From the NCBI GenBank assembly GCA_964417855.1, contig CAYQJB010000001.1, positions 102,709-166,708 on the forward strand: 64,000 nt of DNA. The letters run 5' to 3'. The number at the start of each line of letters is the position of its first letter. The first letter of the stretch is position 1. Below the pieces are notes generated by a model that saw nothing but the letters and a program-made list of their open reading frames with translations, had not been told where the DNA came from and searched no databases. Both the position numbers and the translations under genes were made by a program. The stretch is from an uncultured Candidatus Saccharibacteria bacterium (lineage in GTDB: Bacteria; Patescibacteriota; Minisyncoccia; Phycocordibacterales; CAIZLB01). Shown here one piece after another: positions 1 through 64,000 of this stretch.

Positions 1-1661
1 ATTAAAATCATACCTTGAGTTCTTGCATATTTTGTAATTGCAATTTCAGTTGGCTCTTTTAGAATAATTTCCTGCATTGTTTTATCCACCTCAAACATTT
101 CAGTTACAGCGATTCTTCCTTTTGTTCCACGTGGACAATCTGGAGTGGGACTAATTTTATAGACGTCCTTCATTTCAGGAATAACCCCTCTAAATTCTGT
201 TGGGATTTCTTCAAGGAATTTGTCAAAAATTGTCTTAATACTTCCTTCTACTGGAATTGTCGTAACAGCAGATTCATATGACTTACCAACAAGACGCTGT
301 GCCATTCCCAAAATCAACGTAGGAGCAATAAGATAAGGGTCAATTCCCATGTCCACAAGTCTAGGGATAATACCAACAGCTGAGTTGGTGTGAATTGTTG
401 ATAGCACCAAGTGACCAGTAAGAGCGGCTTGAATAGCCAACTCCGCCGTCTCCTTATCTCTAATCTCTCCAACCATTATAATATCTGGGTCCTGGCGAAG
501 AGTAGTACGCAATCCAGTTGCAAAAGTATATCCAATTTCTGGTCTAACCTGAGACTGACTTAATCCCTCAATATTATATTCAACCGGATCCTCAAGTGAC
601 AGCACATTGTTTTCTTCCAAATCAAGCTCCTTAACCATAGAATAAAGGGTTGTTGTCTTTCCAGATCCTGTAGGACCAGAAATAAGGATTAACCCATAAG
701 GCTTATCTAATGCCTCTTTAATTAATTTAAGATTTCTCTCTGGAAACCCTAACTCATCAAGTTTTTGAACACTTTTTTGTTGATCCAAGATACGCATTTC
801 AACTTTTTCTCCATAATATGTTGGAAATGTAGATACACGAAAGTCAATCTTTCTTCCGTCAATTCTTGCGGAAAAACGGTTATCTTGTGGCTTACGTTTT
901 TCATCGAGCTTAATATTGGAAAGAATTTTAATACGCGCAACAAGAGCGTCGTGAACTTTTGCAGGCAAAACAATACTTGTATATAAAACACCGTCTACTC
1001 GGAAACGAACACGAACTCTATCCTTCATTGGTTCAATATGAACGTCAGATACTCCTCCCTCAATTGCATAACGTAAGATTGTTGCAACAATTTTTGTAAC
1101 TGGCGCGTCTTCAATTATATTAGGTGCTCCCCCAACAGCAGGAGCCTTACCAAGATCACCTCTATCCTTCATCATTTCAACCTCTTCTGCTGAAAATTCA
1201 GTCTCTAAATCACCGAGAGCTTTATTAACTTCTCCGGCAATTCCATTATAAGCGGCTAATGCCTGGGTGAAATCATCCTCAGAGATAAGGAAGATTTTAA
1301 AAGGCATATTTGTCTTATTTGAAATAAAATTAAGAGCGTCTCTCGCCTCAATATTCTCAGGATCCACAATTCCAACCTCAAGAACTCCATCGGAAATACC
1401 AAGTGGAATAATTTTATAGTGATTTGCAGATTCTTCTGGAATATATTTTAAAACATCAAAAGCAATGTCCTTTCCGTCAAGTTCTCTTGTTGGTATTTTA
1501 AGATACTCACCTTTTGCTTTTACTATTGCTGTATTACTAATCTGTTTGGCACGCAAAATATCCTCTACAGATTGACCTGTGGTTGTTGCTTCATCTGATA
1601 TGTATGGGATATCCTCCGCTGATATCACATTTTGCTTTGCTAATACGTCTAAAAAACTCAT
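1..1661 (-). CDS. pilB: Type IV pilus assembly ATPase PilB/GspE family (C-terminus beyond window start)
   Basis: My own translation of the minus strand from ATG at 1661 runs open to position 1. Walker A is GPTGSGKTTTLY, followed by the Asp/His boxes typical of GspE ATPases. Absent from the ORF track only because it has no stop inside the window. Confidence 0.9.
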   Translation of the reverse strand, partial: MSFLDVLAKQNVISAEDIPYISDEATTTGQSVEDILRAKQISNTAIVKAKGEYLKIPTRELDGKDIAFDVLKYIPEESANHYKIIPLGISDGVLEVGIVDPENIEARDALNFISNKTNMPFKIFLISEDDFTQALAAYNGIAGEVNKALGDLETEFSAEEVEMMKDRGDLGKAPAVGGAPNIIEDAPVTKIVATILRYAIEGGVSDVHIEPMKDRVRVRFRVDGVLYTSIVLPAKVHDALVARIKILSNIKLDEKRKPQDNRFSARIDGRKIDFRVSTFPTYYGEKVEMRILDQQKSVQKLDELGFPERNLKLIKEALDKPYGLILISGPTGSGKTTTLYSMVKELDLEENNVLSLEDPVEYNIEGLSQSQVRPEIGYTFATGLRTTLRQDPDIIMVGEIRDKETAELAIQAALTGHLVLSTIHTNSAVGIIPRLVDMGIDPYLIAPTLILGMAQRLVGKSYESAVTTIPVEGSIKTIFDKFLEEIPTEFRGVIPEMKDVYKISPTPDCPRGTKGRIAVTEMFEVDKTMQEIILKEPTEIAITKYARTQGMIL

Positions 1662-1671
1662 ATTTATTTTA

Positions 1672-2214
1672 TTATTGTGGAAGTGCCACTGGAACAGCTT
1701 TCTTTTTAGTAGCGCTTGATGTTGCGGCCGCTGGAGCGCTTGATGTTGCAGTTTTTGGAACGAGCACTGGAGATTTTACAGCGGAGGATGTAGCGGTTGA
1801 AGTTCCAGCCGTATTTGTAATATTACCAGATATATCCTGGAAACTACCTGATGATTGTCCGGAATCAGATCCGATTGGTGCAAAAGGATTTGGTCTACCA
1901 ATTTCTTGGACTTGTATTTCTAGGTGATTATCAACTAACCCTAAAAATATAGGGTCCTTAAAGTAGGCCACTTTTAAATCAACACTTTGTATTGCAAGTA
2001 ATTGATCAACGAAGCTCTTAGCTAATTCATTATTAGGCACAACAGAACCGGTAGATGCAGCGCCTGTAGTTGATGTATCAACAGAAGTTTTCTGAAGTGT
2101 TGAAGAGTCCGTAGTTGGAGCGCCGCTTGTGTAGATAGTATAAGCAATAAAAGCAACAATCAAAACTACGATTATGATGATTAAATATTTAAATTTTTTA
2201 AGTGTTTCAATCAT
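1672..2214 (-). CDS. PilP-like pilus assembly protein (N-terminal TM anchor, RPNPF motif, Ser/Thr-rich tail)
   Basis: Single N-terminal TM helix. RPNPFAPIG resembles the PilP RDPF motif. Sits between pilO and pilB. Confidence 0.4.
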   Translation of the reverse strand: MIETLKKFKYLIIIIVVLIVAFIAYTIYTSGAPTTDSSTLQKTSVDTSTTGAASTGSVVPNNELAKSFVDQLLAIQSVDLKVAYFKDPIFLGLVDNHLEIQVQEIGRPNPFAPIGSDSGQSSGSFQDISGNITNTAGTSTATSSAVKSPVLVPKTATSSAPAAATSSATKKKAVPVALPQ

Positions 2215-2218
2215 GTTT

Positions 2219-2776
2219 TTATTTTAGCCAATAAGTCTGCAGGGTCACATTAAAATCATATTTATCATTGTCTGCTGCTGTAAAGGAAATTTCTGAAACA
2301 TCAACTAGACGAAGGTTATCTTCAAGACTTTGTAGAAATAGAATAAACTGATCATATGATGTTGTGACGCCAAAGTTAAGCGCGATTGTTCCATATTTTT
2401 TGTTATCAGACCCTATGCTTGGTGAAGCATTCCCTGTAGCTCCAGTCTTAGATGCACCTCCGATAACCTTTGCGCCTCTTATATTTTGAGACAAAACAAG
2501 ATTGGCGATGTGTTGAATATCGATAATAAGCTTAACGTTTTCTACTCCATCTGGGAGAAACTTATCTAGATTTTTTAATTGAACATCATCAATTTTCTTT
2601 CTATCAGATGTCAATTTCTCTCTCTTAACCCTTAACTCCATAGCCTTACCGTTTGCTTCATCTAATTTTTGAAGATCAGCTTGCTTTTGCTGAATTAATG
2701 CATAGTTTGGATTTATATAGAAAATAAACGCAGCTACGGCCGAAGCTATAAAAAATATTTGTGCGAGGGTTTTCAT
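2219..2776 (-). CDS. pilO: PilO-like pilus assembly protein
   Basis: N-terminal TM segment plus coiled coil (QKQADLQKLDEANGKAMELRVKREKL). Position after pilN. Confidence 0.6.
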   Translation of the reverse strand: MKTLAQIFFIASAVAAFIFYINPNYALIQQKQADLQKLDEANGKAMELRVKREKLTSDRKKIDDVQLKNLDKFLPDGVENVKLIIDIQHIANLVLSQNIRGAKVIGGASKTGATGNASPSIGSDNKKYGTIALNFGVTTSYDQFILFLQSLEDNLRLVDVSEISFTAADNDKYDFNVTLQTYWLK

Positions 2777-2777
2777 A

Positions 2778-3449
2778 TTATTGTCCTGTTACATTAGCTG
2801 GTTGAGTAGTGTCGACCGTAGTATCAGATGGAGGAGTCCTCTTGTAAACCTGATTATTTGGATCAGACTTCATCTTGTAATAATTCAAAAGAGTAGGGTC
2901 AACTCCAGTTGTGAAAGAGAACACAGCTTTACCAGAAGCAGTTAGGTCAGGGTCACTAAAAATAGTGTTTCTAAAAACATTTCTTAATTTAGGATTAGTA
3001 AAAGCACTAGCTTGAAGCGCAACAGCTTCATAACTAACAGCCTCGCCACTCATGGAAATAGAAATTTTATCACCACCAGCGTTTGTATATTTGAAATTTG
3101 TGAATCTTGCATTCTTAAGTGTTGTATCCCCTATCACTCCAAATAGTACTGATGGAGCAACGTGTTGTCTCAAAAGAAAATCAGCGGAATTTATTTTATC
3201 ATTTAAATGAGTAAACTCTTTGATGGTATTTTGATCGAATGAATTTCTGGCCAAATTTAAACTATTGTTTGTTGCTGCAATTTTGCTATCCAATTGATTG
3301 CTCCACAAATAGACAGCACCAGATGCCACACCACTTGCAATAAAAATCAAAAAAGAAATCAAGAAGAAAATATTTGAGCCAGCTCTTGACCTAACTGGTT
3401 CGTTAACCGGTTGCTTTGGTATAAATGATGATTGGAACTTTGTTTCCAT
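2778..3449 (-). CDS. pilN: PilN-like fimbrial assembly protein
   Basis: TM helix after a short cytoplasmic N-terminus, then periplasmic domain. Immediately downstream of pilM. Confidence 0.6.
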   Translation of the reverse strand: METKFQSSFIPKQPVNEPVRSRAGSNIFFLISFLIFIASGVASGAVYLWSNQLDSKIAATNNSLNLARNSFDQNTIKEFTHLNDKINSADFLLRQHVAPSVLFGVIGDTTLKNARFTNFKYTNAGGDKISISMSGEAVSYEAVALQASAFTNPKLRNVFRNTIFSDPDLTASGKAVFSFTTGVDPTLLNYYKMKSDPNNQVYKRTPPSDTTVDTTQPANVTGQ

Positions 3450-3549
3450 AAGAATTATTTAAATATAGTATACCACTAATTGCAATTTTAATGCATTGTT
3501 TTTCAAAAGTTTTCCACAAGTAAAATCGTTTTTCACTCTTATACAGCTT

Positions 3550-4671
3550 TTATGACACCTCCTGAAGTCTTCTTAGCGCAATCCCAACAGCAACAGCAAA
3601 TTCTAGCCCCGCATTCTTCAATACCCCCTCCAAAAAAGCAGGTGCCTCAACTTTACTGAATGGATCTCCAATCTCTACGGTTGTTTGAAAGTTTGCTGCG
3701 GCCATTTCTACAATCCCCTTCATAGCAACACCACCTCCTGTTAAAATAACCTTTGAGACAGTTTTATTAAATCTTTTTTGGTAACTCAAAAGTACACTAT
3801 TTGCTTCTGAAAAAATATAATCCATAGTAAGAGAAATAATTTCATATATTTTTTGCTCATCAGCTGGAGCTAGGGTTCCAAGAGACCTTTTCATATGCTC
3901 AGCACTATCAAAAGTAACATTCATTCCCTTAGAGATACTAGTGCTAACCTCTTGAGATCCTTTATTTATTATATGCGATGATTTAATTATACCTCTTTCA
4001 ATCATATAAATTTTTGTAGCCGCTGCGCCCATGTCAAAAATCATCACAGGCTCAATTTCCCCAGAAATCAAAGCTCTTGTACTACTGAACATCTCAATTT
4101 CAAAAAAACCAGTATCAAGCCCAGCTTGATTTACAATAGAACTATAATTACTGAGAACTTCATTATGAATTGATACAACCAAAACCTGTACCTTCTGTGG
4201 CACGTTTGTTTTTTCACCCTCTTCATCTTCTGCGTCCACAAAATCTAAATCACCATGTTCATTAGGGATTACCCACCAATCCATAGTCACTTCACTTATT
4301 GGAACAGGGATATATTTTCTTGCCTCAAGGGGAATCATTTCTTTTAGCTCCGCATCACTCACTTTTGGTAACTCAATAAGGGAAACAAGACTAGATTTAA
4401 ATGGAATTGAAACTCCAGAAATAAGACTTGTGACATTCGCTTCCTTAATAATATCTTTTATAGCCTCTGCAATTTTCTCAGCAGGCAGGACTGCTACCTG
4501 CCCAACCTGAAGACCTGCATATGGAGCAAGGGCAATTTCTCCATATGTTTCAAGTACGGCCTTGCCACGATGCTTTTTTAATTGCACAACCTTGATAGAA
4601 GAAGAGCCAATATCAACACCAATGACGCTTTGGTTGTTTTCTTGGAAAATTCTTTGGAGAAAATTTGACAT
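3550..4671 (-). CDS. pilM: Type IV pilus assembly protein PilM (actin-like ATPase)
   Basis: VIGVDIGSSSIKVVQL N-terminal actin-fold motif and C-terminal ILTGGGVAMKG motif. Confidence 0.85.
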   Translation of the reverse strand: MSNFLQRIFQENNQSVIGVDIGSSSIKVVQLKKHRGKAVLETYGEIALAPYAGLQVGQVAVLPAEKIAEAIKDIIKEANVTSLISGVSIPFKSSLVSLIELPKVSDAELKEMIPLEARKYIPVPISEVTMDWWVIPNEHGDLDFVDAEDEEGEKTNVPQKVQVLVVSIHNEVLSNYSSIVNQAGLDTGFFEIEMFSSTRALISGEIEPVMIFDMGAAATKIYMIERGIIKSSHIINKGSQEVSTSISKGMNVTFDSAEHMKRSLGTLAPADEQKIYEIISLTMDYIFSEANSVLLSYQKRFNKTVSKVILTGGGVAMKGIVEMAAANFQTTVEIGDPFSKVEAPAFLEGVLKNAGLEFAVAVGIALRRLQEVS

Positions 4672-4789
4672 AGGTGTGTTATGTAAATGTATACAGTGTT
4701 GTCTTTACTATTTATACAATAAATAGCCATACAGACATTCTACTGTGCGTAACATTATTATTAATAGTATACACCATAAAAAATAAAAT

Positions 4790-5479
4790 ATGAACAATAA
4801 ACAAATTAATTGTGAAGAAAAAGAAGACAAAAGAGAAAATAGCAAAATTAAATCTATTTTTTGCTATGGAGACGCCGATGTAAAGAAAATGATATGGTCA
4901 TTTAAGACCGATAAGACATTTTATAAATCGCAAGACAGCCTTATTCCACTAAGGGCTGTAGCTAAAGAACTTGTGAATGAAAATTTGCAAAATATCATTA
5001 TTTGCGTGCCTTCATCCTCATTTTGGCATAATAAAAAAAGTTTTGACCATATGCACTTATTTATAAGGAATTTAAGAAGATTTTTTGAAGGAATTTGTAA
5101 AAACAAATCATTTACAATCACAGATAAGCCGGTTTGCTCAAACTTTGAATATATCCCCTATTCAATAATTCCTCATTTGAACAAGGATTTACAGAAGGGA
5201 TTAAATAAAAATGAGCGCAGTATACAAACAGTCGGAGCATATCAATTAAGTTATTATTTTAAATTCCGTATAAAATTACTCCTGAAAAAAATAACTAGTC
5301 AAACCAATCAAACAGATCAAAACAAGAGTCCTATATTGCAGATTTTAATTATGGACGATGTGATGACAACAGGCTCAACAATAAAAGAGTGCCGTAGGGT
5401 TGTATATGAATACTTACAAAAAATAGAGGCGGATGAAGTGGTGCATGTAAACTGTTTAACACTAGCTTATGAAGCCTAA
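4790..5479 (+). CDS. comFC: ComFC-like phosphoribosyltransferase-domain competence protein
   Basis: C-terminal PRTase motif ILIMDDVMTTGSTI. Divergent from the pilus operon. Start may be an internal Met (for example 4892). Confidence 0.65.
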   Translation: MNNKQINCEEKEDKRENSKIKSIFCYGDADVKKMIWSFKTDKTFYKSQDSLIPLRAVAKELVNENLQNIIICVPSSSFWHNKKSFDHMHLFIRNLRRFFEGICKNKSFTITDKPVCSNFEYIPYSIIPHLNKDLQKGLNKNERSIQTVGAYQLSYYFKFRIKLLLKKITSQTNQTDQNKSPILQILIMDDVMTTGSTIKECRRVVYEYLQKIEADEVVHVNCLTLAYEA

Positions 5480-5605
5480 TATCGATAAAATACAAAGAAA
5501 TGAAAAAATGGACATTAGACCTTAAATTATGTAGTATTTTGACCAGATAGATAGTAGTAAATTAAATCAATAAATCAACACACAACCAATAGAAATAGAC
5601 ACGCA

Positions 5606-6934
5606 ATGAAACGTAAAGGTATAAATGCAAACATTAAAGTCGCAAAGTTTGGTGGAACCTCGCTTGCTGACGCAAATCAGATAAAGAAAGTTTTGGCCAT
5701 CATTCAAGCAGACAGTGAGCTTCAATACATTGTAGTCTCTGCCCCAGGTAAGCGACATTCCAAAGACAAGAAAATTACGTCCCTTTTGGAGAAATGGCAT
5801 CAGCTTCACAAAAACGGCCATTCCTACGCAAGAGTACAGAAAATTGTTAGCAATAGATTTTCTAAAATAGTTCAAGAGCTTGGAATCAAGCTGGATATTC
5901 ATGCAGAAATGGTAGAAATTGCGCACTGGATTAACTCTGGTGCAACATTAGACTATGCAATCAGTAGAGGTGAATACCTTATGGGCAAAATTATTGCCAT
6001 TGCTCTTGAATATGATTTTGTGGACCCAGCAACTTGCATTAATTTTAACAGGCAAGGACAACACATTGAGGATTATAAGCAGATTGGAAAAATCCTCAAA
6101 GGCAAAAAAGCTGTCATCCCAGGATTTTACGGCGCCTCGCAAGATGGATTCATAAAGACTTTTTCTCGAGGTGGCTCTGACATAACGGGGGCAATAATTG
6201 CCTGCGCAGTTAGAGCAGCTGTCTACGAAAACTGGACCGACGTGTCAGGCTTTCTAATGGCAGATCCCAGAGTGGTTGAGAGGCCGATGAAAATTGAATC
6301 AATGACTCACCGTGAACAACGTGAACTTTCCTATATGGGAGCCGGTGTATTTCATGAAGAAGCAATGTTCCCTCTTCGAAACACAGGGACTGCTATCAAC
6401 ATAAGAAACACCAATGATCCTAGCAATAGTGGAACGCTCATTGTTGCTGATGGTGGACAAGGAAGAAAACCGTGGGTTATCACGGGCGTTGCTGGTCGCA
6501 AAAACTTCACGTCAATTAGAGTGGAAAAGGCGATCATGAACAGACAGGTTGGATTTGCTAGAAAAATTCTCACCATACTTGAGAAAAATGATATCAGTTT
6601 TGAGCACATACCAGGGGGTATTGATACGTTAAGCATCATCATTAATGACAAACAACTTTATGGAAAAAAACAAAAGGTTGTGCGAGAAATTAGAAAGATA
6701 TGTTCACCAGATTTGATTAAAATAACCTCGGGAATGGCTATGATTGCAATTGTCGGACAGGCCATGGTCCACCGTCCTGGAATTGCCGCAATTGTTTTTA
6801 CAGCGCTCGCAAATGAGAAAATTAATGTGAAAATGATCAATCAGGGATCAAGTGAAATCAGTATTATCATCGGCGTCAAAAACGACGATTATGAGAATGC
6901 TGTACGCGCGATCTACGAGGGTTTTGTAGGATAG
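5606..6934 (+). CDS. lysC: Aspartate kinase (amino-acid kinase domain plus two ACT domains)
   Basis: VAKFGGTSLADA kinase motif near the N-terminus. C-terminal ACT-like repeats (IAIVGQAMVHRPGIAA..., INVKMINQGSSEISI). Confidence 0.8.
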   Translation: MKRKGINANIKVAKFGGTSLADANQIKKVLAIIQADSELQYIVVSAPGKRHSKDKKITSLLEKWHQLHKNGHSYARVQKIVSNRFSKIVQELGIKLDIHAEMVEIAHWINSGATLDYAISRGEYLMGKIIAIALEYDFVDPATCINFNRQGQHIEDYKQIGKILKGKKAVIPGFYGASQDGFIKTFSRGGSDITGAIIACAVRAAVYENWTDVSGFLMADPRVVERPMKIESMTHREQRELSYMGAGVFHEEAMFPLRNTGTAINIRNTNDPSNSGTLIVADGGQGRKPWVITGVAGRKNFTSIRVEKAIMNRQVGFARKILTILEKNDISFEHIPGGIDTLSIIINDKQLYGKKQKVVREIRKICSPDLIKITSGMAMIAIVGQAMVHRPGIAAIVFTALANEKINVKMINQGSSEISIIIGVKNDDYENAVRAIYEGFVG

Positions 6935-6966
6935 GGATTTTTCACAATCAACTTGGCCGCTTTGCG

Positions 6967-6995
6967 TTTTACGCAAAGCGGCCATTCTTTTGTTT
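6967..6995. terminator. Bidirectional intrinsic terminator hairpin (ggccgctttgcg/cgcaaagcggcc)
   Basis: Perfect 12-bp stem between convergent lysC and the phosphatase gene. Confidence 0.6.
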
Positions 6996-6996
6996 A

Positions 6997-7425
6997 TCAT
7001 TCTACGCTAATCAATCCTTGAACAAATTTAAATATCTTTTCATAAGTATCCTTTGCAATTTCTGCTGTAACAAATTTTGGATCCTCCACTTTCCACCAAA
7101 TAACTTTTTTATCATTCCTCAGAAAATCTGGAATATATGGCTCTTGTGCCATTGAAACAACAACGTTATGTTCTTCTAGCATCTCTGGGAGTAATCGTCT
7201 TGTCTTATTCATTCTTATATTCATGCCATTCAATTCCATTAAATCAAAGAAGTCTTCTGTTAAAAACACATTACACAAAAGCTGCCCCTCAGGTTCATCT
7301 ACCGCCCCCGTATAAGTACCTGCTGAGTCAGAGTCGTTTGAATCTGTAAGCTTATTATAAATAGACATAGCCATCTGACTTCTGAACATATTTCCCTTGC
7401 ATATGAATAAAACTTTTTTAGGCAT
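6997..7425 (-). CDS. Low-molecular-weight protein phosphatase family (LMW-PTP / ArsC-YwlE-like)
   Basis: CX5R P-loop VLFICKGNMFRSQMA. Start set at Met35 of the track ORF (ATG at 7425) because the longer ORF overlaps a tRNA gene. Confidence 0.7.
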   Translation of the reverse strand: MPKKVLFICKGNMFRSQMAMSIYNKLTDSNDSDSAGTYTGAVDEPEGQLLCNVFLTEDFFDLMELNGMNIRMNKTRRLLPEMLEEHNVVVSMAQEPYIPDFLRNDKKVIWWKVEDPKFVTAEIAKDTYEKIFKFVQGLISVE

Positions 7426-7427
7426 TT

Positions 7428-7519
7428 TGGCGGAGACGGAGGGATTCGAACCCTCGGTGCCGTTTAAAGGGCACACCTCTTTAGCAAAGAGGCACGTTAG
7501 ACCACTCTGACACGTCTCC
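7428..7519 (-). tRNA. tRNA-Ser (anticodon GCU), class II with long variable arm, CCA encoded
   Basis: Acceptor GGAGACG/CGTCTCC. Anticodon stem CCTCT/AGAGG with loop TTGCTAA. T-arm GAGGGTTCGAATCCCTC. Confidence 0.85.
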
Positions 7520-7558
7520 AACATCATTAAGATAGCACAAAATAGAGTATTTTACTAC

Positions 7559-7891
7559 ATGATAATTACGACCAATTCAAGGTTTGACACCATCGGTAAT
7601 TTAATATATCATTCAAACATGCATTTGAATGAATTAGCCAAGTTAATACGCACAGCCGGTGATGAAAGTAGGCTCAAAATCCTATGCATTATTTTTAATA
7701 AGAAGAAAATATGCGTATCTGACCTAGCAGAAGAATTGCATATGGGCATAGCCATCGTATCCCATCACCTTCAAGTCATGTCTCGTGAAGGACTAGTAAT
7801 CCCTGTACGGGACGGCAAAAGAATTTGTTACGAGCTTCCCAAAGAAGCATTTATTAAAGACTTAAAAAAATTTATTTGTAAATACAAATAA
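7559..7891 (+). CDS. ArsR/SmtB-family HTH transcriptional regulator
   Basis: Winged-HTH core LKILCIIFNKKKICVSDLAEELHMGIAIVSHHLQVMSREGLV. True start probably Met at 7619. Confidence 0.7.
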   Translation: MIITTNSRFDTIGNLIYHSNMHLNELAKLIRTAGDESRLKILCIIFNKKKICVSDLAEELHMGIAIVSHHLQVMSREGLVIPVRDGKRICYELPKEAFIKDLKKFICKYK

Positions 7892-7910
7892 TAGACTAAA
7901 AAATTAAAAT

Positions 7911-8153
7911 ATGAATACAACAAATCACAAAGTTATAGTTTACGGAACTCAAACATGTCCATACTGTATATACGCAAAAGATTACTTCAATGAAAATAAT
8001 ATCCCCTTTGAAGACATTGATGTAACAAAGGATCAAGTAAAGGCACAAGAAATGATTACCAAAAGTGGCCAAATGGGAGTACCTGTAATTGATATAGATG
8101 GAAACATATTAATTGGATTCCAGCCTGAGGCTTTTGCAGAACTACTAAAATAG
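7911..8153 (+). CDS. Glutaredoxin (CPYC active site)
   Basis: VIVYGTQTCPYCIYAK thioredoxin-fold active site. 80 aa. Confidence 0.8.
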   Translation: MNTTNHKVIVYGTQTCPYCIYAKDYFNENNIPFEDIDVTKDQVKAQEMITKSGQMGVPVIDIDGNILIGFQPEAFAELLK

Positions 8154-8157
8154 CTTA

Positions 8158-8191
8158 TTTGGGGTCAGGCACCATGGTGCCTGACCCCAAA
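8158..8191. repeat. GC-rich palindromic element (tttggggtcaggcac catg gtgcctgaccccaaa), likely bidirectional terminator. Member of a repeated family (second copy 15749..15803)
   Basis: Perfect 15-bp stem between convergent grx and ung. The same 14-nt arm recurs at 15749. Confidence 0.6.
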
Positions 8192-8193
8192 TA

Positions 8194-8874
8194 TTATTTC
8201 CAATCAATCTCCCTTACTCCACGTTTCTTAAGATATTTATTTGTCTTACTAAAATGCTTGGTACCAAAGAACCCCTTGTATACTGAGAATGGCGATGGAT
8301 GCGCTGCCTCAAGTACAAGATGTTTTTTTGTATCAATTTTTTTACCCTTCTTTTTTGCATAATTTCCCCACAATATAAAAACCAAGCCTTCTCTCTCAGA
8401 AGATAACTTTTCAATTACAAAATCTGTAAATTCCTCCCACCCCTTTTTCTGATGTGACCCTGGAGCATGCGAACCAACAGTTAATGTCGCATTCAAAAGA
8501 AGCACCCCTTGTTTTGCCCATCTAGATAAATCTCCACTTTTCTGTGGAACTATATGTAAATCGTTCTCAATTTCTTTATAAATATTTTTTAACGATGGAG
8601 GTGGCGTAACCCCATCGTTAACAGAGAAGCACAGCCCATTTGCCTGATTTGGACCATGATATGGATCCTGACCAATAATCACCACTTTCACATTCTCAAA
8701 CGAACATAAATTGAAGGCTCTAAAGATGTTTTGTTTTGCTGGATAAGTTTCAACTCCACCCTTCAAATACTCTCCATGAACAAAACTAGATAAAGCCTTA
8801 AAATACGGCTTTTTAAACTCACCCAAAAGAACCTTCTTCCAGGAATCTTCAATTTTGACTTCCTTATCAAACAT
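8194..8874 (-). CDS. ung: Uracil-DNA glycosylase family 1
   Basis: VVIIGQDPYHGPNQANGLCFSV water-activating motif. HPSPFS near the C-terminus. Confidence 0.9.
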   Translation of the reverse strand: MFDKEVKIEDSWKKVLLGEFKKPYFKALSSFVHGEYLKGGVETYPAKQNIFRAFNLCSFENVKVVIIGQDPYHGPNQANGLCFSVNDGVTPPPSLKNIYKEIENDLHIVPQKSGDLSRWAKQGVLLLNATLTVGSHAPGSHQKKGWEEFTDFVIEKLSSEREGLVFILWGNYAKKKGKKIDTKKHLVLEAAHPSPFSVYKGFFGTKHFSKTNKYLKKRGVREIDWK

Positions 8875-8954
8875 TAGCTGTATTATAGGTAAAAAGGCAA
8901 AAAATTCAAATAAGTTTGAAATATCTCAAAAATAAGATATACTGCCACATACAA

Positions 8955-9041
8955 GGAGGATTGGATGAGCGGCTTAAATCAACAGTTTACTAAACTGTCG
9001 GCTTGGAAACAGGCCCGTGAGTTCGAATCTCACATCCTCCG
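8955..9041 (+). tRNA. Class II (long variable arm, Ser-type) tRNA with apparent anticodon ACU. Possible pseudo-tRNA or atypical tRNA-Ser
   Basis: Acceptor GGAGGAT/ATCCTCC. D stem GAT/ATC. Anticodon stem ACAGT/ACTGT with loop TTACTAA. Variable arm GGCTTG-GAAA-CAGGCC. T-arm GTGAGTTCGAATCTCAC. CCA not encoded. Confidence 0.65.
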
Positions 9042-9184
9042 CAAAATAATGGGCATAGCCCATATATTTTGCGAGAGTGCAGAATAGGTTGCGAAGCGAC
9101 CGTAATTCTGCCTCCGCAAGTCATATTACCCTTAAAATTTGACACCCTCTGTATCTTTGTTAAACTATAGGTACAAATAGACTT

Positions 9185-9310
9185 TTAGTCGCAACCCCAA
9201 GCTTTTCCAAGAAGCTTGGGGATTAAATTTACAACATTTTCTATAATCTTATTATATTCAGAAGTATTTAGCCTACCCATTCTTAAGCCTAATCTTTTTG
9301 CATCATATAG
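9185..9310 (-). pseudogene. Truncated 3' fragment (about 41 codons) of a MazF/PemK-like toxin gene, paralogous to 10823..11239
   Basis: Minus-strand translation LYDAKRLGLRMGRLNTSEYNKIIENVVNLIPKLLGKAWGCD* aligns with the C-terminus of the full copy (RLYDSRRLGPRIGKLDKIGYNDVIKNIVNFIPKPLVETWGSD*). The 3'-most ~50 nt have the highest nucleotide identity, estimated by eye at about 80%. Confidence 0.55.
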
Positions 9311-9407
9311 CGCGGCAGAGACACCTGAAAAATAAAAAACCCACCCAATAGCTGACCCCTAGGCCTAAAACTATTGTGTGGGTTATTTTTATGTCAACCT
9401 TCCCCAA

Positions 9408-9686
9408 CTAGCGAGTCAACACTCCAGTCCGATGAAACCAATTCAATAGCATTGCTGTTAACCATCCAACCACATACCCAACAATGAATGTAAATATAAT
9501 CAAAGTCAGAGCGATACTAAATGAAAATGGCTGTACCTGAAATGGATTGTTAACAAAATGTAATCCAAATATCCAATCCATATAAATCTGGGCCCATCCG
9601 ATAAGCACAAAAAGACTCCAACATAAGTGAAATCCTCCCATTATACTTCCTGTAGCTAGACCTACTTTATTTTTATTAAGATTCAT
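9408..9686 (-). CDS. Small integral membrane protein (2-3 TM helices), unknown function
   Basis: 92-aa hydrophobic ORF followed by hairpin 9344..9385. Confidence 0.4.
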   Translation of the reverse strand: MNLNKNKVGLATGSIMGGFHLCWSLFVLIGWAQIYMDWIFGLHFVNNPFQVQPFSFSIALTLIIFTFIVGYVVGWLTAMLLNWFHRTGVLTR

Positions 9687-9691
9687 GAGTG

Positions 9692-10168
9692 TTATTTATT
9701 AAGTTTTATTTTTACTGATTTCTCCTTTGACCCCTCAACAACGGGCATCGTAACCACAAGTACACCATCCTTATATTCCGCTTCTGTCTTAGAAGAATCT
9801 ACAGCTTTTGGTAGTCTTACAGATCGAGAAAAGGAACCCCTCTTTATCTCCTTACTGTAGTAATCCTTTTTATCAACCTCCTTTTCTTCCTCCCTGCTGC
9901 CAGAAATTGTTAACATGTCATCCTCCAGTGAAATATCAAGTTCGTCAGACTTAATTCCAGGCAAGCTCATTTTTGCAATAACTTTATCTTTTTCTTCGTA
10001 AATATCGACAGCAAGATCCATACCCAATTTAGGCATAACCGGAAAAGATGGGAAAATGCGATCATCAAAAAATTTATCTACCTCACCAAATGGTTCCCAT
10101 TTAATTATTTGCATAATATTAATTATTTTAATCGTTCCACTAATATAATATACTATCGCTCTAGGCAA
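9692..10168 (-). CDS. Hsp20/alpha-crystallin family small heat-shock protein
   Basis: Alpha-crystallin domain (DIYEEKDKVIAKMSLPGIKSDELDISLEDDMLTISG ... EAEYKDGVLVVTMP). Real start probably the internal Met near 10114. Confidence 0.8.
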   Translation of the reverse strand: MPRAIVYYISGTIKIINIMQIIKWEPFGEVDKFFDDRIFPSFPVMPKLGMDLAVDIYEEKDKVIAKMSLPGIKSDELDISLEDDMLTISGSREEEKEVDKKDYYSKEIKRGSFSRSVRLPKAVDSSKTEAEYKDGVLVVTMPVVEGSKEKSVKIKLNK

Positions 10169-10234
10169 TTGATGATCGACCTATATATGGTAATTATCTC
10201 GCACTGCAAAAAAAAAGCAAACTATGCATAAATA

Positions 10235-10768
10235 ATGTATAGTTTAAATATGAAAAAATTGCTTTATACAGAAGCTGGGCCAAATGGAACTGCATACAAA
10301 AAAGGAGAATGGGAGAAGTTTGCCATACACAATGAAAATGAAATAAAGGGCTTTTTTGGCGAATACAGATTTCTGAGTAATTTCTGGCCAGCAAAAGTAT
10401 TTCTAGATAATGTAGAGTATTCAAGCGTAGAACTTGCATATCAGGCGGCAAAATGGAAACCTGAGTCCAGACAATTTTTCTCTACATGTACAGAATTAGA
10501 TTCAATAGATTTCAATAGACAAAATATACCAGATGGATACCCTACAGCTATATGGGATTCAATAAAACTATCTATAATGGAAGATTTAGTTAAGCAAAAA
10601 TTTGACCCAAAAATTAATCCTGAGAATTATCAAAAACTCCAATCTACAAACAACAAACATCTTGAAGAAATGAATTGGTGGGGTGACATATTTTGGGGAA
10701 CAACAGAAAATGGAGATGGAGAAAATAATCTCGGTAAACTACTAATGGCAGTACGCAAAAATATCTAA
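10235..10768 (+). CDS. NADAR (YbiA-like, DUF1768) domain protein
   Basis: FFGEYRFLSNFWPAKV...VEYSSVELAYQAAKW...NNLGKLLMAVR matches the NADAR N-glycosidase signature. Confidence 0.7.
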   Translation: MYSLNMKKLLYTEAGPNGTAYKKGEWEKFAIHNENEIKGFFGEYRFLSNFWPAKVFLDNVEYSSVELAYQAAKWKPESRQFFSTCTELDSIDFNRQNIPDGYPTAIWDSIKLSIMEDLVKQKFDPKINPENYQKLQSTNNKHLEEMNWWGDIFWGTTENGDGENNLGKLLMAVRKNI

Positions 10769-10822
10769 CTGTGTATTTGACATCCTTGTTTGATTTGATA
10801 GAATTCAAATACAAATCGACGC

Positions 10823-11239
10823 TTAGTCGCTACCCCAAGTCTCCACCAGAGGCTTGGGGATAAAATTTACTATATTTTTAATAACATCGTTATACCCTAT
10901 TTTATCCAGCTTTCCAATTCTAGGACCTAGCCTTCTACTATCATAAAGCCTTATATGAGAAATCATTACTGATCTAGTCACTGATTTTAATTGGACTTTA
11001 ATATAATACTTATTATCCTTATTTTGACTAGTCAAAGGAATACCCAAAAATAAATTTCTATTAAACTTTTTAAACACCAAAACGGGTCGTGAAAAAGTAT
11101 CGCTTTTCCCGTTCTCTTCATCACCTATGTTTACTCCAATTGAACACCAAAAAACATCCCTTTCTTTAATTGAAGGAAATCTTAATCTGACATCTAAACC
11201 ACTCTTTTTCACAGACCATTTTTCGAAGTCTTTTTCCAC
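10823..11239 (-). CDS. MazF/PemK-family endoribonuclease-like toxin with about 25-aa N-terminal extension. No cognate antitoxin gene detected
   Basis: RDVFWCSIGVNIGDEENGK...RPVLVF...FLGIPLTSQ...SVMISHIRLYDSRRL parallels the MazF/EndoA core (GDV..D..P..G.E....RPVLV...AIVCPITS...S.IL.EQIR). Confidence 0.55.
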   Translation of the reverse strand: MEKDFEKWSVKKSGLDVRLRFPSIKERDVFWCSIGVNIGDEENGKSDTFSRPVLVFKKFNRNLFLGIPLTSQNKDNKYYIKVQLKSVTRSVMISHIRLYDSRRLGPRIGKLDKIGYNDVIKNIVNFIPKPLVETWGSD

Positions 11240-11310
11240 TAATTAATTTTAGCAAAATCACATGAGTTTTTGATAAATAAATTCTAAAGAAAAACGAAAC
11301 AAAATAATTA

Positions 11311-11715
11311 CTAGGAAAGCTTGGATGTACAGAAAGCACACCTTGTTGCCTCTTTTGGAATCTCACTCAAACATTCCGGGCATTCCTTCTTTTTTGGTTC
11401 CAACTTTTTCAAATCGCGCTTAGCTCTTGCGATTAATATATTTATTGGAGTTAGAACAAAAAAATAAACAGAGAAAACGATTATGAAAAATGACATTAGT
11501 GAATTTATGAAGTCTCCAACCATAAATTTACTGTCGTTGATTGTAAAGAAGATGCTTGAAAAATCAGGAGACTTAACCACAGCCCCAATCAAAGGAGTAA
11601 TCAAGTCCTTAACAATAGCTTCCACAATCTTACTGAAAGCAGCTCCAACAGCAACTCCAACTGCCAAAGTAATCATGTTATCTCTTAATATAAATTCTTT
11701 AAATCCTTTTATCAT
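11311..11715 (-). CDS. mscL: Large-conductance mechanosensitive channel MscL with C-terminal zinc-ribbon-like extension
   Basis: MIKGFKEFILRDNMITLAVGVAVGAAF is the MscL TM1 signature. C-terminus has CPEC...CAFC. Confidence 0.85.
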   Translation of the reverse strand: MIKGFKEFILRDNMITLAVGVAVGAAFSKIVEAIVKDLITPLIGAVVKSPDFSSIFFTINDSKFMVGDFINSLMSFFIIVFSVYFFVLTPINILIARAKRDLKKLEPKKKECPECLSEIPKEATRCAFCTSKLS

Positions 11716-11789
11716 ATTTTTTTATTATATTCCTATTCTATCCTTAAACAGAATAACGTCAACTTTTAGCTCCCTATTATTTGCAGATA

Positions 11790-12233
11790 TTAATTGAAAT
11801 CTACTTCAAATCTATACATTCCCATTCCACATGTTCCATTTAGTATACCGGCAGCTTGGCTTCCAACATCAATATCCGTTGAACCAGTTTGTGGTAATAT
11901 TTGATTAACATTCAAACTTGCAATTCTTATAGACGAGGAGCAATCAAATGTACCTCTAGTTTTGAATCTTATACTAGTTGGAATACCAGCCTTAGCTATA
12001 CTCTTACTAGGATTATATCCACCCCTAACATCAATTTCAATAATTTGCTTTCCATCTACCACCGTGACATTACTCGCGTTACTATCTGTTTCTCCTGTTC
12101 CATTCACACCCCCAGTAATTCCAGACGCCCCATTGTTTCCACTCGATGAAACTATGAATGCCACTATAATTAAAAGTAAGGCAAATATTACTGCTGCTAT
12201 GGTTGTTTTCATATATTGTGTTTTATCGGACAT
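11790..12233 (-). CDS. Secreted/membrane-anchored protein of unknown function in copper cluster (C-terminal GTCGMGMY motif)
   Basis: N-terminal TM/signal, Gly/Ser/Thr-rich linker, beta-rich domain. Co-oriented and adjacent to the HMA/copA genes. Confidence 0.35.
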   Translation of the reverse strand: MSDKTQYMKTTIAAVIFALLLIIVAFIVSSSGNNGASGITGGVNGTGETDSNASNVTVVDGKQIIEIDVRGGYNPSKSIAKAGIPTSIRFKTRGTFDCSSSIRIASLNVNQILPQTGSTDIDVGSQAAGILNGTCGMGMYRFEVDFN

Positions 12234-12238
12234 AAAGA

Positions 12239-13366
12239 TTAAAAATTAAAGATTGGTGAAATAAACCCAATCGCCACCAAGCTATTTATTAAATTGAAGA
12301 TAGCAAACATAATTACAATAAGACCAGCCGTCTTAAAGAATATCCCCTGTTTTGTGCTATTTTTTATACTAAATGAACTAAAGCTAATAAGTGCGAGAAC
12401 TGGAAGCGTACCTAACGCAAAGGAAAGCATTGTTAAGGTACCGCCCATAAAACTACCTGTTGTTAAACTATATAATTGCATTGACTGAGTAAATCCACAA
12501 GGTAAAAAGAAAGTTGCAATACCTACGAGTAATGGAGTTAAGGTGTGATTTAATTTTGATACGCCGTGCGCTCTCTGTGAAATAAATCTTGGCATCCCCG
12601 GTTGTAGTTTTTTAGCCCAAGGAAAAACATCGAGCAAATTTATACCTAAGATGAACATTACAACGGCTATCAATATTCCGAGAATAAATGTTGCATAAGC
12701 ACTTAATGTAAATGCACTTCCTACAGCACCAATTACTCCACCCAAAATAAAGAACGATATCAAACGCCCTCCATGAAACATTATTTGAGGTTTAATTCTA
12801 TCTCCTTCTTTTGCAAAAGTAGCAGACATTGAAAGTAATAGACCACCAACAACTGCCATACATGATGAAAGTGATGCAATTATTCCGACTACAAACGATG
12901 TACCATATGTCACATTTCCTCCGCCAACAAGATTTATAAGGCCAACTTTTTGAAGTAGTAAAAATAAAATTAGAAAACCAAGTGCGACAGGACCTGCGAT
13001 TTTAAAATCAGACCATTTTGAAACGCTTGCTCCTTTTGTGTGCTGAGAATTCAGAACACCTCCATCTTTAGACCCAAACACTTCTTTATGTTCCTCTCCA
13101 GAAGAAATTTTATATCCATGCTTTTCTACAAGTAACGACAACTCTTTTGCAATATCTTCCTCACTCTTACCTTTGAAATTTCCAATCACTTCAACACATC
13201 CCCCACCTAAATTTGCTACAGCTTTTTCCACCATTGCATGATCATTTAATTCAGTTTCAGTTAGAAGTACACAGGCGTTACAATGCATTCCCTTGATAAA
13301 GAATTTATATTTTTTAGACCCATCTATTTCTTCCTGCATTCTACCCGTATTATTTTGATTATGCAT
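12239..13366 (-). CDS. Heavy-metal-associated (HMA, MxCxxC) domain fused to polytopic membrane permease-like domain
   Basis: N-terminal FFIKGMHCNACV HMA motif, then about 8 TM helices with a Cys-containing TM segment (SLSSCMAVVGG). Confidence 0.55.
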   Translation of the reverse strand: MHNQNNTGRMQEEIDGSKKYKFFIKGMHCNACVLLTETELNDHAMVEKAVANLGGGCVEVIGNFKGKSEEDIAKELSLLVEKHGYKISSGEEHKEVFGSKDGGVLNSQHTKGASVSKWSDFKIAGPVALGFLILFLLLQKVGLINLVGGGNVTYGTSFVVGIIASLSSCMAVVGGLLLSMSATFAKEGDRIKPQIMFHGGRLISFFILGGVIGAVGSAFTLSAYATFILGILIAVVMFILGINLLDVFPWAKKLQPGMPRFISQRAHGVSKLNHTLTPLLVGIATFFLPCGFTQSMQLYSLTTGSFMGGTLTMLSFALGTLPVLALISFSSFSIKNSTKQGIFFKTAGLIVIMFAIFNLINSLVAIGFISPIFNF

Positions 13367-13367
13367 A

Positions 13368-15725
13368 TTATTTTAATTTTTTAGTTTCAAGTCTTAGTGA
13401 GTTTGTCACAACAGAAACACTACTTCCGGCCATTGCCAATCCTGCGAAAACGGGATTCAGAGTTATACCCCATATTGGATACAGTAACCCAGCAGCTACA
13501 GGAATTCCAATTATATTATAAATAAATGCCCAGAAAAGATTTTGCTTTATTGTTCTCATTGTAGTTTGAGAAAGATCAAACGCCTGTGACAGTTTATTTA
13601 AGTCCCCATGTAAAAGCGTAATGCCAGATGACTCAATAGCAACATCAGTTCCTGTAGCCATAGCGATTCCAACATCAGCTTGAACCAAAGCCGGAGCATC
13701 ATTAATTCCGTCTCCCACCATTGCTACTTTTTTACCTTCTGCCTGAAGCTCTTTAATTTTTCCAGCCTTCTCAGCAGGTAATACTTCTGAAATCACATTA
13801 TCGATATTTGCTTGCTTGGCAATATACATTGCTGCCAAATGATTATCTCCGGTAAGCATCACTACTTTGATTCCACGCTTATGAAGTTTTGAAATCGCCT
13901 CCACTGACTCTTCTTTTAGAGTATCGCTAAGTGCAATTAATCCAATTTTTTGCGAATCAATCTCCACAATAACCACGGTCTTACCTTGTTCTTGTAATTC
14001 TTTTATCTTTTCGATTTCTTGCCCTCTACCAACATGACTTATCTCATTTAAATTTGGTTTGTGAACATAAATAATTTTCCCCTCACCTTCTCCTCTCACA
14101 CCAACTCCTTCAAGTGCAATAAAATTTTCTATCTTAATAAGAGTAATATTTTTTTCAATTGATTTATTAACGATAGCTTCAGCAAGAGGGTGTTCTGAAA
14201 GTTTTTCAACACTGGCTGCAAATTGCAAAATATGATCATCGCTGAATTCCTCATGCAAAATAATAACATCAGTTACTTCTGGCTTTCCTTTTGTAATTGT
14301 TCCTGTCTTATCAAGTACCACCGTATCAACATTACTTAATTTCTCAAGAGCCTCAGCATCCTTAATCAGGATTCCGTATTCAGCCCCCTTCCCAACCCCA
14401 ACAATGATTGCTGTTGGAGTTGCAAGTCCTAGGGCACATGGGCAAGCAATAACTAATATTCCAACAAAAGCTAAAATTCCAAAAGAAAGTGCCGACGAGA
14501 AACCAAGAAACATTGTTCCAACAGTTAGCCATACAGCAAGAGTGAGTATTGATACACCAAGAACAATAGGAACAAATACTGCAGATATTTTATCAGCAAG
14601 CGCTTGTATGGGTGCTTTGGAGCCCTGTGCCTCCTCTACCATTCTAATAATTTGTGACAAAAGTGTGTCTGCGCCAACTTTTGTGGCAATAAATTTAAAA
14701 TTACCTTGTTTGTTAATCGTTGCACCAACAACCAAATCTCCAACTTTTTTTTCAGCAGGAATAGACTCCCCAGTAATCATAGATTCATCTACGCTAGACA
14801 CACCTTCAATTATTTTCCCATCAACTGGAATTTTTGCTCCGGGTTTCACGATAACGATATCTCCAATCTGCACTTCATTTATAGATACTTCAACTTCAAT
14901 TCCATCTTTTAAGACAAGAGCTATCTTTGCCTGCAGTCCAATTAATTTTTCTATTGCCTCTCCTGTTTGAAGTTTAGATTTTGCTTCAAGATATTTTCCA
15001 AATATTACAAAACCAATTACAACAATCGTAACATCAAAATATGTATATTCTGGAAGTTGCAACGCAAAAGCGGCTTGAGGAAATAGAGTTATAAAAATAC
15101 TGTAAATGTATGCAGTTAATGTTCCAATACCAATAAGCGTATCCATATTTGCAACCCTGTATTTTATGAATCTAATAACCCCTTGCAGGAATGGTTGTCC
15201 AATCCAAAAAAGAACTATTGTTCCAAGTATCATTGTAATTGAATTAAACAATGACATTGAAATAGGTACCTCTGAAATGTACGATGAAAGCAAAGTCTTC
15301 ATCAAGATATTCCACACCATGACAATAAATACTAAAATAGCCACGGGCAAAACAAACCAAATTTTATACCTCATCTCTGACAGCTCCTTATTTTTTTCTT
15401 CTTTTGATTGTCCAATACCTGTGTGAACACGATGTTCCTCCTCACTCATATTCTCCATACCTGGTCCCATACCATGATCTTCTACACGACTCATACCGTG
15501 AATTGCACTTTCATTTTCACCACTAAGTGTATAGCCGAGTTTTTCTATTTCATTATTCATTCTTTCTATTGATGTTTTTTCTGGATCAAATTCAACTACC
15601 GCTTTTTCAGTTGCAATGTTAACATTGACGTCCCCCACCCCATCTAATGTACCAATCTTTTTTGAAATTATTGCAGCACAACTAGCGCAATGCATACCTT
15701 TGATTTTTAATATTTGTTTTCTCAT
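13368..15725 (-). CDS. copA: Copper-translocating P1B-type ATPase
   Basis: N-terminal [19 protein letters not shown] motif [18 protein letters not shown] phosphorylation site. [11 protein letters not shown] hinge. Confidence 0.9.
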
Positions 15726-15748
15726 GTTTATATATAGTGAATTTTGAA

Positions 15749-15803
15749 TTTTGGGGTCAGGCGATTTTGGTCGTAGACCTAAGTCGTGTGCCTGACCCCA
15801 AAA
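15749..15803. repeat. Second copy of GC-rich palindromic element (ttttggggtcaggc ... gcctgaccccaaaa, 27-nt loop) between csoR and copA
   Basis: 14-nt arms identical to the element at 8158..8191. Lies in the csoR-copA intercistronic region. Confidence 0.55.
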
Positions 15804-15806
15804 CTT

Positions 15807-16097
15807 TTATTTTCTCTTAAGCTTATATACTTTTAGAATCTCAGCTTTTGCCTTTTCTGTTTGACCTTGTGCAACCTGCCTAAGAACACAATGTCCCAAA
15901 TGATGCTCTAAAAGAAGATCTTCAACGTTAGATAGACCTTGTTTTGCAGCTGAAGTCTGAGTAATTACATCGATGCAATATGTATCGTTTTCGATCATTT
16001 GATATAACCCTCTGATTTGACCTTCTATTAATTTTAGACGGCGCAGAATTTTATCTTTCTTTTCATCTTTCTTGATATCTGTTTTTACTGATTTCAT
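15807..16097 (-). CDS. csoR: CsoR/RcnR-family copper-sensing transcriptional repressor
   Basis: LKLIEGQIRGLYQMIENDTYCIDVITQ...HHLGHCV contains the Cys-His-Cys Cu(I) ligands of CsoR. Confidence 0.8.
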   Translation of the reverse strand: MKSVKTDIKKDEKKDKILRRLKLIEGQIRGLYQMIENDTYCIDVITQTSAAKQGLSNVEDLLLEHHLGHCVLRQVAQGQTEKAKAEILKVYKLKRK

Positions 16098-16109
16098 ATT
16101 TCATATTTT

Positions 16110-16127
16110 ATACCCCCTAGGGGGTAT
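16110..16127. promoter_or_regulatory. Candidate CsoR operator: GC-rich palindrome ATACCCCCTAGGGGGTAT 13-30 bp upstream of csoR start
   Basis: Perfect 18-bp palindrome, strongly GC-rich in AT-rich DNA. Resembles the TACCC-N-GGGTA-type CsoR operators. Confidence 0.5.
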
Positions 16128-16167
16128 AGTCAATTACCTATAACTAGATCCTTCTAAAATCATAAGT

Positions 16168-16752
16168 TTGGTATTTCTTTATATTTTCTTTATAAACACA
16201 GGTCCTGCTGGATATGGTAAACTTAGGTACATAGACATGAAAAAAGAACCAAAAACAATAGCAGTAAATGACAAAATGCAGAAGAACTATACATATGCAT
16301 TGGTTGAACCTGTTGGTAAAAATTTTGACCCTATCTTCAAGCCTCAACTTACACCTAAAGAAATGCTTGAACTGGGTGTTTTTGGTGGAAAGTACATGAC
16401 AGACTGTGGTAAGGAGTTTCCTAAGGACTGGTACAAAGAAGCAAAACTCTCCCCTCTCAAATACGATGCCAAAATTAATTATTTTAAAACAAGAGCAAGT
16501 CAACCACTTTCTGTTTGGCGTGCCAAGGGATGGATTTATAAAGAAGATCCAAGAGGTTGGTTTCAATGGTATTGCAGATATTATATGGGGAGAAGGATTC
16601 CTGCTGAAGATAAAAGACAAATAAAAAGATGGTTTAATATGAGACGTCATGTTTCTCAAATAGTTAACAATTGTAGAACAGCAGATTTTAGCTGTCACAC
16701 CAGACAGAGGCAAGCAGTTCTTCACTGGGCATATGATAGTAGAAAATTTTAA
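16168..16752 (+). CDS. Conserved hypothetical protein (Trp/Arg-rich motif GWFQWYCRYYMGRR). Probable start Met at 16237
   Basis: Balanced composition, unlike the Cys/Phe-rich antisense ORF 16144..16791. No family recognised. Confidence 0.45.
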   Translation: MVFLYIFFINTGPAGYGKLRYIDMKKEPKTIAVNDKMQKNYTYALVEPVGKNFDPIFKPQLTPKEMLELGVFGGKYMTDCGKEFPKDWYKEAKLSPLKYDAKINYFKTRASQPLSVWRAKGWIYKEDPRGWFQWYCRYYMGRRIPAEDKRQIKRWFNMRRHVSQIVNNCRTADFSCHTRQRQAVLHWAYDSRKF

Positions 16753-16759
16753 ATAAAAA

Positions 16760-18955
16760 ATGACAGAAAAATCCACACACCTTAAATTCATAGACTATCC
16801 CATTTCATCAGTAATCAGGGTTACTCCTGATCAAGTTCCACACCTTAAAAAATTAAACCTTTTTACTGTTGGTGATATTCTAAGGCACTTCCCCACAAGA
16901 TATGGTGGAACATCTGAAGCCCAATATATCAAAGACCTAATGGTGGGCCAAAGCGCTACAATATACGGAAGAATTGGAAAACTAAAAACGGGTAAAAGTT
17001 TTAAGAGTAAGATGGCAATGGCCGAGGGCGTGGTAACCGACAACACCGGAAACATAAAAGTCATATGGCTTCATCAACCTTACATTGCAAAACTAATTCA
17101 AGAAGGAAGTTTGGTGAAAGTTACAGGTAAGGTTACAAAAAGAGGTGAAACAAATGGAATGATGAATCCAGAAATAGAATCTGTTGGAACTCTGCCAGAC
17201 CAAATTGGTAGAAACCTTTTTGCAGGCAGTGAAACACCAATAGAACATTTTTCGCCAGTATACCCAGAGACAAAAGGGGTGACATCAAAATGGATTTATC
17301 ACACACTTCAGAGAATTTTTAAGAATCCCCTTTTTGAATCAATAGAGGACCCAGTTCCCGCTGACATTCTTAAGAAATATAATTTACCAGCACTTAAAAC
17401 ATCTCTTGTTTGGATTCATACTCCTCAAAAGGAATCTGATGCTCAGGTCGCTAGAAAAAGATTTGCATTTGAGGAAGTGTTTTATATTCAAATTAAAAAT
17501 CAACAAGTTAGAGCTATGGCTGAAAAAGAAAAGGCTTACATAATTGAACCATCAAAAGAGACTCTTGGAGAATTCACTAGCAGATTCCCCTTTGCATTAA
17601 CCACCTCTCAACAAAAATCAATTAAAGATATTTTGAACGATTTTAAAAAAGGCACCCCAATGTCCCGACTTCTTGAAGGAGATGTAGGTTCAGGAAAAAC
17701 AGCCGTTGCAGCAACTACAGCATACGGAGTTGTGACAACAAGACCAAAAGGCAAGGACTCAAAAACACAAAACTTTGGAAACTTACAGGTTGCATACATG
17801 GCCCCCACAGAAATATTAGCAAAACAACACTTCGAATCTTTTATTCAGTATTTCAAACATATGCCAATTTCTATTGGTTTTATAAGCGGAACGGGATGCA
17901 GAAAATTTCCTTCAAAGGTTAATCAAGGTGGATGGACCGATATTTCAAGATCACAATTATTGAAATGGGTTGAGGGTGGTGAGATTGCAATACTAATTGG
18001 AACTCATGCATTAATTCAAAAGACAGTAAAATTCAAAGATCTGGCGTATGTAATAATTGATGAGCAACATAGATTTGGAACAGCACAGAGACAGAAGTTA
18101 GCACGCAAGCATGATGTTGTCCCCCATTTACTATCAATGACGGCAACACCAATTCCAAGAACTCTTGCCCTAACTCTTTATGGGGATTTAGATTTATCTT
18201 TGATTGATCAAATGCCCACAGGAAGAAAACCAATTATTACGGAAATTATTACTGAGCCAAAAAGAGATGCAACATATGAAAAAATCAAAAAAGAACTTGC
18301 TGAAGGAAGACAAGTTTATGTTATTTGTCCAAGAATAGAAGAAGCTGATCCTGACAAGGAGCAAGCTCTGAATGTTAAATCTGTTGTAGAGGAAGCAAAA
18401 AGACTAAAGCAAAAAATATTTCAAGAATGGAATATCGATATTCTTCATAGTAAAATGAAGCCTAAAGAAAAGGATGCGGTTATGCAGAGTTTTGAAAGAA
18501 AAGAAATTGATATCTTGGTTGCAACAAGTGTTGTTGAGGTTGGGGTGAATGTTCCAAATGCAACAATCATTTTAATTGAGGGTGCTGAGAGATTTGGTCT
18601 TTCACAACTTCATCAGCTTCGCGGGCGTGTTATCAGAAGTAATCATCAAGCATATTGTTATGTACTAAGTGACAGCAAGAGTGACAAAACAGTTGAACGT
18701 CTCAAGGCACTTAATACTGCAAAGAATGGATTTGAATTATCGGAGATGGATTTGAAGTTGAGGGGTACTGGAGAACTTTATGGAGGTAAACAATGGGGAG
18801 TAAATGATATTGGAATGGAAGCAATAAAAAATATTAAAATGGTGGAGGCAGCGCGAGCTGAGGCACAGAAATTAGTTAAGGAAGACTCTACCCTATCAAA
18901 ATACCCTATACTTAAAAAAACAATTGATTCAAAAAGAGAAATACATTTTGAATAG
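16760..18955 (+). CDS. recG: ATP-dependent DNA helicase RecG
   Basis: N-terminal wedge/OB domain. Helicase motifs LEGDVGSGKTAVAA, IIDEQHRFG, LSMTATPIPRTL, and QLHQLRGRVIRS near the C-terminus. Confidence 0.9.
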   Translation: MTEKSTHLKFIDYPISSVIRVTPDQVPHLKKLNLFTVGDILRHFPTRYGGTSEAQYIKDLMVGQSATIYGRIGKLKTGKSFKSKMAMAEGVVTDNTGNIKVIWLHQPYIAKLIQEGSLVKVTGKVTKRGETNGMMNPEIESVGTLPDQIGRNLFAGSETPIEHFSPVYPETKGVTSKWIYHTLQRIFKNPLFESIEDPVPADILKKYNLPALKTSLVWIHTPQKESDAQVARKRFAFEEVFYIQIKNQQVRAMAEKEKAYIIEPSKETLGEFTSRFPFALTTSQQKSIKDILNDFKKGTPMSRLLEGDVGSGKTAVAATTAYGVVTTRPKGKDSKTQNFGNLQVAYMAPTEILAKQHFESFIQYFKHMPISIGFISGTGCRKFPSKVNQGGWTDISRSQLLKWVEGGEIAILIGTHALIQKTVKFKDLAYVIIDEQHRFGTAQRQKLARKHDVVPHLLSMTATPIPRTLALTLYGDLDLSLIDQMPTGRKPIITEIITEPKRDATYEKIKKELAEGRQVYVICPRIEEADPDKEQALNVKSVVEEAKRLKQKIFQEWNIDILHSKMKPKEKDAVMQSFERKEIDILVATSVVEVGVNVPNATIILIEGAERFGLSQLHQLRGRVIRSNHQAYCYVLSDSKSDKTVERLKALNTAKNGFELSEMDLKLRGTGELYGGKQWGVNDIGMEAIKNIKMVEAARAEAQKLVKEDSTLSKYPILKKTIDSKREIHFE

Positions 18956-18994
18956 AGAAAGTAGAAAAAAATAAACAAAATTGGAAATAGAAAT

Positions 18995-19021
18995 ACCCGG
19001 CCTCTCTTCGAGAGGCCGGGT
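18995..19021. terminator. Bidirectional intrinsic terminator (acccggcctctc ttcg agaggccgggt)
   Basis: 12-bp GC-rich stem after recG and after the convergent ORF 19042..19410. Confidence 0.6.
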
Positions 19022-19041
19022 ATGTTTCTGAACATTCAGCC

Positions 19042-19410
19042 TCAGCTGAATGCGAACTCCCGCTGGAGAATATCATTAGCAGGCACAGACTTTACTGTGC
19101 GACTACGTGCAATTTGCTCGGAATCATAAATCATTTGATCAATGTACTGTCTCCATGTGGAAACGTACCTCAGCCCCCTCAGGCTGACACAGAACTTCAA
19201 ATGTCTTTCCTCGCAGACTATTTCAACAACCTGAACAGACCCCTCCTCAGTACCACACTCCACATGAGATATTTCATCCAGCACCCTCATGTAACTTGTG
19301 TTTGAAATTGGGTATTCAACATCATTAACAACCAAGATGTGAACCTGACGTCCCACAACATGGTGTCCTGACAATGAACATTTAAACGACAATGAGCTAG
19401 TTTTCATCAC
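19042..19410 (-). CDS. Hypothetical protein in a locally GC-enriched (about 45-47%) segment
   Basis: 122-aa ORF with mixed composition. Region 19030..19420 is visibly GC-richer than its flanks. Confidence 0.35.
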   Translation of the reverse strand: MMKTSSLSFKCSLSGHHVVGRQVHILVVNDVEYPISNTSYMRVLDEISHVECGTEEGSVQVVEIVCEERHLKFCVSLRGLRYVSTWRQYIDQMIYDSEQIARSRTVKSVPANDILQREFAFS

Positions 19411-19523
19411 ATAGTTTCTGGTTAGTATGAATTATAGAATGAAGAAAAATCAGTGCATCTCACTGATTTAAATCCGTTTTTTATTATATACCTCTCCAAA
19501 AAATATTCAAGAAAAACCTTTTG

Positions 19524-19596
19524 TGCGAGCACTAGGATTCGAACCTAGGACCGGTCGTGTATAAGACGACTGCTCTACCAACTGAGCTATGCTCGC
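19524..19596 (-). tRNA. tRNA with anticodon UAU (AUA-decoding tRNA-Ile2 type)
   Basis: GCGAGCA acceptor. D-arm TAGCTCAGTTGGTAGAGC. Anticodon stem GTCGT/ACGAC with loop CTTATAC. T-arm CTAGGTTCGAATCCTAG. No CCA. Confidence 0.8.
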
Positions 19597-19670
19597 ATGT
19601 GCCCATATTACACCACTTTTAATCTTTAGAAAAGGGCTGTAATAAATAGGTAGTCAACCCCATCTCACAC

Positions 19671-21740
19671 CTATATAATCTCCGACTTCTTCTTTGGCAT
19701 AATTCCATTAGCAACCAAAATTGCATCAAAATCAGCTTGTTCCAAAGTTTCTTTATCTATCAATGCAACTGAAATAGCATCCAAAACATTACGCTTTTCA
19801 GTTATAACATCAAGCGCAATCTTATATGAATCATTCATAATTTTTGAAATTTCTTGATCAATCACAGCTGCGGTTTGTGCAGAATATTCTTGCTCCCCCA
19901 CCCCTCTTCCAGACATAGCTCTACCGTTTCCCTCTAGTGCGATTGGACCAATTTTATCTGACATACCATATCTTGTAACCATGTCGCGCGCCAAGGCACT
20001 TGCAACCTGCAAATCATTTGATGAACCAGTAGTTAACTCGTCAAAAATATGTTTCTCAACAACATATCCACCAAGTGAAACAACAATGTCATCCAAGAAT
20101 TCTTTTTTAGATTGTAACTTTCTATCCTCAAGAGGAAGCTTCATTGTGTATCCAGCTGCACGACCACGAGAAATTATGGAAACCTTGTGAACAGGATCTG
20201 CATGTTCTAGAACTGACGCAAGCAAAGCATGTCCCGCCTCATGATATGCAGTCAATTCCTTTTCCTTCTTTCCCAATAAATGACTTTTTCTTTCAGGACC
20301 TAATAATACTTTTTCAATTGAACGAATCAAATCATATTGCCCCACCTTAGTTCTATCTTCTCTTGCTGCAAGAATTGCAGCTTCATTAACCAATGAATGC
20401 AAATCTGCACCAGACAGACCTGATGTACGTGATGCAATAACATCCAAATTAACATCCTCAGCAAGTGGCTTATTTTTAGTATGAACCTCAAGTATCGCTT
20501 CTCTATCTTTTCTATCTGGTAGATCAATAATTACTCTTCTATCAAATCTTCCAGGACGAAGAAGTGCGGGGTCAAGAACATCCGGTCTGTTTGTTGCAGC
20601 CATCATAATAACTTTTTCTGTTGGTTCAAAACCATCCATCTCAACAAGAATTTGATTGAGTGTTTGTTCACGTTCATCATTTCCTCCGCCAATTCCAGTT
20701 CCTCTAACGCGTCCTACTGCGTCAATTTCATCTATGAATATAATTGCAGGCGCAGATGCTTTTGCTAGCTTAAATAAATCTCTTACACGAGACGCTCCAA
20801 CTCCAACAAACATTTCCACAAACTCTGCACCAGACACAGAAAAGAATGCGACACCAGCCTCCCCTGCTACAGCGCGGGCCAAAAGAGTTTTTCCAGTTCC
20901 AGGAGCACCAGTTAATAATATTCCCTTTGGAATTCTTGCTCCAATTTTAATAAATTTTTCAGGATTTTTTAAGAAGTCTACAATCTCCGCCAATTCTTGC
21001 TTTGCTTCTTTTGCTCCGGCAACGTCTTTGAATGTAACTTTTGCTTTTGTATCATCAGGAGAAATCATTCTTGCTCGAGTTTGTCCAAAGCTCATTGCTT
21101 GCATATTGGCACCACGTGCTTGTTTTGATATGTACCAAATTATGAAAATCAAAAATACTATAGGTAGTGCAAAGGGAATAATATTTGCAGCCCAGAACCA
21201 TGCACCTCTATCATCCTTATTCTCTATTTTTACTTGAGATAATTTCAAAGGATCAACGCCAAGATTTTTTAATGAATCAGAAAGTGAACTTTGCGCTTCT
21301 TTTTGAGTTGTTTTCTTTAATACAGATGCAATTGCAGCAATAGAAGTTGACGACGTAGTCGCTGGGGTACCTACGGGAATTACTTCAGCAATTGCAGTTG
21401 ATGAAGTTGCTACACCCAGGTATTCAATATTAACCTTATCCCCCACAACCTCAACTCTTGAAACTTTTCCATCATTTATATCTGTTGCAAGTTCTGACAA
21501 ACTTATTTCCTTTATAACCTCAGGAGTACTGTAGAACAAAACGTACATAGCAATGATTGCTATGAAGATAAGGAATGTGGCAAAAAAATTATTTAATATT
21601 AAACCACCAACCTCGGGCATCTTTCTAGGTACCTTTGGTGACTTAGGTGTTTTTGATCCTAGCTTAGACTTTTGCGATAAGTCCTTACCCTGATTATCTT
21701 GCTTATTGTTGTCTTTTGTCATTTGGGCGAAGTATAGCAA
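19671..21740 (-). CDS. ftsH: ATP-dependent zinc metalloprotease FtsH
   Basis: Walker [19 protein letters not shown], second region of homology, HEAGHA zinc site. N-terminal TM plus periplasmic domain. Confidence 0.9.
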
Positions 21741-21803
21741 ATAAGAACTAAATTTACCACAATATACATTGACAAAATCCTAAAATTATGTATTATATGG
21801 TTC

Positions 21804-22243
21804 CCATTAGATGGGTTCTCAGGACGCCACGTCCCATAACCGACTCACGTTAGTTATTTGGCTTCTGCAGATTGCGTAAAGACCAGCTAGACGATACCTA
21901 GGCTCCAGCAGGACGAGCCTAAAGCTTTAACCGAAAAGCTGCCTAGGTGTTGTCAATCTTTCAAAATGAAGAATTGGCTAAAAGAGAGGTGTATGTTCTG
22001 CTCATGCCGTGCATCAGACAATCTAAAACACCCACAAATGTATTCAGTTTGTTTGTTTGACTGAATGCAAGAACGCAATAGGAATAGTTTACGTCACAAT
22101 GAGATTTAGGCGGAACTAAAACCATATTGTTGCGGAAAGTTTGCTGACAACTGATTTGACTCTGCCCTCATCTGGTCACTTCAGGTCTCAGTAATTCTCT
22201 TTTAAGGTCTCTTCGCCACTATGGCGGGGAGACCTATTTTTTT
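21804..22243 (+). ncRNA. Candidate structured ncRNA (~440 nt) between ftsH and smpB. Sigma70-like promoter (TTGACA 21769, TATTAT about 21791) and intrinsic terminator (22206..22234 + T7). Class unassigned
   Basis: 570 bp lack any ORF of 60 aa or more in six frames. Multiple nested helices (cctaggc...gcctagg, ggctc...gagcc). Terminator ggtctcttcgcc acta tggcggggagacc then tattttttt. Confidence 0.3.
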
Positions 22244-22348
22244 ACCTAAACAATCCTTAAATACCAACGCCTCGTCATTAATACTGCTTTCAAACTGTTT
22301 GGATATGATATAATACCAAAGCCCCATCAGACACCAAGGTCAATCAAA

Positions 22349-22798
22349 ATGAAAATTTTAGTCAAAAATCAAAAAGTCTTCTTTAATTACGATATACAGG
22401 ACAAACATGTTGCTGGTATTGAGCTTTTTGGTCATGAAGTAAAATCAATCAAGGGAGGCCGAGGTAGTATGGAGGGTTCATATATTATAGTTAGAGGAGG
22501 AGAAGCCTTTATAATAGGGCTAGATATACCAGCTTTTCAGGCAAACAATACACCTGATGGGTATGACCCAAAAAGGAACAGAAGATTATTGCTAAAGAAG
22601 AAGGAAATACTAGCTTTAGCAGAAAAGGAGAAGGAAAAAGGCTTGACGATAGTACCAATATCGTTGTATAATGATGGGCGCAGAATCAAACTTGAGTTTG
22701 GTATTGCAAAGGGAAAGAAGAAATTTGACAAACGTCAGACTATCAAAACCCGCGAGAGTAACAAGGAAATCCTTAGAACTCTCAAGGACGGAAGATAG
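22349..22798 (+). CDS. smpB: SsrA-binding protein SmpB
   Basis: FFNYDIQDKHVAGIELFGHEVKSIK ... RNRRLLLKKKEI matches SmpB conserved motifs. Immediately upstream of tmRNA. Confidence 0.9.
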   Translation: MKILVKNQKVFFNYDIQDKHVAGIELFGHEVKSIKGGRGSMEGSYIIVRGGEAFIIGLDIPAFQANNTPDGYDPKRNRRLLLKKKEILALAEKEKEKGLTIVPISLYNDGRRIKLEFGIAKGKKKFDKRQTIKTRESNKEILRTLKDGR

Positions 22799-22841
22799 GT
22801 ACCCCCCTAATCAAAATAGGAGTACGGTCTGACAATAATAT

Positions 22842-23239
22842 GGGGATGACATGCTTCGACACATGTCTGTATTCTTTATGTGCGTAACCGAGTGTCCTAG
22901 AATCTCGTTAAACTTCAGGAAACCTTAGATGCAAAAGCCCAAAAAGCAGTTGTTTCTCCATTTTTTGGAGTAAACAGCTTTGCATTTGCAACGGTTAGAG
23001 CCTAGCTCGCCCTCTTGCAACGTTCTTGTCTACTCTTTCTGTAGGTAGATAAAGGGCGCAATATATACAGGATAGGTTTGTAGAGTTTCTTAGACTACAA
23101 TCCAAAATCAATAAGATCGGTGACGCTGCGTTTTGATACTTTTATAGTATCGTCACTTAAAACCAAAAAATTGTCTACGTTACGTAGACTCATAAAGAAA
23201 CAACGTGTGCACGCGGGTTCAATTCCCGCCATCTCCACC
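22842..23239 (+). ncRNA. ssrA: tmRNA (ssrA), standard one-piece
   Basis: 5' end GGGGATGACATGCTTCGACA (compare E. coli GGGGCUGAUUCUGGAUUCGACG). 3' tRNA-like end GCGGGTTCAATTCCCGCCATCTCCACC with G3:U70 pair (compare GCGGGUUCAACUCCCGCCAGCUCCACCA). Candidate resume codon GCA at about 22930 preceded by UAG-AU as in E. coli UAG-UC-GCA. Putative tag reading frame ends ...AFATVRA-UAG. Confidence 0.85.
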
Positions 23240-23410
23240 GACAAACATAAGCCACCAAGCGTAAGCGAGGTGGTTTTATGTTTGGCGGATAAAGATGACC
23301 GCCAGGAATTGAAAGGCGGAAGAAAAGCTCTGGGAGAGGTTTTCTGAGCCGGGGTCGCGAGTACTTAGCGAAGACGAGCCATGCGAAGTCTGAGCTTAGT
23401 AACTCGTGAC

Positions 23411-23429
23411 CAATTCCCGCCATCTCCAC
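23411..23429 (+). repeat. 19-nt perfect direct repeat of the tmRNA 3' end (caattcccgccatctccac; first copy 23220..23238). att-like footprint
   Basis: Exact duplicate 173 nt downstream of the tmRNA gene end, followed by terminator 23433..23461 + T5. Confidence 0.7.
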
Positions 23430-23432
23430 AAA

Positions 23433-23466
23433 AAAATCTAACCGCCGAAAGGCGGTTAGATTTTTG
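23433..23466 (+). terminator. Intrinsic terminator (tctaaccgcc gaaa ggcggttaga + TTTTT) after the ssrA region
   Basis: Perfect 10-bp stem, GAAA loop, T-run. Confidence 0.7.
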
Positions 23467-23516
23467 TAGTATGCTGCCGAACGCAGCCAGAGAATCGCAA
23501 CATAACTTTGATTAAA

Positions 23517-24296
23517 TTAATTTAAGTATAAAGTTTTAGTTTCTTTATTTAAAATATAATAAAGCATTCTTTTGTCATTTTCTCTAAGGTACCCCAATTT
23601 ATTAAATAGAACTGAATAATTTCCAAAACTTGTATTATTCAACCAAACTGTCGCAGTAACATCAAGAGAGGTTCCATTGGCTATAAAACAGTATTGATTG
23701 CCTTCAAAGGGAATATTTTTCTTTGAAGTAGAGCAATTAACTTTGGATGATTGTATCCCCTTAAATTCCCCTCCTTTAATTGAATAAGAAATTCCAGTCA
23801 GACCCTTAGTTGAATCTGTTGTGGTCATTGGGATGTAAAAATCATCCCCTTTTGCAGTAACACGCAGACGAATTTCATAACCTCCATATCCAGGATATAT
23901 TGTTTGCATTAAGTTTGGTTCTTCAACGACAAGGTTTGGATTGTTGTCTTGGACAGCCTCTGTGTAAGCTGGTTTTACTATTTGCTTGTCTTCAGTGGGA
24001 GACACAACTGTTGTCTTCTTATTTACAGATGTATTTGTATTAACATTAGATTTCGTAGTGGCTTTAATATTAGACGTAGATGAAGTCGACCTTTCCATGG
24101 TCTTATTATCATCTTTTAATTTATTTTCCAACTCTGCAATTTTATTTTCTAATAAAGAATTTTTTATCATCATGTCTTTTTGATAATCTCCATTATTTTT
24201 CCAACCAAAAATGTTTCCAAAATAAACAAGTGCCCCACAAATAATTAAAATGGTGACAACAATGGTTATTAGATAAATCATGAATTTATTTTTCAT
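23517..24296 (-). CDS. Membrane-anchored hypothetical protein (TM, coiled coil, Ser/Thr/Asn-rich linker, C-terminal beta-rich domain)
   Basis: 259-aa ORF with N-terminal TM helix. No recognised family. Confidence 0.45.
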   Translation of the reverse strand: MKNKFMIYLITIVVTILIICGALVYFGNIFGWKNNGDYQKDMMIKNSLLENKIAELENKLKDDNKTMERSTSSTSNIKATTKSNVNTNTSVNKKTTVVSPTEDKQIVKPAYTEAVQDNNPNLVVEEPNLMQTIYPGYGGYEIRLRVTAKGDDFYIPMTTTDSTKGLTGISYSIKGGEFKGIQSSKVNCSTSKKNIPFEGNQYCFIANGTSLDVTATVWLNNTSFGNYSVLFNKLGYLRENDKRMLYYILNKETKTLYLN

Positions 24297-24846
24297 ACTA
24301 TAAGATTAAACTAAACTATAAAATTTACAAGTTGATTGTCCTAAAATATCATTACCTTAGCCTACTAGTGCGAGTTTAATTCCCCTATTGTAATACCTAA
24401 AATACAAAATACTACCTACAAACATAACTGTTATTTAACTGTTGTTGCATTAAAATCGCCTCAGACGCCTCAAATACCAAAGAACGTAGTTGGTTCCAAC
24501 TTTCAGATACAATGTCCACAAAATTAAGGAACGAAGTGACTATAATTTTGTAGGACTCATCCGAGCACAAGCGAGGAGGAGTATCACAAAAAAATAGTTA
24601 AAACCCGTGCAAGCGGGTTTTTCCTTTACACAATAATTACACCGTAGAGGAAAACCGTACATATTTTACAAACCCCACATTGACAAATCTCAATTAAATG
24701 CTTTAATAATACTTGAATCAGCAGATCTTTGAGTGACGCATGGGGGGGGTGGAATTTGACGGTATCTTTGAGGATATTTATATGTCTTTAAAGTTGCCGT
24801 CAAACAAAACAGCAATCAACAACAAACCATTGTCACACATACAAAA

Positions 24847-25233
24847 ATGAAAATATCGACGTTCCTCCTAATTGTCATAAGCGCAATTTTAATCAAGGCA
24901 TTCACCCTACACATAGAATCCTCAAAAATTATATATGAACAACTCCGGTATTCCGAAGTTCAAACGGACAGGGCGCTAGAAAACCTTACTGCTTCAAACC
25001 CAACATTGACCAACGATTACTTGGTGTCAATGAAGGAATTGTCTAGTCAGATTAAGAAGGCTAATGATTTTAATCGCAAGACCAATGCAATTTTTGGCAG
25101 CACATTCTTCTTTCTTTTTCTACTTTTATACAATCTCGCTGTGCTCCCTATCTTTCGATGGAGGCGGCATCAGAGAAGAGTAAGACGTTTACTTGAAAGA
25201 CAACATGCAACAGCACAGTCCGCAAGCGCGTAA
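24847..25233 (+). CDS. Small membrane protein (two TM segments), hypothetical
   Basis: 128 aa. Promoter-like TTGACA/TAATAAT upstream. Terminator hairpin 25236..25268. Confidence 0.4.
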   Translation: MKISTFLLIVISAILIKAFTLHIESSKIIYEQLRYSEVQTDRALENLTASNPTLTNDYLVSMKELSSQIKKANDFNRKTNAIFGSTFFFLFLLLYNLAVLPIFRWRRHQRRVRRLLERQHATAQSASA

Positions 25234-25351
25234 TTACCCCCCTGCATCATTCTGATGCAGGGGGGTTTATTGACACCTCTACCCTTCCGCTATAAGCTAT
25301 CATCAGCTAAACAAACTGCCAGCGACAGTACAAAACAGAACCTTTAAAATC

Positions 25352-25714
25352 ATGGACTCATTCAATGACCGTCTACTTTATTATATTGGTTTACTTTCCA
25401 ATGCTGACGACTCATACTCCCCCATTCAAATTAAATCACTAGCACTCGGCGTGTTTGTCACCGAAGACCGTCGTAATAGAGTTACTATCTTCTTTGATTC
25501 AGAAGAGTGGGAACTTGTGGACAATGGACAACAACAATGGATTACAGCAGGTAAAGTAAGTAAATATTATGGTATTGGAGCATTATGTTTTAATGGACAT
25601 GAAATGAACTTCTCTAATGTTTGTCGTTGGGCGAAAAAGAGCCTCCGTCCAATTTTTACAGGCACATGGAACCCCAAAGATACCCAAGCTAATATCCGTC
25701 TAGCGTTGAGCTAA
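25352..25714 (+). CDS. Hypothetical protein
   Basis: 120-aa ORF, balanced composition. Downstream long-range stem aaaatcccc/gggggatttt. Confidence 0.4.
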   Translation: MDSFNDRLLYYIGLLSNADDSYSPIQIKSLALGVFVTEDRRNRVTIFFDSEEWELVDNGQQQWITAGKVSKYYGIGALCFNGHEMNFSNVCRWAKKSLRPIFTGTWNPKDTQANIRLALS

Positions 25715-25824
25715 AAATCCCCTGCAACCAACAAAGTCCCCTATGGCCTAATTGGCTACGGGGGATTTTATTTTAGATAATTACACAACAATACAACATG
25801 CTATACTAATCATAATATAAAAAT

Positions 25825-26112
25825 ATGGCTCCAAAATTCTCTTCCAAAAAACTAACCAGAAGTCACACTACCCTAACAGATGCAGCTGGTGTAATTGTTA
25901 AGCATGCATCTCAAATGCCGGAGGTTTCAAAGATAAGTTTGGGAATTATCAAACCAATTTCTGTTGGAAAACAGAGAATAAAATTCCTCCCCATAACTGG
26001 TGGTGTAAAATCTATAATTCGAGGAAACTCATCGATTCAAGAAATTTTTATATATACAAAAGAACCTAAAACTACAATCAAAGTTTTAACGGATTATTTT
26101 AATAGTAAGTAA
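25825..26112 (+). CDS. Hypothetical protein
   Basis: 95-aa ORF. No family recognised. Confidence 0.35.
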   Translation: MAPKFSSKKLTRSHTTLTDAAGVIVKHASQMPEVSKISLGIIKPISVGKQRIKFLPITGGVKSIIRGNSSIQEIFIYTKEPKTTIKVLTDYFNSK

Positions 26113-26194
26113 GGATGTTGGGTAAGAATTAAAAAAATCTGTCCATCAAAAAATACTTGACACTTTTTTAGATAGTAGTAATATTCAAATTACC

Positions 26195-26560
26195 ACAAAA
26201 CGTGCTAGCGCACACAGTGGCTGTAGGAGTCTCCCTTAAGCTATGGGTCCAAACCCCATCAGACAAACGAGATGAATAGATGTGCCAAGTGGCCCCCGAA
26301 AGGGCAACCACCACAAAAGCAGTCAAACAGCCAATCAAGTGGTCACGGGCAACGGACGCAAACCAACATGAGGGATTCAATCATCCAATGGTAAACGTAA
26401 CGCCCCAAGTTTTCTGTCCGGAGTGTGTTCCTCCCCGTGCTGGGTCAAGCAAGCTTTGTTCTTGGCGATCAACAGCTTAATCCAGCACGGGCGAGTTTCC
26501 CACTCTATCAGTCTGACTAGTTCAGACTCACGCCGTCCAACCAATAGGTTGGCGGTTTTT
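26195..26560 (+). ncRNA. Candidate GC-rich structured ncRNA (about 365 nt) upstream of infC, with sigma70-like promoter (TTGACA 26157, TAATAT about 26180) and intrinsic terminator (ccaacc aata ggttgg cggtttttt). Class unassigned (possible L20-responsive infC leader and/or independent sRNA)
   Basis: About 50% GC against a 35% background. No ORF of 60 aa or more except short overlapping ones. Helices cccgtgctgg...ccagcacggg and GNRA-like gcccccgaaagggc. Confidence 0.4.
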
Positions 26561-26678
26561 TATTACCAGTTTTGTCACCAGATTTTTATCACTAGTTTTA
26601 TTACTAGAAACAACGTTCTTTTGACAATGTATATAGCCAAACTTTAAATCAAGTGCTATACTGCTTTTAATACAAAAT

Positions 26679-27197
26679 ATGGCAACACAAACAACACACG
26701 TAAGAATCAATCATCAAATACGCGCCTCAGAACTGCGTATGTTAGGACCTGAAGGAGAAAACTTTGGAATAATGAAATTTGACGACGCCATGGCCAAAGC
26801 CAGGGAGCTTGGAATGGATTTGATAGAGATATCCCCTAGAGCCAACCCACCAGTTGCAAAAATCATGGATTATGGTAAATTTCAGTACGACGAAAGCAAA
26901 AAACAGAAGCAGGCTAAAGCCAATGCAAAGAATTTTGAAGTTAAGAGTTTACAGGTAAAAATAGGCACAGGAGAGCATGATCTAGCTTTAAAGGCTAAGA
27001 AAGCCTCTGAATGGCTTGCGGAAGGTCATAGAATCAAGTTTGACCTCTTCCTACCTGGTAGAACTAAGTACCTAGATGAGAAGTTCTTGAAAGAGAGAAT
27101 GGACCGTTTACTACACTTATTAAGCACTGACTACAAAATAGCAGATCCAGCTAAGAAAAGTCCAAAGGGTTTAACAATCATTTTGGAGAAGGCATAG
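26679..27197 (+). CDS. infC: Translation initiation factor IF-3
   Basis: RINHQIRASELRMLGPEGENFGIM and the C-terminal domain match IF-3. Followed by rpmI-rplT. Confidence 0.9.
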   Translation: MATQTTHVRINHQIRASELRMLGPEGENFGIMKFDDAMAKARELGMDLIEISPRANPPVAKIMDYGKFQYDESKKQKQAKANAKNFEVKSLQVKIGTGEHDLALKAKKASEWLAEGHRIKFDLFLPGRTKYLDEKFLKERMDRLLHLLSTDYKIADPAKKSPKGLTIILEKA

Positions 27198-27355
27198 TTG
27201 GTACTTTGCAGGTTTTATCCTCGCCTACCTTGTGATAGAGGGCTGTGGGCTCCTTACTCCACCTGTACATCAATCACGTTCGTCTTAAATTATCAGTTAG
27301 TAATAAATGAATCAGTCTATAGTACCTAGTATTAAGTCTAGTTCAAATCAAAAAT

Positions 27356-27541
27356 ATGAAGACAAATAAGTCCTATTCAAAACGTCTTAAGGTCACTAAA
27401 AATGGTAAAATCATTTCAAGAGCCAAGGGACAAAACCACTTCAATTCAAAAAACAGTGGTAGACAGGGAATCGCAAAAGGTCGTACAGTAGAATTTGTTA
27501 TGAGCACTCGTGATAGACGTCGTTTCTTGGCGCAATCATAA
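27356..27541 (+). CDS. rpmI: 50S ribosomal protein L35
   Basis: 61-aa basic protein in the conserved infC-rpmI-rplT context. Confidence 0.8.
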   Translation: MKTNKSYSKRLKVTKNGKIISRAKGQNHFNSKNSGRQGIAKGRTVEFVMSTRDRRRFLAQS

Positions 27542-27585
27542 TTTCGCATAATCTTAAAAGATTTTAAAAACATAATCAAAAATAT

Positions 27586-27978
27586 ATGGTACGTATAAAA
27601 AAAGGTGTTACAGCTCTTAAAACAAGAAGATATATTCTTAAAGCAGCTAAGGGATTCAGAGGACCACGTAAGAGTAAGGAGAAGCTAGCAAATGAACAAC
27701 TTGTTCATTCATACGCAGCAGCTTTTGCTCACAGAAGAGACAAAAAGGGAGATTTCAGACGTTTATGGAATGTTAGAATAAACGCAGCAATCAGACCTTT
27801 CGGAGTTTCTTACAGTAAATTCATAGGAATGCTAAAGGCACAAAACATTGAGCTAGACAGAAAGACTCTTTCTGAAATGGCCCAAAATGCTCCAGCTTCA
27901 TTTGAAAGAGTTGCAAAGCAAGTTCTAGCTAAGGCTGGAACTGAGGCAAAGGAGGTAGTAGAGATATTAGAGGCGTAA
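27586..27978 (+). CDS. rplT: 50S ribosomal protein L20
   Basis: MVRIKKGVTALKTRRYILKAAKGFRGPRK L20 N-terminal motif. Confidence 0.9.
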   Translation: MVRIKKGVTALKTRRYILKAAKGFRGPRKSKEKLANEQLVHSYAAAFAHRRDKKGDFRRLWNVRINAAIRPFGVSYSKFIGMLKAQNIELDRKTLSEMAQNAPASFERVAKQVLAKAGTEAKEVVEILEA

Positions 27979-28003
27979 GTTTCAAAATAACTAAATAAAA
28001 AAA

Positions 28004-28028
28004 TACCCTGAGTTCATCACTCAGGGTA
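28004..28028. terminator. Bidirectional terminator (taccctgagt tcatc actcagggta + T7)
   Basis: Perfect 10-bp stem with A-run on the left and T-run on the right. Confidence 0.65.
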
Positions 28029-28058
28029 TTTTTTTATGCCCCCCCATCTTACCTCATT

Positions 28059-28718
28059 CTACAAAACTCGCTCCCCTTTGCTTCCGCCCACTCCATCATC
28101 GTTCTTGTAAGCATGTAAATGTTTCTTCTCTTTTGGTAGCATATCTAGCAGTCTTTCAACAAGACGCTTTGGATTATCATCAAAAATAACATGAGTATTT
28201 GGTCTATGACTTTTCTCCATGAATATTTTAAGCAAATCCCCTGTCTCCCACTCCTTACTTGTAAGTATTCCAAGAGGTTTTTGATCTTCATAACAAACTG
28301 CGAACTCATGAAGTGTTCCAATTCTACCAGGGCCGATAATCACAGCGTCACATGAGCGTGTAAAAAGTAGATCTCTGCCGTTGTATCCAAAACCTGTATA
28401 GATTATAAAATCCATATAGTCCACAGGTAATCTGTAAACATTTATATGCTCATCAGCACTGGATGCTGGTGAAAAACCAACGGAAATACCACCGGATTCT
28501 TTACAACCAACAGCTGACCAGTATGGAAAACCTGTTGTTGCCCCCGTTATAAGTATTGCTCCTTGTCTTGTTATCTCTCTTCCAACCTCTTTTGCAGAAA
28601 GGTATACATCCTCATTTAGAAAACCCATGTCCGCAGCACCAGATACACCAATTTTTGGTATCAGGTGATTTTTTTTATTGGTGTTATTTAAGGAATTAGT
28701 TAAAGGATTGGGGTTCAT
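28059..28718 (-). CDS. LOG/TIGR00725-family Rossmann-fold protein (lysine-decarboxylase-like, SLOG)
   Basis: AVIIGPGRIGTLHEF matches the PGGxGTxxE LOG motif. Confidence 0.65.
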   Translation of the reverse strand: MNPNPLTNSLNNTNKKNHLIPKIGVSGAADMGFLNEDVYLSAKEVGREITRQGAILITGATTGFPYWSAVGCKESGGISVGFSPASSADEHINVYRLPVDYMDFIIYTGFGYNGRDLLFTRSCDAVIIGPGRIGTLHEFAVCYEDQKPLGILTSKEWETGDLLKIFMEKSHRPNTHVIFDDNPKRLVERLLDMLPKEKKHLHAYKNDDGVGGSKGERVL

Positions 28719-28761
28719 ATTTATTTTATTATACAGCTAGTTATCTAAAAAACAAAATAAA

Positions 28762-30183
28762 TTATTCAAGCACTACAACATCCCCCTCTTCTGGATGTAC
28801 AGCATTAACTCCATCGTAATCTCTTAGGCGTTGAGCAAGAAACAATGATGCATTAGTCTCTCCCATCACAACAAAAACTTTTTTCACAGTTTCAGCTGTA
28901 TCTTTCACAAATTCAATCAAGTGATCAGAATCCTTATGAGATGAGTATCCATCAATATGTTCTATTCTTGCAGCAATCTTCACAAGTTGATCACCAATTT
29001 CAACTTCACTTGCTCCTTCGCTAATTTTTCTGCCCAAAGTTCCAACGGCTTGATACCCCAAAAACAAGATTGTATTATTTTTATCACCTAAGTAGTTTGC
29101 CTCATGATGAATTATTCTTCCACCATTAGACATTCCAGATCCTGCCATTATAACTTTTGGATTTGGTTCCTTAAGTATCATTTTCGACTGTTCCGCAGAA
29201 TCGCTTATTCTTAGGCCTGGAAAGGCGAAAATATCATGCTTCTTTGAATCTATGGTTGCTTCTGAATTAAAATCCTTTCTCATCTTTCTGTAGATTTCTG
29301 TAACCTTCAAAGCAAGTGGTGAATCTAGATAAATTCTCATTGAAGGAATCTCCTTGTGATCCATAAGTTTATGAATTTCAAATAGAATCTCCTGAGTTTT
29401 CTCTAGAGAAAATGATGGCATAATTAATGTTCCATTTCTATTGAAATTATCAATTAAAACTTTCTTTAGCTTTTCCAATCTTACTTCATTATCCTCATGG
29501 TTTTTATCTCCATAAACACTTTCCATTACCAAATAGTCAGCGTCTGTAATTTTTTCTGTGTCATGCAAAAGTGGTGTTGGACTATTTCCTAGATCTCCTG
29601 TGAAAATAACTTTTCTTGAGTATTCCTTTCCTCCTACCTCCCCCTTGTAAGTAACCTCAAACATTGAAGCACCGAGTATGTGTCCAGAATCTTTTACGTA
29701 AACAGAATAGCCTGGAGCCAGTTCTAGATTTTTGTGATATTCAATTGTTTTCCAATTTTTAAAAGAATCCTCAACATCATGGGCGTCATAAAGCGGAACA
29801 AGTTGCTTTCTTTCTGCATCTTGAGTCACAATTTTAAGAGCGTCAGCTAACATTATTTTTGTAAGAGCTAGCGTTTCCGGAGTGGAATAAATAATGCCTC
29901 TAAAACCTTCTTTTACCAACTTTGGAATTCTTCCTATGTGGTCCATGTGGGAGTGAGTTACTAGCAGAAAATCACAGTCAGCAGGATCATATATAAAATC
30001 TTTATGATTATTAGCATCAGCATCATGACCCCCCTGCTCTAATCCACAATCAACAAGAATACTTGTGCCGTCTGGCCCAGTTAGCAAAAAGTTTGCCCCA
30101 GTTACAGAGCCTACTCCTCCACAAAAAGTTAGTGTTAACTTACCATCTGTATTAACTTTACTGTCCTGTTTTTTATTTGTCAT
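28762..30183 (-). CDS. Metallo-beta-lactamase / beta-CASP family ribonuclease (RNase J / CPSF-like)
   Basis: LVTHSHMDHIG HxHxDH motif, upstream Asp (LVDCG), beta-CASP-length C-terminal half. Confidence 0.7.
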   Translation of the reverse strand: MTNKKQDSKVNTDGKLTLTFCGGVGSVTGANFLLTGPDGTSILVDCGLEQGGHDADANNHKDFIYDPADCDFLLVTHSHMDHIGRIPKLVKEGFRGIIYSTPETLALTKIMLADALKIVTQDAERKQLVPLYDAHDVEDSFKNWKTIEYHKNLELAPGYSVYVKDSGHILGASMFEVTYKGEVGGKEYSRKVIFTGDLGNSPTPLLHDTEKITDADYLVMESVYGDKNHEDNEVRLEKLKKVLIDNFNRNGTLIMPSFSLEKTQEILFEIHKLMDHKEIPSMRIYLDSPLALKVTEIYRKMRKDFNSEATIDSKKHDIFAFPGLRISDSAEQSKMILKEPNPKVIMAGSGMSNGGRIIHHEANYLGDKNNTILFLGYQAVGTLGRKISEGASEVEIGDQLVKIAARIEHIDGYSSHKDSDHLIEFVKDTAETVKKVFVVMGETNASLFLAQRLRDYDGVNAVHPEEGDVVVLE

Positions 30184-30187
30184 GTTT

Positions 30188-30586
30188 TTATTTTTGCTGA
30201 ATTTTTGTTTTATTAAATAAGAATCTCCAAAACCAAATTGATAAAGCTCCTCCGATTATATCATCAATTACATCTTTAATCGTATCTATTCTAGATAATG
30301 GACCAAGCCCGTCTGTAATTCTAAAGTACCATTCAACACATTCCCAAAACACACCAACAGCTATAGCTCCTAAAAAAACCAATAAAACTCTGTTCTTATT
30401 AATTTTACGATTATTAAAGTGCTCAATTCCCGTTTGAACAAATAGTCCAACCATTATTCCACCAAGAATATGCATCGGTATATCAAACCATGGAAAAAGC
30501 CAATAAACTTGGTAAAAATTGGCATAGTAATTCACCGTGATAATAAAAAAAGCTACAAATAATGAAAAGTAAAATTTTGTTCGCAT
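30188..30586 (-). CDS. Small polytopic membrane protein, hypothetical
   Basis: 132 aa with 4 predicted TM helices. Confidence 0.4.
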   Translation of the reverse strand: MRTKFYFSLFVAFFIITVNYYANFYQVYWLFPWFDIPMHILGGIMVGLFVQTGIEHFNNRKINKNRVLLVFLGAIAVGVFWECVEWYFRITDGLGPLSRIDTIKDVIDDIIGGALSIWFWRFLFNKTKIQQK

Positions 30587-30933
30587 AATGATATTAGGCT
30601 TATAATAACATTATTATTTCTGCTAATCTATTTTTCGACAGAAACACAACACCCCTTGCTTTTAGACAAGGGGTGTAATGTGAGATGCTGCAGGTGTCGT
30701 CCCTAGAGATAAACTAGGTGGGTGTTCTACAGTTAAAGCTGAAAGCCTTAAGTGACGCGAACTCCCTGATTAAAAAATCAAGCTAAGTCGACAAATGCGG
30801 CACCTCACCCATCATTATATTCTAATTAACAGTTTTGTAACTATTTACAAAACGATAAAATCTTAGCCTATTTCTGCCGTATATTTCTGCCGTATATTAC
30901 AGGCTCATTAACAAGAATCCGTTTCTATAATAT

Positions 30934-31554
30934 CTACGCCATTAAATCACTGAAATCCTGATACATAATTTGTTCATGAATTGCCTTATATTCTATAACT
31001 TCATTAGAATTAAACCATTGTCCAATTTCAATTTGCGCCTCATCTACTGTACCTGATGCATGTACAACATTTCTAACAGCTCTTGATTGTGCTTCTGCCA
31101 TCTCATAGGAGTCTAAAACGAAGTCACCTCTGATTGTTCCAACATCTGACGTTAGAGGCTCTGTGCCTCCAGTTAATTTTCTAACCACCGAGACCGCATG
31201 AGCTCCCTGCCACACCATTACAACAACAGGCCCCGATGTCATAAAGCTAACTAGTTTATTAAGAATATTATGACCCATTTCAACAGCGTTTGTTGTAGGT
31301 GGTTCTATTCCTTTATCCATAAACGATTTAATACTCTTTGAGCCAGCCTTTTCAAACCACTCTGGGTCATTTGTATAGTGCTTTTGAACCATCTCTCTAT
31401 TTGGAACAGTAAACTTCAAAGCTACCATTTTTAGCCCTACCCTCTCAAACCTCCTAATAACCTCCCCCGTCAAACCTCTCTGTACACCATCTGGCTTAAC
31501 AATAACTAGTGTTTTTTCATTTCTGTGCCCCGTCTCTTTAATTAGAATATCCAT
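30934..31554 (-). CDS. ndk: Nucleoside diphosphate kinase (long form)
   Basis: LVIVKPDGVQRGL, then NVVHASGTVDEA active-site His region. Confidence 0.8.
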   Translation of the reverse strand: MDILIKETGHRNEKTLVIVKPDGVQRGLTGEVIRRFERVGLKMVALKFTVPNREMVQKHYTNDPEWFEKAGSKSIKSFMDKGIEPPTTNAVEMGHNILNKLVSFMTSGPVVVMVWQGAHAVSVVRKLTGGTEPLTSDVGTIRGDFVLDSYEMAEAQSRAVRNVVHASGTVDEAQIEIGQWFNSNEVIEYKAIHEQIMYQDFSDLMA

Positions 31555-31592
31555 ATTTAATTTATTACCTAATAAACTATATGATATTCCTA

Positions 31593-34445
31593 TTAAACCA
31601 AATCAGCAAATGGATTATTTCTTGGGGCGGGAGTTGGTAACTCCTCTTTTTTGAATTTTTTAGCAATTTCCTCCTCAACAACGGCTCTATCTTGACCATA
31701 CTTAAAGTACGAAAGTTCCTTTAGACTTTCAACAATCTCTTTTCTACTGCCAGTTGCCCATGTGAATTCTACACTAAAGGGCCTTACAGGCTTACCATTT
31801 GAAAGCATTTTGAGATACACATTCATATTGTCTATGTTCATAATATCTTTTGCTGTAAAGACTGGAGAGAATTGTTTTTCTAAAATCTCTGCATCCTCAG
31901 CACCAACACGAAGTGCTGCAATTGTTCCTACGTTTCCAAAAACAGAGTCCTTAATTTTATCATCCAACTGACTAATATACTGATTAGCAATATTTAATGA
32001 TAGTTTATATTTTCTAGCCTCAGAAAGAATCGTAGAAATTGAAGGTGTGGTTACGTTTTGGAACTCGTCAATATATAGATAGAATGGAGGAAAATCTTTT
32101 CCAAATGAGTCAACTCTAGAAAGTGCGGCCATCAATATTTTACCAACCAAGACAAGTCCAATTAGTGATGAGTTAATGTCCCCCAATGATCCTTTTGCTA
32201 AGTTAACAAGCAAGATCTTTTTATTATCCATCACATCTCTGAAGTTGAAACTAGATTTTTCTTGCGCGATTATTGGACGCATAATGTCATTAGCAAGGAA
32301 AACGTCAAACTTAGATGTAATATAGGGAACCATGTTAGCAAGTGATGCTTCTCCCCCAGCCTTCTCAGCCTGTTCTGTCCAGAATTGAACAACCACAGGA
32401 TTCTTACATCTTGAAACCTTCAAATCTCTAAACTTTTTATCAGCCATCACTCTTGAAACATCAAGTAATGTACATCCGGTTTCTGGATCTTCAACAACAA
32501 GCATGGTTGCATTTCTAAAGTATTGCTCAAACATTGGACCCATTGATTCAGGGGATCCAGCATATAGTTTTTGAAAAATACCGAACAACTCATTCACCAC
32601 AAATATTTTTTGCTGAGGAATATCTTTATTGTATTCCAACATATTAAGAGCCATAGGCCTATCTACATAACTTGGGTCGAAGTAAATAACATCGTCATAT
32701 CTCTCGGGTGGAATATGAGACAAGATATCTTGGACGTCACTTCCGTGTGGATCTATAAAACAAATACCTTCACCATTTTTAATATCCTGAATCATCATAT
32801 TTTTCAAAAATGAAGACTTACCAGTACCAGTTTGTCCAACGGCATAAAGGTGTCTTAATCTATCCTCCTTACTAAAATAAATTGGGGTCTTTAGATTTCT
32901 GTGAACGTTATCACCTAGATAAATTCCTTCCTTCGATAATCCAACAGGAGCAGGCCCTGTACTTGCTCTTGTTTGTCTTAATTGAGAATCGATAACAACA
33001 CTCTCCACAGGGAAATGCATCACTGTTGTTAACTCCTTCAGGGACAGTGGTAGTATAGTATTTTTATTGAAAACTCTATATGAGAAATCATGAACTAAAT
33101 CAGCAAGAGAAGAATCTTTACTTCTTTTAAAGATTAGTGCATTTCCAAGGGAATTATTAAATTGACTGAACGATGACTCTATTTCAGTAAGCGTAGCATC
33201 CGCCTTCTCTCTACTTGCTGCAGAAACAATAATTCTAATATTCGATTCTATTACGGGCGAAGATAGTTTATTGGTTATTTGCTCAACAGCAATAGTATCA
33301 ACAGGTTTTGGCTTGTCGCCTTCATCTTTCTTCTGACCCAGAATCATTTCTTTCCAAACTGTTTTAAACTCTTGTTTTGCAGTCTTTTTCAATTCGCCCA
33401 TTACTGTGTGTTGAATATCAATTGCGTCCTTTAACTTATCTCCTTTTTGAATATCATTCAATGACTTTCTGTAAATTTTATTATAGTAGTCCCCGATTGG
33501 ATTAAAGATGACTTGAATTGCTGCCCCTTCACCAAATTTATCCATTTTACTAAAAGTATTCAAAATAACATTCAATGGATCATAATCAAATTGTTCGTAA
33601 GTTTTGATTGGATAAACTTCTTTTTTAGAAAGAGTCGCTTCTGATCCTAAGGTAACTCCATCTGGATTAAAGATATTATATTCATCCTTCTTTTCTACAA
33701 TTTTTGCATCTGGAAATATTGAAAGAAATTGTTTTTCAAAAAGTTGGTTTTTCTTGTCCGGAATTGCAACATAGAAGATAAATTCTTCACCTCCTTCTGA
33801 CATTGATAGCTCAATTGAAAATTGATCACTTTCATCTGTTTGCCCTGTAGAACCACCACCAGAGACAGCAAGCATTCCGGCATAGAATTGCTCCATTGAT
33901 GACAACAACTCCTTAAGAGGGCGCTTAGAATCGCCATCCTTACTCTTATTTTCAGGAAGTTGAATCTCATATACTGTCTTTCTCAAAATATTATCAAGAG
34001 GACTTTTTCCCTTAAGCCCAGGAGTTACATAACCTTTCTTAACATACTCCACAAGAAACCTATGAAAATCACTATCGATATGAGGACTACCAAAACCTCT
34101 GGCGATGTTCACGGCATTTAGAATCCCCTTCTCCAGAAGAATAGTCAGCAACTCCTCCATTTTCTTATCATGAGTTTCTGGAGTTAAATCTAAAATAATT
34201 TCTTCTGCCTTTGAATCAGCTATTTGAAAATCTTCATGCAAAACTTTTTTAGCATCAGCTAAAGTATAGTCTTGTATTTCTCTTTCTATCAAATCTTCTT
34301 TCTGCTCAAATCTCTCAGGACTTTCTGGGTGAGAAGTCAGGCCCGATTCTTTCTTGGCAATTAATGCCCTTAAATATTCCAACTCCTCTTGTGGAGAAGA
34401 AAAATTTTTACCTTCATGAGTTTCATTTGAAAAATTTGGTTCCAT
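31593..34445 (-). CDS. Large soluble P-loop ATPase of the FtsK/HerA/VirD4 (TraD-like, AAA_10/DUF87) superfamily with unique about 500-aa N-terminal region
   Basis: Walker A RHLYAVGQTGTGKSSFL followed by ICFIDPHGSD (compare T4CP xLDPKGD). Walker B FYLYIDEFQNV. ILSEARKYKLSLNIANQYISQL (compare REGRKYGxxLxLATQ). No TM helices. Confidence 0.55.
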   Translation of the reverse strand: MEPNFSNETHEGKNFSSPQEELEYLRALIAKKESGLTSHPESPERFEQKEDLIEREIQDYTLADAKKVLHEDFQIADSKAEEIILDLTPETHDKKMEELLTILLEKGILNAVNIARGFGSPHIDSDFHRFLVEYVKKGYVTPGLKGKSPLDNILRKTVYEIQLPENKSKDGDSKRPLKELLSSMEQFYAGMLAVSGGGSTGQTDESDQFSIELSMSEGGEEFIFYVAIPDKKNQLFEKQFLSIFPDAKIVEKKDEYNIFNPDGVTLGSEATLSKKEVYPIKTYEQFDYDPLNVILNTFSKMDKFGEGAAIQVIFNPIGDYYNKIYRKSLNDIQKGDKLKDAIDIQHTVMGELKKTAKQEFKTVWKEMILGQKKDEGDKPKPVDTIAVEQITNKLSSPVIESNIRIIVSAASREKADATLTEIESSFSQFNNSLGNALIFKRSKDSSLADLVHDFSYRVFNKNTILPLSLKELTTVMHFPVESVVIDSQLRQTRASTGPAPVGLSKEGIYLGDNVHRNLKTPIYFSKEDRLRHLYAVGQTGTGKSSFLKNMMIQDIKNGEGICFIDPHGSDVQDILSHIPPERYDDVIYFDPSYVDRPMALNMLEYNKDIPQQKIFVVNELFGIFQKLYAGSPESMGPMFEQYFRNATMLVVEDPETGCTLLDVSRVMADKKFRDLKVSRCKNPVVVQFWTEQAEKAGGEASLANMVPYITSKFDVFLANDIMRPIIAQEKSSFNFRDVMDNKKILLVNLAKGSLGDINSSLIGLVLVGKILMAALSRVDSFGKDFPPFYLYIDEFQNVTTPSISTILSEARKYKLSLNIANQYISQLDDKIKDSVFGNVGTIAALRVGAEDAEILEKQFSPVFTAKDIMNIDNMNVYLKMLSNGKPVRPFSVEFTWATGSRKEIVESLKELSYFKYGQDRAVVEEEIAKKFKKEELPTPAPRNNPFADLV

Positions 34446-34453
34446 TAACTATA

Positions 34454-35290
34454 TTATATAGTGGTCAACACTTCTGCGCCAGAGTCTGTAATCAAAATAG
34501 TATGCTCAGAATGAGTTGCTCTTTTTCCATCCTTTGTTCTGTATGTATAACCATCGTCATCAATTTTAACAACACCCTTTCCTTCTGCAATAATTGGCTC
34601 AATTGCAATAACCATTCCAGGTTTTAAAATTACACCTTGCCCTTTCATTCCATAATTGGGAATAAATGGATCTTCATGAACAGAATATCCAACACCATGT
34701 CCTCCAAATATTTCTACAATATTAAAGCCATATGTTTTTCTATAAAATGCTAACGCCTTTTCTACAGCATATCCAACGTCACCCGTTTTAATCCCTTTAG
34801 GATGGTCCTTTGGCCAATTCTTTAATGCCTCTATTGCAGCATCAAGACAAGCCTCTCCAGACTCTATTAGTTTTCTTCCTTTAATATCCACCTCGCCAAC
34901 GGGGATTGTAATAGCGGCGTCAACAAAAAGGTTCTTATATGAAATACCCATGTCCAATGTAAGTACATCTCCTTCCTTTATGATAAAAGGTCTTTCATTT
35001 GGAATACCATGAACAACTACATCATTGCAAGACAAACAAAGTGCAGCAGGATATGGACGGTGAGCAATAGCTGGGGTGTATCCTAGAAATGATGGCACAG
35101 CGTCCTCTGCCTCAGTTAGTTCCCGTGCCAAATCCTCAAGCTCAGAAGATGACATATTGATTCTTACAGACTTCTTCAGGGAATCAAGAACGCGAGCCAG
35201 TTTCTCTCCAGCAACCCTTAGAATAGCAATGTCTTCTAATGGCTTAATAGTTGTTGTTTTTAAAGGCTTTTTTGGCGATGTCTTTGTCAT
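34454..35290 (-). CDS. map: Methionine aminopeptidase type I
   Basis: Pita-bread fold motifs KEGDVLTLDMG, GHGVGYSVHEDP, MVIAIEPII. Confidence 0.9.
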   Translation of the reverse strand: MTKTSPKKPLKTTTIKPLEDIAILRVAGEKLARVLDSLKKSVRINMSSSELEDLARELTEAEDAVPSFLGYTPAIAHRPYPAALCLSCNDVVVHGIPNERPFIIKEGDVLTLDMGISYKNLFVDAAITIPVGEVDIKGRKLIESGEACLDAAIEALKNWPKDHPKGIKTGDVGYAVEKALAFYRKTYGFNIVEIFGGHGVGYSVHEDPFIPNYGMKGQGVILKPGMVIAIEPIIAEGKGVVKIDDDGYTYRTKDGKRATHSEHTILITDSGAEVLTTI

Positions 35291-35375
35291 ATATATTACT
35301 TTACTCCTAAAGATACTAAATTACTAGCAGGCCGCTTCCACCCTATAATTACAAGGCGGCCTTTACAAAATCAGA

Positions 35376-35972
35376 TTACCAGCTTAACTGAGCTGTTATA
35401 TCAATAAATACTTTCTCAATTGTTTGCTCTCCATCCACCTCTATAAACTGATAACCTGGGTGAGATTTGAAATAATTAATAGCAGGAATCACCTCAGTAT
35501 CAAACCAAGATAGTCTTCTTTCAAGAACTTCAGGCTGTATATCATCAGCTCTTCCTCTAAGGACTAATCTCTTTCTTGAGTGATCTTTATTTACATTAAT
35601 ATAAATAACAGTTGGTTTTGCAATTTTATAAAAGTCTATTGCTGTATCAAAAATAACAGCCTCTTGATATGAACGGGGCATACCATCTACAATCAAATGT
35701 TTCTCTGAATCCATTTGATCCACAAAAACTGAGGCCCAATTCCAAATAGCCAAAAAATCTGGTTGCCTTTCTCCATCCTGCAAAAGCTTAGCAGCGAGTT
35801 TGTTTGAATATTTATCACCCTTAATGAACTCACGAAACTTTGCACCAGTTTCAAGATAGAATGTTGGTCTTTTTTCTGGATCTCTTATTTCAATTTCCTG
35901 AATCAAAAGCTTGGCTTGTGTTCCCTTTCCACATCCAGATCTACCAATAAAAATAAAAGTACGTTGTGACAT
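35376..35972 (-). CDS. adk: Adenylate kinase
   Basis: P-loop IGRSGCGKGTQA, LIVDGMPRSYQEA NMP-binding motif, LID LRGRADD. Confidence 0.7.
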   Translation of the reverse strand: MSQRTFIFIGRSGCGKGTQAKLLIQEIEIRDPEKRPTFYLETGAKFREFIKGDKYSNKLAAKLLQDGERQPDFLAIWNWASVFVDQMDSEKHLIVDGMPRSYQEAVIFDTAIDFYKIAKPTVIYINVNKDHSRKRLVLRGRADDIQPEVLERRLSWFDTEVIPAINYFKSHPGYQFIEVDGEQTIEKVFIDITAQLSW

Positions 35973-36032
35973 ACTTTTATTATCGCATATATTTTGTTAA
36001 ATCGAAACTTTTATTGGTCTACCCGATTTTAA

Positions 36033-37844
36033 TTATTTTTCAGTAGAAACAGCATTAGAATAACAAGTACTCGTACCCACGACAACAAACTTATCCACTG
36101 CGTCTTTTGATAATTCATCTATTCCTAAGCCTAAACAAAATAATCTGTGTGTACCGACTGAAACAGATTCTGTAGAAGAACTATTTATTTTATTACCTAC
36201 AACAGCTAAGGCGTCTGGTTGTACTGAAACCTGACCATATTTATTTCTTACATAACACTTTGTAACATTCTCAACCTGTAGCTGTATTGGGCATTTTTTG
36301 CCTTCATCTACTGTATTTGGGATAACTTTGAAGGACTTAACATTTATCTTAGGAAGTAAGACTGTGGTGTCAAAACCATTATTCCCTCTTCCGTCAATCC
36401 ACCCTATCTTGTCTGTATTATTTGTTCCATCCTTATTACAATCAGGTGATGTTGTCTCTGAAGGTTTCCAATCTGTTCCAACACAGGAAAATCTCGTTAC
36501 AATACCGTTATAACAATAACTAGTCTTTCTAGACGTTCTACATCCAATCTGTGCTGTACAACTATTTGAACCGCTTACTCCGTCACTATCTGTTACGGTT
36601 ACGGAAGGACCTGAATGTCCACCGTATGTATCATAACCTGCGGTAGTGAAGTTTACCCCACCATTTGCAGGTGTTCCCAAGACTCCTGACCAGGTGTAAG
36701 TAGGAGTAAGAACACCAGATGGTGACGCTGTGTATGTAACGGGTTTATTAATTCCAACAGGATCAGGATTTAAGCAAGATACAGTCACGGGAACTCGATA
36801 GTCGCAAGTACCCGATGTAGCGCCACCGTTTGAACCAGCACATGTCCAACTGTTATGAACACCAGAAAGACTGACGCCATTGGACGATCCAGAGGAGCAA
36901 GCACCAGCTGACCCAGTTCCACAGACACCAGCAATAGGAGGTGTAACCACACCAGTTCCGCCTGTGCCACCAGAAGTGCCACCACCATTACAACCCTTAG
37001 CCATAAAACCCCCGACACCAACAGAATCTAAAACTCCACAAGAAAACACATCTGCTACAGTCTGCACAATTTTAGACACAACGTTTGTTACGGCTTTCCA
37101 GAGACTCTTAAACCAACTTGCATGAGCTGTTTTTGGCAGAAAAATATAGGCTAGCCCATTATTACCATATAAAACTGATTGTGTAAAAGTGAGATGTTCC
37201 TCTGGTTCTGAAATAGTTTTACTTAGAATACTGTTTACAATATTCTTATACGGCTGATAATCGGCAAGGTTCTTAAATGACTCAGTACTTTTTTTACTTT
37301 GGAAGAAAGATTTTACAACAAAATTTGCAGCAGGATCAACTCCTTCTGAAGCGCTCTGTATAGCAAGCACAGCTTTATCATTTTGTTTAAGATCATTATA
37401 CACAAAAGCTTGACCCATGTAAGCAACAGAAATCATAAGAGGTTTGGTTTCTCTATCTATACCTTGATCTTTTGGAATTGACTCAATTAGTAATTGTCTA
37501 GCTGAAAGTGATTCATCAAATTTACCTATCTCATAATAAATACCAGAAAGATCAGCATATGCTATTGAATTATTTGGATTAAGCTCAATAGCTTTTTTGA
37601 TATTTTTTAGAGCACTCACATAATCTTTTTTTACAGAGTCTGAACGACTCATTTCAAGATACTTTTGTGATGAAACGCTGTCAACAGAAGATAAAGGGTT
37701 AGTCTTAGCTATATCAGATTTGACGGCCAACTTTTCTAAATCTACTAGTGAATTACTAGATAGATTAGATTTATAATAAACAACTGATCCCCCAGCAACA
37801 ATTATAGCTATCGAAAACAAAACAACATACTTTTTAATATTCAT
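36033..37844 (-). CDS. Membrane-anchored TPR-repeat protein with Cys/Gly/Ser/Thr-rich PKD/Ig-like C-terminal repeats (surface protein)
   Basis: N-terminal TM. TPR-like ALKNIKKAIELNPNNSIAYADLSGIYYEIGKFDES. C-terminal VTYTASPSGVLTPTYTWSG and VTVTDSDGVSGSNSCT beta-sandwich-like repeats. Confidence 0.5.
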   Translation of the reverse strand: MNIKKYVVLFSIAIIVAGGSVVYYKSNLSSNSLVDLEKLAVKSDIAKTNPLSSVDSVSSQKYLEMSRSDSVKKDYVSALKNIKKAIELNPNNSIAYADLSGIYYEIGKFDESLSARQLLIESIPKDQGIDRETKPLMISVAYMGQAFVYNDLKQNDKAVLAIQSASEGVDPAANFVVKSFFQSKKSTESFKNLADYQPYKNIVNSILSKTISEPEEHLTFTQSVLYGNNGLAYIFLPKTAHASWFKSLWKAVTNVVSKIVQTVADVFSCGVLDSVGVGGFMAKGCNGGGTSGGTGGTGVVTPPIAGVCGTGSAGACSSGSSNGVSLSGVHNSWTCAGSNGGATSGTCDYRVPVTVSCLNPDPVGINKPVTYTASPSGVLTPTYTWSGVLGTPANGGVNFTTAGYDTYGGHSGPSVTVTDSDGVSGSNSCTAQIGCRTSRKTSYCYNGIVTRFSCVGTDWKPSETTSPDCNKDGTNNTDKIGWIDGRGNNGFDTTVLLPKINVKSFKVIPNTVDEGKKCPIQLQVENVTKCYVRNKYGQVSVQPDALAVVGNKINSSSTESVSVGTHRLFCLGLGIDELSKDAVDKFVVVGTSTCYSNAVSTEK

Positions 37845-37903
37845 GTTTTAATTATAACTATAAAATATTTTATATACAATCAGATGTTTTTTCTTGCACA
37901 TTA

Positions 37904-37926
37904 AAAGACGCCCTTAGGGCGTCTTT
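37904..37926 (-). terminator. Intrinsic terminator downstream of secY (aaagacgccc tta gggcgtcttt + T-run on minus strand)
   Basis: Perfect 10-bp stem. Confidence 0.6.
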
Positions 37927-37955
37927 TAAATCATATAACTTTTACAAGGGCTATC

Positions 37956-39230
37956 CTAGTATTCTCTCATTGCCAATTGTGCATCCACCTTTTTAATTAG
38001 ATCAATAACAACTTGAACAACAATCAAAAGAGATGTTCCACCAATTGTTAATATCTTTATATTGGTTACAGCTTGAAGAACAGGAGGAAGAACCGCGATT
38101 AATCCTAGGAACAACGCACCAACAAGAGTCAGTCTTCCAACCATCTTAGCCAAATGCTCAGTTGTAGGATCTCCAGGTCTAACTCCAGGAATGAAAGCTC
38201 CACCCTTTTGTAGGTTCTCTGAGATTGTCTTTGGATCAAAAGTTACAGCTGTATAGAAATATGTAAAGAAGAATACTAATACAAAGTAAAGTCCTGAATA
38301 TATCCAAGGATTTTGCATCAGTGATGCCAAAACTTTTGAAGCTTCAGCAATCATTGGATTTCCAGTATATGCAAGCATATTGAATACCATTTGAGGTAAC
38401 AACAAGATAGACAATGCAAAGATAATTGGAATAACACCAGCTTGGTTTAGTCTAAATGGAAGGTATGTTGATGAACCACCATAAATCTTACCCCCTCTAA
38501 CCTGCTTAGCATAAGTTACAGGCACAGGCCTCTCTGCCTCAGTAATATAGACAACACCAAGTATTGCAGCTAAACCTATCACAGCCATAGCTATGAACAT
38601 TGGTATTTGTGAAGCGTCTGTGTAAATGTATTGTAATTGTCCAAAGGCTTGTGGAATCTTACTTACGATACCTGCAAAGATTATAAGTGAAACACCGTTT
38701 CCAATACCAAACTCTGAAACAAGCTCACCAATCCACATAAGAATCATAGAACCTCCTACAATGATAGCTACGTTTGTAATCAAACTTAGTCCACCAAGAT
38801 GACCAACAATGTTTTCCTTTTGTAAAAGCGCCAGGAAACCAAAACCCTCAACAACAGCAAGTGGTATAGTTAGAGCTCTAGAATAGAAGCTAAACTTTTT
38901 TCTTCCAACATCACCCTCTTCTGAAATCATTGACTTCATTTTAGGTGAAAGCATTGTACTCAATTGCATTATAATTGAGGCTGTAATGTAAGGACTTACT
39001 CCAAGCATTACAATTGAAAGAGTTGAAAGTCCCCCTCCTGAGAACATACTCATAAGACCGAAGAACTGATTATTATTTAAAAAGTTATCAAGAACAGCTT
39101 GATTAACACCAGGAATTGGAATGTTAGCAAATAATCTAAAGACCAAAAGAGCACCTAGTACAAAAAGAATTTTATTACGCAGACTTTTGTCTGAAAAAAG
39201 ATGCTTAAGTTTTAGAAGAAATTTTTCCAT
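37956..39230 (-). CDS. secY: Preprotein translocase subunit SecY
   Basis: 10-TM topology. Conserved SecY segments (GVSPYITASIIMQL, GGTSLLIVV). Confidence 0.9.
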   Translation of the reverse strand: MEKFLLKLKHLFSDKSLRNKILFVLGALLVFRLFANIPIPGVNQAVLDNFLNNNQFFGLMSMFSGGGLSTLSIVMLGVSPYITASIIMQLSTMLSPKMKSMISEEGDVGRKKFSFYSRALTIPLAVVEGFGFLALLQKENIVGHLGGLSLITNVAIIVGGSMILMWIGELVSEFGIGNGVSLIIFAGIVSKIPQAFGQLQYIYTDASQIPMFIAMAVIGLAAILGVVYITEAERPVPVTYAKQVRGGKIYGGSSTYLPFRLNQAGVIPIIFALSILLLPQMVFNMLAYTGNPMIAEASKVLASLMQNPWIYSGLYFVLVFFFTYFYTAVTFDPKTISENLQKGGAFIPGVRPGDPTTEHLAKMVGRLTLVGALFLGLIAVLPPVLQAVTNIKILTIGGTSLLIVVQVVIDLIKKVDAQLAMREY

Positions 39231-39280
39231 ATTTTTTGGTCAGAACTGACCGATTATTACAATAATTAACTGAAAACTTA

Positions 39281-39721
39281 CTATTTAACTGATCCACCAG
39301 CCTTCTCAATTGAAGCTCTAGCTGAAGCAGAAACACCGCAATCTACAACATTTACTCCTGGGATTACCTCTTCAGTTTTTCCCAAAATCTTTATACGAGG
39401 AAGACGTCCTTTGTATACAGAAATTATACCCTTCTCAGCTAGCATAAGTGGTGAAACCTTCTCTCCAGCCTTAAATACAACAAGCTTAGTTACATCAACA
39501 ATTGTTGGCTTAACTTGAATAGACTTGTTTGAGTTTTTACCAAGACCACGAAGCTTTGGAATTCTTTTAATAGTATCACGAAGTTCAGGTCTGATTTTTC
39601 TACCAGCACGAGCTCCTTGTCCTTTTGTTCCACGTCCTGAAGTCTTACCACGCTTTCCACCACGTCCAACCTGGACTGACTTCGCTCTTTTTGTCTTTGA
39701 TTTTACGTTATGTAATTGCAT
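39281..39721 (-). CDS. rplO: 50S ribosomal protein L15
   Basis: KRGKTSGRGTKGQGARAG Gly/Arg-rich L15 N-terminus. Directly follows rpsE (no L30 gene). Confidence 0.9.
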   Translation of the reverse strand: MQLHNVKSKTKRAKSVQVGRGGKRGKTSGRGTKGQGARAGRKIRPELRDTIKRIPKLRGLGKNSNKSIQVKPTIVDVTKLVVFKAGEKVSPLMLAEKGIISVYKGRLPRIKILGKTEEVIPGVNVVDCGVSASARASIEKAGGSVK

Positions 39722-39745
39722 AATAATTTGATTATAGTCTGAATA

Positions 39746-40462
39746 TTAATTTTCTTTTACCTCAGCAGTAGCTGATGATGAAATTCTTGCCTTCTTGAAT
39801 GAAGAAAGAGCCTTGATAGCAGCTTGTGCATTGTTTAGTTTGTTTTTTGTACCTGAACGAAGCTTTGCATTGATGTCAGTAATACCAGCAAGAACGATAA
39901 CGTCACGAACTGAACTACCAGCAACAACTCCCTTTCCTAGTGCGGGCATCATTTCTACTCTTGCACTACAGTACTTAGACACAACTGCATGAGGAATACT
40001 TCCTGTCTTTGTTAGAGGGATGGTAATAAGCTTACTTTTTGCATCTCTAACAGCTTTTTCAACAGCAAGTGATGTATCAGTTCCTTTTCCTGTCCCAACA
40101 CCAACCTTACCCTTTCTGTCCCCAATAACAACTGCTACAGCAAAGCTGAAACGTCTACCTCCAGCAGAAACTCTAGTAACACGTCTGATGTCAATCATTT
40201 TTTGATCAAACTCAGGCTTAGCTCTAGGTTCGCGTCTTGGTCCTCCTCTTCTGTCTGGTCCTCCACGTCCTCTGGGTGCTCCACCTGGGCCTCCTGGTCC
40301 ACGTGATCCTGCGCCACCACGAGCTCCCCCTCTAGAAAAAGTTCCTCTTGTGTCTGCAGGTCTTGCAGCTGGAGCTGTTGCTGATGGAGCAGTTGTAGCT
40401 GCTACTGGAGTTACCGCTGCTTCTGTTCCCGCTGTTGTATTGTTGTTAAGTGTATCGTTCAT
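39746..40462 (-). CDS. rpsE: 30S ribosomal protein S5 with about 90-aa Arg/Gly/Pro-rich N-terminal extension
   Basis: Core IDIRRVTRVSAGGRRFSFAVAVVIGDRKGKVGVGTGK. Confidence 0.9.
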   Translation of the reverse strand: MNDTLNNNTTAGTEAAVTPVAATTAPSATAPAARPADTRGTFSRGGARGGAGSRGPGGPGGAPRGRGGPDRRGGPRREPRAKPEFDQKMIDIRRVTRVSAGGRRFSFAVAVVIGDRKGKVGVGTGKGTDTSLAVEKAVRDAKSKLITIPLTKTGSIPHAVVSKYCSARVEMMPALGKGVVAGSSVRDVIVLAGITDINAKLRSGTKNKLNNAQAAIKALSSFKKARISSSATAEVKEN

Positions 40463-40468
40463 ATTATA

Positions 40469-40816
40469 TTAAAATTCTAATCCGCCTTGACGTGCTCCGT
40501 CAGCTAATGAACGGATACGTCCTGTGTAATTAAATCCACCTCTATCGAAAACCACCTTTGAAACTCCAGCAGCCTTTCCAAGCTTTGCAATTTCTGTACC
40601 TACATTTAATGAAGAATCAGTTTTTGTTCCCTTCTTATCCTTAAGTGAAGAAGCTGCAGCTAAAGTCTTACCATTTTCATCATCAATTAACTGTGCATAA
40701 ATATATGCATTTGATTTGAATACAGATAAACGAGGTCGCTCTGCACTACCAATAACCTTTGAGCGTATTCGCTTTCTTCGTCTGTCTCTTGATGATAATA
40801 TAATTTTAGTTTTCAT
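40469..40816 (-). CDS. rplR: 50S ribosomal protein L18
   Basis: RKRIRSKV...RPRLSVFKSNAYIYAQLIDD. Confidence 0.9.
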   Translation of the reverse strand: MKTKIILSSRDRRRKRIRSKVIGSAERPRLSVFKSNAYIYAQLIDDENGKTLAAASSLKDKKGTKTDSSLNVGTEIAKLGKAAGVSKVVFDRGGFNYTGRIRSLADGARQGGLEF

Positions 40817-40843
40817 GACTTTTATGGTTTAACTTTATGCAGA

Positions 40844-41377
40844 TTATGCAGCTTTCTTACCTTGCTTTCTCTTAATTACTTCTCCTTCATATCTGAATCC
40901 CTTACCCTTATATGGCTCAGGCTTCTTCAATGCTCTAACTTGTGAAGCTAGTTGAAAAACAGCTTCTTTGTCACAACCTGAGAAGATAACCTGTCCCTTT
41001 TCTGTAGTAACAGTTACACCCTCTGGTATTGCAACGTGAATTGGGTGAGAGAAACCAAGGTTTAGATTGATTTGATTTCCAACAACCTCAGCTTTATAAC
41101 CAATACCCTCTAACAAAAGCTTCTTTGTAAATTGCTCAGTAACTCCTATAACCATGTTCTTAAGGTGTGAACCATAAGTTCCCCATAAAGCTCTTGCTTG
41201 TAGGTCATGCTTAAGTGGAATAACTGTTGCTGTTCCATTTTCTACTTTAATATCAAACCCTGGTCTAATCTCTCTTGAAAGAGTACCTTTTGGGCCTTTT
41301 ACAGTTAGTAGAAAATCATTGAAGATAACTTCTGTTTTTTCCGGGATATTTATTATTTGTTTTCCTATTCTTGACAT
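40844..41377 (-). CDS. rplF: 50S ribosomal protein L6
   Basis: MSRIGKQIINIPEKTEV (start taken at Met13 of track ORF). Two L6 repeats. Confidence 0.85.
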   Translation of the reverse strand: MSRIGKQIINIPEKTEVIFNDFLLTVKGPKGTLSREIRPGFDIKVENGTATVIPLKHDLQARALWGTYGSHLKNMVIGVTEQFTKKLLLEGIGYKAEVVGNQINLNLGFSHPIHVAIPEGVTVTTEKGQVIFSGCDKEAVFQLASQVRALKKPEPYKGKGFRYEGEVIKRKQGKKAA

Positions 41378-41387
41378 ATTATTTAAA

Positions 41388-41777
41388 TTACCAAATTTTG
41401 AACAAAACCTCACCTCCGACCTTTTCCTTTCTTGCTTGACGATCTGTCATAATACCGTTAGGTGTTGTCAGAATCAAAGCTCCATAACCATTAAGTACTG
41501 ACTTAATTTCTTTAGCCTTTGTATATGTTCTGCGTGATTGCTTTGAGATTTGTTGAACTCCCTCAATCTTTGCTTTACCATCTACGTATATTAATTCAAT
41601 TTCTAGAGTCTTAGAAACTTTCTTTCCTTTTTTTGAGTAGTCTTTAATAAAACCTTCTCTCTTAAGAACCTCAAGTATTGACTCTTTTAATTTTGAATAA
41701 GGAAGAGTTGTTGTAGCTTTACCAGCTACATTTGCATTCTTAATATGTATTATTATTTGTGATATTGGATCTACCAT
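41388..41777 (-). CDS. rpsH: 30S ribosomal protein S8
   Basis: [19 protein letters not shown]8 N-terminus. Confidence 0.9.
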
Positions 41778-41956
41778 GATGATTTTTTAATTCCTGGGAT
41801 TCTGCCTTCGTTAGCAGCCTCTCTAAAGCAGATACGGCACATACCGAAGTCTCGCATGTAACCGTGAACGCGACCGCATCTGAAACAACGTCTCACAATA
41901 CGACTTGAGAACTTTGGTTTTTTGAGTGATCTTACGAATGTTGATGTTTTTGCCAT
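41771..41956 (-). CDS. rpsZ: 30S ribosomal protein S14 type Z (zinc-ribbon form)
   Basis: 61 aa. [24 protein letters not shown]4 zinc ribbon. Confidence 0.85.
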
Positions 41957-42005
41957 ATCTTTTGTGTTTTTGAATCCTAGCAGTTTAATGCCCTAAAGTC
42001 AACGT

Positions 42006-42557
42006 TTATTTAACGTCTTCCTTTCGGAACAAGAAGCCAAAATAATCCATTAATGCTTTAACCTCGGCCTTGGTCTTAGCTGTTGTAACTAAAGTTACAG
42101 CAAATCCGAAAACATCCTTTAATTCCTCATCAGATGTCTCAGCAAACACTGTATGCTCCTTAATTCCAAGAGTATAATTACCCATAGAATCAATAGCAGT
42201 AACTTTAATTCCTCTAAAGTCTCTTGTTCGAGGAAGTGCAACGTTTACCAATTTCTCGATAAAACTCCACATTCTCTCACCTCTTAAAGTAACTTGCCAT
42301 CCTACAATGTCCCCCTCTCTAACCTTAAATGATGCAATAGATTTCTTAGCTGCTGTTTGAGTAGCTTTTTGTCCTGCAATCTTTGTTAGACGGTCTCCAA
42401 TCAAAGCCTTCTTCTTTGGATCTTTAATTGAACCTTGTGTTGCAGAAAGAACAACCTTCAATACCTTTGGAGCTTGAAGCTTGTTTGTATATCCAAACTC
42501 ACCCTTTAGGGTTTCGTATGTTTTTGCTGCTTTTTCTTTTACTGTTTGATGTTTCAT
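42006..42557 (-). CDS. rplE: 50S ribosomal protein L5
   Basis: Conserved L5 core GFAVTL, position in spc operon. Confidence 0.9.
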   Translation of the reverse strand: MKHQTVKEKAAKTYETLKGEFGYTNKLQAPKVLKVVLSATQGSIKDPKKKALIGDRLTKIAGQKATQTAAKKSIASFKVREGDIVGWQVTLRGERMWSFIEKLVNVALPRTRDFRGIKVTAIDSMGNYTLGIKEHTVFAETSDEELKDVFGFAVTLVTTAKTKAEVKALMDYFGFLFRKEDVK

Positions 42558-42580
42558 AATATTTCTTTAATAATCAATAA

Positions 42581-42901
42581 CTATATTGCCTTCCCTGTCT
42601 TTCTATCTATTCTAACCTTCTTGTCTCCAATAACCTTACTTCCAACACGAGTTGGCTTACCGCCGACAACGATTGCAACGTTAGAAACATGAATTGGCAT
42701 AGCAACCTCTACAATTTGGCCCTTTTGAGTACTACTTTTAGCACGCATATGCTTCTTTAGAAGGTTAATACCCTCAACGACAACTTTTGAGTCATCAGGA
42801 ATAGCTCTGGCAACTTTTCCAGTTTTACCCTTATCTCTACCAGCTATCACTATTATGTTGTCTCCTTTCTTGATTTTCATGTTTTTAAATTTATGTTGCA
42901 A
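42581..42901 (-). CDS. rplX: 50S ribosomal protein L24
   Basis: [25 protein letters not shown] motif. Confidence 0.9.
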
Positions 42902-42919
42902 TTATTAATATTTTACGAT

Positions 42920-43288
42920 TTATACAACCTCCGCTGCTAAAGAAACGATTTTTTGATATTTTTCTGACAACTCTCTTGGAATTGGTCCGAAAACACGTCC
43001 TCCAAGTGGCTCACCCTTTGTCTTATCAATTAGAACAACTGCGTTCTCATCAAATCTAACATAAGAACCATCCTTTCTTCTGAAGGCCTTCTTTTGACGA
43101 ACAACCACAGCGCGGTGAATGTCTTTCTTCTTTACAGGCTTTCTTGGCTCTGCTTTTTGGATTGAGATAACTACTATCTCTCCGATTTCAGCATATCTCT
43201 TTTTTGAAGATCCAAGAACCTTAAACACACGGCCTATCTTTCCGCCGGAGTTGTCTGCTATTGAAACTATTGATCGTGGTTGTAACAT
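42920..43288 (-). CDS. rplN: 50S ribosomal protein L14
   Basis: MLQPRSIVSIADNSGGK L14 N-terminus. Confidence 0.9.
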   Translation of the reverse strand: MLQPRSIVSIADNSGGKIGRVFKVLGSSKKRYAEIGEIVVISIQKAEPRKPVKKKDIHRAVVVRQKKAFRRKDGSYVRFDENAVVLIDKTKGEPLGGRVFGPIPRELSEKYQKIVSLAAEVV

Positions 43289-43297
43289 ATTGGTAGA

Positions 43298-43567
43298 TTA
43301 AATTAACTTAAAGTGTTTATCCTTTGAGATTGGGCGACACTCGACAATCTCTACTTTGTCTCCGATGTTCTTTGTGTTTCCAGCATCGTGAGCCTTGTAC
43401 TTTTTGTGTGACTTAACATACTTATTGTACTTAGGAACCTTTGCATATTGTTGTACAGATACCACAATAGTGTCTGTCATCTTATTTGAAGTCACAACAC
43501 CAGCAAGCACTTTTTTATTTGATGCTACTGATTGAACTTCTTCTGTTGTATTAATTGTCTTTTTCAT
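43298..43567 (-). CDS. rpsQ: 30S ribosomal protein S17
   Basis: OB-fold S17 core VVTSNKMTDTIVVSV...KYKAHDAGNTKNIGDKVEIVECRPIS. Confidence 0.9.
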   Translation of the reverse strand: MKKTINTTEEVQSVASNKKVLAGVVTSNKMTDTIVVSVQQYAKVPKYNKYVKSHKKYKAHDAGNTKNIGDKVEIVECRPISKDKHFKLI

Positions 43568-43585
43568 AATTTATTTATATTGCAA

Positions 43586-43801
43586 TTATTTAACTGCTTT
43601 TTTAGCTTCAAGGATTCCAGCTTTAGTTTGTGTAGTTAATTCTGTAAGGATACGAGCAATATCCTTTCTTGTGTTACGTCCCTCTTTAACATTTCTAGAT
43701 TTTGAACCTGCTCCGCTGAAACGGAAGGTCTGCAAAGAATCCTTTTTTTCATATAAGGTCTTCATCAAATCTTTTCTGTTTTTATTTTTAAAATCGTTCA
43801 T
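43586..43801 (-). CDS. rpmC: 50S ribosomal protein L29
   Basis: 71-aa helical protein between rplP and rpsQ. Confidence 0.8.
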   Translation of the reverse strand: MNDFKNKNRKDLMKTLYEKKDSLQTFRFSGAGSKSRNVKEGRNTRKDIARILTELTTQTKAGILEAKKAVK

Positions 43802-43821
43802 TTCTTTATATTTAAATATTA

Positions 43822-44244
43822 TTATTGCTCTCTACTTACTACACGAATAGTAACTGGTAATTTTTTACCTGCCTTTATTAGGGCATCCTTTGCTATTGCC
43901 TCTGTTACACCATCAACCTCAAAAAGAATTCTTCCTGGTCTGATTTCCATGCAGAAACCTTTTGGATCTCCCTTTCCTTTACCCATAGGTACCTCAGCAG
44001 CCTTTTGTGTAAAAGGTCTATCAGGAAATACTCTAGTCCACATACGTCCAGTTTTTCCAAGAGTTTTTGAAATAACCTTTCTAGCAGCTTCAATTTGGTT
44101 TGAAGTTATACGGTAAGGGCTAGTTGCCTTTAACCCATAAGAACCAAAACTAACATCAAGCCCACGAGTTTCCACTCTAACCTTCTTTGGGTTTTGACGT
44201 TGTACTTGCCACTTTCTATGCTTTACTTTTTTTGGTGCTAACAT
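43822..44244 (-). CDS. rplP: 50S ribosomal protein L16
   Basis: MLAPKKVKHRKWQ...GKGKGDPKGFCMEIRPGRILFEV. Confidence 0.9.
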   Translation of the reverse strand: MLAPKKVKHRKWQVQRQNPKKVRVETRGLDVSFGSYGLKATSPYRITSNQIEAARKVISKTLGKTGRMWTRVFPDRPFTQKAAEVPMGKGKGDPKGFCMEIRPGRILFEVDGVTEAIAKDALIKAGKKLPVTIRVVSREQ

Positions 44245-44261
44245 GGTAATATTTTAATTAA

Positions 44262-44918
44262 TTATTTCTTGAAAACTTCACCCTTATAAATCCAGACCTT
44301 TATACCGATCTTTCCATAAGGTAAGTTGGCCTCGTAGTTCTTATAGTCAATATCTGCTCTAAGAGTTTGCAATGGAATTTGTCCTTTCTTAAGACTTTCT
44401 GTTCTTGCCATTTCTGCACCCCCAAGACGACCTGTCATATAAACTCTTACTCCCTTAACCTCTCTACACATCATAACCTTCTCAACCATTTGCTTCATAA
44501 CACGTCTAAATGGCATACGCTTCTCAAGACCTTCAGCAAGCATTTGTGCAACGATAGGAGCACTTGATTCTGGTGATCTAACTTCTTCTATTTCTAGTTT
44601 AAGTAATGTTGTTACATCTTCACCATTCTTTCTCAAGAATTTCTCAACCTCTTTCTTAAGCTTTGTAGCTCCTTCACCATTTCTTCCGATTATGATTCCT
44701 GGGCGTGATGTTTTAATAATCAAACGAAATGTTTTGTCATTTCTTTCAATTTCAATATCTGAAACATATTGTCCACGCATCTTCTTTTGTAGCCATTCTC
44801 TTACAAGAATATCGCACTTAAGGTTACTACGGAATTTTGCATCAGTTGAAAACCATCGAGATTTCCAGTCTCTGATAATTCCTAGTCTATGTGCATATGG
44901 GTGAACTTTATGTGTCAT
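44262..44918 (-). CDS. rpsC: 30S ribosomal protein S3
   Basis: KH domain, plus C-terminal domain GIKVWIYKGEV. Confidence 0.9.
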   Translation of the reverse strand: MTHKVHPYAHRLGIIRDWKSRWFSTDAKFRSNLKCDILVREWLQKKMRGQYVSDIEIERNDKTFRLIIKTSRPGIIIGRNGEGATKLKKEVEKFLRKNGEDVTTLLKLEIEEVRSPESSAPIVAQMLAEGLEKRMPFRRVMKQMVEKVMMCREVKGVRVYMTGRLGGAEMARTESLKKGQIPLQTLRADIDYKNYEANLPYGKIGIKVWIYKGEVFKK

Positions 44919-44935
44919 ACTAATTTATTATATTA

Positions 44936-45394
44936 TTATTTGTTATCTTTTTTAGATTCCTTTACGACTTCAACCTTTGGAGTTGTTTTTGAAACTGCTT
45001 TAACAGCTGTTTTTGTCTTTTCATCTTTAGATGCTTTTGCAACTGCCTTTGTAGCTACAGGAGCAACGCCACCCTCAGAAAGGATTATTGATACATGACT
45101 TGAACGCTTGTTGATTCTTGAAGCTGACCCACGAGCGCGAGGCATACTTCTTTTTAGAACTCTACCTTTGTTTACTTGTATTTCTTGGATCTTAAGAGAC
45201 TCAAGATTTGTTACTCCAACATTTTTTGCATTAGCAACAGCACTCTCTAATAGTTTACCTATTGGAAGAGAAGCTCTTTTGTTTGCAAACTTTAAAGCAA
45301 CACGGGCTTGTGCAACAGTTTTACCACGGATTAACCCAGCCACTAGGGCTACCTTTCTTGGTGATTGTCTATAATTACTTAAAATTGCTTTCAT
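44936..45394 (-). CDS. rplV: 50S ribosomal protein L22 with Lys/Ala-rich C-terminal extension
   Basis: L22 core (RQSPRKVALVAGLIRGKTVAQA) plus about 40-aa tail. Confidence 0.9.
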   Translation of the reverse strand: MKAILSNYRQSPRKVALVAGLIRGKTVAQARVALKFANKRASLPIGKLLESAVANAKNVGVTNLESLKIQEIQVNKGRVLKRSMPRARGSASRINKRSSHVSIILSEGGVAPVATKAVAKASKDEKTKTAVKAVSKTTPKVEVVKESKKDNK

Positions 45395-45414
45395 GACTTT
45401 GACTTATTATTAAA

Positions 45415-45765
45415 TTATTTCTTTTTAGCTGGAGCTGCTGTTGTCGCCTTAGCTGACTTAGCTGCGGTTATTTCTGACTGCTTCTTTGCAGCATCAAGTT
45501 CCTTCTGCATCTTTCCTCCATGTCTAACGAACTTTCTTGTTGGTGAAAATTCTCCCAATCTGTGACCTACCATTTCCTCTGTTACAAGAACTTCAACATG
45601 AGTCTTTCCATTGTGTACACCGAAGATAAACCCAACCATTTCTGGTGAGATTTGACTTCCTCTGTACCAAGTCTTAATTACCCCAGTTGTCTGAGGGTTT
45701 TTGCCTTCTATCTTCTTTAGAAGTTTTGGGGCTATATATGGTCCTTTTTTTAGTGATCTTGTCAT
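45415..45765 (-). CDS. rpsS: 30S ribosomal protein S19
   Basis: [20 protein letters not shown]...[17 protein letters not shown]. Confidence 0.9.
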
Positions 45766-46020
45766 TGTTTGTGTGAAAATAATAGCCCGTGTTGAGCCAG
45801 TTAACGTATACTAGCAAAAATAATGAAAGTGTCAACCACTAAAAGGCTTATTTTAGGCATTTCGATACTATTATTGTAAAGATTATGGTCTAATTTGGGT
45901 TTTTGACTAAAATGGCCAAATTTTGATGTTTTTTTTGCCGTTTTTTTTACTGTTTCTATTAACAATAATTTATAGAAAATTAGTAATTATATATAAATTA
46001 TTCATCATAAGGGGGAGTGA

Positions 46021-46049
46021 AGGCTCGGCGGGGTAACCCCGCCGAGCCT
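46021..46049. repeat. GC-rich perfect palindrome (aggctcggcgggg taa ccccgccgagcct), copy 1 of 2, immediately downstream of paralog A
   Basis: 13-bp stem, 3-nt loop. Identical stem at 46637..46665. Confidence 0.7.
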
Positions 46050-46063
46050 AAATAAATTGCCGA

Positions 46064-46504
46064 TCAAGATACGCTTTTAAACGCTTCGATTTCAGCTTCT
46101 GCAATAATGAACCGCTGCTCATAACAACGAAGTCTTTCCCACATTGGAAGTAATACAATTGAAGGATGGTCCTCTCTAAATTGCTGCCAAAGTGGAGTAA
46201 ATTCCCAAAAATGGAGCAGGTGCTGAATCTCCTTTAGAGTTACCCCATTTTCCTTATAAAACTTTTCTACAATCAGATTTTGCTTTACCTGATCTCTAGT
46301 CCCAGAGAGCTTTTGACTTGCAAAATAAAGGTTTTCTAACATCTCAACTTTTTTCCTAATTGGCACTTCAAGATCAAGGATGCAGGAATCAGCTTCTTGA
46401 ATATTAACCCAAAAAGCAAGTCTTTCCTCCGGAATACTGTTAACATCCCAAATCTGATACAAAACACGAAAAAATCGAGCTTTAGACATATCTAAAAATT
46501 TCAT
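46064..46504 (-). CDS. Hypothetical Trp-rich protein, paralog A of a tandem pair inserted between rpsS and rplB
   Basis: Shares LYQIW.V / ER.AF / EKFY.E.GV / LP..ERL..YEQR(F/Y)I motifs with 46696..47121 (about 30% identity, judged by eye). Confidence 0.5.
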   Translation of the reverse strand: MKFLDMSKARFFRVLYQIWDVNSIPEERLAFWVNIQEADSCILDLEVPIRKKVEMLENLYFASQKLSGTRDQVKQNLIVEKFYKENGVTLKEIQHLLHFWEFTPLWQQFREDHPSIVLLPMWERLRCYEQRFIIAEAEIEAFKSVS

Positions 46505-46636
46505 ATTTTTGAGGGTGAGAGGTTGATACTTTGGATTTGACCCGTTTGGTCGATAGAAGGAGCAGATTTTGCACTCCGTACTTTATTTTATAACGCCATG
46601 CAGTTTTGTCAAAATTTAAAAGACTCATATATTAAA

Positions 46637-46665
46637 AGGCTCGGCGGGGTTCCCCCGCCGAGCCT
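46637..46665. repeat. GC-rich perfect palindrome (aggctcggcgggg ttc ccccgccgagcct), copy 2 of 2, immediately downstream of paralog B
   Basis: Same 13-bp stem as copy 1, different loop. Confidence 0.7.
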
Positions 46666-46695
46666 TTGCTAAAACTTCAAATCTTAGTATACAAA

Positions 46696-47121
46696 TCACG
46701 ATAATCCGTCGGCAAACTCACTGTAGATATAACGCTGTTCAAACCTTTCCAGACGCTCCAAAGGAGGCAGATCTGCAACAGATACGTAATCCAAGAGGTA
46801 GTTCTTGAAAGGAAGGTTAGACTCCCAATAACGCAAGCGGAAAGCTGGATCTGGTCCAACACCATGTTCCCAGTAGAACTTGTCGCTAAAGAGCCCCCTT
46901 TCACTGGTATAGCTACCCCAATCTTCTTCACCAATATGAAAAGCTTCCAATGATTGTAACTGAATCTCCTTTGGCAAGCCTTCAATGTTTCCTCCTACAG
47001 GCCCAAAAAATTTATCGAGAAAAGCCATTCTTTCGTCTGGTGTTGGGCCGACTCCCCAAATTTGATAAAGATTATTCAAGTACTCATTGCGCCCGGTCTT
47101 TACTGAACTTAACTCTTTCAT
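46696..47121 (-). CDS. Hypothetical Trp-rich protein, paralog B
   Basis: See paralog A. The overlapping 46677..46985 ORF is in another frame and rejected. Confidence 0.5.
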   Translation of the reverse strand: MKELSSVKTGRNEYLNNLYQIWGVGPTPDERMAFLDKFFGPVGGNIEGLPKEIQLQSLEAFHIGEEDWGSYTSERGLFSDKFYWEHGVGPDPAFRLRYWESNLPFKNYLLDYVSVADLPPLERLERFEQRYIYSEFADGLS

Positions 47122-47246
47122 AGTTTTGTGTTTTTGAGGTTTGTGTACTTATTCAGCGGTCAGATGACCTATGTAAGGATGCTATTTGCACTCCTACTTT
47201 AGACTACACTCCTTAAAAATTTTGTCAAAAACAGACAAACAAAAAA

Positions 47247-47263
47247 CCCGCATTTCTGCGGGG
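47247..47263 (-). terminator. Intrinsic terminator directly after rplB on the minus strand (cccgca tttc tgcggg + T-run)
   Basis: Hairpin with A6 (plus) = U6 (minus) downstream of the rplB stop. Confidence 0.6.
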
Positions 47264-47305
47264 TTTTTGTTATTAAGACCAGCCTTCTGCTAATCAAACA
47301 AAATA

Positions 47306-48148
47306 TTATCTTCTCTTTCCTACCTTTCTTCTTGTAACAATATGTTTGTTTGAGTACTTCTTTGCGCGTCTTGATTTTTGTCCCTTTCCAGTTGGCTTTC
47401 CGTAGATAGAAATAGCACGTCTTCGTCCTCTTCCTTGTCTACCTTCTCCTCCTCCATGGGGGTGATCAACTGGGTTCATGGCAGTACCTCTAACTGTAGG
47501 TCTGATACCACGGTGTCTACTAGCTCCAGCTTTTCCGATATTTTGCAAACGATTTTCATCATTTGAAACCTCTCCAATTGAAGCCCATGCAGTTTCTAGT
47601 ATCTTTCTAACTTCAGTTGATGGCATCTTAACAAGGGCGTAACCCGCGTCATGAGCAATAACTTCAGCAAAAGAACCAGCTGAACGAACAAGCTTAGCAC
47701 CTCCTTCAAATTTCAATTCTATGTTGTAAACAAATGTTCCAACAGGAATGTTCTTTAATGGAAGTCTGTTACCTGCTTTTACTTCAACCTTCTCGCCAAC
47801 GATAAACTTATCTCCAACTTTTAGTGACTTTGGCAAAACGACGTATCGCTTTTCTCCATCAGTATAAGTTACGAGAGAAATAAATGATGTACGGTTTGGA
47901 TCGTATTCAATTGTTTCGATCTTTGCAGGAATATCTTTCTTGTCATACTTAAAGTCTATTTGACGATAAAGTCTTTTGTGACCTCCACCTTTGTGTCTAG
48001 TTGTAATACGTCCAGTGTTGTTACGTCCTGATCCACGTCTAAACCCGTTTGTAAGGGGCTTGTATGGCTCGTCAGTAGTAAGAATCTGAGCGTAATTAAC
48101 GATAGCCATGTTTCGGCGTGAGGGGCTTGTTGGGTTAAATCTTTTCAT
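47306..48148 (-). CDS. rplB: 50S ribosomal protein L2
   Basis: VDHPHGGGEGRQGRGR and other L2 motifs. Confidence 0.9.
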   Translation of the reverse strand: MKRFNPTSPSRRNMAIVNYAQILTTDEPYKPLTNGFRRGSGRNNTGRITTRHKGGGHKRLYRQIDFKYDKKDIPAKIETIEYDPNRTSFISLVTYTDGEKRYVVLPKSLKVGDKFIVGEKVEVKAGNRLPLKNIPVGTFVYNIELKFEGGAKLVRSAGSFAEVIAHDAGYALVKMPSTEVRKILETAWASIGEVSNDENRLQNIGKAGASRHRGIRPTVRGTAMNPVDHPHGGGEGRQGRGRRRAISIYGKPTGKGQKSRRAKKYSNKHIVTRRKVGKRR

Positions 48149-48179
48149 ATAATTTATTTTACTTTGCGTTTCACGCTGA

Positions 48180-48476
48180 TTATGCTAGGTCTATTTTATC
48201 GCCTTTCTTTAAGAAAACATAAGCTTTCTTAATAGCACTTTTCTTTCCGACCTTTCCGCGAACGAATACTGCCTTTGCAGGAGTATTAACGATGTTAACT
48301 TTTACAGGTTTTACCTTGTATAGCGCTTCAATAGATTTAGCTATAGATGCTTTAGTAGACCTTGGAGTAACTTCAAAGACGTATTGGTTTTCACCAGCCT
48401 TTACAGTTGCCTTTTCAGTAATACGAGGGCACTTTATAACTTCCAATTGATGCTTCTTGATTGATATCTTTGTCAT
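48180..48476 (-). CDS. rplW: 50S ribosomal protein L23
   Basis: L23 core (VIKCPRITEKAT...YVFEV), position between rplD and rplB. Confidence 0.9.
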   Translation of the reverse strand: MTKISIKKHQLEVIKCPRITEKATVKAGENQYVFEVTPRSTKASIAKSIEALYKVKPVKVNIVNTPAKAVFVRGKVGKKSAIKKAYVFLKKGDKIDLA

Positions 48477-48499
48477 AGCTTTTTTATTTAGGGTGTTGG

Positions 48500-49252
48500 T
48501 TACTTTATTTTTGACATAAGAGTAACAAACGCGTCTTCAGGTGAAGCAATGACCAAGTACTTATGCTGAAGAAGCGATATTGGATTAATATTTCGGAGCT
48601 CTGAAATTTCGAAGCTTCCTAGATTAGAAAATCCTCGCTTTACATTTTCTTCAAGCGCTGGAACTGTAATAAGAGCAGCATTTTTCTTCTTTGTTGCTAA
48701 CTTATCAAAGCCCTTAACGTTTGAGAGTCTATCTATCATAGCTAACGCAAGTTTTGTCTTAGGTTCAACTAATTCTAGATTTTTGACGAAGAGGATCTCA
48801 CCATCTCTCCACTTTGCGGAAAGAATTGTAAATAGTGCCTTAGCCTTCATTTTCTTGTTCACTTTTCTGTCGTAATTTTTCTCTTTACGAGGTCCGTGAG
48901 CAACACCTCCACCTACCCAGATTGGAGAACGAGATGATCCGTGACGGGCTTGTCCGGTACCTTTTTGCTTCCAAGGTTTTTTACCACCTCCAGCAACCTC
49001 GCTTCTATCTTTTGTATGTGCAAGTGGTTGTCTCGCAGCTGAACGTATTGAGTTTACAACTTGAGCGACAAGATCTGCGTTCCAAGGAATTCCGAAGATT
49101 TCCTTTGGAAGAGCTACAGTGCCAGCACTATTACCTCCCACATCGTAAATAGTTCCTTCTAGAGGAGCTACTACTTTCTCTTTTTTAGCTTTTACTACTT
49201 TCTCTGTCTTTGCGACTTTGATTGCAGCTGCTTTTCTTGATGTTTGTGCCAT
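48500..49252 (-). CDS. rplD: 50S ribosomal protein L4
   Basis: KPWKQKGTGQARHGSSRSPIWVGGGVAHGPR L4 loop. Confidence 0.9.
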   Translation of the reverse strand: MAQTSRKAAAIKVAKTEKVVKAKKEKVVAPLEGTIYDVGGNSAGTVALPKEIFGIPWNADLVAQVVNSIRSAARQPLAHTKDRSEVAGGGKKPWKQKGTGQARHGSSRSPIWVGGGVAHGPRKEKNYDRKVNKKMKAKALFTILSAKWRDGEILFVKNLELVEPKTKLALAMIDRLSNVKGFDKLATKKKNAALITVPALEENVKRGFSNLGSFEISELRNINPISLLQHKYLVIASPEDAFVTLMSKIK

Positions 49253-49281
49253 AAATTTAATTTAAGGTTAAGATAATTGTG

Positions 49282-49881
49282 CTAGGCGCGCACTTCTACT
49301 AATGTGCCTCTTCGACCAGGAACTGCCCCGCGAATAAATAATTCGCCGGTTTCCTTATTGTATGAAATAACAGTTAGATTTTTAACGGTTATTCTATCAC
49401 CACCCATACGGCCTGCCATACGTGTACCTTTAAATACACGTTGGTAACCTCCGGCACCGATAGAACCTGGCTCGCGCTCACTGTGCTTTTGACCGTGAGA
49501 ACGTGGGCCTCCGTGAAATCCATGGCGTTTTACAACACCCTGAAATCCCTTTGATTTTGAAATAGCTGACACCTCCACTTTTTCCCCAGGAGTAAGTTCT
49601 GGAGTAACGTCATCACCAATTGATGAATCCTTTAAACCAGAAATTTCTCTTAGGTATTGGAAATTACCAAGATCTTTCATCTGTCCTTTTTGTGGCTTGT
49701 TAATACGACGTGGACTTTTTGAACCAAATCCAATCTGAACAGCCTCATAACCATCTTTATCTGTAGTTTTAACTTGCGTTACAACCATAGGAGAGGTTTT
49801 AAGAACTGTGACAGGGTGGACATTGCCTTTTTCATCAAAAAGCTGAGTCATATTCTGTTTTGTTCCGAGAATAAATTTCAT
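49282..49881 (-). CDS. rplC: 50S ribosomal protein L3
   Basis: ILGTKQNMTQLFDEKGNVHPVTVL. Confidence 0.9.
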   Translation of the reverse strand: MKFILGTKQNMTQLFDEKGNVHPVTVLKTSPMVVTQVKTTDKDGYEAVQIGFGSKSPRRINKPQKGQMKDLGNFQYLREISGLKDSSIGDDVTPELTPGEKVEVSAISKSKGFQGVVKRHGFHGGPRSHGQKHSEREPGSIGAGGYQRVFKGTRMAGRMGGDRITVKNLTVISYNKETGELFIRGAVPGRRGTLVEVRA

Positions 49882-49914
49882 GATAGTTTGGGGGATTCAC
49901 TGAAGAAAGTAAAA

Positions 49915-50268
49915 CTACATCATTTTTACGTCGATATTCACACCTGATGGCAGACTCAAGTTAGTTAGAGCTTCAATCACCTTTGCATTTGGATTGATGA
50001 TATCAATCAGACGCTTGTGTGTTCTCATCTCAAATTGCTCACGTGAATTTTTGAAAATAAACGATGAACGATTTACTGTATATTTCTTGATTTCTGTAGG
50101 AAGTGGAATAGGACCCACGATAGTAGCATCAAATCTTAGAGCTGTATCCATAATTTGTTTAATGGATGCATCAATGATTTTTGACTCATACGCACGAACA
50201 CGTATACGTAGTCTTGATACGCTATCTTCTTTTGCAGTTTTCTTTTTATGTGCTTCTTTTATTGCCAT
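49915..50268 (-). CDS. rpsJ: 30S ribosomal protein S10
   Basis: RLRIRVRAYESKIIDASIKQIMDTAL ... PIPLPTEIKKYTVNRSSFIFKNSREQFEMRTHKRLIDI. Confidence 0.9.
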   Translation of the reverse strand: MAIKEAHKKKTAKEDSVSRLRIRVRAYESKIIDASIKQIMDTALRFDATIVGPIPLPTEIKKYTVNRSSFIFKNSREQFEMRTHKRLIDIINPNAKVIEALTNLSLPSGVNIDVKMM

Positions 50269-50312
50269 AATGGCGGTTTTTTTAATAGTTTCTGAGTAAA
50301 ATTCAACTAGAG

Positions 50313-51506
50313 TTAGGCTACGATCTTAGTTACAACGCCGGCTCCTACAGTTCTACCTCCCTCGCGAATAGCGAATCTTGTATTGTCTTCAAGAGCAATT
50401 GGGGCTACCAATTTAACCTTGAAAGTAACTGTATCACCAGGCATAACCATGTCTACGCCCTCCTTTAGAGTAACCTCTCCTGTTACGTCAGTTGTACGTA
50501 CGTAGAACTGAGGTTTGTAACCTGAGAAGAATGGAGTGTGTCGACCGCCTTCTTCCTTCTTAAGGATATAGACTTCTGCTTCAAAATCTGTATGTGGCTT
50601 AACTGATCCTGGCTTTGCTAGAACTTGACCTCTTGCAAGATCATCCTTCTTAACACTTCTTAGTAGAATACCAGCGTTGTCTCCAGCTTGACCTTCTGAC
50701 AATTGCTTGTTGAACATTTCAATACCTGTAACAACTGTTTTTTGAGTATCATGTAGTCCGATGATTTCAATTTCTTCACCGATCTTGATTATACCTTTTT
50801 CAATTTTACCTGTAACAACTGTTCCTCTTCCTTCAATTGAGAAAATATCTTCAATAGGCATAAGGAAAGGCTTATCAGTCTCTCTAACTGGTTGTGGAAT
50901 ATAGTTATCTAGAGCGTCAACTAATTCAAGAACCTTCTTTGACCATTCATCATCAATACCTGGAGCTTCAAGTGCCTTAAGCGCTGAACCTCTGATAACT
51001 GGTGCATCTTCGTCAAATCCGTTCTTTGCTAGAAGCTCTCTGATTTCTGCCTCAACTAGGTCAAGCATGTCTGCATCATCAACCATGTCACACTTGTTCA
51101 TGAATACAACAATCTTTGGAACACCAACTTGCTTTGCAAGTAGAACGTGCTCGCGAGTTTGTGGCATAGGTCCGTCAGTAGCAGCAACAACCAAGATTGC
51201 GCCGTCCATTTGAGCAGCTCCTGTGATCATGTTCTTGATGTAGTCGGCGTGGCCTGGTGCATCAATGTGAGCATAGTGTCTTGCGTTTGTAGTGTACTCA
51301 CTGTGTGAAAGTGAAATTGTAATACCACGAGCCTTTTCCTCTGGGGCCTTGTCAATATCTCCGATTGACTTAATTGTAGCCTTCATACCTGCTCTGTTAA
51401 GAACATTAAGAATAGCTGCAGTTAATGTAGTCTTTCCGTGATCAACGTGTCCAATTGTACCCACGTTAACGTGAGGCTTTGAACGATCAAAAATTTCTAT
51501 TGCCAT
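50313..51506 (-). CDS. tuf: Elongation factor Tu
   Basis: [26 protein letters not shown]-motifs. Confidence 0.95.
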
Positions 51507-51901
51507 ATATTTGCTTGATAATTAAATGAATATATCGATATTTATATGGATATCTCCATAAATCTTTATACTCACCAATTAATAAAAATTAAATTAATAA
51601 GTTTCTAAATTTTATCCCCAGTGCTTCTCTCAGTAGTTTAGCTTAATTATGTTTGATTCTTAATACTGCCTTAAATCAAAAAGAAGATTGGGATAAAAAA
51701 CCGCCAAAAGGCGTCTAATGGATAATATCAGAAGGTGGGGGTTTGTCAATGTCAAAGCTATAACCTACCCCCCCCCACTTAAGGTTAATCAACCCTGAAT
51801 TCTGTTTCGGTCTTTTGACCATCGTCAGACAAGATACACATCTTATGACAGAACCCGTTCACTCAACGGGCAGAGTTGCACAGTTTATGTGCTTTATTAC
51901 G

Positions 51902-52141
51902 CTATTCACATAACATTTCGAGGTATTTATCATCAAAATTTTCTACCTCATTCCAATCTTCACCTTGTCTTTTGACAAAAATGAAGTCTTCAACCCTTAA
52001 GGTTGTATTTGAAAAGACGAAGGCACAGCCTTCCTCTAGGGTCTTAACGGTTTGGAAATAAGCCATATAGGCAAATCCACCACCCGGGGCAAAACCCCAG
52101 CACTTAACCCATGTTACCTTTGCTTTTTGTGTGTTTTGCAT
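51902..52141 (-). CDS. Small hypothetical protein (80 aa, MQNTQKAKVTWVKCWGFAPGGGFAYMAYF...)
   Basis: Balanced composition. AGGA 13 nt upstream of ATG at 52141. About 60 nt downstream of the hammerhead motif. The longer track ORF (to 52246) overlaps the ribozyme. Confidence 0.3.
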   Translation of the reverse strand: MQNTQKAKVTWVKCWGFAPGGGFAYMAYFQTVKTLEEGCAFVFSNTTLRVEDFIFVKRQGEDWNEVENFDDKYLEMLCE

Positions 52142-52203
52142 AGTTATAAACGTCCTAACTTTAGAGATTAAGGCACTCGTAGCTACACAAAACGTTAAAA
52201 AGA

Positions 52204-52258
52204 ACCACTGTTTCGCTTTTTTAAGCTCATCAGTCGAAGTACGCACTTCGAGACAGAG
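52204..52258 (-). ncRNA. Hammerhead ribozyme motif, minimal type III (stem III open)
   Basis: Minus strand 5'-CCUCUG-UC / UCGAAGU-GCGU-ACUUCGA / CUGAUGA / GCUU-AAAA-AAGC / GAAA / CAGUGG-3'. Full catalytic core (CUGAUGA, GAAA, cleavage site GUC), G10.1-C11.1 and C15.2-G16.2 pairs, 7-bp stem I, 4-bp stem II, 6/7-bp stem III. Confidence 0.5.
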
Positions 52259-53149
52259 GACGGATAGAACGTCTATCCGTGATTTACTACAAGTACTCTA
52301 TCGAGCAGTTGTAATTTCTGTTCAAAAGGTAGTTTTCTCTACCTCGGCTTTTCATCTCGCGATAAAAGCAGAACTCAAAGCAATTATTTGCTTTGAACGT
52401 ACTCGCGATAATCCGCAAGGGACATCACGAGCCCGTCAACGACGACGTAGGTCATGGTTTATACTTTTTGAAATGTTCATTGCTATTAACACACTGTATT
52501 TTGGCTAATATTTATTAATTCTATTTAAGGACTCAAAATCAGCTCGATTTTGGATTAAATTAACAGTGTTTACTTATCTGTGTTGTAGTATAGCCATGTT
52601 CATATTTTTGTCAAGATGTTTTGACACTTTGTTTTTATTTTGTCATTTGTACCCTTTTATATAGCCATATTTAATCAATATAAAAGTAAATTGATAACAA
52701 CAAAACTCTATAAAGGGTATACAAAATTAGAAAATATATTATATTATGTTTTTTTATATTGCCAATCTAATTACCCAAGAATAAGGTCGTTTTAGCTTAA
52801 ATCTATTAAATGTCTAAATTGCTTGACAAAAGAATCAGACATGCTACATTGTGATACGGAATTTGACTGTACTTTCGGCTATAAAGCCGACAGATCAAAG
52901 TGTTCTAACCCAAAAGTGCAATGCCCGATTAACCCTAAAGGAAAGGTGGCTTGTCGTGAACCTAGCCGGGTTTTCACGACAGGCCTCTGAGTACTAAAAA
53001 AGGGACTTGTTTATAACTTCTGGGCATAGTAACCGCAAGCACACCATATACACCACCACCACAATGCATGATTAATTAGAATGATTGTCCTTTTTGAAAA
53101 CCCTTCATATTTGTAAACCTCCCCACCAAGGTAGTTCACAAACAAAAAA

Positions 53150-53177
53150 AGCTCGGTTCCTACCCAGGAACCGAGCT
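53150..53177 (-). terminator. Intrinsic terminator after the TrmB-like gene (agctcggttcc taccca ggaaccgagct + U7 on minus strand)
   Basis: Perfect 11-bp stem, A7 on plus strand upstream. Confidence 0.7.
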
Positions 53178-53198
53178 AATTTTTTACCTAATTTTTTC

Positions 53199-54047
53199 TT
53201 ATTTACCTTCCTCTATATTTTTAAAGGCTAATTCAAACAAAGAGGTTAGGGTTTCCGCAAAATCCTTATTATAAACAATCATTCCACCCAATTTTGATCC
53301 CAAAGTAGCTATTCTTACCTTATTGTTGTAAATACTAATATCGCAACTTAAAGGATACTTTTTACCATCTACGAACAACCTATTCCCCAAGTTAGCACTT
53401 CTGTCAATTTCCCCTTTTGAATACGTATATATTGATTTACCGGAAATTTTCTTATCTACCCTTATTTTACGGAATCTATTACTATCGGCCTCTGAAAACA
53501 GACTTTCTATTAAATCCTTTGGATAAATCATATACATAGTGCCGCCTTTGTCATCTTTTGATTGGAAAAGCTCCTCAGTCATACTTATAACGCCCTCTTT
53601 TCCTTCAAAAAATTTAACTACAGGCTTTTCAGCATCCTCTCTGTAAATACTCTTAAGTTGTGGAACTATATCCTTAAGTCTTTTACTTTGTTCATCCAGC
53701 TGTATTTTACGTCTTTCAATATAAGTCTCCAGTCTTTCTGGTGGTTCAGCTTGGTATCTAACCTTTTTATCAACTAAAACTTCAAATATTAGCCCTTTAT
53801 TTGAAAGCGATTCAAGTACTGGATAGATAGTTGTACGATTAATTTTAGTCTTCTCAGCTAAATCAAGTACAGAATCATTGTCTACCTCCAAAAGAGACAG
53901 GTAAACCTTTGCCTCTTTCTCTGATAAACCTAAATCTTCAAGATATTTTTCAAACATAAGCATATTATACCATAGAATATTTAAATTTCGTTTTAATAGA
54001 CAATTTTTGGTTTTAAATTGTACTGCAAATGTAGGATTATTTACCAA
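53199..54047 (-). CDS. TrmB-family transcriptional regulator (N-terminal wHTH, C-terminal effector domain)
   Basis: MFEKYLEDLGLSEKEAKVYLSLLEVDNDSVLDLAEKTKINRTTIYPVLESLSNKGLI matches the TrmB HTH. Start likely Met at about 53957. Confidence 0.65.
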   Translation of the reverse strand: MVNNPTFAVQFKTKNCLLKRNLNILWYNMLMFEKYLEDLGLSEKEAKVYLSLLEVDNDSVLDLAEKTKINRTTIYPVLESLSNKGLIFEVLVDKKVRYQAEPPERLETYIERRKIQLDEQSKRLKDIVPQLKSIYREDAEKPVVKFFEGKEGVISMTEELFQSKDDKGGTMYMIYPKDLIESLFSEADSNRFRKIRVDKKISGKSIYTYSKGEIDRSANLGNRLFVDGKKYPLSCDISIYNNKVRIATLGSKLGGMIVYNKDFAETLTSLFELAFKNIEEGK

Positions 54048-55119
54048 ATATTCCAGATAATAGATTGTTTACACCTTGCCAGATTGAAGCAAATAACCCA
54101 AAATTAGACAACTGAGATACCTTAGTACTAATTTTAACAACACCGGTACTTGTTGCGTTAAACTTAGGATTGTTTGTATCCGTAATTACAATTTTGTAAG
54201 GTTTATCATACTGAACAGCCTGACCAACAATATCCCAGGTTACACTTGCTTTTCCTCCACCTAAATTGGAACCAGCTGTTACTGAGCCTAAAATACTAGT
54301 TCCAACCCATCCAAAAGGAACTAACCCAATACTCACAGAATCAGTAGAAGATAAATTATTAGACGTCCAAACAATATCTTTTGTTACAACTGTTGTTTTT
54401 GTCTTAATATAGACCTTCAGATTAGGGTTACTAGTTGTTGTAGTAAAAGGTACCCAAGTCTCATCAACACTCAGAGATAATAAAGACAATGAACAAGGCA
54501 AGGAGATAGTAAGAGGAAATTGATTAGTAGTTTTTCCAGTATACAGAGCTCTTGCTTGAACCTTAGCTACTTGCCCTATTTCGTAATTATTACACAGAAT
54601 ATAGTTCGGAACTGTCAAAATTTCTGTAGTTGAAGCAGCGTTAATTTGCTTAATTAAAACACTATCGATATACAAAGACCAACTATTAACCTTTGAATTT
54701 GGGATATATAGATTACCGATTTTAAACGAATGATTACCTGGGTTGCTCTCAGTATCCACAGAATATATGTAAGGAGATGTTGTTGCAAGAACAATAGTTG
54801 AGGTAGCTACTGTTGAGCTTGCTAATTGCTTATTTAGCGTCTGAAGCTGCAGATTTAATGAGATTAGATTTTGCTGTAGTGTTGCAACAGAGACATCCGC
54901 TGAGGATAACTGGTTTTGAAGTGCTAAAATCTGTGAGTTTATTGATGAAATTTGAGTTCGAAATGAGCTAATCTGTGCAGTTGTTGATGCAATATCCTTT
55001 TTTGTTGAGTCTATCTGAGTTTGAATCTGTGCTGTTGTTGCTGCGTTTGTAATGAAGGGTGACACCAGCATGGAAACGCCTATCAGCGATAGTGCAACCA
55101 AATATATTTTTATTTTCAT
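54037..55119 (-). CDS. Secreted hypothetical protein (signal peptide, Gln/Ser-rich coiled coil, beta-rich C-terminal domain)
   Basis: N-terminal signal/TM. Heptad repeats QIQTQIDSTKKDIASTTAQISSFRTQISSINSQILALQNQL. Stop overlaps the TrmB start. Confidence 0.5.
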   Translation of the reverse strand: MKIKIYLVALSLIGVSMLVSPFITNAATTAQIQTQIDSTKKDIASTTAQISSFRTQISSINSQILALQNQLSSADVSVATLQQNLISLNLQLQTLNKQLASSTVATSTIVLATTSPYIYSVDTESNPGNHSFKIGNLYIPNSKVNSWSLYIDSVLIKQINAASTTEILTVPNYILCNNYEIGQVAKVQARALYTGKTTNQFPLTISLPCSLSLLSLSVDETWVPFTTTTSNPNLKVYIKTKTTVVTKDIVWTSNNLSSTDSVSIGLVPFGWVGTSILGSVTAGSNLGGGKASVTWDIVGQAVQYDKPYKIVITDTNNPKFNATSTGVVKISTKVSQLSNFGLFASIWQGVNNLLSGIFGK

Positions 55120-55192
55120 AAGTTATATTATACAACAAAAAAACAACCCCTAGTTTGAGGAGTTGTTTTTTTTGTGGATAAGTTTTATCAGA

Positions 55193-57346
55193 TTATTTTC
55201 TTGCCTCAACGATAGCCTTCTCAACGTTAGCTGGAACTGTATCGTAGTGATCAAATTCCATTGAAACTGAACCTCTTCCCTGTGTCATTGATCTAATATC
55301 TGTTGTATAACCGAACATTTCAGATAGAGGAACCATGGCTCTAATAACTCTAATTCCACCTGGTCTATCATCCATTCCTTCAATTTGACCTCTCTTTGAT
55401 GAAAGTGAACCGGTAACGTCTCCCATGAATTGTTCTGGTGTTAGAGCTTCAACCTTCATTATAGGTTCAAGAATAACAGGTCTTGCGCGTCTTGCTCCCT
55501 CTTGGAAAGCTTGAGAAGCTGCAATCTTGTAAGCGATTTCTGATGAGTCAACATCATGGTATGAACCAAATGTTAATTCACAAGATACATTTGTTAGAGG
55601 GAAACCAGCAACAATACCTCTTTCCATAGCTTCCTTAACTCCCTTTTCAACTGCTGGAATGAATTCTGTTGGAATAACACCTCCCTTAATTGAGTCAATA
55701 AACTCAAAGTCAGCTGTTCTATGAACGTTTTTAGGAATTTTAGCTCCTTCCTCAAGTGGCTCTAGGTGCTTAATTGTCATTCTAACGTGTCCATATTGCC
55801 CCTTACCTCCAGATTGCTTAACATATTTATGTTCAGCTTCTGCACTTCCTAGAATTGTCTCTCTGTATGCAACCTGAGGAGCACCAACATTAGCCTCAAC
55901 ACCAAACTCTCTCTTCATTCTATCAACCATAATTTCAAGGTGTAGTTCACCCATTCCAGAAATAACAGTATCTCCAGTTTCTGTGTTTGATGTAACTCTA
56001 AAAGTTGGATCTTCATCACCTAATTTCTTAAGTGCAACACCCATTTTCTCTTGATCAGCCTTTGTTTTAGGCTCGATTCTAAGTGAAACAACAGGTTCTG
56101 CAAATTTAATAGGGTCAAGAATGATTGGGTGATTTTCATCACAGAAAGTATGAGATGTCTTTGCTTCCTTAAGACCAACAGCCGCAACGATTTCTCCTGC
56201 AAAAACTTTCTTAACATCCTCTCTTTTATTTGCCTGAAGTCTAACGATACGCCCAAGTCTCTCCTTATTTCCTGTTGTTGAGTTGTAAATATATGAACCA
56301 GCTTCAATTGTTCCTGAATAAACACGGAAGAATGTAAGTTGTCCAACAAACGGGTCAGTTTGTAGCTTGAAAGCAAGAGCAGAAAAAGGCTCTTCATCTG
56401 AAGCGTGTCTTTCAATTACATCTCCTGTTTCTGGATCGAGACCTTTTATAGCAGGAATATCTAATGGAGATGGAAGGTAATCGATAACAGCATCCAAAAC
56501 TAGTTGAACACCCTTATTTTTAAGAGCAGAACCTGTGAAAACTGGGAATACCTTGTTCTCAATAACTCCTTTTCTAAGAGAAGCCTTAAGCTCATCTATT
56601 GTAAACACAGCGTCATCACCTTGTTCTAGATATCTGTTCATCAACTCTTCATCAAATTCAACACACTTCTCTACAAGCTCTTGTCTTCTCAGCTTTGACT
56701 CATCAAGCATGTCAGCAGGAATTTCTTCTTCTGTAACAGTACTTCCCATATCTCCTGTAAATGTGTATGACTTCATCTTAAGAAGGTCAATTACTCCAGA
56801 CAGATTCTCTTCTTCTCCGATTGGAAGTTGCATTCTTATTGCATTCTTATTTAGTCTATCCAAAATTGATTGATATGATCTCTCAAATGATGCACCCATT
56901 CTATCTAGCTTATTAATAAAACATATACGTGGAACGTGATATTTATCAGCTTGTCTCCAAACTGTCTCAGATTGAGCTTCAACACCAGCAACCCCATCAA
57001 ATACTACAACTCCACCATCAAGAACCTTTAGAGAACGTTCAACTTCAACTGTGAAGTCTACGTGACCTGGTGTGTCAATAATGTTGAAACGGTGCATCTT
57101 AGAAAGATCCTTACCCATGTAAACTGGATTCCAGAAACAAGTAATAGCAGCTGCAGTAATTGTAATACCACGCTCTTTTTCTTGTTCCATCCAGTCTGTT
57201 ACAGCTTCACCTTCATGAACCTCTCCAATTTTATGGCTCATTCCTGTGTAATAAAGAACACGTTCTGATGTTGTTGTCTTTCCAGCATCAATGTGGGCGA
57301 TAATACCGAAGTTTCTAATTTTCTCTAATGGGTAATCACGTTGCAT
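55193..57346 (-). CDS. fusA: Elongation factor G
   Basis: [34 protein letters not shown]-motifs. 717 aa. Confidence 0.95.
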
Positions 57347-57435
57347 ATATTAATTTAAATTTATTTATTTGTAAGTTATTTTACCATAAAACAATAAACC
57401 CCGCAGGTGTTATTGAGGGGTTTATTGTTACCAAA

Positions 57436-57906
57436 CTACCAAGCGAAGTGAGCAAACGCCTTGTTAGCATCAGCCATCTTGTGTGTATTCTCCTTCTTTC
57501 TTACTGCCTCTCCTTCATTCTTTGAAGCTGCAATAATTTCATCTGCTAATTTAAGGTGTATAGGCTTTCCCTTCTTTGCGCGAGCTGCATCAATAATCCA
57601 TTTCATAGATAGGAAAGTTCTTCTTTCTTGTCTAACCTCTCTAGGAACTTGATAGTTTGCACCTCCAACTCTTCTTGATCTAACTTCAACCATAGGAGCT
57701 GTGTTTTTAAGAGCTGTCTCAAAAACTTCCATTGGGTTTTCTGTCTTCAATGTTTCCATTATTGCATCAAAAGTACCATAGATGATCTTTGTTGCAGTTT
57801 CCTTCTTACCACTCCACATTATGTAGTTGATAAACTTTGCGACAACATCTGACTTATATTTCGTATCCGGTTTAATCGTAAACTTCTTTTTTAATTTTCT
57901 TCGCAT
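57436..57906 (-). CDS. rpsG: 30S ribosomal protein S7
   Basis: S7 fold motifs (VVAKFINYIMWSGKKETA, ALKNTAPMVEVRSRRVGGANYQVP). Confidence 0.9.
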   Translation of the reverse strand: MRRKLKKKFTIKPDTKYKSDVVAKFINYIMWSGKKETATKIIYGTFDAIMETLKTENPMEVFETALKNTAPMVEVRSRRVGGANYQVPREVRQERRTFLSMKWIIDAARAKKGKPIHLKLADEIIAASKNEGEAVRKKENTHKMADANKAFAHFAW

Positions 57907-58035
57907 TGTTCTGTAATTAACGTAATTTTAATAATTTTATTGATAATACGCGGTTCATAGATTTTATTCAGTACCTCAACAGCTTTGTTAAAGACTTACT
58001 CTACGAACCATTTTGTACATTTTTAGTACAGCAGC

Positions 58036-58452
58036 TTATTTGGCTGCTTTTGGGCGTTTTGCGCCGTAAGCTGAACGTTGTTTTCTACGCTTTTCAACAC
58101 CTGCACAGTCTAACTTTCCTCTTACTACAGTATATCTAATACCAACGTCCTTAACGCGACCACCTCTTAGAAGAACAACGGAGTGCTCTTGTAGGTTGTG
58201 ACCCATTCCAGGAATGTAGGCAGTAACTTCTATACCATTTGTAAGACGAACTCTTGCAATCTTTCTGATAGCAGAGTTAGGCTTCTTAGGTGTTTTGGTT
58301 GTAACTTTTGTGCAAACTCCTCTTTTGAAAGGTGAGTTATAGAACACTGGTCTATTTTGCTGTGTGTTAAAACCGCGAGTAAGGGCAATAGCCTTACTCT
58401 TCTTGCGAGTTTTTGAACGATTCTTCTTAACTAATTGGTTTAAAGTGGGCAT
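58036..58452 (-). CDS. rpsL: 30S ribosomal protein S12
   Basis: [12 protein letters not shown] ... [10 protein letters not shown]. Confidence 0.9.
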
Positions 58453-58557
58453 GCTTAAATTTACGAGTGTATATAAAATACACTAGTTGTCATAGACTAC
58501 TATACATAGGCATTGAATGCAAGCCTGTTTTAGGGTCAAATGAACAGTGTAGATGAG

Positions 58558-59178
58558 TTAAATCATTCTAAGACCTGAAATAGCATAAGCTATAAAATAA
58601 ACTACGGGGATAATCAATTGCCATAGGAAGAATACGAACAATAAACTAAATAGAAGACCGTATCTCTCAAGGGTGTGCATTATGTATCTTGCCTTTTGTG
58701 GTAAAATTGCTGATAAGATACGAGATCCATCAAGTGGTGGTATAGGTACTAGGTTAAATGTAGCTAGAACTAGGTTTGTTAACACTATTATCTCCAAAGC
58801 TACTATTGCAGGCCCTGGTAGTCCTAATCCAAAAAACCTTATTGTTAGCCCTGCAATTACAGCAAGCACTATATTTGACAATGGTCCCGCAAAAGCAACC
58901 AGTGCTTCACCTTTTTTTCCTGATTTTAAGGCGTTAAAATTAACAGGTACTGGTTTTGCCCAACCAAGAATGATTCCGCCGGGTAATATGGCGCAAAGTA
59001 AGGGTAATATTATAGAGCCAAATGGATCTATATGCTTAATTGGGTTCAAAGTAAGCCTTCCCATTATCTTGGCTGTTTGATCTCCCTGACTTAATGCTGC
59101 TAATCCATGGGATACTTCATGAATTACTACTGAAAATACTAGTATCGCTATTGAAATTATTATTGTTGCTATGTCCAT
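58558..59178 (-). CDS. Site-2 protease family (M50) intramembrane zinc metalloprotease
   Basis: HEVSHGLAA HExxH in TM helix and LVPIPPLDGSRIL LDG motif. Confidence 0.7.
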   Translation of the reverse strand: MDIATIIISIAILVFSVVIHEVSHGLAALSQGDQTAKIMGRLTLNPIKHIDPFGSIILPLLCAILPGGIILGWAKPVPVNFNALKSGKKGEALVAFAGPLSNIVLAVIAGLTIRFFGLGLPGPAIVALEIIVLTNLVLATFNLVPIPPLDGSRILSAILPQKARYIMHTLERYGLLFSLLFVFFLWQLIIPVVYFIAYAISGLRMI

Positions 59179-59204
59179 AGAACTATGATAACATGCCTAC
59201 ACAT

Positions 59205-59447
59205 ATGGCAAAAGTCTGCGCAATAACAAAAAGAAGTTCATTGAATGGCGGCGGGTATTCAAACCGTACTCGTGCTACTCAATTCAACTCAACAGGGCTA
59301 AGACGTAGATACGCAAATCTTCAAAAGAAGCGTATTTATGTTCCTGAACTTAAACAAACATTAGTACTTACAATCTCAACTAGAGCTATTAAGACAATAC
59401 AAAAGAACGGAGCTTTCGCTACACTTAAGAAAGCGGGAATCATTTAA
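59205..59447 (+). CDS. rpmB: 50S ribosomal protein L28
   Basis: MAKVCAITKRSSLNGGGYSNRTRATQF L28 N-terminus (start at Met5 of track ORF). Confidence 0.8.
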   Translation: MAKVCAITKRSSLNGGGYSNRTRATQFNSTGLRRRYANLQKKRIYVPELKQTLVLTISTRAIKTIQKNGAFATLKKAGII

Positions 59448-59494
59448 TTAGTTAGTAGGGATTGGGTAATAAAGTTACAGACACAACAAAGTAA

Positions 59495-60709
59495 CTATTC
59501 ATTAAAATACACCGTACCAGAAATGGTTCGGTGTATTTTTATTTCTACACCCTTTCTTAATGGTTCATACGAGAGTCCGTCTATCAAACTTTTGGAAGCA
59601 AAAATATCCAGTACCTCTTGATGTGGGTGTCCGTATCTATTATCTATTCCGTACGACAAGACAGCATCAGTTGGGTAAAATTTCTTAATGAAATCTTGTG
59701 CTGATGAAGTCTTTGATCCATGATGTCCAACTTTTAAAATTATCCTACTGAACTCATTTCTTAAAAACATCTCACCTGTTATAGATGTAAAATTTGGGAA
59801 CCACTCAGGAAAGTGCGTTGCTGATTCCGACTTCACCAAGGCTGTAGTTTTATAAACAGAAACATTAGGCAGAGCTGAAGCTAAAACTTTTTCAATCTTT
59901 TGTGGAGCATCTGCTGTAGCTAGGATTAAATCTTTATTTTTTATTAGAGTAACAACAGAAAATAAGTTATCTTCTTTGACCTCCGTTTTATTCAAAAAAG
60001 TAGTCATACCAGAAAATGATGGGGATAAGAAATATACACCTTCGCTCTTGGAGAAGATTATATTTTCTCCAGCAAATACTGGTAGCGTATAATTTGTAGA
60101 CTTGTTGATAATAAGATCCTTAGAATTATTATTGTTGTTGTTGCCATTATTATTGGAATATCTTTTATTTTTAATAATATTGATTATTTTTTCAGAAGTA
60201 GATCTGGCTTCATAAATTGGAGAATACAAAATTAACCCAACCTTATACGAAGCAAGGATGTTGTCTATTTCTCCAACATGATCAGAATCAGGGTGAGTCA
60301 AAATAATCACGTCAATTTTTCTTCTATATTTTCCGAGTATTTTTTGTAGCTTCTCAACTATTCCACAGCCTGGTTTACCAGTATCGATTAGCACCGTTTG
60401 GTTTTGTTTAGTTATGTAAAGTAGAGAGTCGCCTTGTCCTACATCAATAACATAGGAACCTTGAAAATTACTTGCATCATCAATATTACTCTGGCTACTG
60501 ACCCAACTCTTATTTTCCTTGAGTATGGAGATATAGAAATTTCCCGATGTTACAAGAATAATTAAAATTGCCAAAACTAAAATCGACACAATTTTACTGT
60601 GGTACAATAGACGCACACCCACTCTATAGAAGGTGTCGATTTGATACAGAAACAATAGCCCTATATTCTGTAGAATCAATTTTAAATAATTATTATATAA
60701 ATTGTACAT
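59495..60709 (-). CDS. Stand-alone ComEC-type metallo-beta-lactamase domain protein (ComEC C-terminal nuclease-like domain) with N-terminal TM anchor and poly-Asn tract
   Basis: YVIDVGQGDSLLYI and ILTHPDSDHVG are the ComEC MBL-domain motifs. Asn run RYSNNNGNNNNNNS encoded by (aat/aac) repeats at about 60125..60160. Confidence 0.6.
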   Translation of the reverse strand: MYNLYNNYLKLILQNIGLLFLYQIDTFYRVGVRLLYHSKIVSILVLAILIILVTSGNFYISILKENKSWVSSQSNIDDASNFQGSYVIDVGQGDSLLYITKQNQTVLIDTGKPGCGIVEKLQKILGKYRRKIDVIILTHPDSDHVGEIDNILASYKVGLILYSPIYEARSTSEKIINIIKNKRYSNNNGNNNNNNSKDLIINKSTNYTLPVFAGENIIFSKSEGVYFLSPSFSGMTTFLNKTEVKEDNLFSVVTLIKNKDLILATADAPQKIEKVLASALPNVSVYKTTALVKSESATHFPEWFPNFTSITGEMFLRNEFSRIILKVGHHGSKTSSAQDFIKKFYPTDAVLSYGIDNRYGHPHQEVLDIFASKSLIDGLSYEPLRKGVEIKIHRTISGTVYFNE

Positions 60710-60720
60710 AAACTAAAAAC

Positions 60721-61320
60721 ATGACTTTCATTGAAAAAAAATTTATTATTCCGGAACTTGAAGGTATAAGCTCAAAGACAATTGAAGAGCATTTAAAGCT
60801 TTACTCAGGGTACGTTAAAGGTGCAAATCTTATACAAGAAAGGATCACAGGACTTCGTAGTTCTAGTGAGGAAATTACAAATAATACTTATTTGATCTCT
60901 GAACTGCAAAGGAGGTTCTCTTTTGAATTTGATGGAATGAGAAACCATGAATACTACTTTGAGCAATTTGAAGGAGGTCCAAAGATTATAGATGAGCAAA
61001 GTGCGCTAGCTGAAAAAATCAAAGAGACATGGATATCTGTTGAACTATGGCTTGCGAGATTTAAAGAAATAGCAATGACAAGAGGTATCGGATGGGCTGT
61101 CCTTTATTTTGATAAAAAGACAAACACCTTAGAACAATCATGGGTGGAAGAACAGCATCTAGGACATCTTGTTGGAACAAATGTAATCCTTGCGTTAGAC
61201 ATGTGGGAGCATTCATATATGCTAGATTATGTACCAAATGAAAAGAAAAAATATGTAGATGCATTCTTTCAAAACCTGAACTACTCTGTTGTTGAGAAAC
61301 GGTTCACAGAAGTGGTGTAG
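60721..61320 (+). CDS. Fe/Mn superoxide dismutase family protein (N-terminal His-His motif degenerate)
   Basis: C-terminal LALDMWEHSYMLDYVPNEKKKYVDAFF matches DVWEHAYYLxYxN...W. Only one His in the EEHLKLYSGYV region. Confidence 0.65.
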   Translation: MTFIEKKFIIPELEGISSKTIEEHLKLYSGYVKGANLIQERITGLRSSSEEITNNTYLISELQRRFSFEFDGMRNHEYYFEQFEGGPKIIDEQSALAEKIKETWISVELWLARFKEIAMTRGIGWAVLYFDKKTNTLEQSWVEEQHLGHLVGTNVILALDMWEHSYMLDYVPNEKKKYVDAFFQNLNYSVVEKRFTEVV

Positions 61321-61449
61321 ATTTAGAAACACGAATCCTCACCTAGGTAATAAAGTGAATATTTACCCCTCCCCACCTGCGATATAGAAAAACAATATTA
61401 TGTTTCATCCATCAATTTTGATGGATGTTTTTATTTTTCTCTAATACTT

Positions 61450-62877
61450 TTATGGAGCAATCGGAGTTAAGTATTTTCTATAAATTGCTGTGGAGATGGG
61501 TATAACTGTTATGTACCAACAAAAGATAAATTGATTTGAGGTTTTTCCAATCTCAAGAATTGCTGAATCTAAACTCGAAACATACTTAACAACAAAGAGC
61601 ATGTAGGAAAGAAAAATATGTGAAACAGGAGCGAATAACATACCGAGATCAACATTAATGAAACAAAGAACCCCCATGAAGAACACAGCAAGCATTGCAA
61701 AGGGAATAAGAGGTACCACAATAATATTAGCTAAAATTCCATATACAGATATTGATCCAGAGAACTTTAATAATAAAGGAAGAGAAAATATTTGCACAGC
61801 AAAAGAAGAAGACACGATTTCTCTAAGTCCAAATCTGTCCGTTACAAAACTGAAGAAATGCTTTGATGCATTACCTAGAAGTATAAGTCCTAAAGTACAA
61901 GCAAAACTTAATTGAAAAGAAGGATCTCCAATAATAATTAATGGGTTCTGGATTATCATCAAGACTCCAGCTGCAAGTACAGCCTCTAGGGCACTATAAT
62001 TTAGATCAAAGACTCTAGAAAAAATTCCTATCAAGGACATTATCAAGGACCTAATAACTGTAGCTCCACCACCAACCATTATGCAAAACAATATAGTTCC
62101 GATTGATCCTAAAATACCCGTTGCGAGTTTTGGTAAAAATGATAAAACTGAAATTATTACTTGCGATACAATGGAGACATTGTATCCAGAAAGTACGACC
62201 ATGTGAACAAGTCCTGATCTCTTAAAATCTTCTAATGTTTTTTTGGAAAGCTCACCTTTCCCAGTTATTAATATTCCGGAACCAAGTGCAGACTCCTCTC
62301 TGTTACCTAATGAAAGTTTAATCTTCTCTACAAAAGAATTTTTAAAATTACACAGAAAACTCTCTAATTTATATCTAGGGTCTAGTCCATAACTCTTAGT
62401 AATTTTTGCATTTACTATTTCAAATTGTACACCTCGTGCCAGAAGAAAAATATCAGAATCAAAATCCTCCGTTACCTTCGGCAGACTCAGTGTTCCTGTG
62501 AATTTTATTTTATGACCCAAGCTACAATCTGTGCAATTCGTGATTATTCTTATCTTGTCTTTTCTGTAGGCTGGATCAAAATACCTTCTAATGTTTAGAA
62601 TACTAAAAACGCCTTGAGTCCAATTATTTTTACTTTCCCTTTCAGGCGCCTTAATCTCAACAACAAGACTTTTCTTGAACCCAAAATTATCAGGTTCCTC
62701 TGCTATAACACCGATCAGTTGAACTTCCTTGTTTACCCTCTCCATCATGAACAAAGATCTTGATGTCACAAAAAAATATCTAAAGTAAATTAATATACAA
62801 AATATAATTAGTACAACTAACCAAATTGTTATGATTTTGGATTTACTTCTTTTCTTGTAATACCAATCTGAGTTCAT
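61450..62877 (-). CDS. comEC: ComEC/Rec2 competence channel domain protein (DUF4131 + Competence domain, no MBL domain)
   Basis: N-terminal TM. SGLVHMVVLSGYNVSIVSQVI matches the ComEC GxxHLxxISGxH core. About 9 TM helices. Confidence 0.7.
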   Translation of the reverse strand: MNSDWYYKKRSKSKIITIWLVVLIIFCILIYFRYFFVTSRSLFMMERVNKEVQLIGVIAEEPDNFGFKKSLVVEIKAPERESKNNWTQGVFSILNIRRYFDPAYRKDKIRIITNCTDCSLGHKIKFTGTLSLPKVTEDFDSDIFLLARGVQFEIVNAKITKSYGLDPRYKLESFLCNFKNSFVEKIKLSLGNREESALGSGILITGKGELSKKTLEDFKRSGLVHMVVLSGYNVSIVSQVIISVLSFLPKLATGILGSIGTILFCIMVGGGATVIRSLIMSLIGIFSRVFDLNYSALEAVLAAGVLMIIQNPLIIIGDPSFQLSFACTLGLILLGNASKHFFSFVTDRFGLREIVSSSFAVQIFSLPLLLKFSGSISVYGILANIIVVPLIPFAMLAVFFMGVLCFINVDLGMLFAPVSHIFLSYMLFVVKYVSSLDSAILEIGKTSNQFIFCWYITVIPISTAIYRKYLTPIAP

Positions 62878-62991
62878 CTATGGATTATAGATAATGAAGA
62901 TGAGTTTTCTATAAATATTTTCTAAAGAAAAAGCCTAGAAATTATAAATTTCTAGGCTTTTTAAAATTTTATATTTTCACCTCTACCACCA

Positions 62992-63792
62992 CTATCGTGA
63001 CATAAAATCTTTTGTTATCTTTTCTTGATCAGCTAGTGATACAGCTTTTTTAAACAGAACCCCTTTTTGTCCTTTAACTTTTTTCTCACAATCTGCCCAA
63101 CTTTTGTCATAGCTTATAACCCCTCCGACTTTACTAACATAAGAATACGCTTTAGCAGAACTTGAAGAACTTTTGGACGCTCCATTTTTTTTCTTATCGT
63201 CTTTAGCTTCTTTAATTAAATCGGGATTATAAAAAACATCCAAAATTTTTAAGTCTGTATAATCAGATAATTTCCCATTAAATAACTCTGGTTTTATATC
63301 ATCAGCAAAACCTGTTGCAATTTGATCACAGATTTCATTACCCTCAACACCGGCATGACCCGGCAAAAGTATCCAATCAATTTTTTTACCCTTAATTAAT
63401 TCTGACATTGATTCCCATAAATCCTGATTTTTTACAACATCACCAGATGCAGTTTTCCAGCCATTTTTTGCCCATCCAAAAACCCACGCAGTTGATCCAT
63501 TTACAACATATTTTGAGTCTGTATAAATATGAAAAATTGAAGATCCTTCAATTTTAGATTTCTCATAGTACTTTAGTCCAGAAATAACGGCCTCCAACTC
63601 CATTCTATTATTTGTAGTCACAACCTCCCTCCCCCCTAACTCTTTAACATGCAATCTGTCAAAATTACCAGATTCTTTTTTGTCAGAAAAACTACTTGAT
63701 TCTCCAGTTACTACGATTGCTCCATAACCACCCCTTCCTGGATTTCCTCTGGAAGCTCCATCTGAAAATATTAAAACTGTGTTTTTTGACAT
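62992..63792 (-). CDS. rnhA: Ribonuclease HI with about 110-aa Lys/Ser-rich C-terminal extension
   Basis: VLIFSDGASRGNPGRGGYGAIV, MELEAV, IYTDSKYV, GHAGVEGNEICDQIA RNase H catalytic motifs. Confidence 0.85.
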   Translation of the reverse strand: MSKNTVLIFSDGASRGNPGRGGYGAIVVTGESSSFSDKKESGNFDRLHVKELGGREVVTTNNRMELEAVISGLKYYEKSKIEGSSIFHIYTDSKYVVNGSTAWVFGWAKNGWKTASGDVVKNQDLWESMSELIKGKKIDWILLPGHAGVEGNEICDQIATGFADDIKPELFNGKLSDYTDLKILDVFYNPDLIKEAKDDKKKNGASKSSSSSAKAYSYVSKVGGVISYDKSWADCEKKVKGQKGVLFKKAVSLADQEKITKDFMSR

Positions 63793-63797
63793 ATAAC

Positions 63798-63980
63798 TTA
63801 GATTATATCAACAATTCTGATTCTTAGCACAGCAGGAAATGAGAAAGTGGATTTCTCTAAATTACCCAGGACGGTTCTTCTGACAGGGTTCCCTTTTTTG
63901 ATTTCTTCATCAATTTCTTCAAAAATAGCCGTGTCTGCAAAAAACTGAATAGCCTTAAGTTTACCAAAAGTCATCTCCAT
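63798..63980 (-). CDS. Small hypothetical ORF at window end
   Basis: 60-aa ORF only. No family recognised. Confidence 0.2.
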   Translation of the reverse strand: MEMTFGKLKAIQFFADTAIFEEIDEEIKKGNPVRRTVLGNLEKSTFSFPAVLRIRIVDII

Positions 63981-64000
63981 ATGCTCACCTTTCTTACCAA

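Follow-up and report, generated by a model that had tools for sequence, protein, structure and literature searches.

Hammerhead ribozymes that occur in clusters in phages and prophages flank single genes, and processing of the transcripts to single-gene mRNAs has been proposed for them; circular or spliced products of these clusters were sought and none were found (Perreault et al. 2011, PMC3088659). The role of bacterial and phage hammerheads is an open question, and a stabilising or insulating function has been demonstrated for no bacterial hammerhead (PMC6765202). Pairs of ribozymes are also reported from RNA viruses, in which they lie in tandem around segments of 186-399 nt (bioRxiv 10.1101/2024.05.16.594327).

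Here, we describe two type III hammerheads, HH1 and HH2, that lie on the same (minus) strand at a spacing of 405 nt around a small gene, ORF79, in the 1.7-kb spacer upstream of tuf of a candidate-phyla-radiation bacterium (Patescibacteria). On the chromosome, the cassette has the str ribosomal gene block on one side and the S10 block on the other; it belongs to the 64-kb stretch of DNA that was analysed (the window) and seems to be the first pair of hammerheads recorded from a genome of the Patescibacteria; a literature search found no publication linking hammerheads with Patescibacteria. We consider it probable (roughly 0.6) that this is a phage-type, ribozyme-punctuated gene, the mRNA of which is trimmed at both ends, a ribozyme-bracketed gene layout that is already known from phages.

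The features of the locus are collected in Table 1. The initial annotation had correctly recognised the order fusA, coiled-coil ORF, TrmB-like ORF, spacer and tuf, as well as the terminator, which has a 12-bp stem and a T-run, but had seen no convincing CDS in the spacer, where a conserved gene of 79 codons is found. All the elements that it had listed are present, some at slightly shifted positions (the arms of the 13-bp stem occupy 52948-52960 and 52973-52985, not 52937..52974), and the hammerhead motif among them (52259..52205) turned out to be one of two. The Rfam scan that it had proposed matched HH1 to RF00008 and supported no other family. The remark on local GC was borne out, with values of 0.40-0.44 at 51.7-52.5 kb and 52.8-53.1 kb against 0.22-0.29 in the AT-rich DNA at 51.4-51.7 kb and 52.5-52.9 kb. 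When 200-nt minus-strand segments across the whole 64 kb were folded and compared with dinucleotide shuffles, the reported hairpin density exceeded chance in two sub-regions only, 51701-52000 (z -4.0 to -5.5) and 52201-52500 (z -4.3 to -4.8), both past the 5th percentile of the window (-3.65), whereas 52501-53100 was ordinary (z -1.1 to -3.0).

Table 1 Features of the fusA-tuf region, in window coordinates
Feature	Position	Strand	Remarks
fusA	57346..55193	minus	
Coiled-coil ORF	55119..54037	minus	360 aa
TrmB-like wHTH ORF	54047..53199	minus	
Intrinsic terminator of the TrmB-like gene	53150..53177	minus, bidirectional	12-bp stem, T-runs on both sides
13-bp hairpin	52948-52985		
Hairpin tcggc-tataa-gccga	52872-52893		
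Promoter-like site	52823-52850	plus	
Second sigma-70-like promoter site	52765..52738	minus	Consensus match
Sigma-70-like promoter TTGACA-16-TATACT	52614..52587	minus	11/12 consensus matches, best upstream of the cassette
Array of ~7 consecutive hairpins, including hairpin 52375-52396 and ending in the 9-bp hairpin	52460..52260	minus	Upstream of HH1
Direct repeat CTCGCGATAA, two copies	52356-52365, 52402-52411		Flanks hairpin 52375-52396
9-bp hairpin ggatagacgttctatcc	52280..52260	minus	Abuts HH1
HH1, type III hammerhead	52259..52202	minus	Rfam RF00008, model R1, covariation
Predicted excised RNA	52251..51847	minus	405 nt, contains ORF79; from both predicted cleavage sites
AUG-burying long hairpin	52193..52133	minus	Start and first codons of ORF79 in the 3' arm
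ORF79	52141..51902	minus	79 aa, predicted OB fold
hp1	51892..51878	minus	Between ORF79 stop and HH2
hp2, invariant loop UUGAGUGAA	51870..51854	minus	Between ORF79 stop and HH2
HH2, type III hammerhead	51853..51797	minus	Model R1, conservation in L020 and L021
GGTGGGGG/CCCCCCCC pair	51734-51742 / 51767-51775		
tuf promoter and leader	51750..51507	minus	Conserved in relatives
tuf promoter, TTGACA, 17-nt gap, TATTAT	51749..51744, 51727..51722	minus	
Leader hairpin GACGCC/GGCGG and U6	51715..51695	minus	
tuf	51506..50313	minus	

Both ribozymes comprise three helices, with loop-capped stems I and II and an open stem III. HH1 was matched to RF00008 at 44.2 bits (E 7e-8; the gathering score is 48.5 bits), HH2 was not listed by the Rfam scan at E ≤ 10, and among the homologous loci described below the L012 copy scored 46.7 bits and HH2 of L021 27.3 bits, with the inserted u visible. 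R1, a covariance model built solely from homologues outside the window, detected exactly two sites in the 64 kb, HH2 (72.9 bits, E 1.3e-18) and HH1 (61.2 bits, E 3.6e-15), the next match having an E value of 0.25. Across seven aligned ribozymes, 95.7% of the cells are paired and changes on both sides are seen in 10 of the 17 pairs; none of 500 shuffles matched the observed pairing or covariation score, and pairing fell to 29-53% in a control in which the 3' partner was slid by 1-3 columns. At the level of predicted structure, these comparisons establish two ribozyme folds with covariation.

Read directly in the sequence, the core of HH1 is CUGAUGA ... GAAA; HH2 has CUGACGA ... GAAA and, between A9 and G10.1, an additional U (51821), a variant that is conserved in L020 and L021. 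A10 of the CChMVd (+) hammerhead is a natural example of an additional base at this site (PMC1636495). The A15.1-U16.1 pair is present in both ribozymes, and the sequences of the two differ throughout stems I and II. The cleavage triplet is GUC in HH1 (52254..52252) and in HH2 (51849..51847), and GUA, which is also found in natural hammerheads (PMC1636495), in HH2 of L020 and L021. Self-cleavage would be expected after C52252 (between GUC and U) and after C51847, and the RNA thus excised would carry 5'-OH and 2',3'-cyclic phosphate ends. This 405-nt RNA folds with z -4.9, and the equivalent unit of L020 measures 391 nt.

Three full-length homologues of ORF79 were found, with 65, 47 and 44% identity, and the differences at codon positions 1/2/3 number 26/23/43, 18/11/33 and 25/22/52 in the three comparisons. 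Because substitutions concentrate at third codon positions, these alignments identify ORF79 as a coding gene. Structure prediction, built on four sequences and with one confident model in five, yields an OB fold, and the product may bind RNA. As modelled, this is a very rare OB-fold family without an earlier description: protein-guided scans recovered no relatives from IMG/VR or from species-representative genomes, and a single locus, L020, from metagenomes. A match to a 1491-aa repeat protein (P0123; E 7e-6 over 27 residues) was judged to be spurious and amplified by the repeats. Two other ORFs were also rejected, namely, a GTG-extended, 114-aa form of ORF79, which has no family support, would cross HH1 and is not matched by an extension in the homologues, and a plus-strand ORF of 125 aa (52131-52508) that likewise lacks family support.

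Each ribozyme is abutted by a hairpin, and further hairpins surround the gene. The apical part of the hairpin that buries the AUG holds a Shine-Dalgarno-like AGGA (52156..52153), and its 20-bp stem, which the window shares with L020 and L021, includes three pairs that have changed on both sides. Downstream of ORF79, hp1 shows compensatory changes in two pairs in L012, and hp2 has a C-G to A-U replacement in L021 and an additional U-A pair in L012; the linker between them, AACUCU, is invariant. An ACUC/GAGU pseudoknot may form as well. Judged by these substitutions, the predicted accessory hairpins are conserved.

The complete order HH1, AUG hairpin, ORF, hp1, hp2, HH2 recurs in L020, and L021 and L012 retain the ORF, hp1, hp2 and a hammerhead. 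Only four distinct variants of the cassette were found, all on short contigs; the 185,579 species-representative genomes searched contain none, and neither does IMG/VR. The public copies of the window locus (L001-L006 and L144), which come from the same species, are all 100% identical, and thus there is no within-species variation. The homologous cassettes adjoin genes of the STIV_B116-like (phrog_5063, E 7e-15) and DUF3850 (phrog_986, E 1e-9) families, on contigs too short for a viral call, and that of L012 adjoins a twister-P1 ribozyme, so that different self-cleaving classes punctuate the same gene cluster. The literature search on published twister- and hammerhead-associated gene families found no link to ORF79, STIV_B116-like or DUF3850 genes. 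Matches of the pattern GTTGAGTGAAC-N3-4-TTCTGTC in IMG/VR (L017-L019) proved to be one coding sequence without a ribozyme and were dismissed as chance matches; a stricter pattern combining hp2 and stem III had zero matches in species-representative genomes and in IMG/VR.

The hammerhead core pattern was found in more than 120 IMG/VR contigs, and R1 identified 129 hammerheads in 80 of the pattern-bearing loci, many of them in same-strand arrays with a spacing of 0.3-2.5 kb, in which close pairs bracket single small ORFs that are mutually unrelated. These searches show, by sequence and model matches, the distribution of this hammerhead subtype in phages. For 113 hammerheads on viral contigs, the median folding energy of the 35 nt directly 5' of the ribozyme is -10.2 kcal/mol, and that of a control stretch another 200 nt upstream is -3.2 (p 1e-13, Wilcoxon test). 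Such a hairpin abutting the 5' side suggests that hairpin plus ribozyme forms a terminator-independent 3'-end-forming module. Searches with PHROG, PADLOC and NCBIfam gave no convincing phage match for the genes neighbouring the spacer in the window, and nothing recognisably viral lies in the fusA-tuf gap; the case for a phage origin therefore draws on the ribozyme subtype and the weak phage-family matches beside the homologues.

In the ribozyme-punctuated gene that we propose, the minus-strand order would be a hairpin, HH1, the AUG-burying hairpin, ORF79, two conserved hairpins and HH2. Transcription would start upstream, perhaps at 52614..52587, a probable promoter judging from its consensus match, and the transcript would cleave itself at both predicted sites. 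Double cleavage would release a monocistronic ORF79 mRNA of 405 nt, with a folded ribozyme body bearing the 5'-OH at one end and, at the other, a stable hairpin, seven further nucleotides and the cyclic phosphate, so that both ends would be defined by the cuts, without a terminator. The cuts would also leave the upstream RNA and the excised RNA with hairpin-capped 3' ends and would keep read-through from the cassette out of the tuf promoter region, and translation of ORF79 would be further gated by the hairpin that sequesters its AUG. We infer from this arrangement that the ribozymes have a stabilising and insulating role.

Compared with related genomes, the spacer is a mosaic of a clade-conserved tuf control region and lineage-specific cargo. 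The control region is the sole part of the spacer common to the relatives L008, L009 and L011 (~78-83% identical overall, long runs being invariant), with which fusA itself is also shared; its leader hairpin and U6 fall at the predicted transcription start of tuf, the palindrome GGAGATATCC lies close to the tuf start codon, and half of the GGTGGGGG/CCCCCCC pair belongs to it. In relatives with a 92% identical EF-Tu, nothing is shared between the fusA stop and 51750, and different cargo occupies the site. The TrmB-like genes of relatives were rejected as counterparts, being 29-36% identical paralogues at another site without common flanks. From these alignments, the fusA-tuf site is shown to be hypervariable, with cargo that differs between lineages. 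The separation of fusA from tuf, which the initial annotation set against the normal order of the two genes, is the rule in the clade and not peculiar to this genome; its view that the spacer is not a simple leader is right for the cargo, but the last ~245 nt truly are the tuf promoter and leader.

Cargo at such a variable site could be a stranded relic of a phage or mobile element that has no present role in the cell and is intact since it arrived recently. Although we think this unlikely, the DNA is lineage-specific, no search turned up homologues of the flanks at 52260-52580 and 52800-53140, the ORF79 family is extremely rare, and no integrase or att repeats were found. BLAST of 51700-53200 against phages and of 52260-53150 against plasmids gave short AT-rich chance matches only. 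A target-site duplication was considered for the 10-bp direct repeat around 52375-52396 and rejected, because by our estimate about 0.2 such repeat pairs are expected per 1.7 kb and several per 64 kb. What weighs against a relic is that ORF79 is intact, its codon positions showing a purifying pattern in four lineages, and that the two catalytic cores and every accessory hairpin are intact as well, with compensatory changes; the module thus appears functional wherever it resides, not necessarily to the benefit of this host. The earlier suggestion of a decayed mobile insertion accordingly fits as to a lineage-specific insertion, but no decay is visible.

It is more doubtful still that the hairpin-rich parts are independent small RNA genes or a regulatory leader of tuf. 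The RNA 52582..52252, which includes the hairpin array, folds strongly (z -7.6), plus-strand 52855-53190 has a promoter-like site, a terminator at its end and z -4.1, and the conserved 51750..51507 has a hairpin and U6 at the predicted transcription start. Yet the plus-strand z-score stems mostly from the terminator hairpin, the hammerhead is the sole Rfam family, and the hairpins adjoining the ribozymes can be accounted for as accessory structures, so that structured RNAs are present, as first supposed, but several of the hairpins then listed are not separate RNA genes. Relatives have tuf and its leader but lack all that lies upstream of 51750 here, and thus the upstream parts are not needed for tuf expression. 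ARAGORN detected neither a tRNA nor a tmRNA in the spacer, the hairpin array (52260..52460) has no homologues, and 52800..53140 folds unexceptionally (z -1.1 to -2.6), matches nothing in Rfam or among tRNAs, phages and plasmids and has no homologue in any locus retrieved. Weak Rfam matches at 53135-53280 (PyrG, L20 and L10 leaders, ncr952 and miRNAs) fall on the hairpin of the TrmB terminator, far below the cut-offs.

Ligation of the excised RNA, by RtcB or by reversal of the ribozyme reaction, into a protein-coding circle akin to retrozymes or viroid-like RNAs is highly improbable: the predicted ends are ligatable, the sizes of 405 and 391 nt resemble those of small ribozyme-bounded RNAs, and the stem III 5' strands of HH1 and HH2 both have UCUGUC, so that a circle would rebuild a hammerhead in the window, but the stem III strands of L020 are incompatible and the rebuilt junction ribozyme is therefore not a conserved feature, HH1 and HH2 differ in sequence and do not lie within direct repeats, long ones being absent from the spacer, the fold is multi-hairpin and not rod-like, and the search for circles from clustered phage hammerheads (PMC3088659) was negative. 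A self-contained RNA module, circular or a stable ribonucleoprotein, whose UUGAGUGAA hairpin loop would be the binding site of the OB-fold protein that it encodes, is a similarly long shot; if true, bacteria or phages would have a protein-coding equivalent of retrozymes and viroid-like RNAs, which could account for the movement of the cassette between unrelated genomic contexts.

As a ribozyme-punctuated gene, the locus offers a compact, well-delimited test case for the function of bacterial and phage hammerheads, with two ribozymes whose cleavage sites are predicted to the nucleotide, one small gene, a hairpin burying its start codon and conserved 3' hairpins, all directly upstream of the promoter of a conserved essential gene, tuf. 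The stable hairpin typically found 5' of the ribozyme in 113 phage hammerheads is possibly a more general result. For genome annotation, an apparently empty 1.7-kb gap becomes a gene, two ribozymes and a conserved promoter and leader.

The window ribozymes share with RF00008 (Hammerhead_3) the open stem III, the capped stems I and II, the CUGANGA / GAAA core and GUC, but they score below its curated cut-off, and HH2 differs by a C at position 7 and by the extra U. Their helix and loop sizes (6-7/4-6, 4/4, 6-7) are like those of ELVd hammerheads (7/4, 4/4, 6; PMC1636495), although, unlike viroid hammerheads, they are DNA-encoded inside an operon and not part of a replicating circular RNA. As in retrozymes and viroid-like circular RNAs (PMC4918200, PMC7761336), a unit-length RNA is delimited by two type III hammerheads; here, however, the ribozymes are not copies in direct repeats, the unit is protein-coding and not rod-like, and the host is a bacterium. 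The gene neighbourhoods of bacterial twisters and hammerheads (PMC6765202) resemble the L012 homologue, with its twister-P1 alongside the hammerhead cassette, whereas the window has no twister. In contrast to the phage clusters of Perreault et al. 2011, the pair lies in a Patescibacteria chromosome with no recognisable phage genes nearby, the cassette has an AUG-burying hairpin and the hp1-AACUCU-hp2 element with its invariant loop, and the bracketed gene belongs to a very rare, previously undescribed family with a predicted OB fold. As in those clusters, two same-strand hammerheads surround one small gene at a spacing of a few hundred nucleotides, and the identity of the bracketed gene varies from case to case.

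The feature is real, and the core of the 1.7-kb spacer between the TrmB-like gene and tuf (51507-53198) is best explained as a phage-type small gene bracketed by two type III hammerhead ribozymes (HH1 and HH2) beside a conserved tuf promoter. A permissive Rfam scan, as suggested in the initial annotation, returned one strong match, HH1, to Hammerhead_3 (44.2 bits, E 7e-8), just below the 48.5-bit cut-off of the family; HH2 became apparent on reading downstream of the small ORF. A covariance model built from five homologous hammerheads, all from other loci (two from L020 and one each from L021, L012, and L015), found exactly two sites in the window, HH2 (72.9 bits, E 1.3e-18) and HH1 (61.2 bits, E 3.6e-15), with the third-best match at E 0.25, and no hammerhead in the loci of relatives. 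In the alignment of all seven hammerheads, 95.7% of the cells are paired and 10 of the 17 pairs carry changes on both sides; the observed pairing or covariation score was reached by 0 of 500 shuffles, and pairing fell to 29-53% when the 3' partners were slid.

Features of the fusA-tuf region
Feature	Coordinates	Strand	Details
fusA	57346..55193	minus	
Coiled-coil ORF	55119..54037	minus	360 aa
TrmB-like winged-helix ORF	54047..53199	minus	
Strong terminator of TrmB-like ORF	53177..53150	minus	
HH1	52259..52205	minus	
ORF79	52141..51902	minus	79 aa
hp1 (hairpin)	51892..51878	minus	
hp2 (hairpin)	51870..51854	minus	
HH2	51853..51797	minus	stem III UUCUGU/ACAGAA; cleavage triplet GUC; stem I 7 bp, GUGU loop; core CUGACGA, then one extra U; stem II GGUC/GACC, AAAA loop; then GAAA
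tuf promoter/leader	51750..51507	minus	
tuf	51506..50313	minus	

The initial annotation saw no convincing CDS in the spacer, a view overturned by ORF79, a gene annotated in public assemblies. When 1.84 billion representative proteins were scanned in full, one homologue was found, and a profile search brought the total to three (65, 47, and 44% identity), all on short metagenome contigs. Nucleotide differences by codon position 1/2/3 are 26/23/43, 18/11/33, and 25/22/52, a concentration at third positions that shows ORF79 to be coding. No sequence match was detected in Pfam, PHROG, NCBIfam, PADLOC, or PDB; the AlphaFold2 model, with an input of only four sequences, is a five-stranded barrel (pLDDT 78.5). 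ORF79 is an undescribed, rare gene with a predicted OB fold.

The RNA structures around ORF79 are shared, in full or in part, with the loci carrying its homologues. In L020, the elements are arranged as in the window (hairpin, HH1, long hairpin, ORF, hp1, hp2, HH2), and the hammerhead-bounded unit is 391 nt; L021 and L012 retain the ORF, hp1, an AACUCU linker, hp2, and the hammerhead. There are two compensatory pairs in hp1, and one C-G to A-U change and one inserted pair in hp2, the loop of which, UUGAGUGAA, is invariant. The AUG hairpin, a 20-bp stem with the AUG and first codons within its 3' arm, is common to the window, L020, and L021, and three of its pairs have changed on both sides. 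The 'ggatagacgttctatcc' hairpin (52280..52260) of the initial annotation adjoins HH1 exactly as hp2 adjoins HH2.

Judging from the sequence, a minus-strand transcript would start upstream (best promoter-like site, 52614..52587) and cut itself at HH1 and HH2, after C52252 and C51847, releasing a 405-nt RNA (52251..51847). The upstream RNA and the ORF79 mRNA would each end in a stable hairpin followed by 7-8 nt and a cyclic phosphate, the ORF79 mRNA would begin with the folded ribozyme body bearing a 5'-OH, and the tail downstream of HH2, running into the tuf promoter, would be removed. The AUG hairpin would gate translation of ORF79.

The subtype core pattern (4-bp stem II, AAAA loop) occurs in >120 IMG/VR viral contigs among the matches listed, and the covariance model identified 129 hammerheads in 80 of these loci, many in same-strand arrays spaced 0.3-2.5 kb apart. 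Arrays among the listed loci (L024-L143) reach five same-strand copies (e.g., L055 and L102). Close pairs bracket lone small ORFs with no relationship to one another or to ORF79. For 113 listed hammerheads, the 35 nt immediately preceding stem III have a median folding energy of -10.2 kcal/mol vs -3.2 kcal/mol in a control stretch taken 200 nt farther upstream (p 1e-13), so that the ribozyme-abutting hairpin is a general feature; among these 113 AAAA-loop phage hammerheads, a stable hairpin almost always lies 5' of stem III.

The cluster of the L012 homologue includes a twister-P1 ribozyme, a tmRNA-like tRNA-like element, and a STIV_B116-like gene (a phage family). The twister-P1 match (392-455; 53 bits, cut-off 67) lies upstream of the STIV_B116-like gene, and three different RNA-processing elements occur within 1.5 kb on the short contig that carries the ORF79 homologue and hammerhead. 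The 84-nt element (858-941; also L014 611-694), located between two genes of this ribozyme-punctuated cluster, matches the tmRNA model at its two ends only (74 bits), with a tRNA-like domain and CCA end and without the mRNA-like part, and was not called by ARAGORN. The element may act as a signal for processing by RNase P/Z ("tRNA punctuation").

EF-Tu homologues (Paceibacteria-like metagenome-assembled genomes) place the window in Patescibacteria; copies of the locus in GCA_037127815.1 and several metagenome assemblies are 100% identical. The fusA-tuf adjacency taken as normal in the initial annotation does not extend to relatives with 92% identical EF-Tu, where the genes are also apart, with different content in each: one 133-aa ORF only (L009), a Bro-N gene and others (L011), or a 7-kb block including AAA_21 and Fic genes (L008). 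Only the fusA end and the 245 nt preceding tuf are common to the window and these relatives; the spacer thus consists of a conserved tuf promoter/leader and ~1.45 kb of lineage-specific cargo, which, by this comparison, extends through the TrmB-like and coiled-coil genes to fusA. Across the same four loci, the fusA-tuf and rplB-rpsS gaps, both ribosomal-protein super-operon junctions, are variable cargo sites, whose contents include Fic/AAA_21 genes, a Bro-N gene, TrmB-like regulators, a periplasmic-binding protein, and a methyltransferase.

The pre-tuf piece contains long invariant runs and a near-consensus promoter, TTGACA-17-TATTAT (with the extended -10, TTGACA-17-TGATATTAT), a GACGCC/GGCGG hairpin followed by U6 where transcription is predicted to start, and 1-2 GGAGATATCC palindromes close to the start codon. 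Its conservation (~7730-8000 in the relatives) is above intergenic expectation, and in Paceibacteria it may serve as a tuf leader, attenuator, or operator that has so far gone undescribed.

All hairpins and repeats listed in the initial annotation are present, the 13-bp stem at 52948-52985 rather than 52937-52974 and the direct repeat with its hairpin at 52356-52411; the contrast in GC content is likewise real (0.40-0.44 vs 0.22-0.29). When 200-nt minus-strand windows over all 64 kb were folded against dinucleotide shuffles, the spacer passed the 5th percentile of the window (z -3.65) only at 51701-52000 (-4.0 to -5.5) and 52201-52500 (-4.3 to -4.8), which confines hairpin density above chance to these segments, 52501-53100 being ordinary. 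The hairpin array 52460..52260, within the RNA 52582..52252, has z -7.6; neither this array nor segment 52800-53140, with the 13-bp hairpin, had homologues or family matches. Elsewhere, minus-strand windows 18901-19100 (z -7.9), 30601-30800 (-7.6), 55001-55200 (-6.5), 26401-26600 (-6.2), and 46001-46200 (-6.0) fold far better than shuffles and overlap none of the three Rfam matches (tmRNA, 22842-23240; tRNAs, 19524-19596 and 7431-7519). Just past the TrmB terminator, at 53076-53124 on the minus strand, a 10-codon ORF, MKGFQKGQSF, is preceded at 9 nt by a strong Shine-Dalgarno-like GGGGAGG and could encode a leader peptide or be due to chance.

The helix and loop sizes of the window hammerheads equal those of the ELVd hammerheads, and A10 of the CChMVd (+) hammerhead is a natural precedent for the extra nucleotide after A9 in HH2 (PMC1636495). 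Prophage genes flanked one by one by several hammerheads were described by Perreault et al. 2011, who proposed processing into single-gene mRNAs and did not find circular products (PMC3088659); that bacterial hammerheads act in mRNA processing is still a proposal (PMC6765202). Hammerhead-bracketed genes are already known, and this new example has an undescribed, rare gene with a predicted OB fold, some conserved extra hairpins, and an unusual host and location.

Follow-up and report, generated by a model that had tools for sequence, protein, structure and literature searches.

Two predicted type III hammerhead ribozymes of a phage-type subfamily bracket a small conserved gene in the fusA-tuf spacer of a Patescibacteria genome

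What does a hammerhead ribozyme do between fusA and tuf in a member of the Patescibacteria, and which transcript does it process? The role of bacterial hammerheads is still called an open question (PMC6765202, PMC6155905). The case studied here was flagged by the original prediction as a complete, minimal type III motif upstream of a small open reading frame (ORF), and we analysed it within its window, that is, the whole stretch of 64,000 nucleotides of DNA. The placement in the fusA-tuf spacer is correct, the flanking genes being those of EF-G (55193..57346) and EF-Tu (50313..51506).

Direct reading of the minus strand recovers the proposed letters, CCUCUG-UC / UCGAAGU-GCGU-ACUUCGA / CUGAUGA / GCUU-AAAA-AAGC / GAAA / CAGUGG, at the proposed location, although the span given at first (52204-52258) was off by one base. 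The element, which we call HH1, is placed as follows.

52203..52261, minus strand: HH1, a type III hammerhead recognised by covariance models, with core and helices at 52259..52205.
Between 52252 and 52251, minus strand: predicted cleavage of HH1, 3' of C52252, the GUC lying at 52254..52252.

This position of the GUC displaces the cleavage site, which had been put at about 52236. The claim that every invariant core nucleotide is present holds: C3-A9 is CUGAUGA, G12-A14 is GAA, A15.1-U16.1 and C17 are in place as part of an exact core with its GUC, and the closing pairs G10.1-C11.1 and C15.2-G16.2 are both found. The three helices also follow the type III order that had been proposed, with loops capping helices I and II while helix III is open. 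Stem I has 7 bp, stem II 4 bp, and stem III, over 7 positions, 6 bp and one U.U mismatch. The hammerhead fold has the same energy as the minimum free energy (MFE) structure (-13.4 kcal/mol).

An Infernal search with the Rfam family RF00008 (Hammerhead_3, clan CL00010), the check initially recommended, does find HH1, with 44.2 bits and a full-length match to the 54-position model (E=6e-8 in a 1.8-kb scan; E=2.2e-6 for the whole window, both strands, and 4227 families), but does not reach the gathering score of 48.5 bits. Hence, only the permissive scan reported RF00008 at HH1, while the scan at gathering thresholds gave a tmRNA and two tRNAs. HH1 resembles the family in its core, its three helices with helix III open, its GUC and its closing pairs; the loops of the window hammerheads are unlike the model consensus. 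The seed of RF00008 consists mainly of plant viroid and satellite hammerheads, and HH1 is encoded in a bacterial DNA genome and not in a circular RNA replicon. Two further covariance models gave 68.5 bits (R1) and 65.1 bits with E=1.6e-16 (R2); the training set of R2 comprises 117 viral hammerheads and excludes any sequence of the window. Related hammerheads in the contigs L202, L204, L208 and L248 score 35-49 bits with RF00008, and the commonest phage type III subfamily as such scores under the Rfam gathering score. We read the threshold as under-calling this phage subfamily, not as excluding HH1.

A pattern specific to the architecture of HH1 matched at least 120 viral contigs of IMG/VR. The hallmark of this subfamily is a 7-bp stem I with a GUGU loop together with a 4-bp stem II with an NAAA loop, and stem I is a perfect 7 bp in 116 of the 118 copies with an 18-nt stem-loop I among the matches listed. 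In alignment A2, where the search pattern fixed the core columns and left the stems free, 98% of the cells are paired versus 71.5% in shuffles, and double changes affect 277 cells versus 80; shifting the partner columns lowers pairing to 32-47%. The two loops are also associated: among hammerheads whose stem I has 7 bp and a G[UA]G[UC] loop, 10 of 10 carry the 4-bp stem II with NAAA loop, versus 3 of 63 others (Fisher p=4.6e-10, ignoring kinship among sequences). Since a loop 1 of the GUGU class thus goes with a loop 2 of the NAAA class across phage hammerheads, a loop-loop contact may exist, and a requirement for high Mg2+ is not implied. HH1 was described as minimal and free of obvious loop-loop contacts; HH1 and the second copy presented below, both members of the GUGU/NAAA phage subfamily, are probably not minimal hammerheads. 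The GCGU loop 1 of HH1 is a rare variant, with a C seen at this position in 1 of 118 family members among the matches listed. The homologue in L202 (5364-5422), identical to HH1 save for one loop-1 base and the flanks, has GUGU. A further trait of the family, common to both window copies, is a hairpin immediately 5' of the ribozyme (mean MFE of -12.9 versus -5.7 kcal/mol in controls, p=4e-19). Because two independent covariance models (RF00008 and R2) recognise HH1, its subfamily covaries, and a ~90%-identical homologue exists in another contig, we conclude that HH1 is a genuine type III hammerhead, as first assigned, whose catalysis is predicted.

HH1 was described as a hammerhead upstream of an ORF. 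It does lie upstream of one, but a second copy on the same strand had been missed.

51797..51856, minus strand: HH2, a second type III hammerhead found by models R1 and R2, with predicted cleavage 3' of C51847.

The sequence of HH2, GGGUUCUGUC / AUAAGAU-GUGU-AUCUUGU / CUGACGA-U-GGUC-AAAA-GACC / GAAA / CAGAAUUC, has the core CUGACGA, GAAA and GUC, with a C at N7 as in 14 of 104 family members, and one extra U between A9 and G10.1 that is absent from all other members examined. Its stems I, II and III have 7, 4 and 9 bp, and its MFE fold is the hammerhead three-way junction. The models give 62.7 bits (R1) and 60.0 bits with E=5e-15 (R2); the Rfam scan left it unreported even at E<=10. Stems I and II are fully different from those of HH1 and of the orthologous hammerhead of L248, yet still paired, and every difference from L248 in these two stems is compensated. 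HH1 and HH2 share the minus strand, are separated by 405 nt and enclose an ORF, as expected for clustered hammerheads (at least two same-strand copies within ~0.3-2 kb, flanking a same-strand ORF). Beyond these two, R2 found nothing at E<=1 over the 64 kb, and a search of the window for twister, pistol, hatchet and HDV-like ribozymes returned none at E<=0.1. Either ribozyme might be slow, given the U.U mismatch and GCGU loop of HH1 and the extra U of HH2.

Could such motifs be fortuitous likenesses to the hammerhead consensus in AT-rich intergenic DNA? The Rfam score of HH1, under the gathering threshold, leaves room for this, and loose patterns like CUGANGA...GAAA do occur near the chance rate (8 found versus 4.1 expected). 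However, the E-values of the independent model R2 for both elements, the presence of HH2 exactly where the arrangement of the subfamily predicts it, and the homologous hammerheads in syntenic cassettes of other contigs all argue otherwise, and a scan with R1 of 1 Mb of control DNA, 80 tuf loci of relatives, gave no hammerhead. Chance is effectively refuted, in line with the original estimate that a random match would be unlikely. Since none of the 80 loci has one, hammerheads are not a trait of the fusA-tuf spacer as such.

The interval between the two ribozymes holds a gene and several hairpins.

51902..52141, minus strand: ORF80, encoding a 79-aa protein, bracketed by HH1 and HH2, with its ATG 63 nt past HH1.
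51854..51892, minus strand: two 3' UTR hairpins between the ORF80 stop codon and HH2 (GCACA-UAAAC-UGUGC and CCCGUU-GAGUG-AACGGG).
52133..52193, minus strand: predicted hairpin of ~24 bp that would sequester the AGGA Shine-Dalgarno sequence and the AUG of ORF80.

The small ORF announced about 60 nt downstream of HH1 is thus real, with a product of 79 aa instead of 80. It has no Pfam or PHROG match, and its AlphaFold model, made for the protein by itself, is of low confidence (pLDDT 54). A word-indexed search of 5.8 billion proteins matched only an identical Logan sequence, and a tblastn-type scan of JGI metagenome contigs gave no homologue. The one homologue, P0002 (80 aa, 44-46% identity end to end, E=5e-14), surfaced solely in an exhaustive HMMER search of 1.84 billion representatives. 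A hammerhead follows the P0002 gene 42 nt past its stop codon, and the succession of ORF80, two hairpins and HH2 matches the P0002 contigs, with compensatory changes; both hairpins are kept in L248 and L251, again with compensatory changes. The ~24-bp hairpin is not kept in the P0002 contigs. The 63-nt gap between HH1 and the ATG exceeds the usual 12-25 nt, and the ATG is predicted to be buried.

Phage contigs of the same subfamily likewise have the arrangement of gene, 3' hairpins and hammerhead. Among the matches listed, 2-6 copies were counted in 44 of 100 viral loci, invariably on a single strand and with spacings of at least 294 nt, and in 56 unique phage intervals a same-strand ORF fills 77% of the interval versus 28% for the opposite strand. 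More precisely, phage ORFs usually begin 12-25 nt past a hammerhead and stop 18-35 nt short of the next one. The bracketed genes are diverse, consecutive accessory genes of 60-370 aa, and the few with an annotation encode an anti-restriction protein and a gamma-glutamyl cyclotransferase, which PHROG places in its category 'moron/host takeover'.

Two cuts by flanking ribozymes could also have another outcome, in which the 405-nt RNA freed by double cleavage has its ends joined, through reversal of the hammerhead or by an RtcB-type ligase, and forms a circle that would be stable and might be translated, as known from retrozymes and viroid-like RNAs. The ends predicted here, a 5'-OH and a cyclic phosphate, are substrates of RtcB-type ligation, and the unit between the same-strand hammerheads (52251..51847) is highly structured (z=-4.9 for its MFE fold). 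PMC3088659 raises this possibility for clustered prophage hammerheads, but its authors sought circular or spliced products and found none. HH1 and HH2 are not repeat copies either, having unrelated stems I and II and closest homologues in different contigs. The hybrid hammerhead of the circle would have only 4 bp and a mismatch in stem III, its MFE is not a hammerhead fold, and the many consecutive genes bracketed by the phage copies fit mRNA processing better. Retrozymes and viroid-like circular RNAs (PMC4918200) do share with the window type III hammerheads that flank a structured unit of a few hundred nucleotides with ligatable predicted ends. They are defined, however, by near-identical repeat hammerheads around a non-coding unit, whereas the window has ribozymes with unrelated stems, a unit that codes for a conserved 79-aa protein, a weak hybrid ribozyme and nothing that points to tandem or multi-copy organisation. 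We regard circularisation as very unlikely. Processing of a structured transcript is the best reading of the role of HH1, with cleavage inferred.

The sequence upstream of HH1 bears on what this processing would release.

52262..52462, minus strand: structured leader of seven consecutive hairpins, directly 5' of HH1.
52455..52384, minus strand: ORF of 23 codons within the leader, MTYVVVDGLVMSLADYREYVQSK.

The run of hairpins initially noticed before HH1 is real: the RNA 52580..52252 folds with z=-7.1. The leader is ~90% identical to L202 5165-5363, with unalignable flanks; together with HH1, the identity of ~90% extends over L202 5165-5421, and homology ceases right after GAAACAG. None of the 65 predicted leader pairs is broken in the comparison with L202, while 2 show compensatory and 10 one-sided but pairing-compatible changes. 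The start of the short ORF, ATGACCTACGTCGT, recurs in L204, and a related peptide is found in L202. We considered whether HH1 mainly trims the 3' end of this leader (~52580..52252), which would act as a regulatory RNA, a decoy RNA or the carrier of the 23-aa peptide, ORF80 being a separate downstream cassette. Leader and HH1 do form the most conserved block of the locus, amid neighbouring DNA that cannot be aligned; the fold is strong, all substitutions in the predicted stems preserve pairing, and in L202, too, the block is closely followed by a hammerhead, its cassette having no tightly placed ORF. On the other side, two independent sequences with 2 compensatory pairs make for thin covariation, the leader matches no Rfam family, and the MTYVV start shared by the window and L204, along with the related L202 peptide, may instead mean a small-peptide cassette. 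We find this reading unlikely as an account of its own, though it is compatible with the processing of a polycistronic transcript and not exclusive of it. An interpretation of the leader as an RNA anti-CRISPR found no support in this analysis and was dropped. In the paper behind that idea, PMC10651486, hammerheads serve purely as an engineering tool.

Further upstream lie a regulator gene and the sites at which it may act.

53199..53963, minus strand: gene of a TrmB-like winged-helix regulator (PF01978, E=1e-15), ~940 nt upstream of HH1.
52614..52587, minus strand: predicted promoter TTGACA-16-TATACT (consensus scan, 11/12 matches), with a start near 52580.
52609-52626: exact palindrome TGTCAA-N6-TTGACA, overlapping the -35 box of this promoter.
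52738..52850: conserved regulatory block, identified by promoter scan and conservation.
52765..52738, minus strand: second predicted promoter, a consensus match.
52811-52828: second palindrome, with one mismatch, in the conserved regulatory block.
52823-52850, plus strand: predicted promoter whose -35 box lies inside the second palindrome.

TrmB homologues with 51-68% identity are found in L202, L204, L207 and L208, and all four contigs have the TrmB-like gene, then 0.95-1.5 kb without a long ORF, then same-strand hammerheads of the subfamily. The contigs L203, L205 and L206, with homologues of 51-53%, gave no further ribozymes. The block of promoter and palindrome (52587..52626) is conserved with L202. 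Among 347 loci compared, the palindrome occurs only in those with a TrmB homologue (17 of 46 metagenome loci, plus L001) and in no viral, tuf or P0002 locus. L001, the sole other copy of the locus, is 100% identical to the window and was dropped as independent evidence. A TrmB-type domain and a palindromic site at a promoter are thus both present, and the role of the latter as an operator is putative.

The island was originally considered inserted and linked to phages or mobile DNA, and both views are supported, the latter by the IMG/VR contigs described above. No part of the 3.7-kb fusA-tuf spacer is shared with the closest relatives, and the spacer is lineage-specific. The window has neither an integrase nor a phage structural gene, so that a phage origin leans on relatives elsewhere, and the label 'phage-derived' is to be taken as putative for this locus. 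A search for bounding repeats gave no convincing direct or inverted ones. Homologous cassettes elsewhere adjoin STIV_B116-like (DUF1874/AcrIII-1 family) genes and tRNA or tmRNA-like sequences. Compared by blastn with 50,697 phage genomes, the 1.7-kb spacer gave a single AT-rich match of 50 nt (E=3e-3), which we judged to be due to chance.

Is the island then what is left of a phage or mobile element in decay, with hammerheads intact but idle for the host, or weakly active? The window lacks not only an integrase and phage structural genes but also element boundaries, HH1 and HH2 have one rare deviation each, the ribosome-binding site of ORF80 is predicted to be buried, and the closest relatives lack the island. 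Decay is harder to reconcile with the intact cores of both ribozymes and with an ORF80 that is full length relative to P0002. Moreover, only compensatory changes are seen in the HH2 stems and in the 3' UTR hairpins, and the regulator gene, the palindromes and the promoters, all of them intact, are shared with L202 as conserved features. We hold a relic to be improbable.

The locus is probably a small accessory operon of the phage or mobile-element type, inserted in a variable fusA-tuf spacer, whose TrmB-controlled transcript would be cut by two hammerheads. Under this explanation, the predicted promoter at 52614..52587 would drive a minus-strand transcript, and the adjacent TrmB-like regulator probably binds the operator-like palindrome over it. 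The two cis-acting hammerheads would cut the nascent transcript after C52252 and C51847. The first product would be a structured leader RNA of ~330 nt ending in a hairpin and a 2',3'-cyclic phosphate. The second would be a monocistronic RNA of 405 nt with a 5'-OH, starting with the hammerhead hairpins and followed by ORF80, two hairpins and a cyclic phosphate; the third would be the downstream remainder. Each hammerhead would uncouple one cassette of gene, 3' hairpins and hammerhead from its neighbours, and the uncoupled cassettes would gain defined structured ends and their own stability and translation, whatever the context. We infer the transcription start, the self-cleavage, the binding of TrmB and the effects on RNA stability and translation from predicted signals.

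RiboJ-type synthetic insulators place a satellite-RNA hammerhead and a hairpin ahead of a ribosome-binding site. They are a functional analogy, in that a self-cleaving hammerhead before a coding region frees the RNA of what precedes it and gives it a defined, structured 5' end. The phage relatives have a RiboJ-like placement, with ORFs beginning 12-25 nt past the ribozyme (63 nt in the window). Unlike these insulators, the element is natural and also found at the 3' side of each gene.

A close precedent is that of the clustered prophage hammerheads of Perreault et al. 2011 (PMC3088659), which lie on either side of single genes or of short blocks of genes, cleave both in vitro and in E. coli, and include a triple arrangement around ardA in Agrobacterium tumefaciens. 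These clusters are like the window in having same-strand hammerheads a few hundred nucleotides apart around small, varying accessory genes, with processing of a polycistronic transcript as the proposed role, and the ardA case is mirrored by the phage relatives of HH1 and HH2 that also bracket an anti-restriction gene. Compared with the clusters as described there, the window has only two ribozymes, one small gene and no recognisable prophage, its host belongs to the Patescibacteria, the island lies inside the str/S10 ribosomal gene region, and a TrmB-like regulator with a specific palindrome is linked to the hammerheads.

Since homology ends exactly at each hammerhead 3' end and the cassettes are combined differently in each contig, a more tentative reading, which we rate as rather unlikely, is that 'RBS-gene-hairpins-hammerhead' cassettes are exchangeable blocks of a TrmB-repressed accessory or anti-defence island common to Patescibacteria and phages, in which the ribozyme sequence would mark, and perhaps promote, recombination junctions. 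In a bolder variant, the excised 405-nt RNA would be circularised into a stable translatable circle.

Hammerheads that bracket genes are already known from phages, and this locus is a good example of them rather than a new kind; it reveals no new RNA class and no new mechanism. The literature that we searched held no relevant paper connecting such phage-type hammerheads with Patescibacteria. The locus combines one candidate regulator with a candidate operator, one promoter, two ribozymes and one conserved small gene in a compact set, and should therefore be easy to rebuild in E. coli for testing the effects of bracketing on RNA stability and translation. Its hammerheads indicate that phage-type ribozymes of this subfamily also occur in genomes of Patescibacteria.

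The hammerhead originally predicted on the minus strand (HH1 hereafter) has every invariant position and the type III topology attributed to it, with helix I (7 bp) and helix II (4 bp) closed by loops and helix III open. The span first given was one base off, and the GUC sits at 52254..52252, so that the cut is predicted between 52252 and 52251 and not near 52236. At gathering thresholds, the Rfam scan of the window returned only one tmRNA and two tRNAs, and no hammerhead. In a permissive scan, HH1 matches RF00008 (Hammerhead_3) over its full length with 44.2 bits, for a gathering score of 48.5, and E-values of 6e-8 (1.8-kb scan) and 2.2e-6 (whole window). The motif is thus real and far beyond chance, though under the curated cut-off. 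We identified a second hammerhead (HH2) on the same strand. The two motifs and the genes around them are as follows:

52259..52205, minus strand: HH1, read directly as CCUCUG-UC / UCGAAGU-GCGU-ACUUCGA / CUGAUGA / GCUU-AAAA-AAGC / GAAA / CAGUGG
51856..51797, minus strand: HH2, read downstream of ORF80 as GGGUUCUGUC / AUAAGAU-GUGU-AUCUUGU / CUGACGA-U-GGUC-AAAA-GACC / GAAA / CAGAAUUC
50313..51506: EF-Tu gene, flanking the spacer
55193..57346: EF-G gene, flanking the spacer
54037-55119, minus strand: 360-aa ORF between fusA and the TrmB-like gene

HH2 has the same architecture as HH1 and, at minimum free energy, folds into precisely the hammerhead three-way junction. Stems I and II of the two are unlike at most positions, with pairing kept in both. 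HH2 went unreported by Rfam in the permissive scan; it has a single additional U separating A9 from G10.1, a position where extra bases are reportedly known in natural viroid and satellite hammerheads (De la Peña & Flores 2001). The predicted cleavage sites lie 405 nt apart and bracket ORF80 (52141..51902, 79 aa), whose ATG is 63 nt past HH1, in agreement with the small ORF expected about 60 nt downstream, and whose stop codon is 45 nt ahead of HH2.

A search pattern fixing only the core, the helix lengths and the AAAA loop 2 matches at least 120 IMG/VR viral contigs. Among the matches listed, stem-loop I is 18 nt long in 118 copies, and in 116 of these stem I forms 7 bp without a mismatch; across the 118, loop 1 reads GUGU 78 times and GAGU 21 times. 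In an alignment of 59 sequences, pairing across the three helices reaches 98% and double-change cells number 277 (80 after shuffling); sliding the partner columns lowers pairing to 32-47%. The covariance model built from this alignment (R1) detects HH1 and HH2 in the window, at 68.5 and 62.7 bits, and finds no others, the next match having 11 bits. Because R1 held both window sequences, we rebuilt the model from 117 viral matches without them (R2). With R2 the scores are still 65.1 bits for HH1 (E=1.6e-16) and 60.0 bits for HH2 (E=5e-15), with no other match in the window at E<=1. A chance resemblance to the hammerhead is excluded.

HH1 had been described as minimal and perhaps in need of high Mg2+. 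A looser pattern, with loops unconstrained, separates phage type III hammerheads into several loop classes. The 7-bp/GUGU class is paired with a 4-bp/NAAA loop 2 in 10/10 cases, against 3/63 of the others (p=4.6e-10, a statistic that ignores relatedness). This co-occurrence suggests that the class may form a specific loop-loop contact, which would speak against the minimal description and its need for high Mg2+. Loop 1 of HH1 is the rare variant GCGU, and its closest homologue has GUGU. In related contigs, hammerhead variants have U.U in place of G10.1-C11.1 (CUGAUGA-UUCC-GAAA-GGAU-GAAA), and one has U15.2-A16.2 and an AUU cleavage triplet; they may be natural core-adjacent variants:

L202 (metagenome contig) 5794-5852: variant hammerhead
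L207 (metagenome contig) 2855-2913 and 3160-3219: variant hammerheads

Among the matches listed, R1 found 182 hammerhead copies in 100 viral loci, 44 of which have 2-6 copies, never on mixed strands, spaced from 294 nt up (median ~1050 nt). We compared 56 distinct intervals, none longer than 1.3 kb: on the hammerhead strand the longest ORF fills 77% of the interval, on the opposite strand 28%, and ORFs mostly start 12-25 nt past one hammerhead and stop 18-35 nt ahead of the next. The bracketed phage proteins form 30 unrelated groups, mostly of unknown function; annotation is available for an anti-restriction protein and for a gamma-glutamyl cyclotransferase, which both belong to the PHROG category 'moron, auxiliary metabolic gene and host takeover'. 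The 42 nt directly 5' of the hammerheads have a mean MFE of -12.9 kcal/mol, versus -5.7 kcal/mol in sequence lying 200 nt farther 5' (p=4e-19), and HH1 (-11.4) and HH2 (-16.5) are both preceded by strong structure. These viral loci match the gene-flanking arrangement of prophage hammerheads described by Perreault et al. 2011 (PMC3088659), in which several copies surround one gene, or a short block of genes, whose identity varies; for three of these arrangements cleavage is shown both in vitro and in E. coli, and processing of long transcripts is proposed for the clusters. Later reviews still call the biological role of bacterial hammerheads open (PMC6765202, PMC6155905). Double cleavage could also yield a circular RNA, a reading weakened by the many-gene arrangement in phages and by the window itself, where HH1 and HH2 are not repeat copies and the hybrid ribozyme is weak; Perreault et al. 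(PMC3088659) report that no circular or spliced products were detected.

The host locus has the top EF-Tu matches, at up to 88%, in metagenome-assembled genomes of Patescibacteria (CPR). Its fusA-tuf gap is 3686 nt, for 126-6270 nt in Patescibacteria relatives and 50-200 nt in ordinary bacteria. The three closest relatives align with the window only at the fusA and tuf ends, and ORF80, the TrmB-like gene, the 360-aa gene and the hammerhead are absent from the loci of all 80 relatives; scanning 1 Mb of their tuf loci returned no hammerhead match. Neither integrase, phage structural gene nor bounding repeats were found in the window. The sole other copy of the locus, Logan contig L001, is 100% identical and provides no independent evidence. 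The 360-aa ORF has an N-terminal hydrophobic segment and a Q/S/T-rich coiled-coil-like stretch, with only weak coiled-coil matches in Pfam. Elsewhere in the window, ARAGORN and Rfam gave the following:

8955-9042 (plus strand), 19523-19596 (minus strand) and 22842-23240 (plus strand): tRNA/tmRNA features

ARAGORN reports a tRNA-Ser whose anticodon, ACU, is unusual and which in Rfam is a sub-threshold tRNA-Sec-like match (34 bits), and a tRNA-Ile(UAU). The tmRNA was found by Rfam (127 bits) and unreported by ARAGORN.

ORF80 has no Pfam match, no PHROG match and no relative in a word-indexed search. An exhaustive HMMER search identified P0002, a homologue of 80 aa that is 44-46% identical over its full length (E=5e-14). 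In its contigs a subfamily hammerhead lies 42 nt past P0002, and two 3' UTR hairpins and this hammerhead can be aligned to the window and show compensatory changes, stems I and II being fully covarying. One P0002 contig, L248, has a STIV_B116-like gene, of the DUF1874 family that includes the AcrIII-1 viral ring nucleases (bioRxiv 10.1101/778746). Just upstream is a twister-P1 match (53 bits, gathering score 67), so that together with the hammerhead two ribozyme classes seem to punctuate the same gene array. L248 also contains an 84-nt RNA with a CCA end; its match to the Rfam tmRNA model (74 bits) is confined to the tRNA-like domain.

L248 858-941: tmRNA-like RNA
L248 392-455: twister-P1-like match

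The run of hairpins noted upstream of HH1 is indeed there: block 52460..52208 (seven hairpins and HH1) is ~90% identical to L202 5165-5421, both flanks being unalignable, and the 329-nt RNA 52580..52252 that contains the hairpins folds with z=-7.1. The two-sequence consensus fold has 65 pairs, with 0 broken, 2 compensatory and 10 one-sided pairing-compatible. Within the block is an ORF of 23 codons; its start, ATGACCTACGTCGT, is found again in L204, another metagenome contig; the MTYVV start and the ...GLVMSL.(D/E)YREYV.SK tail are conserved, and the ORF may act as a translated peptide or be just conserved RNA.

Window 52455..52384, minus strand: short leader ORF, 23 aa
L204 about 7685-7735: short leader ORF, 16 aa
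L202 5174-5242: short leader ORF, part of a 76-aa ORF
Window 52208/52207 and 51800/51799, L202 5421, L248 1486: homology end points

Homology to L202 stops directly after GAAACAG, and more generally the homology of the window to other contigs ends within a few bases of each hammerhead's 3' end. What the contigs share is thus a unit of 'gene or leader + hairpins + hammerhead', and each contig combines such units in its own way; that homology blocks end at the hammerheads hints at modular cassettes.

The TrmB-like gene (53199..53963, minus strand) matches PF01978, and we fetched its homologues from metagenome contigs. Four of the seven full-length homologues (at least 51% identity) have same-strand subfamily hammerheads downstream (L202, L204, L207 and L208), across a gap of 0.95-1.5 kb without long ORF; the window has a like layout (938 nt). 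The L204 and L208 cassettes include STIV_B116-like genes. Within this gap, the window and L202 share a conserved stretch, 52870..52577, that contains consensus promoters, those at two palindromes being predicted to be divergent:

52609-52626: exact palindrome TGTCAA-N6-TTGACA, over the -35 box of a predicted minus-strand promoter (52614..52587)
52811-52828: one-mismatch palindrome, over the -35 box of a predicted plus-strand promoter
52857-53190, plus strand: candidate non-coding RNA, with promoter 52823-52850, ending at bidirectional terminator 53150-53177

In the set of 347 loci fetched, the exact palindrome is restricted to those with TrmB homologues (17 of 46 metagenome loci, plus the window-identical L001), and no viral, tuf or P0002 locus has it. 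Its position relative to the TrmB-like gene differs between groups, upstream where identity is 37% and downstream in the closer homologues. The palindrome is probably the operator of the TrmB-like regulator, which would then control the hammerhead operon. The candidate non-coding RNA (~330 nt, z=-5.0) is convergent with the TrmB-like gene, partly conserved with L202, and matches no Rfam family.

The best-supported model, which goes beyond the presence and conservation of the motifs, is a regulated accessory operon whose transcript would be cut by itself, co-transcriptionally, at C52252 and C51847. This would release a structured leader RNA of ~330 nt, an ORF80 RNA of 405 nt (fold z=-4.9) and the downstream remainder, each with hairpin-protected ends. 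Decay that depends on a 5'-monophosphate acts poorly on 5'-OH ends. HH1 as a 3'-end maker for the leader RNA is compatible with this model. The island may possibly be a relic, against which stand the intact cores, the full-length ORF80, the compensatory changes, and the intact regulator and putative operator.

The flagged hammerhead is a true positive, and better than first described because it is one of a pair. Gene-bracketing hammerheads are of a kind already known since 2010-2011, and the added value is modest: a Patescibacteria host, the link to TrmB and its palindrome, and homology blocks that end at hammerheads.
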